The position numbers and the translations under genes were made by a program. This document shows positions 1-45,639 of a stretch of DNA of 45,639 nt, piece after piece. The DNA lies in contig CAJWLU010000027.1 of NCBI GenBank assembly GCA_913043225.1, positions 1 through 45,639 on the forward strand, given 5' to 3'. Below the pieces are notes generated by a model. It was not told the origin of the DNA. It searched no databases and saw nothing but the letters and a program-made list of their open reading frames with translations. The first letter of the stretch is position 1, and each line of letters starts with the position of its first letter. Source of the DNA: an uncultured Acidobacteriota bacterium (GTDB taxonomy: Bacteria > Acidobacteriota > Vicinamibacteria > Vicinamibacterales > UBA8438).

Positions 1-126
1 GTGCACACGCAGGTGGTCGACCTCTCGCGCGATGTCGTTGGTCTCGAAATCCAACGACAGCCCGAATCCGGCGTTGTTCACGAGCAGCTCGACAGGTGCC
101 TCCGGGTCGGCGAGCCGCGCCGCCAG
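1..126 (-). other. Internal fragment of a short-chain dehydrogenase/reductase (SDR), no N-terminus; probable chimeric or foreign sequence
   Basis: Reverse complement of 1-120 translates to ARLADPEAPVELLVNNAGFGLSLDFETNDIAREVDHLRVH, containing the SDR NNAG motif. Upstream in that frame the sequence is not SDR-like and has no TGxxxGxG motif. Confidence 0.75.
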
Positions 127-296
127 CGGCGCCTGGTCCGCCCGCGCCAATGCCCCCTGCAGCGTCTGACAGCGACCCCGGTCTGGCGGCGCGCCTTCGT
201 TCGCGGCCGACGCCGGCTGGCGGCTTCTGCTGGCACTGCGGCAAGCCGCTCCATGCGCGGGCAGATCGCTGTCCATTCTGCAATGAGGCCCAGTAG
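96..296 (+). CDS. C-terminal part of a Pro/Ala-rich protein ending in a zinc-ribbon (CxxC-x10-CxxC); 5' end missing
   Basis: Frame +3 ends GGFCWHCGKPLHARADRCPFCNEAQ*. The sequence becomes protein-like only from ~nt 114. Confidence 0.55.
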   Translation: MPPGRRAAPPAAPGPPAPMPPAASDSDPGLAARLRSRPTPAGGFCWHCGKPLHARADRCPFCNEAQ

Positions 297-333
297 CGGT
301 CGACACACCCTCCTCCACCGGGTACCCTCCGGT

Positions 334-465
334 ATGGACATCGCGGCACTGCTGACCGTCGCCGGGCGCGCCGGCGTCTCCGATCTCCACCTGAAGAGCG
401 GCAACTTCCCGACCATGCGGCTGCGTGGCGCGCTACGGCCGTTGGTCGAACGGTTCGGTGACTGA
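334..465 (+). pseudogene. pilT: Truncated PilT/PilU type IV pilus retraction ATPase (43 aa remnant)
   Basis: MDIAALLTVAGRAGVSDLHLKSGNFPTMRLRGALRPL matches the PilT N-terminal (A/V)SDLHL..G..P..R..G.L motif. There is no Walker A/B. It occupies the pilT slot of the known pilT-recX-alaS order, and its stop lies 2 nt after the recX GTG (8-nt overlap). Confidence 0.8.
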
Positions 466-943
466 CCAACCCCGCCGGGCCGCCTACCCGTCCGCCATCC
501 GGCTGCTGGCTCGCCGCGATCTCTCCGCCGCTCAGTTGAAGACCAAGCTCCTGGACCACGGCTTGGAGCCGGACGAGGTCGATGAGGCCATCGAACGGCT
601 GCGGGCTGAACGCTGGCTCGACGACGAACGCACCGCGGAAACCCATGCCCGAAGAATCATCGGCGTGAAACACCGAGGCGAACGGCGGGCAAGACAAGAG
701 CTCGAGGCCGTCGGCATCCCGGCCGAGACTGCGGCCCGCGTCGTTCGCCTCGTGCTGGATGAGCTAGACGAAACCGATGTGCTGGAGAAGGCTATCGCTC
801 GGCGCCTACCCGGACCGATTCGTGATCGCGCCCATTTCAAGCGGGTGTATCAGGCCCTCCTTCGGCAGGGATTCGCCGCCGATCAGGTCGCTAAGGCGCT
901 CGTGGCGCGCGTCGGTGGGGACCTGTCTTTTATGGAAGAATAG
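458..943 (+). CDS. recX: Regulatory protein RecX
   Basis: AIRLLARRDLSAAQLKTKL, WLDDER, RGERRARQEL..GI and ALLRQGF motifs; directly upstream of alaS. GTG start at 458. Confidence 0.92.
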   Translation: MTDQPRRAAYPSAIRLLARRDLSAAQLKTKLLDHGLEPDEVDEAIERLRAERWLDDERTAETHARRIIGVKHRGERRARQELEAVGIPAETAARVVRLVLDELDETDVLEKAIARRLPGPIRDRAHFKRVYQALLRQGFAADQVAKALVARVGGDLSFMEE

Positions 944-948
944 TCCGG

Positions 949-3645
949 ATGACCTCCTCGGACGTACGCCGGACCTTCCTGGACTACTTCGCAAGCCACG
1001 GACATGAGATCGTTCGGAGCGGCTCGTTGGTGCCGGCCGACGACCCCACACTGCTCTTCACCAACGCGGGTATGAACCAGTTCAAGGACCTGTTTTTGGG
1101 CCGCGAACGCCGCAGCTACAGCCGCGCCACCACATCGCAGAAATGCATGCGAGTCAGTGGGAAGCACAACGATCTCGACAACGTCGGACCGTCGTGGCGA
1201 CACCATACGTTGTTCGAGATGCTGGGAAATTTCTCCTTCGGCGACTACTTCAAGGCTGAAGCGCTCCCCTTCGCCTGGACGCTGCTGACTGAGGTCTGGC
1301 AGATCCCTCCGGACCGACTCTACCCCACCGTCTTCAAGGGCGAAGGAGGCATTCCCCGCGACGACGAGGCGCACGCCATCTGGCGGGACCTCGTCTCAGC
1401 GGACCGGATCGTAGAGATGGGGCTCGAAGAGAACTTCTGGGCCATGGGCGATACCGGCCCGTGCGGACGCTGCTCCGAGATCCACTACCACCGAGGCGAC
1501 CACCTCCCCTGTAGTGCACCCACCTGCCTGGGTATTGACTGCAGCTGTGACCGCTACGTCGAGATCTGGAACAACGTGTTTATGGAGTTTGAGCGGGACG
1601 CCGATGGTAATCGCACTCCGCTCCCCGCGGCCTCGATCGATACAGGCATGGGGCTAGAGCGGATCGTAGCGGTCCTGCAGGGCACGCTCTCCAATTACGA
1701 CACGGACCTGTTCACGCCGCTACTCAAGGCACTCGGCGAGCGCACGGGACGTGTCTACGGCCCACTCACCGCGGCAGGCGCTGCCGCCGCGCACGACACG
1801 TCGATGCGTGTGGTGGCGGACCATCTGCGCGCAATGACCTTTCTCATCGCCGACGGCGTCATGCCGTCGAACGAATGGCGAGGCTACGTGCTGCGCAAGA
1901 TCATGCGCCGCGCCATGCGCCATGGGAAAAAGCTCGGGACGTCGGGCCCATTCCTTCACGAACTGGTCGAGGTGCTAGTTCAACACATGGGACACGCCTA
2001 TCCTGAGCTGCCTGCCGGTCAGGACGCGATCGTACAGGTCGTGCGAGCCGAAGAAGATCGCTTTGACGCGGTGCTCGACGACGGTCTCCCCCGTCTGGAA
2101 GCGGTGCTGGCCGAGATCCCAGAGGGAGGACAGCTGCCCGGCGCCGACGTCTTCCGGCTGTACGACACCTACGGGCTGCCGGTCGACTTCATCGAGGACC
2201 TGGCCGGCGAACGCTCTCTCGCCGTGGACCGGGCCGGCTTCAACGCGGCGATGGAGCAGCAGCGGGCACAGTCACGGGCGACGGCTAGCTTTGGCACCAG
2301 CGCCGCGGACGGTTTCACGTTCGCTGACGACACGGGAGCCGGTGAGGTCACGAGCCTGGGCGATCAGTTCGATGGCTACACTGCCACCCAGGTGAACACA
2401 TCGGTAGTCGCACTCTTCGACAGCGACAAGACCACCGTCGATCAGCTGGATGCCTTCGGCGAGGGGTACGCGGTGCTGGCACGGACGCCGTTCTATCTCG
2501 AGTCGGGCGGACAGGTATCGGACACCGGCCTTATCCGTACCGACCAGGGCGTGCTTGCACACGTCGAGGCGATGGAACGGGTCGCCCCGGGTGGACCCCG
2601 GGCGCATCGTATCCGTCTCGACGCAGGAGAGCTAAAACGTGGGGATTCGGTGACGGCCGAGGTGGACATGGTCCGGCGGGACGCAATTCGGCGAAATCAC
2701 ACCGCCACGCACCTGCTGCACGCCGCGCTGCGCGACGAGCTGGGCCCACACGTCAAGCAAGCCGGTTCACTGGTCGCATCCGACCGGCTGCGGTTCGACT
2801 TCGTACACGGCACGGCTGTCACACGCGAGCAGCTCGATGCCATCGAACGGGAGGTGAACCGCCAGGTGCACCGGAACCACCCGGTCGAGACAGCTGAGCG
2901 ATCGCTGGACGAGGCGATCGCCGACGGCGCTATGGCCCTCTTTGGTGAAAAATATACCGAGCGGGTGCGGGTCGTGTCGGTGCCAGGGGTCAGCATGGAG
3001 CTGTGCGGGGGCACCCATTGCCGAGCGACCGGCGCTATCGGCCTCTTCACACTGACCCAGGAGAGTGGCGTCGCGGCGGGCGTCCGCCGCATCGAGGCGG
3101 TGACCGGAACCGAGGCAATCAAGGAGCTGCAGCGACAGCGCTCCACCCTGGACGCCATCCTCAGGGCCCTGGGTGTCCACGGCGACCAGGCCCTCTCGAC
3201 GGTCGAGCGGTTGACCGGCGAGACGCGCAGGCTAGCCGAAGAGCTGGAACGGCAGAAGATGCAGGCCGCCCTCGGCGGTGCCGGCGGCGAAACCAACGAC
3301 GACAGCGAGGTGATGGGCGACGCCAGGTTCGTCGCCCGCCGGGTTTCAGGACTAGAGAAAGGCTCACTTCGGGGCCTGGCCGACTCGTTGCGCGACCGGC
3401 TCGGCCAGGGTGTGGTCGTCCTGGCCTCCGAGAACGGCAACAAGGTCGCGCTCGTAGTCTCGGTCAGCAAGGACCTCGTCGACCGGGTGCATGCCGGCCA
3501 GGTCGTAAAGGCGATCGCCCCCATCGTGGACGGTGGCGGCGGGGGACGTCCCGACTTCGCCCAGGCGGGCGGGCGCCGACCCGAGAAGATCAACGAGTTG
3601 CTCGCCGAAAGCCGCTCGGTCGTCCAGGGCATGCTCTCCGCCTGA
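949..3645 (+). CDS. alaS: Alanine--tRNA ligase
   Basis: DPTLLFTNAGMNQFK, FEMLGNFSFGDYFK, DTGMGLER, editing domain HTATH and ELCGGTH, C-terminal GGGGGRPDFAQAGG. Confidence 0.99.
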   Translation: MTSSDVRRTFLDYFASHGHEIVRSGSLVPADDPTLLFTNAGMNQFKDLFLGRERRSYSRATTSQKCMRVSGKHNDLDNVGPSWRHHTLFEMLGNFSFGDYFKAEALPFAWTLLTEVWQIPPDRLYPTVFKGEGGIPRDDEAHAIWRDLVSADRIVEMGLEENFWAMGDTGPCGRCSEIHYHRGDHLPCSAPTCLGIDCSCDRYVEIWNNVFMEFERDADGNRTPLPAASIDTGMGLERIVAVLQGTLSNYDTDLFTPLLKALGERTGRVYGPLTAAGAAAAHDTSMRVVADHLRAMTFLIADGVMPSNEWRGYVLRKIMRRAMRHGKKLGTSGPFLHELVEVLVQHMGHAYPELPAGQDAIVQVVRAEEDRFDAVLDDGLPRLEAVLAEIPEGGQLPGADVFRLYDTYGLPVDFIEDLAGERSLAVDRAGFNAAMEQQRAQSRATASFGTSAADGFTFADDTGAGEVTSLGDQFDGYTATQVNTSVVALFDSDKTTVDQLDAFGEGYAVLARTPFYLESGGQVSDTGLIRTDQGVLAHVEAMERVAPGGPRAHRIRLDAGELKRGDSVTAEVDMVRRDAIRRNHTATHLLHAALRDELGPHVKQAGSLVASDRLRFDFVHGTAVTREQLDAIEREVNRQVHRNHPVETAERSLDEAIADGAMALFGEKYTERVRVVSVPGVSMELCGGTHCRATGAIGLFTLTQESGVAAGVRRIEAVTGTEAIKELQRQRSTLDAILRALGVHGDQALSTVERLTGETRRLAEELERQKMQAALGGAGGETNDDSEVMGDARFVARRVSGLEKGSLRGLADSLRDRLGQGVVVLASENGNKVALVVSVSKDLVDRVHAGQVVKAIAPIVDGGGGGRPDFAQAGGRRPEKINELLAESRSVVQGMLSA

Positions 3646-3744
3646 TGCACTGGCCTCGACGCCCGCGTAACCAGACGACCCCGGAGAGGACCATCCGGCG
3701 GAGCGCTTTGCCCCGCTGACGAGCTGAGCTATCGTGAGATCCGG

Positions 3745-4025
3745 ATGCCGCCTCTGATCCCCGCCTGTCTCGTCCTGCTCCTGGGCGAGTCGGGACGACA
3801 TTATCGATCGCGAGTCCAGACGACACAGTGTACGGCCAAAGCTCGTGCGGGCCGCCGTCCAGATCGAATCGGCCGGTGGCCCGAGGGCGGACGGCCTAGG
3901 CCAACATCATCGTCAACGTTCAAGCCCTCTACGAGAGCTTCCAGGTCACCGACGGCCAACCTATCACGGTGTATTCGGACCTGCCTCACGTATCGAGCTA
4001 CTACCTAATCCCGCATCCCTCGTGA
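3745..4025 (+). pseudogene. Decayed soluble lytic transglycosylase (SLT-domain) gene, pieces in three frames
   Basis: Frame +1 at 3745 gives a signal-peptide-like MPPLIPACLVLLLG. Frame +2 at ~3790-3890 gives RDDIIDRESRRHSVRPKLVRAAVQIESAGGPRA (SLT motif I with the catalytic ES). GLMQ and AYNAG motifs are absent. Frame +3 at 3900-4025 gives ANIIVNVQALYESFQVTDGQPITVYSDLP...*, whose TGA overlaps the hslR GTG. Confidence 0.7.
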
Positions 4026-4423
4026 CCGACGCTGCCACCGACAATAGACTCCGGCTGGATATCTGGCTGGACGTCGCCTGTCTCTTCAAGACACGCTCGG
4101 AGGCGCAACGTGCCTGTCGGGGCGGCAAGGTCGACGTCAACGGACAACGGGCCAAACCGCACCGACATACTCAGCCTGGCGATCGGCTGACCATCACTCG
4201 CACCGATGGCCACACCCAGATCATCTTAGTCAAGGCGCTGGCCGCCAAGCACCTGGCCAAAGCGAACGCCCGACAACTGTACGAGGACGTCACCCCTGCG
4301 CCCCGCCCCGAGGAGCTCGAACTTAGACGAGCGATCCGCGCCGACACCAGACAGCTGCCGCGTGGCTCCGGCCAACCGGACAAACGGCAACGACGAGCCC
4401 TCCGTCGGCTCCGAGGACATTGA
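4022..4423 (+). CDS. hslR: S4-domain RNA-binding protein, Hsp15/HslR family
   Basis: LRLDIWLDVACLFKTRSEAQRACRGGKVDVNGQRAKP and C-terminal GQPDKRQRR. GTG start at 4022. Confidence 0.88.
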   Translation: MTDAATDNRLRLDIWLDVACLFKTRSEAQRACRGGKVDVNGQRAKPHRHTQPGDRLTITRTDGHTQIILVKALAAKHLAKANARQLYEDVTPAPRPEELELRRAIRADTRQLPRGSGQPDKRQRRALRRLRGH

Positions 4424-4449
4424 TCGCGCCCCACGCCTCAGCCACGGGA

Positions 4450-4458
4450 TGCTACAAT
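4450..4458 (+). promoter_or_regulatory. Extended -10 promoter element (TGcTACAAT) for rpsT
   Basis: TGnTAnAAT 57 nt upstream of the rpsT TTG start. Confidence 0.55.
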
Positions 4459-4515
4459 TACGGGTCGGTCGGGTCAGCGGTGCGCTGCCTGAGCCAGGAA
4501 AGGACGACGCAAGAT

Positions 4516-4779
4516 TTGGCCAACCATAAGCACACGAAGAAAGCGTACAAGCAAGACTTGGTGCGTCGCGCGCGGAACCGCAGTCTACGAACCAGGCTGC
4601 GGGGGGCGCTGAAGTCGCTGCGCTCGGCGATCGATCAGGGCAACACCGACGAGGCGCGCTCGGCCATGAGCGGGACCGTATCGCTGATCGACAAGATGTC
4701 GGCGAAGGGAATCATCCACGACAACGCCGCCGCCAGATACAAGTCGCGGCTCGCCAAGCGCTTCGCCGCCGCCAGCTGA
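4516..4779 (+). CDS. rpsT: 30S ribosomal protein S20
   Basis: (M)ANHKHTKK...RARNRSLRTRLR...DKMSAKGIIHDNAAARYKSRL. TTG start at 4516 after an AGGA-type RBS; convergent with holA. Confidence 0.96.
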   Translation: MANHKHTKKAYKQDLVRRARNRSLRTRLRGALKSLRSAIDQGNTDEARSAMSGTVSLIDKMSAKGIIHDNAAARYKSRLAKRFAAAS

Positions 4780-4791
4780 TCCCCTCGAACG

Positions 4792-5745
4792 CTAGGACGA
4801 GGCCCCCGCCGAACGCGGGAGGCCGACCCCGCACATCTCAAGCACCAGCCGCTCAAGCAATACCCGCTGGTCGCCAGCAGAGCTCTTCAAAGCCAGATCG
4901 GTCTCGAACATCGCCTCCACTGCTGGGCTCACCCGGCCGGGCGAAAGCTTGGTGCGCGCCACCCACGCCAGCTGTCCAAGCACCATGGGGGGCGCCGCTC
5001 CCCCATCCAGCACCAGCGCGAGTTCGCGCAGCGCCCGCGCTGCCTGCCCTCGTTCGATGGCACGGGCCACCGCCCAGTCGTCGAGCACAGTCGCCGGTCC
5101 GGCAATGGCTCGAACGTCTTCCACCCGAATGGTGTCCTGCCCAACCGCATACAAGAGCAACCGTTCTACGTCGTCTCGCAACCGGGATAGGTCGGGCCCA
5201 GCCAGCGACGCCACCATTCGAGCGGCCGCAGACTCAATCGACACGTTCTCGGTCGAGACGCGACGGCGCACCCAACGTTCGGCATCGGCCACGCTGTCGA
5301 CCACGCCGCAGGTCACGATGGTGGCGGTCGCCCTCAGACGTTTGGTCGTTTTTCGCCCTTTGTGGAGGAGACCGTCGCAGACGAGCAGCAGCGTCGCGTG
5401 GTTCGACGGAGCGTCGAGATAGGCATCGAACAGTTTCAAGTCGGCGGCGGCCGCCTTGCTCTCCCGCTTCGGCACCAGCGCGAGCTCGGCTCGGCGTAGA
5501 ATCACCACCCGCCGAGACGCCATCATGGGCAGCGTTCTAGTCGCCTCGACGACATCGCCCAGCGAGGCGTCCATACCGTGCAGGCGTTCGACATTAAACG
5601 CACGTAGTCCCTCATCGACGATCTGCTCGAAAGCGTCGACCACCTCCGCCTTCTCGAGCTCGTCGTCACCCTCGATGAGGTAGATCGGATCGGGATCGCC
5701 AGCGGCAACCTGTTCCAGAGCCTTCCCTGGCGTAAGCGTCTTCAA
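4792..5745 (-). CDS. holA: DNA polymerase III subunit delta
   Basis: PIYLIEGDD, TLPMMASRRVVI, ETDLALKSS; leuS-lptE-holA synteny. Confidence 0.92.
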   Translation of the reverse strand: MKTLTPGKALEQVAAGDPDPIYLIEGDDELEKAEVVDAFEQIVDEGLRAFNVERLHGMDASLGDVVEATRTLPMMASRRVVILRRAELALVPKRESKAAAADLKLFDAYLDAPSNHATLLLVCDGLLHKGRKTTKRLRATATIVTCGVVDSVADAERWVRRRVSTENVSIESAAARMVASLAGPDLSRLRDDVERLLLYAVGQDTIRVEDVRAIAGPATVLDDWAVARAIERGQAARALRELALVLDGGAAPPMVLGQLAWVARTKLSPGRVSPAVEAMFETDLALKSSAGDQRVLLERLVLEMCGVGLPRSAGASS

Positions 5746-6296
5746 AAAGCCTCTAGGATCGAACTGACAACGGTGCGACCGAAGTCGCGGGCGATACGCT
5801 CGACCGCGTTCGACTGCTGACCGAAAAAGGTGGAGGCATCCAGCTCGCCGCCGGAACCCGAGGCCACCTCGTACTCATCGCTGAAGAGCAGCTGCGGGTT
5901 CTCCCACAGCACCTCGTCGGTGGTCAGATCGCGAAACTCGATCGCCACGTAGAGCTGGAAAATGTAGCGCGATGCCTGCTGCTGTGCGGAGAAAGTCGCC
6001 GGCTGAATCGAGATATTGCTGATTGTGCCGGACAGAAGTGCGTCGACGCCGGTATCGGCGGCGATCACGCGATACTGGCCACGGCCGATGAACTCGGAAC
6101 GCACCTGTTGGGTCAAGATCTGCTCGATCTCAAACACCGTCGTGCCGTTCTCGAACAGCGGCACGCCGATGGTCTGGATGTAGTCGGGTAGGAACGATCC
6201 CTGCCCCGCCAGGGCGTATCCGCATCCGGAGCACGCCAGCGCCGCCACCAGCGCACCAGCCAGCCACCCATTCCGCCACCGTCTCAAGCTTCGCAT
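5742..6296 (-). CDS. lptE: LPS assembly lipoprotein LptE family
   Basis: Lipobox (ACSGC-GY), CGYALAG..LP..IQTIGVPLFEN; lies between leuS and holA. Confidence 0.85.
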   Translation of the reverse strand: MRSLRRWRNGWLAGALVAALACSGCGYALAGQGSFLPDYIQTIGVPLFENGTTVFEIEQILTQQVRSEFIGRGQYRVIAADTGVDALLSGTISNISIQPATFSAQQQASRYIFQLYVAIEFRDLTTDEVLWENPQLLFSDEYEVASGSGGELDASTFFGQQSNAVERIARDFGRTVVSSILEAF

Positions 6297-6298
6297 AC

Positions 6299-8851
6299 CT
6301 ACCCCTTGATCACGATGTTAACCAGTTTCCGCTGCACGACCACCACCCGAGCTACGGTCTTGCCTTCGGTATGCCCGCGCACCCCCTCGTCGGCTAACGA
6401 CGCCTCGCGGAGCGCGTCTTCGCTCACGTCTGCCGGCACCGTCAGCCGGGCCCGGAGCTTGCCGTTGACCTGAACGGGAACAACGATCTCTTCCGCCCGC
6501 GCCACGGCCGGCTCGAACGCGGGCCACGTCGCCCGAGCCAGACTACCCTCGTGTCCCATCCGCTCCCACAACTCCTCACAGAGGTGCGGTGTAAACGGCG
6601 ACAGCATCAAGACCAGCGCCCCGACCGCTTCGGCCAGTGTTGCCCGGGTCTCGTCGGCAACCGACGCCGGATCGGGCCGCTCGGCGCCGGTGTGGACGGC
6701 CAGCCCCTCTGCCTCGCAGAAGGCGTACAACTCGTTGACCAGCTCCATCAAAGCAGAGACTGCGGTGTTGAGATGGGCACGAGGATCCAGGTCGGAGGAC
6801 ACGCGGCGAATGGTCTCGTGCGTACGCCGGCGAACGGCTCGGTGACGAACAGCGAGATCCGCGTCGTTCAACGTGTCAAGCGAGACACCCCGAACGAGCG
6901 CTTCGAGTCCGGTGACCAGTCGCCACACGCGGGTCAAGAACCGGAAGCTGCCTTCCAGGCCGGAGTCGGTCCACTCGATCTCTTTCTCCGGCGGCGCAAC
7001 GAACATCTCGTAAAGCCTGAGGGCATCGGCACCAAACGTCGAGATCATCTGGTCCGGGTCGACGACGTTGCCCTTCGATTTGGACATGACCGAGCCGTCT
7101 CGCAGCACCATCCCCTGGGTCAGCAGACGCGTGAATGGCTCGTCGTGCTCGACCATCCCCAGGTCCTTAAACACGCGGCAGAAGAATCTCGAGTAAATCA
7201 GATGCAGGATGGCGTGCTCGACCCCGCCGATATAGAAGTCCACCGGCGCCCAGTATTTGACCCTCTCCGGATCAAATGCCGTCCGGTCGTTTGACGCGTC
7301 ACAAAACCGGTAGAAGTACCAGGACGAGTCGACGAAGGTGTCCATGGTGTCCGTCTCACGACGAGCCGGTTGCTGACACTTCGGACAGATCGTCTCGACG
7401 AACTCGGGCATCTGCGCCAGCGGAGAGTCTCCGCGCCCGGTGAACTCGACCGCGGTCGGGAGTTCGACCGGCAAGTCTTCGTAGGGCACCGGCTGAAGGC
7501 CGCAGTGCGGGCAGTGAATGATCGGAATAGGCGTGCCCCAGTAGCGCTGGCGGGAAATCCCCCAGTCCTTGAGCCTAAACTGGACCGTCGGCGTCCCAAT
7601 CCCACGACTGGCAGCCGCAGCGGCCATCTCCCGGGCCGCCCCGTCGGTCGACCGGCCTGTGAACTCCCCGGAATGCACGAGGGAACCGGGTCCGGCGTAG
7701 GCCTCCTCCAGGGTGGAACCGTCGAGTGTCTCTCCCTCAGCCGGCTGGATCACCACCTGAACCGGAAGCTGATACTTCCGCGCGAACTCGAAATCGCGCT
7801 GGTCGTGGGCCGGCACCGCCATCACGGCGCCGGTGCCGTACTCGGCGAGGACGAAGTTCGCGATCCAGATCGGCACCTGCTCGCCGGTAAACGGGTTGGT
7901 CGCGGTCCGGCCGGTGTCGAACCCTTCCTTCTCGATGGCACCGGTCAGCCGGGCCGTGCGATCCAGCGCCCGGAACTGCCGGACCCGCTCTCGAAAGGCG
8001 TCCGGATCATCCGCCTCCTCCGTGAATTCGTCGACGAGCGCATGCTCGGGCGCCAGCAGGACGAAGCTCGCGCCGTAGATGGTGTCGATGCGCGTCGTGA
8101 AGACCTCGATCTCCAGTAACTTCGCCTCTGGCCCACTCACCGGGAACCGGACCAGCGCCCCTTCCGAGCGCCCGATCCAGTTGCGTTGCATGGTCAACAC
8201 CTTCTCGGGCCACTGGTCCAAGCGCTCGATGCCGTCCAGCAGCGCGTCGGCGTACTCGGTGATGCGGAGGAACCACTGCTCCAGATCGCGGCGCTCGACG
8301 ACCGAGTCGCACCGCCAGCAGCCACCGTCGACGACCTGCTCGTTGGCAAGCACGGTCGCACAACTGGGACACCAATTGACCGTCGACCGCTTGCGGTAGG
8401 CCAGCCCCCGCTCGAACATCTGGAGAAACAGCCACTGATTCCACCGGTAGTACTCGGGCTCACAGGTCGCGAGTTCGCGCTCCCACGCGTAGCTGATCCC
8501 CAGCCGCTGCAGTTGCCCCTTCATGTGGGCGATGTTCTCCAGCGTCCAGATCTCGGGGTGGGACTTGTTCTTGATCGCCGCGTTCTCGGCCGGCAAACCG
8601 AACGCGTCCCACCCGAACGGATGCAACACGTTGAACCCCCGCATCCGCTTCATCCGTGCGATGACGTCGCCAATCATGTAGTTCCGCACATGCCCGACAT
8701 GGGCATGCCCGGATGGATAGGCGAACATCACAAGGCAGTAGTAGGTGGGGCGACCCGGCTCTTCGGTCACCTCAAACGCGCGCTGCTCGGTCCAGCGGCG
8801 CTGCCACTTCTTCTCGATGGCCTGCGGATCGTAGTCGGACACAGTCGACAA
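6299..8851 (-). CDS. leuS: Leucine--tRNA ligase (start may be GTG at 8842)
   Basis: [13 protein letters not shown] (HIGH), [15 protein letters not shown] editing motif, VMSKSKGN (KMSKS), VQVNGKLR. Confidence 0.99.
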
Positions 8852-8902
8852 TCAGGGTATGTGGGAGGCTGGCAACACCGGCAACAGATTGATCTGCAAG
8901 GA

Positions 8903-8930
8903 ATTATATCGCTGGCCACCGGTTCGTGAA
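8903..8930 (-). promoter_or_regulatory. Putative sigma70 promoter for leuS-lptE-holA
   Basis: Minus strand TTCACG-16 nt-TATAAT (perfect -10 at 8903-8908). Confidence 0.55.
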
Positions 8931-9030
8931 CGGACACCCGGCGACCTGACGGGCAATTGGCCACGGGATCCAGCGCCAAATGACTGCCCTACCAGCGCGC
9001 CTCCCCGGATCGCCGAGCGCTTGGTGGTCC

Positions 9031-10050
9031 TCAGAACACGCCCGGCCAGTACGGACCAAGCGCCGCCTGAACCGACGGCAGCACTGCGTCGATCCGGCTC
9101 GTGTCACCGGACGCGGGCACGTCGGCCGGCACGCCGTCGCGAAGCTGGGTCAGCGTGCTGTCGAGGCCAGCCTCCAGCGCCTCAAGGTCGTAGCCGCCTT
9201 CGGTGGCCACACCGAGCCGCCCCTCGCATGTCTCGAGAGCCAGCCGTTGCACGTGAGCGGTGAGAAGGCCGAACCCCTCGGTTGACACCTCCATGCCGCC
9301 GAGCGGATCACGCTGATGGGCGTCGAACCCCGCCGAGAGAAGCACCAGTCCGGGATCGAACGCGGTGGCCACCGGCACCACCAGCTCTCGCATGGCGCGG
9401 TCGAAATCGGCGTCGCCGGCACCCGCCTCCAGTGGGACATTCACCGTGAATCCGGCGCCGGCGTCCCGTCCGACATCCCCCACGGCTCCCGTGCCCGGGT
9501 AGAACGGGTACTGATGCAGCGAAACATACATCACCGTGGCATCCTCGTAGAACATCCACTGGGTCCCGTTCCCGTGGTGCACGTCGTAGTCAATGACCAC
9601 CACGCGCTCGACGCCTGCGGCGCGGGCATCGGCCGCCGCCACAGCCACGCTGTTAAACAGGCAGAAACCCATAGCGCGGTCCTGTTCAGCGTGATGCCCC
9701 GGAGGGCGGACCAGCGCAACTCCGGGCGTCCGGGTCTCGCGAGCATGCGCCGCCGCCTCGATCGCGGCGCCCGAGGCGGCCAGCGCCAAGTAGTACGATT
9801 CTGCCGAGGTGTAAGTGTCTGGATCGAGGGCCACCAACTCGCCAGCCGTGGCTGCCATCCGATCTACGTGGTCGGCTGCATGGACCCGCTCGAGCTCAGC
9901 GCGGGTTGCCGGTCGCGGGGCACGCAAATCGCCACCGGCGTCGGCGAACCGCTGCCCCACCACGTGCATGACATGGCCACGAGCCGGTTGCTCTGGGTGG
10001 CCGGGCGGCGGGCGATGGTCACTGAACCGTTCGCTGCCAATCACCCTCAC
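9031..10050 (-). CDS. Zn-dependent histone deacetylase family amidohydrolase (AcuC/APAH-like)
   Basis: HPEQPAR, RPPGHHA, MGFCLFN, DYDVHHGNGT, SAGFDAH and EGGY; all catalytic residues present. Confidence 0.93.
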   Translation of the reverse strand: MRVIGSERFSDHRPPPGHPEQPARGHVMHVVGQRFADAGGDLRAPRPATRAELERVHAADHVDRMAATAGELVALDPDTYTSAESYYLALAASGAAIEAAAHARETRTPGVALVRPPGHHAEQDRAMGFCLFNSVAVAAADARAAGVERVVVIDYDVHHGNGTQWMFYEDATVMYVSLHQYPFYPGTGAVGDVGRDAGAGFTVNVPLEAGAGDADFDRAMRELVVPVATAFDPGLVLLSAGFDAHQRDPLGGMEVSTEGFGLLTAHVQRLALETCEGRLGVATEGGYDLEALEAGLDSTLTQLRDGVPADVPASGDTSRIDAVLPSVQAALGPYWPGVF

Positions 10051-10739
10051 TCTGCTGCTCCTTCGACCTCTTCGTGGAGAAGACTCACCGCACGGGTCTC
10101 GAGTATTCCTAGTTCCTGTTCGAGTGCATCACGCCGCGCCTCCAACCGCTCGAACGACAGGTCTGCCTCCACCTCGAACGGGGCCCCGATGGCCACGGCC
10201 ACGCGGGCACAAGGCCGGGGCACCTGCGTCCGGTCCCAACTCGAAGCTTCCCAGTGCCGGTCCGCTTCGATATGAAACGGCAGGATCGGCTGACCGGTCG
10301 CCCCGGCGAGCCATACCGCTCCAGGCTGCACTCGACGAGCCGGACCACGCGGCCCATCGACGGTAAAAGCGACCGGGCGGCCGCCGCTCAGGTCCCGCTT
10401 CATATGGATGAGCGCGCGTCGCCCTCCCTGTGAGGTCGAACCTCGTGCCGTCCCGTATCCGAACCGTTCGATGATGCGGGCAATCCACTCGCCATCAAAG
10501 TTCCGGCTGGTCATGACCACAATCCGGCGGTTCCGCCAGAAGTAGGTCGCGGGAAGAATCCGCCCGTGCCAGAACGCAAAGATCGGGTAGCGACCGGCGG
10601 ACGCGATCGCCTCGTGATGATGGAATCCGTCGACCCGCCACCGAAGCGTCCGGCACAACCCATCGATGACCGGCGCGCCCAGCCCGGCTATTGCCGCCGC
10701 CTGAACGCGCTGCCATCGGGTCAGGGCTCGGCCGGTCAC
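10047..10739 (-). CDS. DUF374 lysophospholipid acyltransferase family protein (LpxJ-like)
   Basis: FWHGRI, SRNFDGE, RGST, TVDGPRGP, SWDR.QVP.P. The GTG at 10739 overlaps the ETF:QO stop (GTGA). Confidence 0.88.
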   Translation of the reverse strand: MTGRALTRWQRVQAAAIAGLGAPVIDGLCRTLRWRVDGFHHHEAIASAGRYPIFAFWHGRILPATYFWRNRRIVVMTSRNFDGEWIARIIERFGYGTARGSTSQGGRRALIHMKRDLSGGRPVAFTVDGPRGPARRVQPGAVWLAGATGQPILPFHIEADRHWEASSWDRTQVPRPCARVAVAIGAPFEVEADLSFERLEARRDALEQELGILETRAVSLLHEEVEGAAE

Positions 10740-12397
10740 ATCCCTTCGTATTCGGGTCCGCCGCCGCCCTCCGGCGGCACCCAGTCGATGATCTGGTAGG
10801 GATCCATGATGTCGCAAGTCTTACAGTGGACGCAATTCGACGCGTTGATCTGCAGGCGCTTGCCACTGCCCTCGTCGTCGACCATCTCGTACACGTTGGC
10901 CGGACAGAATCGGATGCAGGGGTTACCGTACTCGGTCCGGCAGCGGGTCCGGCAGACATCAGTATCCTGCACGAGCAGATGGACCGGCTGGTCCTCGTCA
11001 TGGCGGGTCCCCGAGTAGTGCACGTTGGTGAGCTTGTCGAAGGTTAACTGCCGATCGACGGCCACCCCGTTGCTGGTCGAGTCTAGGGAAGGTGGCCCCG
11101 AGGGATAGTAGCGGGTCAAGTACTCGATCCGCTCGTGACCCGCTTCCCGCGACAACAGCGCAGACGGCCACCAGCCCCCGGTGAATGGGACAAGGCCGGC
11201 ACACGCGACTCCGGCCACCAGACCGCTACCGAACGCCTGATGCACGTTGCGCACCGGGTACAGCTCTCGCCGGATGCTGCCGGCACTTACATGCCGCTGG
11301 AAGGTGGCCAGAGCCTGGGCAGACACGTCACCCGAAGCCAGCGCGTCGAGCACCACGTCGGCAGCAGCCAGGCCGCTCTTCATCGCCAGGTGGATGCCTT
11401 TCAGCCGCATGGAGTTCAGGAAGCCAGCGGCATCTCCCACGATTAGCCCACCGTCCACGTGACACCTAGGCAGCGCGTGCCAACCCCCTTCCGGCAAAGC
11501 CTTGGCGCCGTACCGAGTCATCTCGCCGCCCTCGAGCAGAGGCGCCACCAGAGGGTGCTGCTTGAATCGCTGGAACGCCATGTGCGGATCGAACAACGGG
11601 TCCTTGTAATCCAGCCCGACGACGAACCCGACCGACAGTCGCCCCTCGGGCATCGCGTAGATGAACCCGCCTCCGAACTCCTCGTGGCGGAGCGGATAAC
11701 CCATCGAGTGGATCACCATCCCCGGAGACAACCGGCCCGGCGGGACCTCCCACAGCTCCTTGATCCCAATGGCATAGGACTGGGAAATCGGACCAGCCAG
11801 CCCATGCCGCGCAATTAAGGTCTTGGTAAGGTTGCCACGCACGCCGTCGGCAAAAATCGTGACCTTCGCCTTGATGTCGACACCAGGCTCGAACGTGCCC
11901 TTCTGGGTGCCGTGCTTGTCGAGCCCACGATCGCCCGTACGCACCCCAACGACACGATCGCCATCGTAGAGCACTTCGGATCCGGAGAAACCACTGAAGA
12001 GATCCACGCCGGCCGCCTCGGCCTGCTCAGCCAGCCACCGCACGAAGCGGTTCAGCGAGATAACGTAATTGCCGTGGTTACGGAGCGGAGACGGCGTGAA
12101 CGGAAAGCGGAGCTGAGACCCCTTGGTCAGATAATAGGTGCGGTCGCCAGTGACCCGGGTCTCAAGCGGAGCCCCTCGATCCCGCCAGTCGGGAAGCAGC
12201 TCGTCGAGACCGGAGGGGTCCAGGACCGCCCCAGACAACATGTGTGACCCGCTCTGCCGAGACTTCTCGAGCACGGCAATCGCCAGCGGCTCTTTCCCGA
12301 ACTCTTCCCGCCTCCGCGCGAGCCGGATCGCCGCCGACAAACCAGCGGGACCTGCACCGACGATCAGGACATCGACATCGAGCGTTTCCCGGTCCAT
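10736..12397 (-). CDS. Electron transfer flavoprotein:quinone oxidoreductase
   Basis: VGAGPAGLSAA FAD motif, KGIHLAMKSG, C-terminal FCPANVYE and NCVHCKTCDI [4Fe-4S] motif, WVPPEGGGGP. Confidence 0.95.
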   Translation of the reverse strand: MDRETLDVDVLIVGAGPAGLSAAIRLARRREEFGKEPLAIAVLEKSRQSGSHMLSGAVLDPSGLDELLPDWRDRGAPLETRVTGDRTYYLTKGSQLRFPFTPSPLRNHGNYVISLNRFVRWLAEQAEAAGVDLFSGFSGSEVLYDGDRVVGVRTGDRGLDKHGTQKGTFEPGVDIKAKVTIFADGVRGNLTKTLIARHGLAGPISQSYAIGIKELWEVPPGRLSPGMVIHSMGYPLRHEEFGGGFIYAMPEGRLSVGFVVGLDYKDPLFDPHMAFQRFKQHPLVAPLLEGGEMTRYGAKALPEGGWHALPRCHVDGGLIVGDAAGFLNSMRLKGIHLAMKSGLAAADVVLDALASGDVSAQALATFQRHVSAGSIRRELYPVRNVHQAFGSGLVAGVACAGLVPFTGGWWPSALLSREAGHERIEYLTRYYPSGPPSLDSTSNGVAVDRQLTFDKLTNVHYSGTRHDEDQPVHLLVQDTDVCRTRCRTEYGNPCIRFCPANVYEMVDDEGSGKRLQINASNCVHCKTCDIMDPYQIIDWVPPEGGGGPEYEGM

Positions 12398-12421
12398 CCG
12401 TATACGTACTCCGTTGGTCCT

Positions 12422-13384
12422 CTACTCGTCACCGAGCGCCGCCACGATGGCGGGCACCACTTCGAACAGGTCGCCGACGATACCGTAGTCGGCCACCTCG
12501 AAGATCGGGGCGTCGGCGTCTTTGTTGATGGCCACGATGGTGCGTGACCCCTTCATCCCGACCAGGTGCTGAATCGCACCCGAGATCCCCAGCGCAAGAT
12601 ACAGCTTGGGGGCGACGGTCTGACCGGAGCTCCCGACCTGTCGATCCATCGGAAGCCAGCCGGAGTCACAAATCGGCCGTGACGCGGCCACCTCGGCTTC
12701 GAGTTTCTCGGCAAGGTCCTGGACCAGAGCGATGTGCTCCTCCGCCTTGATACCCCGGCCAACGGCGACGATCCGCCCCGCCTGGGTCAGGTCGACCGCC
12801 TGCTTCGCCTCCTGGAACGGCGGCTCCACCGTCTGACGGACCGCACCAGGGTCGATCGTGACCTCCTGCGGGCGGACATCGGCCGCTGTCTCCCCGAGCG
12901 CAAGCGCATCAGGACGAAACGCGCCAATCTGGAAGCTGGCAAAATGCGGCCCCTCACCGGTGGGAGCGACGTCGGCGACGAACTTGCCCTGGAACATCGG
13001 TCGAACGAAGAGCAGCTGCCCCTCTCCCTGTTTGACCGCCACACAGTCGGTGACCATGCAGCGGCCCAGCCGCGCGGCCAGGCGCGGGGCAAACTCGCGC
13101 GTCTGATAGGTGTGTGACAGAAACACGAAGCCTGGTCCGACCGCTTGCACCACCTCGGCGAACGCGCCAACGAACCCATCAGGCGTGTAGGTGGCCAGCG
13201 CTGGGTCGTCAACGGTCAACACCGCTTCGACAGCCGCACCTGCCAGTTCGTTGGCCACGTCGGTCAGCTGATGACCGGCCACCGCCACCTGCACCGGCTG
13301 TCCGGTCTGCTGGGCCGCGACGACCGCCTCATAACTGGTCTTATTGAGGACGCCGTCCTTCTGTTCTGCGATAACGAGGATCAT
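12422..13384 (-). CDS. etfA: Electron transfer flavoprotein alpha subunit
   Basis: QVGSSGQTVAPKLYLALGISGAIQHLVGM, AINKDADAPIF. ATG at 13384. Confidence 0.96.
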   Translation of the reverse strand: MILVIAEQKDGVLNKTSYEAVVAAQQTGQPVQVAVAGHQLTDVANELAGAAVEAVLTVDDPALATYTPDGFVGAFAEVVQAVGPGFVFLSHTYQTREFAPRLAARLGRCMVTDCVAVKQGEGQLLFVRPMFQGKFVADVAPTGEGPHFASFQIGAFRPDALALGETAADVRPQEVTIDPGAVRQTVEPPFQEAKQAVDLTQAGRIVAVGRGIKAEEHIALVQDLAEKLEAEVAASRPICDSGWLPMDRQVGSSGQTVAPKLYLALGISGAIQHLVGMKGSRTIVAINKDADAPIFEVADYGIVGDLFEVVPAIVAALGDE

Positions 13385-13418
13385 GTTCTTGAGGCTTTGG
13401 GCTTGGATTGGGGGCGCC

Positions 13419-14180
13419 CTATAGGACGCGCGCCTCTTCCTTGAGAATACGGACCAGCTCGGCGGCGGCTTCAGCCGGAGCGCCGTCAATCAACTGGGTC
13501 TCCTTCGACTTCTCGGGCACGTAGAGCTTCAGGATCTCCTGGTGAGCGGCCAGGTCGGCCGGAGCCTCGACCACCCGAACCTCCTTCTTCTTCGCCGACA
13601 TGATGCCCTTGAGCGTCGCGTAGCGGAGCTGGTTAATCCCACTTTGAATAGTGAGCAGAGCCGGCGTGGGCATCGACACCCACTGGAACCAGCCCCCTTC
13701 GAGCTCTCGTTTAACGCGGAGCTGTCCATCCGAGACCTGCACTTCCATGATGATCGTCGCGTGCGGGATGCCAAGCAGCTCTGACAGCACCACGCCCGTC
13801 TGGGCAAACCCCTGATCATCCGACTGTAGCCCGGTGAGCACGAGGTCGAACTGTTCGTCCAGGATGGCGGAGGCCAGAGCTTCGGCGACCGTGCCGGCGT
13901 CGGCCGCGGCGAGCGCGTCGCTCTCGACACGAATGGCGCGGTCCGCACCACGGGCCAGCGCCTCGCGGATGACCTGGCCGACCCGGGCCGGGCCGGCCGA
14001 ACAGACCACCACCTCGCCGCCATGCTGCTCTTTGAGACGCAATGCCTCTTCCAGCGCATAGGCATCCGGCTCGTTCATCTCGAAGCTGGCGTCGCGATCC
14101 TGCACCCAGGTGCCCGCGTCGTCGACACGCAGCGGCCACTCCCTGGTCACGACCTGTTTGACACACACGGCGATTTTCAT
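13419..14180 (-). CDS. etfB: Electron transfer flavoprotein beta subunit
   Basis: MKIAVCVKQV, MNEPDAYALEEAL, ALARGAD, RYATLKGIMSAKKK. Confidence 0.96.
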   Translation of the reverse strand: MKIAVCVKQVVTREWPLRVDDAGTWVQDRDASFEMNEPDAYALEEALRLKEQHGGEVVVCSAGPARVGQVIREALARGADRAIRVESDALAAADAGTVAEALASAILDEQFDLVLTGLQSDDQGFAQTGVVLSELLGIPHATIIMEVQVSDGQLRVKRELEGGWFQWVSMPTPALLTIQSGINQLRYATLKGIMSAKKKEVRVVEAPADLAAHQEILKLYVPEKSKETQLIDGAPAEAAAELVRILKEEARVL

Positions 14181-14225
14181 CCGGATTTCCTCACTGCGTG
14201 AGAGCGCGACCGAACGCGGTCGCCG

Positions 14226-15467
14226 TCACCCCTCGTAGCGCTTGAACAGCAGGGACGCGTTGGTGCCCCCAAACCCGAACGAGTTCGAGAGCGCGTAGTT
14301 GATCTTGGCCGGCCGGGCAACCTTCGGGACATAGTCCAGGTCGCAATCCGGATCCGGGTCATCGAGGTTGATGGTCGGAGGAATGACCTGATCCCGGACA
14401 GTCAAGGCCGCGATCCCAGCCTCGAGTCCGCCCGCGGCACCCAGCAGGTGTCCGGTCATCGACTTAGTGGACGAGATGGCCAGCTTGTGGGCATGCTCGC
14501 CAAAGCAGCGCTTGATCGCCAAGGTCTCGAGCCGGTCATTGAAAGGCGTCGACGTCCCGTGTGCGTTGACGTAGTCGACAAGAGCCGGGTCGATGCCCGC
14601 CTGTTCGATGGCTCCACGCATCACTCGCAGCGCGCCGTCACCATCTTCGGCCGGCGCCGTCACATGGTAGGCATCGCCGCTCATGCCGTAGCCAACCAGC
14701 TCGGCGTAAATCGAGGCGCCGCGCGCCTGGGCATGCTCGAGTGTCTCGAGAATAATGACCCCGGCGCCCTCGCCGATGATGAACCCGTCACGATCTTTGT
14801 CGAATGGCCTGCAAGCGAGCGTCGGCTCGTCGTTTCGAGTGGACAGCGCCCGCATGGCCGCGAAGCCGCCGACCCCCATCGGGGTGATGGCAGCCTCGGA
14901 CCCGCCGGCCACCATCACGTCGGCCAGCCCCCGGCGGATGGTCTCAAACGCGTCACCGACGGCGTGTGCCGACGCCGAGCACGCGGTACACGTCGCCGAG
15001 TTCGGCCCTTTGGCGCCGAGACGGATCGACACCTGTCCAGCTGCCAGGTTGATGATCGCCGCGGGAATGAAGAACGGCGAGATCTTGCGGGGACCACCCT
15101 CGAGCAGCGCTCGATGCTCCCGCTCGATAGTACTGAACCCGCCAATACCAGAGGCGATGTAGACGCCCACCCTGGTGGCCATCTCTGGTGTCACCTCGAG
15201 CCCGGCATCCTCCTTAGCAAAGTCGGCCGCCGCGATCGCGTACTGGATGAAGACGTCCATCTTCTTGACGTCCTTCTTCGCCACGAAGTCCAGCGGGTCG
15301 AACCCGCGCACTTCACCAGCGATCCGCGACGCGAAATCCGATGCATCGAACCTCGAGATCGGACCGATGCCGCTCTGCCCGGCTCTGAGCCCATCCCATG
15401 TCGACGCCGTACCGATCCCCAGCGACGACACTAGGCCGACACCGGTCACCACGACCCGCCTGCTCAC
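14226..15467 (-). CDS. fabF: 3-oxoacyl-ACP synthase II
   Basis: TACSAS catalytic Cys, [26 protein letters not shown] at 15467 follows a GAGGAG RBS (alternative start 15473). Confidence 0.97.
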
Positions 15468-15494
15468 AGTCACTCCTCGATCGAGAGACGCCGC

Positions 15495-15731
15495 CTATTT
15501 CTTCGAATGCGACTCGATGTAGTCCACGGCTTCCTTAACACGCGTAATCTTCTCGGCGTCCTCATCCGGGATCTCGAGGCCGAACTCCTCCTCAAACGCC
15601 ATCACAAGCTCCACCGTGTCGAGGGAGTCCGCCCCCAGATCGTCGACAAACGACGCGTCCTGGGTCACCTCCTCTTCGTCAACCCCGAGCTGCTCCACGA
15701 TGATGCCCTTCACCTTCTCAGCAACCGCCAT
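15495..15731 (-). CDS. acpP: Acyl carrier protein
   Basis: [20 protein letters not shown] phosphopantetheine motif. Confidence 0.99.
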
Positions 15732-15742
15732 TCACCTGCCTC

Positions 15743-16483
15743 CTACATGTACATGCCACCGTTCACCGCGAGAACCTGACCCGTAATATATGCTGCTTCA
15801 TCCGATGCGAGGAAGCAGACAGCGTGAGCGACGTCGTCGCCCGTGCCTAACCGACCGGCGGGAATCTGGCTCAGCATGCTCTCCCGAGCCGCCTCACCAA
15901 GCGCCGCCGTCATGTCGGTGTCGATCATGCCCGGAGCCACGACGTTCACCGTGATCTTCCGGCTGGCTACTTCGCGAGCCAACGCGCGGGTGAACCCTTC
16001 GAGTCCCGCCTTCGACGCCGCGTAGTTACTTTGACCGGCGTTCCCCATCTGACCCACAACCGACCCGATATTGATGATACGGCCGCTACGCTGCTTGAGC
16101 ATCTGACGTAGCACTGACCGCGCGCAGCCGAAGGCCGCGGTGAGGTTGGTCGCCATCACCGCATCCCAGTCTTCAGGACTCATCCGCATCGCCAGCTGGT
16201 CGCGGGTGATTCCGGCGTTGTTGACGAGGATGTCGACCCGGCCAAGCTCAGACATTACTCCGGCGACCACCTCGTCGACCCGGGCTCGCTCAGTCACGTC
16301 GAGTGAAACGGACAAGGCGGTGCCCCCAACCGCTTGAATCTCGCCGGCCACCTTATCTGCATGGTCGCCGCGGGCCGCAGCCACCACCGTGGCCCCTGCG
16401 GCTCCAAGCCGTAACGCTACTGCCCGACCGATGCCTCTCGAGGCTCCAGTCACCAGCGCCACCCGCCCGTCCAAACTGCTCAT
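15743..16483 (-). CDS. fabG: 3-oxoacyl-ACP reductase
   Basis: TGASRGIG, NNAGITRD, YAASK; lies between fabD and acpP. Confidence 0.96.
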   Translation of the reverse strand: MSSLDGRVALVTGASRGIGRAVALRLGAAGATVVAAARGDHADKVAGEIQAVGGTALSVSLDVTERARVDEVVAGVMSELGRVDILVNNAGITRDQLAMRMSPEDWDAVMATNLTAAFGCARSVLRQMLKQRSGRIINIGSVVGQMGNAGQSNYAASKAGLEGFTRALAREVASRKITVNVVAPGMIDTDMTAALGEAARESMLSQIPAGRLGTGDDVAHAVCFLASDEAAYITGQVLAVNGGMYM

Positions 16484-16493
16484 CCTCTATCCG

Positions 16494-17426
16494 TCAGACA
16501 CTCGCCAGCGTTGAGGCCGCCTGCTCCACTCCATCCGGGTCGCAGACAGACATCACACGGGCCTCGCGATCGATTTTCCGGATAAGCCCGCTCAGCACCG
16601 AGCCAGGGCCTACCTCAACATACGTGTCGACGCCCTCCGATGCAAGGCGCCGAACCACCTGCTCCCACCGCACCGGAGCAGTCACCTGCGCCACCAGAGC
16701 CTCAATAGCTGAGGCGCCGTCCCTCTTGGGCTCGGCATCGAGGTTTGCAACTATCGGCACCATGGGGTCGGCCACGACAAGACCACGCAGCTCAGGGGCC
16801 AATCGATCCTGGGCCGGCTGCATCAGAGCGCAGTGAAACGGCGCGCTCACCGGCAGCGGCACCACGCGACGCGCACCCAGTTCCTTGGCCCGCGCCCCGG
16901 CTCGTTCGACTGCCGCGGTCGAGCCCGCAATCACCACCTGTCCCGGAGCGTTGAGATTGGCCGGGCTAACTACTTCCCCGTTGGCCGCCTCATCGCACGC
17001 CTTTGCAACCGCGTCGGCATCGAGCCCAAGAATCGCCGCCATCGCGCCCTCGCCGACCGGCACCGCTTCCTGCATGTAGCGGCCCCGATTTCGAACCGTC
17101 CGCAAGGCATCGCCGAAGCCCAGAGTCTCAGCCGCAACGTGGGCCGAGTACTCGCCCAAGCTGTGCCCAGCCACGAAGTCCGGCCGCACGCTTCGCTCGC
17201 TAAGGGCTCGAACAATAGCGGTCGATGCGGCAACGAGTGCAGGCTGGGTGTTCTCGGTGAGACGCAGCTGGTCTTCCGGCCCCTCGAAACACAGGGCCGT
17301 CAGCGACAAGCCCAGCGCCGCGTTCGCCTGCTCGAAAACTTCGCGGCTCTCGGGCAATTGCTCGGCTAGCGCCTGCCCCATCCCAACCTTCTGTGAGCCT
17401 TGCCCTGGAAACACAAACGCGATCAT
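16494..17426 (-). CDS. fabD: Malonyl-CoA:ACP transacylase
   Basis: FPGQGSQ, GHSLGEY, VSAPFH, EVGPG. Confidence 0.97.
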   Translation of the reverse strand: MIAFVFPGQGSQKVGMGQALAEQLPESREVFEQANAALGLSLTALCFEGPEDQLRLTENTQPALVAASTAIVRALSERSVRPDFVAGHSLGEYSAHVAAETLGFGDALRTVRNRGRYMQEAVPVGEGAMAAILGLDADAVAKACDEAANGEVVSPANLNAPGQVVIAGSTAAVERAGARAKELGARRVVPLPVSAPFHCALMQPAQDRLAPELRGLVVADPMVPIVANLDAEPKRDGASAIEALVAQVTAPVRWEQVVRRLASEGVDTYVEVGPGSVLSGLIRKIDREARVMSVCDPDGVEQAASTLASV

Positions 17427-17443
17427 CTGTCCCGTCTACCCCT

Positions 17444-17821
17444 TTAGTCCTCACAATCGCCCGGGAGGCGACCCAGCGCCGTGTGCGCCGCCAGCACCAT
17501 AGCCCCGATGTTTCCGGCACTGAAAAAGCCGCCGGCCTCTCCGTCAGCCACCAGTTCAGCGGCCACCCTCACCGCAACCGCCGGCTTGCGGCGGAGCACG
17601 GCGGTCGGCGGCTCGTCCATCGCCACCGCCTCGGGAGCCGCAACGACGCCGACATCGAGCGAGCCAGCATCTGGATGCCGCTCCAGCTCGGTGATCAGCA
17701 ACCCCGGCGCCCCTACCAGCGCAACCCCGACCTCGGCGTACCGCACCGCTTCGAGCGCCCCGTCGACGACGTTTCGCGGAGCAAAATCACCGCCGGTCGT
17801 GTCAACCGCGACGCGGGGTCT
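17444..17821 (-). pseudogene. plsX: Truncated phosphate acyltransferase PlsX (N-terminal ~123 codons only)
   Basis: RVAVDTTGGDFAP (canonical DAMGGD.AP), MDEPP..LRRK, SAGNIGA (canonical SAGNTGA) and LGRLPG, then a stop after four unrelated codons. There is no in-frame start codon directly before RVAVD. It sits in the canonical rpmF-plsX slot. Confidence 0.88.
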
Positions 17822-17916
17822 ACTAGAAGACGCCCGCCAGGTGGAACCGAGGCGAGCTGCGAATGGAGCGGTGGATGGGGCAACCACCTACGCTGCGGCT
17901 CAGAAATGCGGAGGGA

Positions 17917-18099
17917 TCAGACGTCCTTGACCGGTCGCACCTGACGGCCCCGGTAGTACCCGCAGTGGGGGCAGACCTGATGCGACGGCTTCCGCTCGTG
18001 GCATTGAGGGCACTCACCGAGCGAGATCGGATCCAGTTTCTGGTGGGTCCGCCGCTTCGCGGTGCGCGCCTTGGAATGCCGGCGCTTCGGATTAGCCAT
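17917..18099 (-). CDS. rpmF: 50S ribosomal protein L32 (Zn-binding type)
   Basis: MANPKRRHSKARTAKRR, CPQC and CPHCGYY. Confidence 0.98.
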   Translation of the reverse strand: MANPKRRHSKARTAKRRTHQKLDPISLGECPQCHERKPSHQVCPHCGYYRGRQVRPVKDV

Positions 18100-18177
18100 G
18101 CTCGAACGTCCTTTCTTACCGGGCCATGGGTGACGCGCGGTCGCCGTGCGACCGTGCCGCCCGCAGCGGGGACACGT

Positions 18178-18708
18178 CTACTGATCCAACAAGCTCTTGA
18201 GACCCGCCAGTCTCGGGTCGACCCAGGTCTCTTCGCAGTCACACTTAGTCGCGTTGCGATTACCGCCACACACTGCACACAGTCCCTGACATTCCTCGCG
18301 ACAGAGCGGTTTCATCGGCAGGGACAGCTGAAACTGCTCGTGCATCAGCCGACCCAGGTCGATCTGCTCATCGCGATAGAACGCCGTGCTCAAATCCGAC
18401 TCTTCGATCTGTACGTCACCATCGCCGGTGTTCTCAGACGATGGTAGATAGAGCAGGTCGACCTCGACTCCGACGATCTGGCGCACCGGTTCGAGACACC
18501 GACAGCACGCCAGCTCCAGTACACCGTCGAGCCGTCCGACAAGGGTGTACTTGGCTCCATCCTTCCGGACCCGCAGATCCAAGGTCACGGTGTCTAGCAC
18601 CGCATACTGATCGCCACCGTCGGCTGTGAGCGCATCGCCGGAGAAAATCCGACGCACGCGCTCCTCGGCCCCTTGAATCTCGTGCAGGTCAAGGATGGTT
18701 TCGGTCAT
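18178..18708 (-). CDS. YceD/DUF177 family protein
   Basis: CCRCL, PMKPLCREECQGLCAVCG, DPRLAGL; directly upstream of rpmF. Confidence 0.92.
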   Translation of the reverse strand: MTETILDLHEIQGAEERVRRIFSGDALTADGGDQYAVLDTVTLDLRVRKDGAKYTLVGRLDGVLELACCRCLEPVRQIVGVEVDLLYLPSSENTGDGDVQIEESDLSTAFYRDEQIDLGRLMHEQFQLSLPMKPLCREECQGLCAVCGGNRNATKCDCEETWVDPRLAGLKSLLDQ

Positions 18709-18728
18709 CCGAGCCGGACCAAACCGAG

Positions 18729-18737
18729 ATTATACCA
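18729..18737 (-). promoter_or_regulatory. Perfect extended -10 (TGgTATAAT) for the yceD-rpmF-fab operon
   Basis: Plus-strand ATTATACCA at 18729-18737, 20 nt upstream of the yceD ATG. Confidence 0.65.
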
Positions 18738-18746
18738 TCGGGACGG

Positions 18747-18878
18747 TCACGCATCCCCGTACACGCCGCACCGGATGCGGAGCAGGCCGGGCACAGCGAT
18801 GGCGGCCACGACCCAGATGATAGTCAGCACAATAAGCAGTTCGATCAGCGTGAATCTCTGGTAGCCCTTAGTCCGCAT
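18747..18878 (-). pseudogene. Truncated type IV prepilin (N-methylation helix only)
   Basis: MRTKGYQR-FTLIELLIVLTIIWVVAAIAVPGLLR then a stop within 9 codons. The prepilin G(-1) is R (AGA), the conserved Gly14 is W, and there is no globular domain. Confidence 0.8.
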
Positions 18879-19057
18879 CGTAGGTCGCCTTGGGGCCGAC
18901 TCAGTTCGCCAAAGTAAGGCTCGGTGGTGGCGTTCCGTGTTCACGCCAGCCCTTCAACGCAACCGCGGTTCCAACTTCACATAAATACTCTAAAATACTC
19001 CATTAAAATAACTTAGTTGATGCAACCTGACACATGACCAGTAAATAACATCGATGG

Positions 19058-20131
19058 TCACAGATAGCGACTATTGATGTCATTCGAAATCGGGCCACTC
19101 CACGCACGTGGCACGAACAGCCGTTGATAGAGGTTCACGGCGAACCGGTCGGTCATCCCGGCGATGAAATCTCGGATGGCGATATCTAGACCGTCTTGCT
19201 CGATGGTCCGCTGGTCCAGGAAACGAACCGGTTCCTGCGACGCCCGCTCCCACAGGCCGCCCAGAATCCCGGCCACTTTCCGAAACTCGGACGTGGCCGC
19301 TTCATTCTCATAGACCGCATCAAACAGAAAAGCACGCAACGCGAGCAGCGCGTCCAGCACCGACTGGCTCATCCGAAGCGTCACGGGGGTCTCCCCCGTC
19401 AGCGTGGCCTGGACCACGTCGGACACGAGGGTGCCGATTCTAGTGGAGGAGCTTGTCCCCAACACCTCGATCGGCTCGACCGGCAACGCCTCGGCGGCAA
19501 GGACACCTGCTCGGACGGCGTCGTCGATGTCGTGGTTGACATAGGCAATCATGTCCGCCACCCGGACCACCTGACCTTCGAGCGTCGCTGCGCGACGGGC
19601 CGGCTCGAGACCGATCGGCGCCCCGTCTTTTCCCTTGGAGTGCTTGGCAATCCCATTCCGTACCTCCCAGGTGAGGTTCAGGCCCTGTCGGTTACGTTCG
19701 AGCACGTCGACCACCCGCAGGCTCTGTTCGTAGTGATTGAACCCGCCCGGCATCAGCGTCTTGAGCACCTGCTCGCCCGCGTGTCCGAACGGCGTGTGGC
19801 CCAGGTCGTGTCCCAGCGCGATCGCCTCGGTCAGGTCCTCGTTCAGGCGCAGCACCCGCGCGATCGTCCGTGCCACCTGCGACATCTCCAGCGTGTGGGT
19901 GAGCCGCGTGCGGTAGTGATCGCCGGTGGGCGCAAGAAAGACCTGCGTTTTGTGCTTGAGACGGCGAAACGCCTTAGAATGCACGACTCGGTCGCGGTCC
20001 CGCTGAAACGCGGGCCGTATGGGATCCTCTACCTCGGGCCGCAACCGACCACGAGTCTCGACGCTCAGGGCCGCGTAGGGCGCCAGCGCCGCTAGCTCCC
20101 GGGCCTCGATCTCGCTACGGATACTTGACAT
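19058..20131 (-). CDS. dgt: Deoxyguanosinetriphosphate triphosphohydrolase (HD family)
   Basis: FQRDRDRVVHSKAFRRLKHKTQVF, RTRLTH, HDLGHTPFGHAGE, DFIAGMTD. Confidence 0.95.
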   Translation of the reverse strand: MSSIRSEIEARELAALAPYAALSVETRGRLRPEVEDPIRPAFQRDRDRVVHSKAFRRLKHKTQVFLAPTGDHYRTRLTHTLEMSQVARTIARVLRLNEDLTEAIALGHDLGHTPFGHAGEQVLKTLMPGGFNHYEQSLRVVDVLERNRQGLNLTWEVRNGIAKHSKGKDGAPIGLEPARRAATLEGQVVRVADMIAYVNHDIDDAVRAGVLAAEALPVEPIEVLGTSSSTRIGTLVSDVVQATLTGETPVTLRMSQSVLDALLALRAFLFDAVYENEAATSEFRKVAGILGGLWERASQEPVRFLDQRTIEQDGLDIAIRDFIAGMTDRFAVNLYQRLFVPRAWSGPISNDINSRYL

Positions 20132-21086
20132 CGTGTGACACCTCTATCCCGGCCTCGGCCAACATCCCCAGCGCCGCACGATGGGTCTCGGTCCGTTCAC
20201 CGGGCGTCTCCAGCCATCGGACATCCGGTTCCTGCTTGAACCAGATCGACTGACGTCGCGCATAACGCCGGTTCTCCCGTACGATTAGTGCCCTGGTCGC
20301 CGGCTCATCCCTGGCACCGGCAAGATGCTCGACCGCCTGGCGATATACCAGGCCCCAGAACGGACCGGCCTCGCCTGGAACACCGCGCGCCCGCAGTGCA
20401 CGGATCTCATCGAGCAGCCCGTCCGCAAACTGTTGATCAACCCGACGAGCGATCCGCGACTGCAGCTGTTCCTGGGTCAGCCGAAGCCCCAACGGAACCA
20501 CCCGATAGTCGGCCACCGGCGAGCTAGTACGCGAGAAATGCGTCGTCAGCGGTTCGCCGGTGACGAGATAGACCTCGAGCGCTCGGATCAACCGCTTCTC
20601 ATCCCTCGGCTGAATCCGTCGGGCCGACTCGGGATCGCAGCGCTGCAGCCAGCGGTGGAGTGACACGACGCCGCGACGCTCGGCCACGCGCGACAGTCGC
20701 TCCCGCAGGCCCGGATCCCGACCCGGTCCGGGGAAGATCCCTCGCGTGAGCGCCCGGTAGTACAACCCAGTCCCGCCCGCCACGATCGGCAGACGCCCAC
20801 GGGCCGTGATCTCACGTGCGACCCGGGCCGCGTCGGCGGCGTAACGCGCCGCCGAATACACGTCGGTCGGCTCCGCCACGTCCACCAAGTGATGGGGAAT
20901 GCCCTGGCGCTCCGCCGGCGGCACCTTGTCAGTGCCGATATCGAAACCACGATAGACGGCGGTCGAATCGCAGCTGATGACCTCGCCGTCGAGACGTTGA
21001 GCCAACTCGATAGCCAGCGCGCTCTTGCCGGTCGCCGTGGGGCCGACAACGGCGACCAGCACGGGGTGACCCTCGAGGGTCTGCAT
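20115..21086 (-). CDS. miaA: tRNA dimethylallyltransferase
   Basis: GPTATGKS, DSTAVYRGFDIGTDK, GGTGLY, RYARRQSIWF. Confidence 0.96.
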   Translation of the reverse strand: MQTLEGHPVLVAVVGPTATGKSALAIELAQRLDGEVISCDSTAVYRGFDIGTDKVPPAERQGIPHHLVDVAEPTDVYSAARYAADAARVAREITARGRLPIVAGGTGLYYRALTRGIFPGPGRDPGLRERLSRVAERRGVVSLHRWLQRCDPESARRIQPRDEKRLIRALEVYLVTGEPLTTHFSRTSSPVADYRVVPLGLRLTQEQLQSRIARRVDQQFADGLLDEIRALRARGVPGEAGPFWGLVYRQAVEHLAGARDEPATRALIVRENRRYARRQSIWFKQEPDVRWLETPGERTETHRAALGMLAEAGIEVSHDVKYP

Positions 21087-21092
21087 GGCCCG

Positions 21093-21173
21093 CTAGGCAA
21101 GCAGCGCAAGCAGCGCCCCGAGACGGATCAGCAGCCCCTTCGGCTGACGGGTGGTGGGCTGAGGCAGCAACAT
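21093..21173 (-). CDS. Possible 26-aa small hydrophobic peptide
   Basis: MLLPQPTTRQPKGLLIRLGALLALLA* fills most of the 100-bp gap between the tonB-like gene and miaA in the same orientation. Confidence 0.3.
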   Translation of the reverse strand: MLLPQPTTRQPKGLLIRLGALLALLA

Positions 21174-21186
21174 CCCGAGCCAGAGC

Positions 21187-22443
21187 TCAGCGGCCAGGTG
21201 GCCGGTCGTTGAAATAGAAGGTGACCGTGAAGAACGCCTGATCGTCGGGATACTCCTCCGGCAACGGGAAAGTCGGATCCGACCCGCGCATGGCGTTAAA
21301 CGCTGAGTTCGTAAAGGCATCGACGGTGGAAGGTCGTTGGACCGTAAGGTCGGTCAGCGCTCCATCTTTGTGCACGTTGAAGGTGAGCACGACATGGCCC
21401 GACATCGTCATGGCCGCGTAGGGCACGAACCAGTTGCGATAGATCTGCGCCACGAACCTGCGGATCCAGGGGCCGAACTCGACCCCCTTAGTATCGAACT
21501 GGATGTCGGGACCCGTGTTGTTCGCCCGACCACCAAAATTGTGGAAGCTCCGAGACTGCGTCAGTCGCGGATCGGTATCCATCGCCTTACGGAGCAACGA
21601 CTCGGTCCGCTCGCGCACCGAGGGCGTATCGCGGCGAGGAGGCCCTTCCCCGTCCGCTTCCCGCTCGGCCGGCTCCCGCTCCGGCAGGAACGGATTTCGG
21701 AGGGCGTCTTCCGAGCCGGGCGGATCGGCGGTGAAAAGCTCGCCCGCGGGACCATCATCTATCTCGCCCCCATCCTCTTCGAGGGCGGCTTCCACCGGAT
21801 CGTCAGGCGCGCGTGGATCGTCCACCTCCACCTCGCCCTCCGCAACTTCCTCGGCGCCGTCGACCGCCCCCTCGATGCCGTCGAGAGCCTCCTCGCCTCC
21901 ATCGACCGCTTCCAGGGCCTCGGAGCCATCTGGTTCGAGCACGGCCGTGTCCGCCGGTGCTCCAGCCGGCGGCTCCGACTCCAGATCGGAGACGTCTTCC
22001 GCGATCACGAACTCCAATGAGTTCCCTTCGGCATTTGGTAGGTTGTTAATCGGATCGTCGGCCAGCTCGGGCGACTGGGAGACGCGGTCGACGTCCGAGA
22101 GATCACCGCGGGAGGGAGCGGCCACCGCCGGGGTATCGATACGCGGCTGGACAAAGACGAACATCTGGTCTTCTTCCGGCACTGCTGGGAGCGCGAGCTC
22201 TGGCGGCATCTCGAGCGACTGGTTCGGCTGCTGGAGCTGCTGTTCCTGGGCCTGGGCCAGCTCGGCGACCCGCTCCAGACGACGCTGCTCGGCCGCTTGC
22301 ACGAACTCCAGCCGCGGCACGATGAACAGCAACGCCGCGAGCGACAGATGAACGAAAAACGACAGCAGGCTCCGCTCGCGCCACGACATCGCCGACTCGA
22401 TGGTCGGAGTGTCGTACAGACGTCCCTCGAAGTCGAAGAGCAT
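21187..22443 (-). CDS. TonB family protein (N-terminal TM anchor, acidic linker, TonB C-terminal domain)
   Basis: SFFVHL SHLS-like anchor; C-terminal GHVVLTFNVHKDG.LTDL.V.RPS...FTNSAFNAM...FTVTFYFN. ATG at 22443. Confidence 0.82.
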   Translation of the reverse strand: MLFDFEGRLYDTPTIESAMSWRERSLLSFFVHLSLAALLFIVPRLEFVQAAEQRRLERVAELAQAQEQQLQQPNQSLEMPPELALPAVPEEDQMFVFVQPRIDTPAVAAPSRGDLSDVDRVSQSPELADDPINNLPNAEGNSLEFVIAEDVSDLESEPPAGAPADTAVLEPDGSEALEAVDGGEEALDGIEGAVDGAEEVAEGEVEVDDPRAPDDPVEAALEEDGGEIDDGPAGELFTADPPGSEDALRNPFLPEREPAEREADGEGPPRRDTPSVRERTESLLRKAMDTDPRLTQSRSFHNFGGRANNTGPDIQFDTKGVEFGPWIRRFVAQIYRNWFVPYAAMTMSGHVVLTFNVHKDGALTDLTVQRPSTVDAFTNSAFNAMRGSDPTFPLPEEYPDDQAFFTVTFYFNDRPPGR

Positions 22444-22465
22444 GCCTTGACTGGGTACGGTAGCG

Positions 22466-22474
22466 AGTATATCA
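22466..22474 (-). promoter_or_regulatory. Extended -10 element (TGaTATACT) upstream of the tonB-like gene
   Basis: Minus-strand TGATATACT, 22 nt before the ATG at 22443. Confidence 0.45.
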
Positions 22475-23236
22475 GTCGACTGTTGGTGGCTCCGCGACCT
22501 TCCGAGCCACATACAGATAGACGACACCGAAGCTCAGGCGTTCAACCCGAATCTCGGTGAAGCCGGACTGTTCGAGCAAAGCGGCGAGCTGGTCGGGAGT
22601 GAGAAAGGCACTAACCGACGCAGGAAGATAGGCGTAGGCGTCGGTGTGCCTGGAAAGCCATCGTCCGATCTGAGGCAACACCCACCGGAAGTACCACAAG
22701 TAGAACGCGCGCAGACCCGGCATCCGTGGCTCGCCAAACTCGAGGATCGCCAGACGACCGCCCGGCTTCAGCACCCGTGACATCTCGGCAATCGCGGCGG
22801 CCGTGTCCTGCACGTTGCGAATACCGAACCCGACGGTGACGGCGTCTATGACCTCGGTTGCGCACGGAAGACGAGCGGCATCACCCCGGGCCAGACGGAT
22901 CTGACCGTCGAGGCCTGCCGCGCGGAGCTTACCCAGCCCCAAGAGCAGCATCTCGGCCGCAAAGTCAACGCCGAGCACCCGCACCCGAGGCACCCCGGCG
23001 GCGGTGGCCGCAATCGCGAGATCGGCCGTGCCGGTGCAGACATCGAGCACCTGGTCGCCGTCGATCAGCTCGAGCGCGTCGACCGCCACCCGGCGCCAGC
23101 GACGGTCGAGCCCGGCGCTCAGCAGATGATTCAGCTGGTCATACCGATGGGCAATCGCGTCGAACATCCCCGCGATCCGTCGCGGGTCCTTGTCGAGCGA
23201 CGGCGCGCGTCCGCCCGCCGGGGCCGGCATCGTCAT
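22472..23236 (-). CDS. menG: Demethylmenaquinone methyltransferase (UbiE/MenG)
   Basis: MFDAIAHRYDQLNHLLSAG.DRRWR, LDVCTGTAD, FGIRNV, RVLKPGG, AYAYLPAS. ATG at 23236 forms an ATGA overlap with ubiX. Confidence 0.94.
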   Translation of the reverse strand: MTMPAPAGGRAPSLDKDPRRIAGMFDAIAHRYDQLNHLLSAGLDRRWRRVAVDALELIDGDQVLDVCTGTADLAIAATAAGVPRVRVLGVDFAAEMLLLGLGKLRAAGLDGQIRLARGDAARLPCATEVIDAVTVGFGIRNVQDTAAAIAEMSRVLKPGGRLAILEFGEPRMPGLRAFYLWYFRWVLPQIGRWLSRHTDAYAYLPASVSAFLTPDQLAALLEQSGFTEIRVERLSFGVVYLYVARKVAEPPTVD

Positions 23237-23847
23237 CCTGTCCATGGAGGATAAAGCTCGTGCGAAAACCCTAGCGCCGACAGCACCTTGCCCGCCATGA
23301 AGTCCGCCAAGTCGTCCAACGTTCGCGGCTCCTGGTAGAACGCCGGCATCGCCGGCATCATGACGGCCCCGGCCTCGGCCAACGCCACCATATTCCGCAG
23401 CTGCGGCAGGCTCATCGGCGTTTCGCGGGCCACGACAACCAGCGGCCGGCGCTCTTTCAACATCACGTCAGCGGCCCGCTCGACCAGCGTTCGTGACAGA
23501 CCATTGGCGATCGCGGCGAGCGTCTTCATCGAACAGGGAACGATGGCCATGCCCTGGCAGGCGTGGCTGCCGCTGGCGATCGACGCGCCGACGTCGCGGT
23601 TGTTCAGCACCGTCATCGAGCCGGCGCCGACCCCCTCGCCATAGCGATCCACAAGATAGTCGGTCAGCCGGTCAAGACTGGCCTCCTCGCCAAGCTCGTC
23701 ACGCAGCAACCTCCGGCCGAAATCGGACACCACCAGTTCGACTTGGCACCCCGCCTCGAGCAGCGCCGCCACAGTGCGCACGGCATACAGCGCGCCGCTG
23801 GCACCGGTGATTCCTACGGCGAAACTGGGGTTCGTGTTAATTGACAT
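23233..23847 (-). CDS. ubiX: Flavin prenyltransferase UbiX (MqnM-type)
   Basis: GITGASG, IASGS, PCSMKTL, RAADVMLKERR, RETP, PAFY. Confidence 0.94.
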   Translation of the reverse strand: MSINTNPSFAVGITGASGALYAVRTVAALLEAGCQVELVVSDFGRRLLRDELGEEASLDRLTDYLVDRYGEGVGAGSMTVLNNRDVGASIASGSHACQGMAIVPCSMKTLAAIANGLSRTLVERAADVMLKERRPLVVVARETPMSLPQLRNMVALAEAGAVMMPAMPAFYQEPRTLDDLADFMAGKVLSALGFSHELYPPWTG

Positions 23848-24691
23848 AAAGTGCCGCCGCAGTCGCAACAAGATAGAAGATCCCGACATAGCCGTTAAGG
23901 TCGAACGCCTCTTTCACACGGGATAGATCATGGGATCGGACCAGAGTCTGCTCGTAGGCAAGCAGCGCCGCGACGCCGGCCACGCCGAGGAGATACCAGG
24001 GCCCGAGCGGCACCACCAGCGCCACCGCCGCCAGCGCCATAACCGTCAGCAGATGCAAGCCGCGTGCAATCGCCAGAGAGGTCTCCACACCGAACCTGGC
24101 TGGTATCGAGCGCAGCCCATGGGCACGATCGAAGTCTAGATCCTGGCAGGCGTAGAAGATGTCGAACCCGGCGACCCAGGCGCCGGTCGCCACGGCGAGA
24201 ATCCAGGGTGCCCAGCTCGTGCCCCCACCAGCTCCCAACCAGCCGCCAACCGGCGCCACAGCGAGCGCCAGTCCTAGGAACAGCTGGGTGTAGGTCGTAT
24301 AGCGCTTGGCCAGCGAGTACCAGAAGATGATGGCCAAGGCGACGGGCGACAAAACGAAGCAGATCCAGCTCAGCTGGGTCGTTACAAGGATGAACGCGAT
24401 CGACGACGTCGCCACGAGGGTGACAGCGCTAGCCCGCGACAGGACGCCTCGCGGCAGCTCTCGGTTCGCCGTCCGCGGATTCAGCGCGTCGAACCGGCTG
24501 TCCACCAGCCGGTTGAAGCCCATGGCGGCCGTGCGGGCGGTCACCATGGCGGCAACGATCCACAGTACCCGGCCCAATGTGACCGGCGTCTCCTGAGCCG
24601 CCAACAACGCCCCTACCAACGCGAACGGCAGCGCGAACAGCGAATGGCTGAAGCGAACGAATGACGCGTAGGTGCGGAGAGTCGTGAACAT
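23837..24691 (-). CDS. mqnP: UbiA-family polyprenyltransferase of the futalosine pathway (MqnP)
   Basis: FSHSLFALPFA, ARTAAMGFNRLVD..FDALNPRT..RELP, GFDIFYACQD; multiple TM segments. Confidence 0.88.
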   Translation of the reverse strand: MFTTLRTYASFVRFSHSLFALPFALVGALLAAQETPVTLGRVLWIVAAMVTARTAAMGFNRLVDSRFDALNPRTANRELPRGVLSRASAVTLVATSSIAFILVTTQLSWICFVLSPVALAIIFWYSLAKRYTTYTQLFLGLALAVAPVGGWLGAGGGTSWAPWILAVATGAWVAGFDIFYACQDLDFDRAHGLRSIPARFGVETSLAIARGLHLLTVMALAAVALVVPLGPWYLLGVAGVAALLAYEQTLVRSHDLSRVKEAFDLNGYVGIFYLVATAAALYVN

Positions 24692-24708
24692 CGGAGAGCG
24701 CGGCTGGA

Positions 24709-25923
24709 TCAGCCGGCGGCGCCATCGTCTGGGTCGAGCCAAGTCACCTGGTCCGGACCAACGCCGCCCACCAAGTATTCTTCCACATCGAGAGATTCGT
24801 CAGGAACCGGAACCGCGATCAGCGAGGCATGCGAGCCAGGCGCGATCTCGCCCAGCTCTCCGCCGAATCCGAGGGCCCGGGCACCGTGCACCGTGGCGGC
24901 GGCAAGCAGGGCACGCGCAGGCACCTCAGACGACAGTTCCCTGAGCCTCGCCAGCTCGGCGAACAGGTTCAGGTCCGGGGCGCTCGCCAGACTGTCGGTT
25001 CCCACGGCCAGCCGCACGCCCGAGCGCACAAACCGTTCGAGCGGCGGGTCGCCCACCCCCGTCCAGCGATTGCTCCGGGGACAGGTCACGAGCGTCGCCC
25101 CCGCCTCCCCGAGACGCGCGAGCTCGTCATCGGAGAGCTGGACGCCATGGGCCACGACCAGTTCGCTACTCAGCCAGCCCACCTGCTCCAGATAGGCCAC
25201 CGGACCGATGCCGGGCACAGCCCACGCCGGGTCCCAGCGGCCGATCCGCTCCAGCAGATCCCGCCACGGTCCATGCCCGCCCGCCAGAAACTCGATCTCA
25301 TCTGGCGACTCGCCCAGATGGATTGCCCGTGGCCCCCCGAGAGACTGGCTCACCTGACCGAGGGCACGCAACGCTCTGGCGCCTACCGAGTAGGGAGCAT
25401 GCGCCGCCAGCCCAACCCGGACGTCCGCATTAGCGTCAGCCCCGCGAATCTCGTCGAGGGCTGCCGTCACCACCTCGTCGGCCAGCGTGTCTGGAAAACC
25501 CACGACCTCGCGGAACACCCGCGCGCGGAGTGGAGACGTTCGTAGCTCGGGGACCGCGGCCAGTGTGTTGCCGATGTCGCCGACCAAACCCGTGCCAGAC
25601 GACCGAACCGCTTCAATAGCCGATCTGATCGCCGCCGGGTCGGAAGATGACGCGGAGTCGCGTGCCCGCATGAGCGACACCACCCACTCGGGCATCGAGG
25701 GCGCGGGCGGCACACGACCGGACAACGCCGAAAGCTCCAGGTGCGTGTGGGCGTTAACGAGCGACGGCAGGATCACCGAGCGCCCCAGGTCGTGGGTCGT
25801 CGCAGAACCGGTCATCGGCGAGGCGCCGACCGCGACCACTCGCCCAGCCTGCACCGTGACCACACCGCGCAGGACGGGCGGCGCCGTGATCGGCAGAATC
25901 CAGTCGGCCTGATAGTGGATCAC
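24709..25923 (-). CDS. Metal-dependent amidohydrolase (COG0402 type), probable aminofutalosine/5'-deoxyadenosine deaminase
   Basis: NAHTHLEL, HAPYS, HLGES..E, HGV, CPRSN, GTDS; overlaps the mqnC stop. Confidence 0.8.
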   Translation of the reverse strand: MIHYQADWILPITAPPVLRGVVTVQAGRVVAVGASPMTGSATTHDLGRSVILPSLVNAHTHLELSALSGRVPPAPSMPEWVVSLMRARDSASSSDPAAIRSAIEAVRSSGTGLVGDIGNTLAAVPELRTSPLRARVFREVVGFPDTLADEVVTAALDEIRGADANADVRVGLAAHAPYSVGARALRALGQVSQSLGGPRAIHLGESPDEIEFLAGGHGPWRDLLERIGRWDPAWAVPGIGPVAYLEQVGWLSSELVVAHGVQLSDDELARLGEAGATLVTCPRSNRWTGVGDPPLERFVRSGVRLAVGTDSLASAPDLNLFAELARLRELSSEVPARALLAAATVHGARALGFGGELGEIAPGSHASLIAVPVPDESLDVEEYLVGGVGPDQVTWLDPDDGAAG

Positions 25924-27131
25924 GGTCCCACGTCGGTGCGTTGCTGCTTTCCGACGCGACTGCGGGCCGGATACTTCGCTAACTCGGCGGGGACCGAATC
26001 GTGGCCGGCCTGGCGCGCTACGTCGAGCTCGGTTCGACGGGGGATCGTCCGTTCGCGGAACAGCGGCCCACCGAGATCGTCGTAGACCATGTTCCGCCGT
26101 CGCGGACGAAACCCGGCATCTTCGATATTGCGGACAATCTCGACCTCGTCCATACAGTATTCGGCGCCGGCGGCCCGCACAACGTTCTCCTCGATCATGA
26201 CGCTGCCCATGTCGTTGGCGCCATAGGCCAGGCTCAACTGTCCCACCTTGCCGCCCTGGGTGACCCAGGAGGCCTGAAGATTGTCGAAGTTGTCGAGCAC
26301 GATCCTGCTCAGGGCCAGTGTCCGCAGGTAGTCGATGCCGGTCGCCTCGGCGCCCCTTAACTCGGTGTTGTGCGGCTGATAGCTCCAGGTGATGAAGGCC
26401 GTAAACCCGCCGGTATCATCCTGGAGTGCCCGTAAGCGACACAGGTGCTCGATCCGTTCTTCCGGCTCCTCGACGCTCCCGTACATCATTGTGGCCGTCG
26501 ACCGCAGCCCTGCTTCGTGCACCGCCCGCATCACACCCAGCCACTCGTCTGCGGTGGCCTTGCTGTCGCAGTTGAGCAGCCGGCGCACCCGGTCGACGAG
26601 AATCTCCGCTCCCCCACCAGGCACGCTGTCGAGTCCAGCCGCGACGAGACGCCCCACCACCTCAGTCACCGACAACTGCGACAACCGGGAGATATGGAGA
26701 ATCTCCGGCGGTGAGAGCGCATGCAGCTTGAAGTCGGAGTAGCGCTCCTTGATGCCCCGGAAGAGATCCTCGTACCACGCGATCGGTAGATCGGGATTAT
26801 GCCCGCCCTGCAGCAGCAGCTGCACACCCCCCACAGACAGCGTCTCGTCGATCTTCTCGAATAGCTCTTCGAACCCGAGGACGTACCCCTCACCGGAACC
26901 GACCGGTCGATAGAACGCGCAGAAATTACAGCGCGCGACACAGACGTTCGTGTAGTTAACGTTGCGATCGATGATGTAAGTGACTACCCGCTCAGGGTGC
27001 TTGCGTGCCCGGATGGTGTCAGCCAGGCGCCCCAGCAGGCTGGTAGGCGCGTCGTGATACAGCTCAAGCGCGTCACCCCGGCTCACTCTCGCCCCGGAGA
27101 GCACCTGATCGGCGATCGACTCGACACTCAT
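25920..27131 (-). CDS. mqnC: Cyclic dehypoxanthinyl futalosine synthase (radical SAM)
   Basis: DRNVNYTNVCVARCNFCAF, LLQGGHNP, PGGGAEIL, QASWVTQG, GSVMIEENVV. Confidence 0.93.
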   Translation of the reverse strand: MSVESIADQVLSGARVSRGDALELYHDAPTSLLGRLADTIRARKHPERVVTYIIDRNVNYTNVCVARCNFCAFYRPVGSGEGYVLGFEELFEKIDETLSVGGVQLLLQGGHNPDLPIAWYEDLFRGIKERYSDFKLHALSPPEILHISRLSQLSVTEVVGRLVAAGLDSVPGGGAEILVDRVRRLLNCDSKATADEWLGVMRAVHEAGLRSTATMMYGSVEEPEERIEHLCRLRALQDDTGGFTAFITWSYQPHNTELRGAEATGIDYLRTLALSRIVLDNFDNLQASWVTQGGKVGQLSLAYGANDMGSVMIEENVVRAAGAEYCMDEVEIVRNIEDAGFRPRRRNMVYDDLGGPLFRERTIPRRTELDVARQAGHDSVPAELAKYPARSRVGKQQRTDVGP

Positions 27132-27170
27132 GCTAGTCGGATTACCGCACCCGCGCGGGCGGGCCCGGCG

Positions 27171-27968
27171 TTAGGGCTCGAAGAAACGAATCCTGGGAGG
27201 CGTTTGGACCAGCCGCAGATCGTAGGCGTAGTCATAGAACTTCCGCAAACCCGCGAGGGCGCGCTCGTCGAGCGAGAAGGAGACGTTCTCCCGCAGATAG
27301 GTGCGCCCGACCTCCTGAGCCTCCTCGTCCTCGGGCCCGTGCGCCGCCACGATCTCGTTCACTGTGGCCACGCCAGCATCCCGGGCCTGCTGGAGCGCGG
27401 CGACGTGCTCAGGGCCGATCGCGCCGTTCCGGCCGGCCCAGACCGCCCACACGAAGGGCAGCGACGTCATGGCCGTCCACTCGTCTCCGAGGTCGACCTT
27501 GTCCAGCCCCTGGCTCTCGTAGTCAAGGTGCAGCGCCTGGTCGCCGATCACCAGCGCCGCGTCACAACGCTTAAGCATGACATCAAGCTCCGGACGGAGC
27601 TTCACCAGTTTCGGGTCGATGTCCCACCACTCGGTACACAGCACTCGCACCAGCGCGGCCGCTGTCCGCGAGCTGCTGTCGACTGCGATCGACCGAAGCG
27701 AGGTCGCCGGGCGGGTGGTGAACAAGGCTACCGACGCCACGTCACCCTCCGACGCAACTGCCAAATCCGGCACGATGCTGTAGTCGGAGAACTGCAAATA
27801 CTCGATAGAGGGGATCAGCCCGAGGTCCACCGACTTCTCGTGGAGCTGGGCCGCGCAGCGCGCGGGGACGTCGTACTGCAGCTCGAAGAGATCGGAGCGA
27901 GCACCCAGCCCGTGGACGAGCGGCCGAGCGTTCAGATACTCGACAGCGCTGACTCGAATCGCACTCAT
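27171..27968 (-). CDS. mqnA: Chorismate dehydratase MqnA
   Basis: VEYLNARPL, G.VASV, SSRTA, LVIGDQAL, DLGDEW..MTSLPFVWAVW. ATG at 27968. Confidence 0.92.
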   Translation of the reverse strand: MSAIRVSAVEYLNARPLVHGLGARSDLFELQYDVPARCAAQLHEKSVDLGLIPSIEYLQFSDYSIVPDLAVASEGDVASVALFTTRPATSLRSIAVDSSSRTAAALVRVLCTEWWDIDPKLVKLRPELDVMLKRCDAALVIGDQALHLDYESQGLDKVDLGDEWTAMTSLPFVWAVWAGRNGAIGPEHVAALQQARDAGVATVNEIVAAHGPEDEEAQEVGRTYLRENVSFSLDERALAGLRKFYDYAYDLRLVQTPPRIRFFEP

Positions 27969-28861
27969 GACGCTTCGAAGCGGCCATTCCGACGGACCGC
28001 CGTGTATCCCGCGGCGACGATGTTCCGCCGCACCTCCTCGCGCGGCGCCCGGCGCCATCCCTGGTCCCCGGACTCGGCCGGCACGGCATCCAGGTCGTCG
28101 GCGCCGAAGGTCAGGGCCACCTGCGCTAGCTTCGGACCATGCCGCGACCAGTCGACTTGGATCGAGTCGATATTGTCAACCAGAAGTCGAGCCAGCGCAA
28201 CCTGACGAAGGTCGGCGTATCCGGTAGACGGCTGCATCGGATCATCGTCGGAGAGTGGCGCCAGCGAGCGACAAACGGCAGCCGCCGTTCCCCAGTCCGC
28301 TACTCGGATGAAAGCCGTCACCGCCGCGTCTACGGCGGCCTCCCGCGCCCAGATCCGGTTGACACGCAGGCCGCTCGCGCCAACGGCCTCGAGTAACGCC
28401 ATGGCTTTCCCCTGGTCGTCGAGCGAGAGTAAATCATCAACCGCCACCTCGGCCAGAGCGGCGAGACCGGCGTCGGCCGCGGCCCCGAGCAGTTCACTGA
28501 GGGCATCGATCTGCCCGTCGCATGCCCGATAGGCTGCCATCAAATCGCCACCGGTCACCGGAGTGTCGGACGAGGACGCTGCGGCGGCCGCGACCGTCTG
28601 GATCAGCGTCTCCGGTTGCGGGATCTCGCCGACGAGACGAATCTCTCCTGCCTCTGGAACCTCACCGACCGCTTCACCCCACGCCACCCGGGCCACCTGC
28701 ACGTAGGTTGCTCGATCGCCGTGGCGGCGACGCCGGGCCTCATCGGCCAACATACCCAGCCCGACGAAATCTGATGCGGTGGCCAAACGCCGATGGTCGT
28801 GGCGATCGAACGCCACACCGTCGGCCAGCTTCCTCCCGACGGCGCTCAGCTCATCACTCAT
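27965..28861 (-). CDS. MqnE/MqnC/CofH-like radical-SAM-fold protein lacking the CxxxCxxC motif
   Basis: N-terminal LGMLADEARRRRHGDRATYV and C-terminal TGYADLRQVALARLLVDNIDSIQVDW...KLAQVALTFGADD...IVAAGY..VRRNGRF align with the CofH/MqnE family. Only two Cys, far apart. Confidence 0.82.
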   Translation of the reverse strand: MSDELSAVGRKLADGVAFDRHDHRRLATASDFVGLGMLADEARRRRHGDRATYVQVARVAWGEAVGEVPEAGEIRLVGEIPQPETLIQTVAAAAASSSDTPVTGGDLMAAYRACDGQIDALSELLGAAADAGLAALAEVAVDDLLSLDDQGKAMALLEAVGASGLRVNRIWAREAAVDAAVTAFIRVADWGTAAAVCRSLAPLSDDDPMQPSTGYADLRQVALARLLVDNIDSIQVDWSRHGPKLAQVALTFGADDLDAVPAESGDQGWRRAPREEVRRNIVAAGYTAVRRNGRFEAS

Positions 28862-29840
28862 GCCCGTCCTCATCAGAGGCGCCCAGTTCGGTGCGTGCCC
28901 GCTCCGCGGCCATCGCTTCGGCGACCCTCTGTGCCAGTTCGAGAGCCCGGCGCCCGGCTCTACCGTCGACCAAACTTGGGGTCCCGGCTCGCACCGCGGC
29001 GACGAAATCCGTCAACTCTAGGACCAACGGTTCCCCGGCTGCGATCTCAAGCCTACCCCCCTCGATGGCCGGCCCCTCGTCACCTCCACGCCTCACCCGC
29101 CATCCCTCGACCTGCTGCTCAGCGCAGTCAATGGAGATATAGGCATCCTGCTGAAAAAACCGCAGCTTCCTGACCCGGTCTCGACTGATACGACTCGCCG
29201 TGAGATTCGCGATGCACCCGGTCTCGAAGCAGAGACGAGCGTTGGCGATGTCAACCCGATCGCTGAGAACCGGCACGCCGACCGCCTCGACCGAGTCCAG
29301 GGGACTGTCGACGGCGGTTGCGATGATGTCGAGATCGTGAATCATTAGATCGAAGACGACGTCGATGTCGAGACTGCGGGACGGGAACGCGCCGATCCGA
29401 TGCACCTCGATGAACCGGGGCGACCTGACCAGTGGCAACGCCGCGGCCACCGCCGGATTGAAACGCTCAGTGTGGCCGACTGCCAGGATCGCACCACTCT
29501 CAGCCGCCGCAGTTAACATCGCATCGGCTTCCTTGAGCGAACGAGCTATCGGTTTCTCCACCAGCACCGAGACGCCACGGGCAAGCAACGGCACCGCAAC
29601 CACGCTATGCGCTTTGGTGGGCACGGCGAGGGTCACCGCGTCGACCTGCCCTTCAAGCGCCTCAATGCTATCGAACGCCGTCGTGCCAAACTCGGCCGCC
29701 ACTGCGGCGGCACGGTCGCCGTCGACATCCACCACCGCTTCGAGCCGAACCTGATCGAGCTCAGACAAAACGCGGGCGTGATGTCGGCCGAAATGCCCGA
29801 CACCCACCACTGCCATCCGAGGGGCACGGTTCGCGGTCAT
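28854..29840 (-). CDS. Gfo/Idh/MocA oxidoreductase, GnnA-like (UDP-GlcNAc 3-dehydrogenase family)
   Basis: VGVGHFG, LVEKPI, VGHTERFNP, DVVFDLMIHDLD, ASRIS; directly after lpxA. Confidence 0.85.
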   Translation of the reverse strand: MTANRAPRMAVVGVGHFGRHHARVLSELDQVRLEAVVDVDGDRAAAVAAEFGTTAFDSIEALEGQVDAVTLAVPTKAHSVVAVPLLARGVSVLVEKPIARSLKEADAMLTAAAESGAILAVGHTERFNPAVAAALPLVRSPRFIEVHRIGAFPSRSLDIDVVFDLMIHDLDIIATAVDSPLDSVEAVGVPVLSDRVDIANARLCFETGCIANLTASRISRDRVRKLRFFQQDAYISIDCAEQQVEGWRVRRGGDEGPAIEGGRLEIAAGEPLVLELTDFVAAVRAGTPSLVDGRAGRRALELAQRVAEAMAAERARTELGASDEDGHE

Positions 29841-29903
29841 CGATGTAAATCCCCGCAGGCGTCAACCCGCACATGAGGCGGGCGCGTCGGGAACACGATG
29901 GTC

Positions 29904-31160
29904 TTACTCGTCGGAGACCATCGCCGCCTCCAACCGCTTCGGAGGCCGGCGCAGGTTAACCCCGCGCCGCGAGGTCCGGATGAACTCGACCAAATAGTCG
30001 ACCTCCGGACAGCGGAGCGTCTCGTCCTGCTCAATCTGTCGAATCGCTTGCGTGGTATTGAGCTTCGAGCGAAGCAGGTAACGGAACGCTCGCTTGAGAT
30101 CGGCGATCGTCTCTGGCGGCATGCCCTGGCGCTTGAGCCCGATAGTGTTCAGGCCGTATATGCGTGCACGATTTCCGACACTGCGCGCATACGGCATCGC
30201 ATCGAGGGTCACCACCGAGTAACCGCCAATGAACGCCTGGCGTCCCACCCGGCAGAACTGGTGGACCCCGGAGAACGCCCCGATGTTGGCCTGGTCCTCG
30301 ACGGCCACGTGCCCTCCAAGCGTGGCGCCGGGACCGAAGATCGTCTTGTTGCCCACGGTGCAGTCGTGTGCCACATGGACATAAGCCATGAAGAGGTTAT
30401 CGTCGCCGATGCGGGTTACCCCTCCGCCAACCTGGGTGCCACGATTGACGGTGACGAACTCGCGGAAAACGTTTCGACGCCCGATCTCGAGGGTCGTGCG
30501 TTCACCCTTGAACTTCTGGTCTTGCGGAATCATGCCGATCGAAGCGCATGGGAACACGCGCGTCTCGTCGCCGATCTCCGTCCAGCCGTCGATGACGGCC
30601 GACGCGCCGATGCTGCACTCGCGTCCGACCTTCACGTGCGGGCCGATGACGGCATTCGGCCCGATCACCGTCCCGGCGCCGATCGCGGCACCCGGAGCCA
30701 CGTGCGCCGTCCGGTCGATCCGCGGCTCATCGAGCAAAACCCCCAAGAGCAGCTCCGCCTCGGCCACCACCTGATCCTCGACGCGCGCCACCGCCGTGAC
30801 CGCGGCCAATTGACGCCGGCGGCGGCGCACGGCCACGTCCAGTTCCAACCGGTCGCCCGGCACGACCTGCCGGCGGAACCGCGCGTGGCGGACCCCGCGC
30901 AGCACGGTGCGACGACCGGACGGTTCGCCGTCCTCATCGAGCAGCAGCAGGCTGGCAGCCTGCGCCATCGCCTCAATGGTCAGTACACCCGGCATAAGCG
31001 GGGTGCCGGGGAAATGTCCCTGGAAGAACTCCTCGTTCACGGTGACGTTCTTGACCGCGAGCAACCGCTCACCGGGAGTGCATTCGAGAATACCGTCGAC
31101 CAACGGCGCTGGATACCGGTAGTAATGACGATCGAGGCGTTCGGTGGCGTCGAGGAGCAC
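29904..31160 (-). CDS. lpxA: FabZ-LpxA fusion: 3-hydroxyacyl-ACP dehydratase domain plus UDP-GlcNAc O-acyltransferase
   Basis: aa ~1-140: RYP..LVD, KNVTVNEEFFQGHFP, PGVLTIEAMAQ, FRRQVVPGD. aa ~145-418: hexapeptide repeats, PQDQKF, REFVTVNRGT, HVAHDC, HQFCRVG, GLN.IGLKR. One continuous ORF. Confidence 0.93.
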   Translation of the reverse strand: MLLDATERLDRHYYRYPAPLVDGILECTPGERLLAVKNVTVNEEFFQGHFPGTPLMPGVLTIEAMAQAASLLLLDEDGEPSGRRTVLRGVRHARFRRQVVPGDRLELDVAVRRRRRQLAAVTAVARVEDQVVAEAELLLGVLLDEPRIDRTAHVAPGAAIGAGTVIGPNAVIGPHVKVGRECSIGASAVIDGWTEIGDETRVFPCASIGMIPQDQKFKGERTTLEIGRRNVFREFVTVNRGTQVGGGVTRIGDDNLFMAYVHVAHDCTVGNKTIFGPGATLGGHVAVEDQANIGAFSGVHQFCRVGRQAFIGGYSVVTLDAMPYARSVGNRARIYGLNTIGLKRQGMPPETIADLKRAFRYLLRSKLNTTQAIRQIEQDETLRCPEVDYLVEFIRTSRRGVNLRRPPKRLEAAMVSDE

Positions 31161-31298
31161 GATGCTAGGTTGCGACCTATGGGCGCGGCGACTTCGTTGA
31201 CCGCGGCGCGGACAAGCGCGCTCAGTCTACCGGGGTCGACGGCCCGGCGTCCACTAGCGCGAACCCGCCGGATGGACGGTCGCCTAAAGAAAGGAGGT

Positions 31299-31913
31299 CT
31301 ACTGGGCGGGCGGCGCGCTGTTGTTCAGCTCGTCGACCACGTCCGTGGTGATATCCAGCGCGGGATTCGCCCAGATCAGACCACCCGCGCCAGCGTCGAA
31401 AATGAATTGCAGCCCCTTAGCCGCCGCCACTCGGTCGATGGCCGGAATCAAGCGCTGCTGGAACGCCAGCTGCAGCTGCTGCTGAAGTTGCCCGACCTCG
31501 GCCTCGGCGTCCTGCGTCATCCGCTGGATGTCGACATTCAGCCGCTCGATTTCCCGCTGCAACTGCAGCTGTGCCTCGGCGCTCATGACGTTGGCGTTCT
31601 GCTCGAGCTTCTGCTGGCTCGCCGCCAGCTCCTGCTGTCGCGCCTCGATCTCGGCAATTTTCTGCTCGCTCAGCGTCTGAACCTGCTGATTGGCAACCTG
31701 TCCCTCAGTCGACTCGTTCGCCACCCGCTGGAGGTCCACATAGGCCGTCTTGGCGTCGGGCGGGAACGGCAGCCGGGCGGCCGGCACGGGAGCGGCCGGT
31801 GCCGGCGTCGCGGGCGGCTGGGTCGCCGGGGCCGCAGGCTGCGGCTGCGGCTCGGCTCCAACGGCCGGCGCCAGCATGACCATAATCGTCGCAACCACAC
31901 TCAACAATCTCAT
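31299..31913 (-). CDS. skp: OmpH/Skp periplasmic chaperone
   Basis: Signal peptide, Pro-rich linker, AYVDLQRV, Gln-rich coiled coil, LDITTDVV; downstream of bamA. Confidence 0.9.
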   Translation of the reverse strand: MRLLSVVATIMVMLAPAVGAEPQPQPAAPATQPPATPAPAAPVPAARLPFPPDAKTAYVDLQRVANESTEGQVANQQVQTLSEQKIAEIEARQQELAASQQKLEQNANVMSAEAQLQLQREIERLNVDIQRMTQDAEAEVGQLQQQLQLAFQQRLIPAIDRVAAAKGLQFIFDAGAGGLIWANPALDITTDVVDELNNSAPPAQ

Positions 31914-32034
31914 CAGATCAACCCTCTACTCGTCACAAACACAAGCAACTGTTCTATTTCGCGCTCTAGATCTCTATCGGTTCGACGTCGCCACCTGCCC
32001 AGGAAACCTGGATATAGACGACGGACCGCCCCGT

Positions 32035-32043
32035 AGAATAACA
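32035..32043 (-). promoter_or_regulatory. Possible extended -10 (TGtTATTCT) upstream of skp
   Basis: Minus-strand TGTTATTCT in the bamA-skp intergenic region. Confidence 0.3.
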
Positions 32044-32100
32044 GCTTCACGTAACCGCCGACCACCAAGAAGGCTCTCGGAGCACGGCGCCCGCCAGCCG

Positions 32101-32203
32101 GGTTTCCTGGCGAGGCATCTGCCTGACAAGGCGCGACGAGGCAGCCGCCAGGCTGGCTGCAACCAGGAGTAACACCGACAAGCTAACGCCTCGCCAGGCA
32201 ACC
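32101..32203. repeat. ~103-bp palindromic MITE/REP-like element
   Basis: Terminal inverted repeats 32101-32122 and 32182-32203 match at 18/22 positions. Internal GCAGCC/GGCTGC hairpin at 32141-32160. The right end abuts a CTAG that contains the bamA stop. Confidence 0.65.
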
Positions 32204-34785
32204 TAGAAAGTGGTGCCGACAGCGAACTTGAAGACGGTGCCTTCCTGCGGCCCGAACCGATCGTTCAGGACTCCCTCACGCTGCGGGTTCCAGGCGTAGA
32301 TGAGACGGAAGGGCACATTCAGCACCGGCATAAAGAATCGGAGTTCCGCCCCGGTCGACGTACGGAACCCTTCGGGTGAGAACGAATCGCCGAAATCCGC
32401 CACTTGCCCGGTGTCATAGAAAAAGATGATCCGAACCGGGTCGGCGATCGAGATCAGGTACTCAGCGTTGAAGAGCAAGCTCTTGTTCCCGCCTATGACC
32501 AACCCGGTTGCCGGATCGCTCGGCCCCACGCTGCGGATATCGAAGCCGCGAAGGGAAAATTCGCCCCCCATAGTCAGCAGCTCGAAAATGGGCAAAGTCT
32601 TAGTGTCGCCGTAGGGCCAGATGTACTCGCCACGCGCCCGGAAACCAAACGACAACCGTCGAGTCTGACGGAAGTACATGGTGGCCTCGGCCGTGGGCTT
32701 CAAAAACTTCGTATTGCCACCAATACCGGCCACTTCCAGGCCCGTCCGGTAGCTCTTACCGGTGGTCGGGAAGATTGGGTGGTCAATCGTGTTCATGACA
32801 AAGTTAGGAGTAACGGAGCTAATGGTCCTGGCTCCTCCTTGCCCGATTAGTAGCGCATCCTGCAGAAACGGATTAAACCGGAGCAGCCTCGGGTCCCTGA
32901 ACATTGCACTGAGCTCAGTGACCTGAGTCTCCTCGTAGGAGTAGGCCAGGAACATTTGCGACCAGTTTCCCGTCCGGAACCCGATCGATGTTGTAGCCCC
33001 GATCGAGCTCTGCGTGAACTGATTGATGAAGCGGATGTCACGGCGGTAGACGTTGAACCCCCCTGTGATCGGCTTGCCAAACAGAAACGGCTCGGTAAAA
33101 CCGGCGTTGTAGTTCTTGATCCGTTCGCCGGTCTGCGCCGACAAGGTCAGCGACTCGCCTCGCCCCAGAAAGTTAGTGGTCTGGAACGACAGCTGCAGGA
33201 AGAACCCGTCGAACTGCGACGCCCCGGCGCCGAAGGTCAACTGATTCATGTTGGCTTCGGCCACCTCGAGCGTGAGGTCGACCTCGTTGTCGAACCCCGG
33301 CCGTTTGTCGACCTGGATGGCGTTCTCTTCGTCGAGGGGATCGAAGTAACCGAGCTGATTGATCCGCCGCACGCTACTGCGAAGCGCCTCGGTGTTGAAG
33401 ACGCCGCGCTCGACGAGGTTCACCTCGCGCCGGATGACTTCGTCATGAGTGGTACTGTTGCCTACGAAGTTGATCCGGTTGACGAAATACTGCTCACCTT
33501 CCTGGAAGTGCAGAGTGACGTCGACCACCGGATCGCCATCAATCTCCGTGGGCAGCACTTCCGGCTCCGCCTCGCTCCGGCGGACCTCCTCGGGGAAGGC
33601 GGTCATCTCGTAGTAGCCGATCGAACCATACAGCTCGCGAGCCACCTCGAAGGCGTCTCGCACCACCTCATCTGAGTAGTAATTGCCCGGCTGCACTTCG
33701 TTGAAGAGCTCTTCGAGCACCTCCCGGCGCATCACCTCGTCGCCTTCAAAATCGAGACTGCCGACCCGATACCTGGGCCCCTCGAAGATCGGGATCCGCA
33801 GACGCACCGGTCGGGACTCAGCCTCGGCCGGCGTGGCCAAATACTCCAGTTCCGGCTGCCCCACTTGGGCGTCGATATAACCGCTGGCCCGGTAGTAGGC
33901 AACGATCGCCTCCGCGTCCTGCTCGTAGCCAAACGGACGATAGGTGCCCCGTCCGGTGATAAACGAGAGGAACCACCGCTCCTTCGTGTTCTGCATCTGG
34001 CGCTTGAGGGCGCCCGCGCTCATCGCGTCGTTACCGATGAACGAAATGTCGGTGACCTCAACCTTCGGGCCGGCCTCGATGTTGAAGGTGAGCTGGACGA
34101 TCTTCGGTCCGCCTGCCATCGGGGTCATCTCGTGACTGATCTCGGCGAACTGATAGCCCTTCTCCGCGTACATCTGACGGAGCACTTCTTCGACCCGGCG
34201 AATGACGCCCTGCCCGATCCGAGTGTCCATCCGCATCTCGACGCCGGTCGACTCGAGCGCCTCGTCGATCTCGCCGCGGTCGTAGGCGGTCGCGCCTTCG
34301 AACCGGACCGTGCGGACCCGCTCTCGCTCCTCCAGTAAGAAAATGGCAGTCTTTCCTTCCACACCGTTGGCAAAGGGCGTATCGACCACCTCGATCGCCA
34401 GGTCGGTCAGAAAGCCGGTTTCCCACAATCGGTCGAAGTCTTCGAGGAGCCGCTGCTCAATCGAAGCGTCGTAGGGCGTCCACCGCTGCTCGGAGGGGCT
34501 GCTGACGTATTCGTCGATCTCCATGTAATAGAGGTACGTCTGTGGATCGACCGAGGCCACATTGCCCTGGGTGGGCAGCGCTAGCTCGATACCGACGAAG
34601 ACAGGCCCAGAGTCGGCGGGCGGAAGGGCCTCCACATCCTGCGGCTGGCCCATGGCCAGGAACGCCTCGGGCTTGGCCTTTTCGGGCTCATTCGGCTCCG
34701 CCGCGACAGATCCACCCGCGAGAAATATCAACACCCCGGCCGCGAACAGCCGCGACCGCCAGGTTCGGGTTACGCCACCACTCAT
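32203..34785 (-). CDS. bamA: Outer membrane protein assembly factor BamA
   Basis: Signal peptide, POTRA repeats (GNSTTHDEVIRRE), NFLGRG, LRGF loop motif, C-terminal FKFAVGTTF. Confidence 0.96.
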   Translation of the reverse strand: MSGGVTRTWRSRLFAAGVLIFLAGGSVAAEPNEPEKAKPEAFLAMGQPQDVEALPPADSGPVFVGIELALPTQGNVASVDPQTYLYYMEIDEYVSSPSEQRWTPYDASIEQRLLEDFDRLWETGFLTDLAIEVVDTPFANGVEGKTAIFLLEERERVRTVRFEGATAYDRGEIDEALESTGVEMRMDTRIGQGVIRRVEEVLRQMYAEKGYQFAEISHEMTPMAGGPKIVQLTFNIEAGPKVEVTDISFIGNDAMSAGALKRQMQNTKERWFLSFITGRGTYRPFGYEQDAEAIVAYYRASGYIDAQVGQPELEYLATPAEAESRPVRLRIPIFEGPRYRVGSLDFEGDEVMRREVLEELFNEVQPGNYYSDEVVRDAFEVARELYGSIGYYEMTAFPEEVRRSEAEPEVLPTEIDGDPVVDVTLHFQEGEQYFVNRINFVGNSTTHDEVIRREVNLVERGVFNTEALRSSVRRINQLGYFDPLDEENAIQVDKRPGFDNEVDLTLEVAEANMNQLTFGAGASQFDGFFLQLSFQTTNFLGRGESLTLSAQTGERIKNYNAGFTEPFLFGKPITGGFNVYRRDIRFINQFTQSSIGATTSIGFRTGNWSQMFLAYSYEETQVTELSAMFRDPRLLRFNPFLQDALLIGQGGARTISSVTPNFVMNTIDHPIFPTTGKSYRTGLEVAGIGGNTKFLKPTAEATMYFRQTRRLSFGFRARGEYIWPYGDTKTLPIFELLTMGGEFSLRGFDIRSVGPSDPATGLVIGGNKSLLFNAEYLISIADPVRIIFFYDTGQVADFGDSFSPEGFRTSTGAELRFFMPVLNVPFRLIYAWNPQREGVLNDRFGPQEGTVFKFAVGTTF

Positions 34786-34847
34786 TCCAAGTTCACCATC
34801 GCACGTCGGTCAGGACCTCGGCACCAACCGTGCGAGAAGCTGGGCGC

Positions 34848-37298
<2,451 letters not shown>

Positions 37299-37338
37299 GG
37301 ATCATCCATTGACGGCCGACACCGACGGCCCCCCTGGC

Positions 37339-37366
37339 ATTATACGGCAAAGGTCAGGAGGGTCAG
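37339..37366 (-). promoter_or_regulatory. Putative clpC promoter (CTGACC-16 nt-TATAAT) with a CTGACC direct repeat
   Basis: Perfect TATAAT at 37339-37344 on the minus strand; CTGACC at 37361-37366 and again at 37352-37357. Confidence 0.55.
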
Positions 37367-37385
37367 ACGGTTACGGGGCCTGAGG

Positions 37386-38066
37386 CTATGCCCCAACCGG
37401 GCACAGTCGACCGTCTTCGAGCCGCAGCACGCGGTCGCAGGACTCGGCCAGACGGGGGTTATGCGTCGCGATGAGCGAGGTCAGCCGGTGGTCGGTATGC
37501 ATTTGGCGCAGGAGCTCATGGAGTTCTTGGCCCGTCTGTTCGTCCAGATCTCCCGTCGGCTCGTCGGCCAGCAGGAGCGCCGGCTGCATGGCGAGCGCCC
37601 GCGCGACGGCCACCCGCTGCTGCTCCCCGCCCGACAGCATGCCGGGACGGTGACTTTCCCGTTCGGAGAGCCCAACGTCGGCCAGCAGGCGCCTTGCCCG
37701 CGGTTCCGCGTCGGCGGGCGCCATCCGAGCGATCCGGAGCGGCATCGCCACGTTCTCGAGGGCGCTGAACTCTGGCAACAAGTGGTGAAACTGGAACACG
37801 AACCCGACCCGACGGTTCCTGAAGTGCACCAGGGTGTCCTCATCGGCGCCAGTCACGTCGAGCCCGTCGATGCTCACCCGTCCCTCGTCGTGTCGATCGA
37901 GCCCACCGATCACCTGAAGTAAGGTGCTCTTACCGACACCCGAAGCTCCCATGATGGCCACCATCTCGCCAGACTCGACCGACAGATCGAGTCCGCGCAA
38001 CACGGCGAGCTCACGATCCCCCACTCGAAACGACTTGGTGAGCGACTCGACGCTGAGAAAGGACAT
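37386..38066 (-). CDS. lolD: Lipoprotein-releasing ABC transporter ATPase
   Basis: GASGVGKST, GFVFQFHHLLPEF, LSGGEQQRVA, LADEPTGDLD. Confidence 0.92.
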   Translation of the reverse strand: MSFLSVESLTKSFRVGDRELAVLRGLDLSVESGEMVAIMGASGVGKSTLLQVIGGLDRHDEGRVSIDGLDVTGADEDTLVHFRNRRVGFVFQFHHLLPEFSALENVAMPLRIARMAPADAEPRARRLLADVGLSERESHRPGMLSGGEQQRVAVARALAMQPALLLADEPTGDLDEQTGQELHELLRQMHTDHRLTSLIATHNPRLAESCDRVLRLEDGRLCPVGA

Positions 38067-38076
38067 TGGGCAACGG

Positions 38077-39315
38077 CTATTCGTAACGGAGCGCTTCAGC
38101 CGGATCCAGACGCGACGCCTGACGGGAGGGATAGATGGTGGCCAGCAGGCACACGAGCACCGCAGCGCTCACCACGAGGACTAGTTCCGGGATCTGAACC
38201 CGGAACGGCACCCAGGCGATGTCGTAGACGTCCATCGGCACCTGGATCAGCTGATAGCGGTCAGCGATGACCGAAAGAGTCACCCCCCCGAGAGCGCCAA
38301 CCAGCGTGCCGGCCGTGCCGATGAGCCCCCCCTGCAGCACGAAAATGTTCCGTATGCTGCGACTCGTCACCCCCATGGTCTTCAAAATCGCGATGTCGCG
38401 GCTCTTCTCCATCACCAGCAAAATCAGCGAGGCCACGATGTTGAGCGCAGCCACCATCATGATCAGGCCGATGGTGATGCCGATGGCTGTCTTCTCGAGC
38501 CAGAGGGCCGAATAGAGAGCCTGGTTCAGTTCGGCCCAGTCCTGCGCCAGATAGCCAGCGCCCAGGCGGTCCTCGACATCGACTGCCACCGCGCCGGCCC
38601 GGTCGAGGTTATCCACCTTCAACTGCATCATGTCCACCTGGTCGCGGAGGAACAACGTGCTGGCGGTCTCGAGGCTCACGAACCCGAAGGCGTGGTCGTA
38701 TTCGTAGAGCCCGAGGTTCGAAATGCCGACCACCTTAAGTGGACGTGGGCGCGCCATCGGCCCCACCGGGGACAGAGTTGCGCTCTGCATGGTCAGCACC
38801 GAGATCACGTCTCCGACATAGGCCCCAAGCTGCACCGCTAGCTCCTCGCCAAGGACGACGCCGCCCAACACACCATCGTGCTCGCCGGCGAGCTCCTCGA
38901 GGCTGCCGTACCGCACGGCGTCGTCCAAGTCGGTCACCTGTCCCTCGAGCTCTGGATCGATACCCTTTAGCGATAGAAACACCTCGACCCCAGACTTTGT
39001 CGCCACAGCCCGCCCAAGAATGGACGGCGCCGCCCCAAGCACCCCGGGCACCTCCCGCAATAGGGCTGCCTCGGCGTGGTAGTCCTCGAAGCCGCCGTCG
39101 AGCACCTTGTAGACGTAGACGTGGGCCTGAGCGCCAATCAGCTTGTCGCGGATATCCTGCTGCATCCCGGTCATCAGAGCCATCGCCACGATGAGCGACA
39201 TAACCCCAACCGCGACACCCGCGGTCGACACAAGAGTGATCAGAGAGACGAAGGCCTGCCGCCGGCGCGCGAACAGGTAGCGCGTGGCGACGTAAAACTC
39301 GAAGGGGAAAAACAT
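38077..39315 (-). CDS. Lipoprotein-releasing ABC transporter permease (LolC/E family)
   Basis: RYLFARRRQAFVSLI, VAALNIVASL..LVMEKSRDIAILKTMG, YPSRQASRLDPAEALRYE. Confidence 0.93.
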   Translation of the reverse strand: MFFPFEFYVATRYLFARRRQAFVSLITLVSTAGVAVGVMSLIVAMALMTGMQQDIRDKLIGAQAHVYVYKVLDGGFEDYHAEAALLREVPGVLGAAPSILGRAVATKSGVEVFLSLKGIDPELEGQVTDLDDAVRYGSLEELAGEHDGVLGGVVLGEELAVQLGAYVGDVISVLTMQSATLSPVGPMARPRPLKVVGISNLGLYEYDHAFGFVSLETASTLFLRDQVDMMQLKVDNLDRAGAVAVDVEDRLGAGYLAQDWAELNQALYSALWLEKTAIGITIGLIMMVAALNIVASLILLVMEKSRDIAILKTMGVTSRSIRNIFVLQGGLIGTAGTLVGALGGVTLSVIADRYQLIQVPMDVYDIAWVPFRVQIPELVLVVSAAVLVCLLATIYPSRQASRLDPAEALRYE

Positions 39316-39474
39316 GGGGCCTGTGCTCTAGGCTCTGGACAGTTCCGCTCGGTGCTCAGCCGGAACCGCTAGGCAATCCCGCGGACCTGCCCTGAACTGC
39401 CGGCGTTAGGCTCTGGGCTTCGGCACGAACACAACTACTGTCTACCACCTTGTCGGTGTCCTGCGTGCCAGCCG

Positions 39475-41031
39475 TTAGCGTTGCTCTTCCGGCGGCTCGT
39501 CCGACGCCCCCGCAGGAGCGTCGTCATCCTGGCGCTTCCGCATCAGCGGAAAGAGGATGACATCCCGGATCGAAGGACTGTTAGTCAGCACCATTACCAG
39601 ACGGTCGATGCCGACACCCTCTCCGCCGGTCGGCGGTAGCCCGTACTCAAGCGCCCGGATGTAGTCCTCGTCCATCTCGTGCGCTTCGAGGTCGCCGCCC
39701 GCACGGTCCTCGAGTTGCGCCTCGAATCGCCGCCTCTGCTCTACCGGATCGTTGAGCTCGCTGAAAGCGTTCGCCAACTCCATGCCGGCCACGAAGAGTT
39801 CGAACCGCTCGACCGTCTCCGGGTCGTCGGCCCGTTGTTTGGACAGCGGCGACACCTCGGTCGGAAAATCGTGCACAAAGGTCGGCTGTACCAGACTCGG
39901 CTCACAGAGCGCCTCGAACAGCTCGGCAGTGATCTTGCCGGGTCCGTGCCCCGCCTGCGGCTCCACGCCGAGTCGGCAGGCCAGAGTCGCTGCCTGATCG
40001 CGGTCCCGCAGGACCGCATCGTCCACCGGCTCACCCAGCCGGGCACTGGCCGCCTCCGCGACGGTCGCCCGCATCGATACCCGGCGGTAGGGTGGCGAAA
40101 ACGAGATCGTCTCATCCCCAAACTTCACCGTCTCTCCGCCGGTGGCGTCGCGGGCCACGGCCGAGAGCAGCTCTTCGGTCATGCTCATCAGCTCGTTGTA
40201 ATCGCTGTAGGACTGATAGAACTCCAGCATGGTGAACTCGGGGTTATGCTGGGTTGAAATTCCCTCGTTCCGGAAGTTCCGGTTGATCTCGAACACTCGC
40301 CCCACGCCGCCAACCAGGAGCCGCTTGAGGTAAAGCTCTGGAGCGATACGGAGAAACAAGTCCATGCCTTGCGCGTTATGGTGGGTAATGAACGGACGGG
40401 CCAGCGCACCACCAGCGATCGGCTGCATCATCGGCGTCTCGACCTCAAGAAAGCCGCGCTCGACCAAGAACCGTCTGATGGACGCCAGCACGCGGGCCCG
40501 AGTCTCGAACACCTCCCGCGACAGAGGATTGACGATGAGGTCGACGTAGCGCTGACGGTAGCGGATCTCCACGTCGGTCAACCCGTGCCACTTTTCGGGT
40601 AACGGGACGAAACACTTCGCCAGAAACTCGACCTCGGCCGCCCAGATGGTCAGCTCGTCGGTTCGAGTGCGGAACAGATGCCCCGCCGCCCCGATCTGGT
40701 CGCCAATGTCGAGGAGCGACGCAATCTGATAGTCCCGCTCCGACAGGGCATCCTTACGCAGGTACACCTGCAACCGCTGGCGCCCATCGGAGATCACGAA
40801 GAACCGTGCCTTCCCAAAACTCCGGATGATTAGAATCCGACCGGCGGTGCGGGTCTCGACCCTATCGGCTTCCAGCGACTCGCCGGAGGCGTCGCTGTAG
40901 TTGCTGACCAGCGTCGAGACCGTATCGGTGCACCGGTACGCGTGCGGATACGGCTGCACGCCGAGTTCGACGAGCGCCTCCAGATTGGCGCGTCTTTGTG
41001 CGAGTTGGTCGTTCTCACGTGGTTCGGTCAT
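39475..41031 (-). CDS. lysS: Lysine--tRNA ligase (class II)
   Basis: GGALARPF, LRIAPELYLKRL, RNFRNEG..HNPEFTMLE, GLPPTGGEGVGIDRL. Confidence 0.99.
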   Translation of the reverse strand: MTEPRENDQLAQRRANLEALVELGVQPYPHAYRCTDTVSTLVSNYSDASGESLEADRVETRTAGRILIIRSFGKARFFVISDGRQRLQVYLRKDALSERDYQIASLLDIGDQIGAAGHLFRTRTDELTIWAAEVEFLAKCFVPLPEKWHGLTDVEIRYRQRYVDLIVNPLSREVFETRARVLASIRRFLVERGFLEVETPMMQPIAGGALARPFITHHNAQGMDLFLRIAPELYLKRLLVGGVGRVFEINRNFRNEGISTQHNPEFTMLEFYQSYSDYNELMSMTEELLSAVARDATGGETVKFGDETISFSPPYRRVSMRATVAEAASARLGEPVDDAVLRDRDQAATLACRLGVEPQAGHGPGKITAELFEALCEPSLVQPTFVHDFPTEVSPLSKQRADDPETVERFELFVAGMELANAFSELNDPVEQRRRFEAQLEDRAGGDLEAHEMDEDYIRALEYGLPPTGGEGVGIDRLVMVLTNSPSIRDVILFPLMRKRQDDDAPAGASDEPPEEQR

Positions 41032-41034
41032 GAC

Positions 41035-41508
41035 TCAACGCGGTGGTGCCTTTTCGACGGGATGTGACGCCTCGTCCGACTCGAGGAGGCGCCGCACGCC
41101 ATCGAGCACGCCGTTGACGAACGGCGCCGACTCATCGCCGCTGAACGCCTTAGCCAACTCGATGGCCTCGTCGATCACGACCGCCGGGGGCGCCTCTCCT
41201 TCAAGCAGCTCGTAGGTGCCCATGCGGAGCACCAATCGGTCGACGACCGCCATCCGTTCCAACCGCCAGTTCGCTGCGGCGTCAGTAATCAGGGGATCGA
41301 TCCGCTCGAGCGCGGCCGACGTGCCATCGAAGATCGCCATGGCGAGCCGACGCCGCGTGGGAGTCGCGGCATGCTCGACCCAGAAGCGCTCAACTGCCGC
41401 ACCGACCTCGGCGGCCGACCCGCCACCAACTTCCTGCAGATACAGGAGCTGGAGCGCTGCGATCCGGGCCCGATGCCGGCCGTCTCTGACCGACCGGGCC
41501 GCACTCAC
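41035..41508 (-). CDS. nusB: Transcription antitermination factor NusB
   Basis: RHRARIAALQLLY, NWRLERMAVVDR, VVIDEAIELAK.F, FVNGVLD. Confidence 0.95.
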   Translation of the reverse strand: MSAARSVRDGRHRARIAALQLLYLQEVGGGSAAEVGAAVERFWVEHAATPTRRRLAMAIFDGTSAALERIDPLITDAAANWRLERMAVVDRLVLRMGTYELLEGEAPPAVVIDEAIELAKAFSGDESAPFVNGVLDGVRRLLESDEASHPVEKAPPR

Positions 41509-42008
41509 TGGGGCGTCTCTCCCACACCGGGTGGGGTGAACTGGCGAAACAGCCGTGCCATCGCAAGCGCTGCTTCCGCAGCTTCCCAGCCCTTATTGGA
41601 CGAGCCGCTCCCCGCCCGAGCGAGTGCCTCTTCCACGGAGTTGGTGGTCAGCACGCCGAACGTGATCGGCACGCCGCTATCGAGAGCAGCTCTGGTGAGG
41701 CCATCAGCTACCGCCGCAGCGATGTACTCGAAGTGTGGAGTCTCGCCGCGGATCAGGCAGCCGAGGCCGACCACAGCGTCCACATCACCGAAGGCCGCTA
41801 ACCGGCGGGCTGCCTGCGGAATCTCGAACGCGCCAGGCACCGGGGCGACCACCACAGCCGTCTCGGACACGCCGGCCACAGTCAACGCTTCGACGGCGCC
41901 ACCTCTCAATCGGTCGGTCACGAAGTCGTGGTAGGTCGAGACCACGAGCCCCACCCGGAAATCGCGCGCCTCGCCGGCACCGGTCAGCGTTTCAGCCACC
42001 GTCTTCAA
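41505..42008 (-). CDS. ribH: 6,7-dimethyl-8-ribityllumazine synthase
   Basis: VPGAFEIP, LGCLIRGETPHFEYI, FGVLTT, NKGWEAA. Confidence 0.96.
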   Translation of the reverse strand: MKTVAETLTGAGEARDFRVGLVVSTYHDFVTDRLRGGAVEALTVAGVSETAVVVAPVPGAFEIPQAARRLAAFGDVDAVVGLGCLIRGETPHFEYIAAAVADGLTRAALDSGVPITFGVLTTNSVEEALARAGSGSSNKGWEAAEAALAMARLFRQFTPPGVGETPQ

Positions 42009-42787
42009 TGCCCCGTGAACTGAGGAGCACGCTTCTCCAGGAACGCGATGGTTCCCTCGCGCACGTCCTCGGTGTCAAAGGCCAAGCTGAAGGTCGAGCA
42101 CTCGAACCGAGACGCCTCGGCCATCGACATGTCGACGCCGTAATAGACCGCCTCCAGAATGAGACGCACGGCGACAGGCGCCTGCTCGGCCAGTGTCGCG
42201 GCGAGCGCCGTGGTCTCGTCAGCCAGCGCCTCATCGTCGACCACCCGATTAACGAGACCGATACGGTGGGCCTCGGTGGCATCGATAGACGCGCCCGTAA
42301 GCATGAGCTCGAGCGCTCGCCCACGGCCGACGAGACGCGGCAGCCGCTGGGTCCCCCCGTAGCCCGGCATCAATCCAAGCCCAATCTCCGGTTGTCCAAG
42401 CTTGGCCGAGCGTGCGGCAAGGCGAAGCGTGCAGGCCATGGCCAGCTCACACCCTCCCCCCAGGGCGAACCCGTTGATCGAGGCGATCACGGGTTTTCCC
42501 AGCTGCTCCATTTCGTTGCAGAGCTGATGCCCTCTATCGGCCAGGCCACGGGCTGTCGATGGAGTGAGTCTTGCGAGCTCCCGAATGTCAGCCCCGGCAA
42601 TGAACGCCCGGTCTCCGGCCCCGGTCAGCACCACCACCCGCACACTCGCGTCGGCTTTCAAAGCACTAAAGGCATCAGCCAACGCCGAGACCGTCTCGGC
42701 ATCGAGCGCGTTCAACACCTTGGGGCGGTTGACGGTAACGGTGGCGACAGCGCCCTCGCGGGAGATCAGGATACGTTCGTCTGACAT
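42005..42787 (-). CDS. Enoyl-CoA hydratase (crotonase family)
   Basis: NRPKVLNAL, AFIAGADI, ALGGGCELA and GQPEI (both catalytic Glu), PGYGGTQRLPRLVG. ATG at 42787. Confidence 0.92.
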   Translation of the reverse strand: MSDERILISREGAVATVTVNRPKVLNALDAETVSALADAFSALKADASVRVVVLTGAGDRAFIAGADIRELARLTPSTARGLADRGHQLCNEMEQLGKPVIASINGFALGGGCELAMACTLRLAARSAKLGQPEIGLGLMPGYGGTQRLPRLVGRGRALELMLTGASIDATEAHRIGLVNRVVDDEALADETTALAATLAEQAPVAVRLILEAVYYGVDMSMAEASRFECSTFSLAFDTEDVREGTIAFLEKRAPQFTGH

Positions 42788-42857
42788 GACTGGCGTCTCG
42801 CTCACTATACTCCAGCGCTCGTGATCGACGGCTCGAACCGAGACTGGACGCCACGGC

Positions 42858-43031
42858 CTACAACGGAAACGGAAGGAAGACCCACCCGAGAACGACGGCG
42901 GTGGCGACAAAACCGGCGAAGATCAGGCCGCCAAATCGAAGCTGCTCCTTCGGTTCGTCCTTCTGCAGGACGGCGAACACAACCGAGACCAGTGCCGCGA
43001 ACAGAACGAGCAAGAGGAAATGACTGGACAT
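42858..43031 (-). CDS. Small two-TM membrane protein (57 aa)
   Basis: MSSHFLLLVLFAALVSVVFAVLQKDEPKEQLRFGGLIFAGFVATAVVLGWVFLPFPL; fits the gap in operon orientation. Confidence 0.7.
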   Translation of the reverse strand: MSSHFLLLVLFAALVSVVFAVLQKDEPKEQLRFGGLIFAGFVATAVVLGWVFLPFPL

Positions 43032-43047
43032 TGGATTCCCGGCAGCG

Positions 43048-43488
43048 CTACTTCCGGCCAACCGCCACGTCAAATGCGTCGAGACACACAAGCATATTGA
43101 GCAGTCCAGACACGATCAGAAACGTGTTCCCATGTTCCCAGGTCGGCGCCACGACCCGGCCCTCCCCCAACCCGGCCAGCGACGCCAGCAGATACGGCAC
43201 CCCATTGCCCAGATCGGCGAAGGCGGCCAGGAACACCAGCGGTCGCGACGGATCGAACGGCGCCAGTGTTCCCTCAAGAGCCAGGCCGATCACAAACATC
43301 AGCGGAATGGCAATCGCGAAGACGAGCCCCTTCTGGCGACGTCCCAGCCAGAGATGCCCACCGCCCGGCATCAACCATCCCAGGAACGCCGCCGTGGCCG
43401 CCCGGGTGCCGTCGGGCACCGGAGCCCGGGACGCGCCCTGCCGCTCGGCTACTCGAGCTCTCCGCGAATCACGAGACTTACGACCCAT
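43048..43488 (-). CDS. Membrane protein, DUF6677-like
   Basis: LGWLMPGGGHLWLGRRQKG, EHGNTFLIVSGLLNML..LDAFD.A.GRK. Confidence 0.7.
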   Translation of the reverse strand: MGRKSRDSRRARVAERQGASRAPVPDGTRAATAAFLGWLMPGGGHLWLGRRQKGLVFAIAIPLMFVIGLALEGTLAPFDPSRPLVFLAAFADLGNGVPYLLASLAGLGEGRVVAPTWEHGNTFLIVSGLLNMLVCLDAFDVAVGRK

Positions 43489-44075
43489 GCTACTGCCGTC
43501 CCCAGCCACACCCCGGCCAACGCCCGCCACATCGCGGACTCGTCCACGAGACCGGACCATTCTCCCACCAGCGTGAAGGCTGAGGGGACCGCAGCCAGCC
43601 CGACCACCCACCGCGCGAGTATCGTGTCACGTCCTAACGCAGCCCATCGCCGGTCGACTGCCGGGACACATCCGACGACCGTAGGGACTTTGCCTCGTGT
43701 AGCGTGCAAAGTTTCCGGATGCCTCGAGCTCCTTCGGCGTGGGAACAGCCAGAGCAGCCCTCCCGGCCGCCGGCGCGGCAAGCACAGCAGGATGCCGAAC
43801 GCCGCACCGAGGTAAAGACCAGCGCAGCGGGCGCATACCGGCATCTGCACTCCCCACGGATGGAACGAACGTGCCGACTGTTGATGACAGACCGCGCCAG
43901 CCGTCAGATACACGCCCGCCGACAGCGCCACAACCGGCCGGCTCTCGAACCCTCGCCCCGCTAACCACGGCACGCCGATGAGCAGGCCGTTCCAGAGCAC
44001 GATCGCGGATAGTAGACCGAAAAACAGAACCGCCCGCCAACGCCCAGGGTTCACTCGCGAGCTGTCGTCCGGCAT
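43449..44075 (-). CDS. DUF2085 family membrane protein
   Basis: VCHQ..ARSF...G.QMPVCARC.GLYLG signature. Confidence 0.8.
   Translation of the reverse strand: MPDDSSRVNPGRWRAVLFFGLLSAIVLWNGLLIGVPWLAGRGFESRPVVALSAGVYLTAGAVCHQQSARSFHPWGVQMPVCARCAGLYLGAAFGILLCLPRRRPGGLLWLFPRRRSSRHPETLHATRGKVPTVVGCVPAVDRRWAALGRDTILARWVVGLAAVPSAFTLVGEWSGLVDESAMWRALAGVWLGTAVAWVVSLVIRGELE
43665..43725. repeat. 61-bp palindromic insert inside the DUF2085 gene
   Basis: Ends GACACATCCG and CGGATGCCTC are inverted (8/10 match); inner stem ACTTTGC/GCAAAGT. Confidence 0.4.
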
Positions 44076-44081
44076 GGAGAA

Positions 44082-44993
44082 TCACAATGCCTCGAAGTGC
44101 GTCAGGCGCTTGAAGTAGTCGAACCGAGACTGCAATTCCTCTGGGGTCAGCCGCAGGAGCCGATCCAATCCGAAGTCTTCCACGGCAAACGAGGCCAGCG
44201 CGCTTCCGGCGATGATCGCGCGTATCACGACCGCTTCGGTCACCTCATCCGCCGAAGCCAGATAACCCATGAAGCCTCCAGCGAACGTATCCCCGGCGCC
44301 GGTCGGGTCGGCCACGTCTTCCAGCGGCATGGCTGGCGCCGCGAAAAAGCCCTCCTCGCGAGTCATCAGCACGCCGTACTCCCCGCGCTTGATGATCAGC
44401 AGCTTGGGACCCATGCCCTGGATGGCGCGTGCCGCCTTGACAAGGTTAGCTTCGCCGCTGAGTTGACGAGCTTCTTCGTCGTTGATCACCAGCGCGTCGA
44501 CCCGAGTCAGGACCTTCCGCAACTCATCCGGCGTACCCTCAATCCAGAAGTTCATCGTGTCGGAGGCCACGAAACGTGGCGCCTCGACCTGATCGAGCAC
44601 GTCAAGTTGAAGCGCTGGATGGATGTTGGCCAGGAACACGAACGGCGTGGGCCTGTAAGACTCCGGCAACGTCGGCTGGAACGATTCGAACACGTTCAGG
44701 TGGGTATAGATCGTCTCGCGGCTATTCAGGTCGGAGCTGTACTCGCCTTTCCACCGGAACGTCTCTCCGTCCACCCGCTGCAAACCGGCCAAATCGACTC
44801 GTCGGCCGCCAAACACCTCCATCTCGGTCTCGCCGAAGTCTTCACCCACCACGGCCACGAGACGCACGTCGGTGAAGAAGGAAGCAGCCACGCTGAAGTA
44901 GGTGGCCGCGCCCCCGACGATCCGCGACCGCTCTCCGAACGGGGTCTTGAGAGAATCGAATGCGACAGAACCGACGGTGAGAATGGGATGCAC
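44082..44993 (-). CDS. PfkB family carbohydrate/nucleoside kinase
   Basis: VGSVAFD, GGAATY, DTMNFWI, KRGEYG, DPTGAGDTFAGG. Confidence 0.92.
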   Translation of the reverse strand: MHPILTVGSVAFDSLKTPFGERSRIVGGAATYFSVAASFFTDVRLVAVVGEDFGETEMEVFGGRRVDLAGLQRVDGETFRWKGEYSSDLNSRETIYTHLNVFESFQPTLPESYRPTPFVFLANIHPALQLDVLDQVEAPRFVASDTMNFWIEGTPDELRKVLTRVDALVINDEEARQLSGEANLVKAARAIQGMGPKLLIIKRGEYGVLMTREEGFFAAPAMPLEDVADPTGAGDTFAGGFMGYLASADEVTEAVVIRAIIAGSALASFAVEDFGLDRLLRLTPEELQSRFDYFKRLTHFEAL

Positions 44994-45053
44994 GTTTCGC
45001 GTCTCTAGCTCGACTCGGGATGACGTCGACCGCCGCCGGTCGCCGCGTTCAAT

Positions 45054-45639
45054 TCAGATGTACTTGCCGATGATGGGCGCCAGATCCCGCTTCACGTCGT
45101 CGGGGATTAAGTCGGGCCGGGTAATGATAGCCGAGCCGAGCGCGGTGGCACACTCACAGCCCCGCTCGACCGGAAGACGCGACACCGCTTCGCTGACCAC
45201 CCGCTGCGCGGTCGCGGCGTTCTTGGTCAAAGTCTCGATGATCATGTCGACAGTCACGTCGTCGTGCCCCTCGTGCCAGCAGTCGTAGTCCGTGGCGAGC
45301 GCGATGGTGGCGTAGGCCATCTGCGCCTCCCGGGCCAGTCGGGCTTCGGGGAGGTTCGTCATTCCGATGACCTCGACGCCCCAGCTCCGATACAGCAGGC
45401 TCTCGGCGCGGGTGGAGAACTGGGGGCCATCGATGCACACGTAGGTGCCCCCTTGATGCACTTGTGGTCGCGCGCCCGCTTCGATCTGTTCGCCGACGGT
45501 CTGAGCGGCACGGTAGACCGTATCGGCGAGAACGGGGCACACCGGGTCAGAAAACGCCACATGTGCGGCAACCCCCCGGTCGAAAAAAGTGCTTTGCCGC
45601 CGTTTGGTAAGGTCGATGAATTGATCCACCACCACCAGG
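45054..45639 (-). CDS. mtnP: S-methyl-5'-thioadenosine phosphorylase (5' end beyond the window)
   Basis: DQFID.T..R..TFF, GPQFSTRAES, IGMTN.PEA.LAREA, TDYDCW (6-aminopurine-type DxD). Confidence 0.93.
   Translation of the reverse strand, partial: LVVVDQFIDLTKRRQSTFFDRGVAAHVAFSDPVCPVLADTVYRAAQTVGEQIEAGARPQVHQGGTYVCIDGPQFSTRAESLLYRSWGVEVIGMTNLPEARLAREAQMAYATIALATDYDCWHEGHDDVTVDMIIETLTKNAATAQRVVSEAVSRLPVERGCECATALGSAIITRPDLIPDDVKRDLAPIIGKYI

Follow-up and report, generated by a model that had tools for sequence, protein, structure and literature searches.

The window, by which we refer to the whole stretch of 45,639 nucleotides that was analysed, carries on its minus strand an operon of the futalosine pathway in which a gene for a 298-residue protein, hereafter X, precedes mqnA, mqnC and further genes of menaquinone biosynthesis (Table 1). 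The futalosine route to vitamin K2 (menaquinone) has two radical SAM steps, one catalyzed by MqnE and the other by MqnC. X belongs to the Vicinamibacterales, an order whose members live in soil and in the sea.

The frame of X runs from an ATG at 28861 to a TGA at 27965 without internal stops, in agreement with the sequence-only reading of this DNA, which had described it as intact. An alternative in-frame ATG at 28873 would give 302 residues, and the methionine at 28861 is the start in 110 of 121 aligned homologues. The coordinates also bear out the tight packing proposed in that reading: X shares 8 nt with the upstream Gfo/Idh/MocA oxidoreductase gene, which ends at 28854, and its stop codon shares the ATGA at 27965-27968 with the start of mqnA. 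The locus has neither CxxxCxxC nor CxxC in its three minus-strand frames, and a sequencing frameshift hiding the motif is thus ruled out.

Table 1. Features of X and of the surrounding operon in the window
Feature	Position	Strand	Basis and remarks
Gfo/Idh/MocA oxidoreductase, upstream, 8-nt overlap with X	28854..29840	-	Pfam
X, cluster-less MqnE-derived (beta/alpha)8 protein, 298 aa	27965..28861	-	ORF scan, Pfam, homologues, fold prediction
X residues 56-68, site of the CxxxCxxC loop in MqnE and MqnC	28658..28696	-	Profile alignment; ~32 residues deleted vs MqnE
X residues 200-260, PL..TGY.D.RQVALARL..QVDW..GPKLAQVAL..GADD.D, most conserved block	28082..28264	-	Alignment; undamaged in MqnE-less genus
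X G268-x-R270-R271 motif, in place of the MqnE EExIxHxAG loop	28049..28060	-	Complete in 235/237; 0/4 in MqnE-less genus
mqnA, chorismate dehydratase	27171..27968	-	PF02621; ATGA-coupled to X
mqnC, radical SAM cyclase, CxxxCxxC intact	25920..27131	-	TIGR03699 477.9 bits, above cut-off
MqnC order-specific C-terminal tail, 53 aa here	25923..26081	-	Order vs outgroup MqnC comparison
Amidohydrolase; best match aminofutalosine deaminase family, under its cut-off	24709..25923	-	Profile match
mqnP-like UbiA prenyltransferase	23837..24691	-	Pfam, NCBIfam
ubiX flavin prenyltransferase	23233..23889	-	Pfam, NCBIfam
menG/ubiE methyltransferase	22472..23245	-	Pfam, NCBIfam

Among its genomic neighbours, X is linked most tightly to mqnA. 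This gene lies directly after X in 29 of 29 and 40 of 40 loci and, in the largest set, in 79 of 80 (the three sets overlap), with an overlap of 1 or 4 nt in 36 of the 40 loci, as judged with start codons placed by script; mqnA and mqnC overlap in only 16 of the same number. The sole locus of 80 in which X stands apart from both mqnA and mqnC, L277, belongs to an assembly of 2.5 Mb in which neither MqnE nor MqnC was found. The Gfo/Idh/MocA gene is an inconstant neighbour, its place being taken by a ubiD-like gene in 15 of 40 loci.

Further along the window, a fabZ-lpxA fusion of 418 aa occupies 29840-31160 and is separated from the oxidoreductase by 64 nt, compared with about 870 nt in the relative G010, where the gap presumably holds lpxI, given the usual gene order. 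Of the four other genes that the sequence-only reading considered visibly decayed, comparison with two relatives upholds the claim for plsX alone (17444-17887); this gene abuts fabD and is cut to about one third of its length, with approximately 124 residues aligning to a protein of roughly 350. As direct selection data exist for X, that remark is dispensable here.

Loss of the radical machinery and retention of the fold

In the alignment to the neighbouring MqnC, TYVQVARVAWGEAVG of X stands at the position of TYIIDRNVNYTNVCVARCNFC, and LAALAEVA is found where MqnC reads LDSVPGGGAEI, so that both CxxxCxxC and PGGGAEI are lost, as had been claimed from the window. The sites of GLHP, PGGG and TMLYGHxE, SAM-binding motifs located after strands 2, 4 and 5 of MqnE, are likewise changed or deleted in X. 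Of the 108 positions that are 90% conserved in MqnE, X keeps 39, while 51 are changed and 18 deleted. No match of X to Radical_SAM (PF04055) was obtained at E 1, versus 63 bits for the neighbouring MqnC, while CofH_C (PF19288) matched residues 216-295 with 30.4 bits against a gathering cut-off of 27. X scores 67.1 bits on the MqnE model TIGR03700 and 60.4 bits on the MqnC model TIGR03699, below the respective cut-offs of 434.55 (equivalog) and 428.1, and only 37 bits on the CofH model. No match to TIGR04347 (pseudo-SAM/SPASM) appeared among NCBIfam models at E 0.01, and the SPASM domain is absent.

In profile comparisons X is closer to MqnE (282) than to MqnC (239), and the MqnE profile outscores the MqnC profile for 118 of 123 X-family sequences. 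The barrel was confidently predicted (pLDDT 84), and the full MqnE-type barrel and the N-terminal helices are retained in the predicted fold. On the evidence of alignment and fold prediction, X is a protein from which the catalytic residues of its parent are gone while the fold persists, and aminofutalosine synthase activity is predicted to be absent from it, given the missing motif. Database records label X either 'aminodeoxyfutalosine synthase' or 'hypothetical'; the former label is wrong.

Relatives share the loss. The best 120 homologues, 257-327 aa in length and 44-94% identical to X, come from Vicinamibacterales or Acidobacteria where the records are named. CxxxCxxC was found in none of these 120, none of 79 full-length representatives (50% clustering) and none of 48 genomic copies, and close relatives therefore do not keep the motif at this locus. 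Two motif-bearing long proteins among 268 sequences were rejected as members of the X family, being MqnE-MqnC fusions.

The family evolves under purifying selection, with a dN/dS of 0.13-0.36 rather than near 1 (Nei-Gojobori, 19 distinct pairs above 62% identity among the 48 copies, after removal of two duplicate rows). Values for mqnA in the same pairs are 0.02-0.33, X being higher than mqnA in every pair compared. Identity to the query across the order is 31-59% for most pairs, and 53 positions are conserved at 90% or more in 237 sequences. Invariant polar residues lie on the predicted strands (R55, E73, R75, Q235, D237, D256 and D258); conservation in 123 diverse sequences reaches 98% for E73 and R75, 92% for D237, 93% for D256 and 99% for D258. 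The arginines R55, R75, R270 and R271 reach 93-100% conservation, R75 standing where MqnE has an invariant histidine. No cysteine of X is conserved, the best column reaching 44% of the 237 sequences and 14% of the 79 divergent representatives.

Distribution of X and its co-loss with the futalosine pathway

Screening 151 genomes of the order gave a strong match to X (E < 1e-40) in 133, a match at paralogue level only in two and none in 16; the frames are open and full-length in nearly all of the 133 genomes, which represent 18 families. The view of X as a conserved, cluster-less relative of MqnE that is under selection and linked to the futalosine pathway, first taken from the window alone, is supported. 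In a phylum-wide sample of 251 genomes (including the unpublished G172), all 23 listed genomes of the order matched X with E values of at most 1.2e-55, and the remaining 228 gave 82 bits at most. Within the genomes sampled, X was found only in this order.

The 16 genomes devoid of X coincide with the 16 of 150 in which both MqnE and MqnC are missing, and menD, which marks the classical pathway, is present in 13 of these 16 as opposed to none of 33 X-bearing genomes. X has therefore been lost together with the pathway, although the X-less genomes are related to one another, making up one whole family plus two genera of a second one, so that they may represent three losses and not sixteen. In the two pathway-positive genomes without X, mqnC lies no more than about 740 nt from the start of a contig. 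Three genomes that are 97-100% complete (G049, G066 and G120) showed neither MqnE and MqnC nor menD at the thresholds used.

Canonical MqnE scored above the cut-off in 126 of 150 genomes of the order and in 362 of 401 of a larger sample (including the unpublished G479). The genome of the window has a separate canonical mqnE, whose product reaches 489.6 bits on TIGR03700, on another contig; mqnB, mqnD and a UbiD-like gene are also on other contigs, and with all four present there is no pathway hole in this genome. It also encodes a CofG/CofH fusion resembling FbiC (G000:C9:56291-58588). Neither X, mqnA nor mqnC occurs within 1.5 kb of the working mqnE at any of 20 loci of the order, the usual neighbour being nadA (15 of 21 loci). 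An upstream element, which we suspect to be a cobalamin riboswitch, and a gene resembling TonB receptors are shared by 16 of 21 of these mqnE loci (L001, L036-L055). Outside the order, four MqnE sequences (L078, L079, L085 and L086) have a widened C-x5-C-x2-C in place of C-x3-C-x2-C.

One genus, g12, retains X without detectable MqnE. In its four genomes (G004, G379, G380 and G381; 82-100% complete; loci L163 and L169-L176) X lies 37-59 nt ahead of mqnC, and the operon no longer contains the native mqnA. A divergent gene of the MqnA family (30-32% identical) is found elsewhere, flanked by a TetR/efflux unit and a two-component system, and the gene set comprises mqnA-like, mqnC, mqnD, mqnP, ubiX and menG. 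MqnE was not detected, its model being matched by MqnC and X alone (E 0.001, four genomes); in G004 no mqnE precedes nadA, and none of 29 radical SAM genes is a convincing stand-in. A radical SAM protein with C-x10-C-x2-C (NF045502; L310:997-2292, plus strand) has a patchy distribution over 77 genomes, being present in 22 of them, some of the menD type.

X of g12 keeps an open frame and a dN/dS of 0.28-0.46 at dS 0.56-0.88 (six pairs), compared with 0.14-0.17 for mqnC of the same genus. The 53 conserved positions have fared unequally in it: the miss rate is 0.017 in residues 200-260 (0.029 in 237 other sequences) and 0.50 in residues 261-282 (0.03 in the others). G268, R270 and R271 never occur together in this genus (Table 1), the substitutions varying by species, and R75 is missing from two of the four proteins. 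With the 200-260 block kept and the GxRR loop decayed, the genus shows a task of X that is independent of MqnE and the native MqnA, and a loop that is not, being dependent on either the one or the other. The genus counts as one lineage, not as four independent events, and since its dN/dS exceeds the values found elsewhere, slow decay is possible. Twelve scattered single assemblies are also without trace of MqnE; every readable X among them keeps GxRR, mqnA stands beside X in all but one, which is cut by the contig end, and several look like assembly gaps.

Ancestry and proposed role of X

The sister-order genome G205 has the canonical order mqnE-mqnA-mqnC-deaminase-mqnP-menG, and two further outgroup loci read mqnE-mqnA-mqnC. 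By this comparison of gene order X is shown to occupy the ancestral mqnE slot. We propose that the ancestral operon was mqnE-mqnA-mqnC, and that catalysis passed, in the ancestor of the order, to a second mqnE located elsewhere in the genome. The copy in the operon would have lost catalysis and retained a structural job beside MqnC that was already that of MqnE, and MqnC would have acquired a tail. X may now hold MqnC, stabilising or activating it, and draw the upstream step (MqnA/MqnE) into one assembly with MqnC.

We tentatively favour the reading, to which we assign slightly less than an even chance, that X is a non-catalytic subunit with two faces, whose conserved C-terminal block is predicted to dock on MqnC and whose GxRR loop is predicted to engage MqnE or MqnA. 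The idea of a scaffold or heterodimer subunit receives indirect support from the MqnE-less genus, from fusions of MqnE to MqnC and from the MqnC tail; direct support for the channelling suggested in the sequence-only reading did not emerge. Fusions are common: a search with a fusion query at E 1e-150 recovered 213 long proteins, and among 121 examined (P0240, P0261, P0281-P0399) 118 are MqnE-MqnC with both motifs, one is reversed and two are cut at the N-terminus. They come from several phyla, the named ones being Armatimonadota and Desulfobacterota, and in P0321 (1052 aa) an MqnA-family domain lies between the MqnE and MqnC halves. The conserved C-terminal tail, 49-59 aa long, is present on 39 of 39 full-length MqnC of the order and absent from seven outgroup MqnC and 118 fusion halves. 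PDB searches returned no solved structure of MqnC. The block at 200-260 is also where X most resembles MqnE and MqnC, and it may be kept for folding and not for binding; the invariant polar residues on the strands look like a kept pocket, which would suit a ligand-binding or enzymatic role.

As an alternative, the constant, mostly overlapping position before mqnA would fit a protein that carries or senses 3-[(1-carboxyvinyl)oxy]benzoate, the product of MqnA, or chorismate, and in which a putative arginine-rich barrel mouth binds the dicarboxylate, frees it from MqnA and passes it to MqnE, or else regulates MqnA. The conserved arginines, among them R75 at the place of the MqnE histidine, decay in g12, whose operon has lost the native mqnA, and the readable assemblies without trace of MqnE keep GxRR and, with one contig-cut exception, mqnA, as a link to MqnA would have it if any of those losses are real. 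However, X of g12 is still selected beside mqnC after its arginines have decayed, so that carrying cannot be its sole job, and we consider this account unlikely. It is quite unlikely, too, that X serves solely the working MqnE as a silent subunit, a homodimer turned heterodimer, with the g12 copies decaying slowly. The MqnE descent evident from the profile scores, the decay of GxRR where MqnE is missing and the relaxed dN/dS in g12 would all agree with it, but each of the four g12 species, in which MqnE was not detected, keeps an intact frame under selection and a 200-260 block free of damage, and X, mqnA and mqnC are absent within 1.5 kb of the working mqnE at the 20 loci.

The conserved glutamate, arginine and aspartates on the strands (E73, R75, D237, D256 and D258) of a confidently predicted barrel might instead belong to a new non-radical enzyme, a hydrolase, lyase or repair activity on an intermediate or by-product of the futalosine pathway. 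The genome of the window already has every step, though, MqnE ancestry accounts for several of these residues, R75 is gone in half of the g12 proteins despite the gene being kept, and X has no conserved cysteine for a metal site, which leaves such an enzyme distinctly improbable. Modest identities between most pairs of the order and a dN/dS consistently above that of mqnA are what a decaying pseudogene, or a spacer kept for translational coupling only, might display; the full-length frames across 18 families, the 53 highly conserved positions and the low dN/dS make this extremely improbable, and the pseudogene reading is refuted by the selection data.

A broader form of the subunit reading, which we hold to be rather doubtful, would make the futalosine route a physical assembly in which MqnE and MqnC normally pair, a pairing that would account for their repeated fusion. 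The dead MqnE copy would be an adaptor that clamps MqnC through one face and the MqnC tail, with the arginine loop on another face capturing the MqnA product or MqnE, and in g12 the pair of X and MqnC would work without a recognisable MqnE, aminofutalosine then coming from salvage or from unrecognised chemistry.

X differs from each of the known systems that it resembles. Compared with MqnE (TIGR03700; PDB 6XI9/6XIG from Pedobacter heparinus), it has lost CxxxCxxC, GLHP, PGGG, TMLYGHxE and EExIxHxAG, is about 65 residues shorter and has a new GxRR loop. With MqnC (TIGR03699) it shares a paralogous barrel at 27% identity, a common operon and the residues T52, Q235, K244, Q247 and R279, but it is without the cluster motif and its family mostly scores higher on MqnE. 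The TIGR04347 pseudo-SAM/SPASM proteins, which are not known to carry the cluster motif, provide a radical-SAM-derived precedent, and eukaryotic Dph1/Dph2 exemplify the pattern of an inactive paralogue serving as a subunit; like these, X has been kept after canonical catalysis was lost. Unlike TIGR04347 proteins, it has neither a SPASM domain nor conserved cysteines, and it resides in a quinone operon of primary metabolism. In the ESM Atlas, Myxococcota clusters of 197-230 aa resemble X, and there are X-like clusters of which only about 30% of the members carry Radical_SAM; these are possibly parallel cluster-less families. CofG and CofH of F420 synthesis, fused in FbiC, also form two related radical SAM barrels that are separate or fused, as MqnE and MqnC are. 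Both FbiC domains are catalytic and are reported to function independently (PMC8498797), so that fusion is no proof of contact between MqnE and MqnC.

No account of X was found in the literature on the futalosine pathway, including that of Acidobacteria and Vicinamibacterales, on MqnE/MqnC complexes or fusions and on radical SAM pseudoenzymes, as far as the accessible text of these sources goes (including PMC13459092, which treats the MqnE reaction, PMC4746308, PMC8498797 and PMC3914697). In these sources, MqnE and MqnC are treated as stand-alone enzymes. X is real and conserved, and it is apparently an undescribed pseudoenzyme in a core quinone pathway.

The seemingly complete pathway of g12 without MqnE poses a separate question. 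MqnE is pursued as a target for narrow-spectrum antibiotics. The maintenance of a dead MqnE throughout an order, together with the widespread MqnE-MqnC fusions, suggests that a second role of MqnE, a structural one, has been overlooked, and X separates this role from catalysis. If MqnC needs a partner resembling MqnE, this would matter for the reconstitution of MqnC, and X as a linking subunit would, if true, constitute an undescribed part of the menaquinone pathway.
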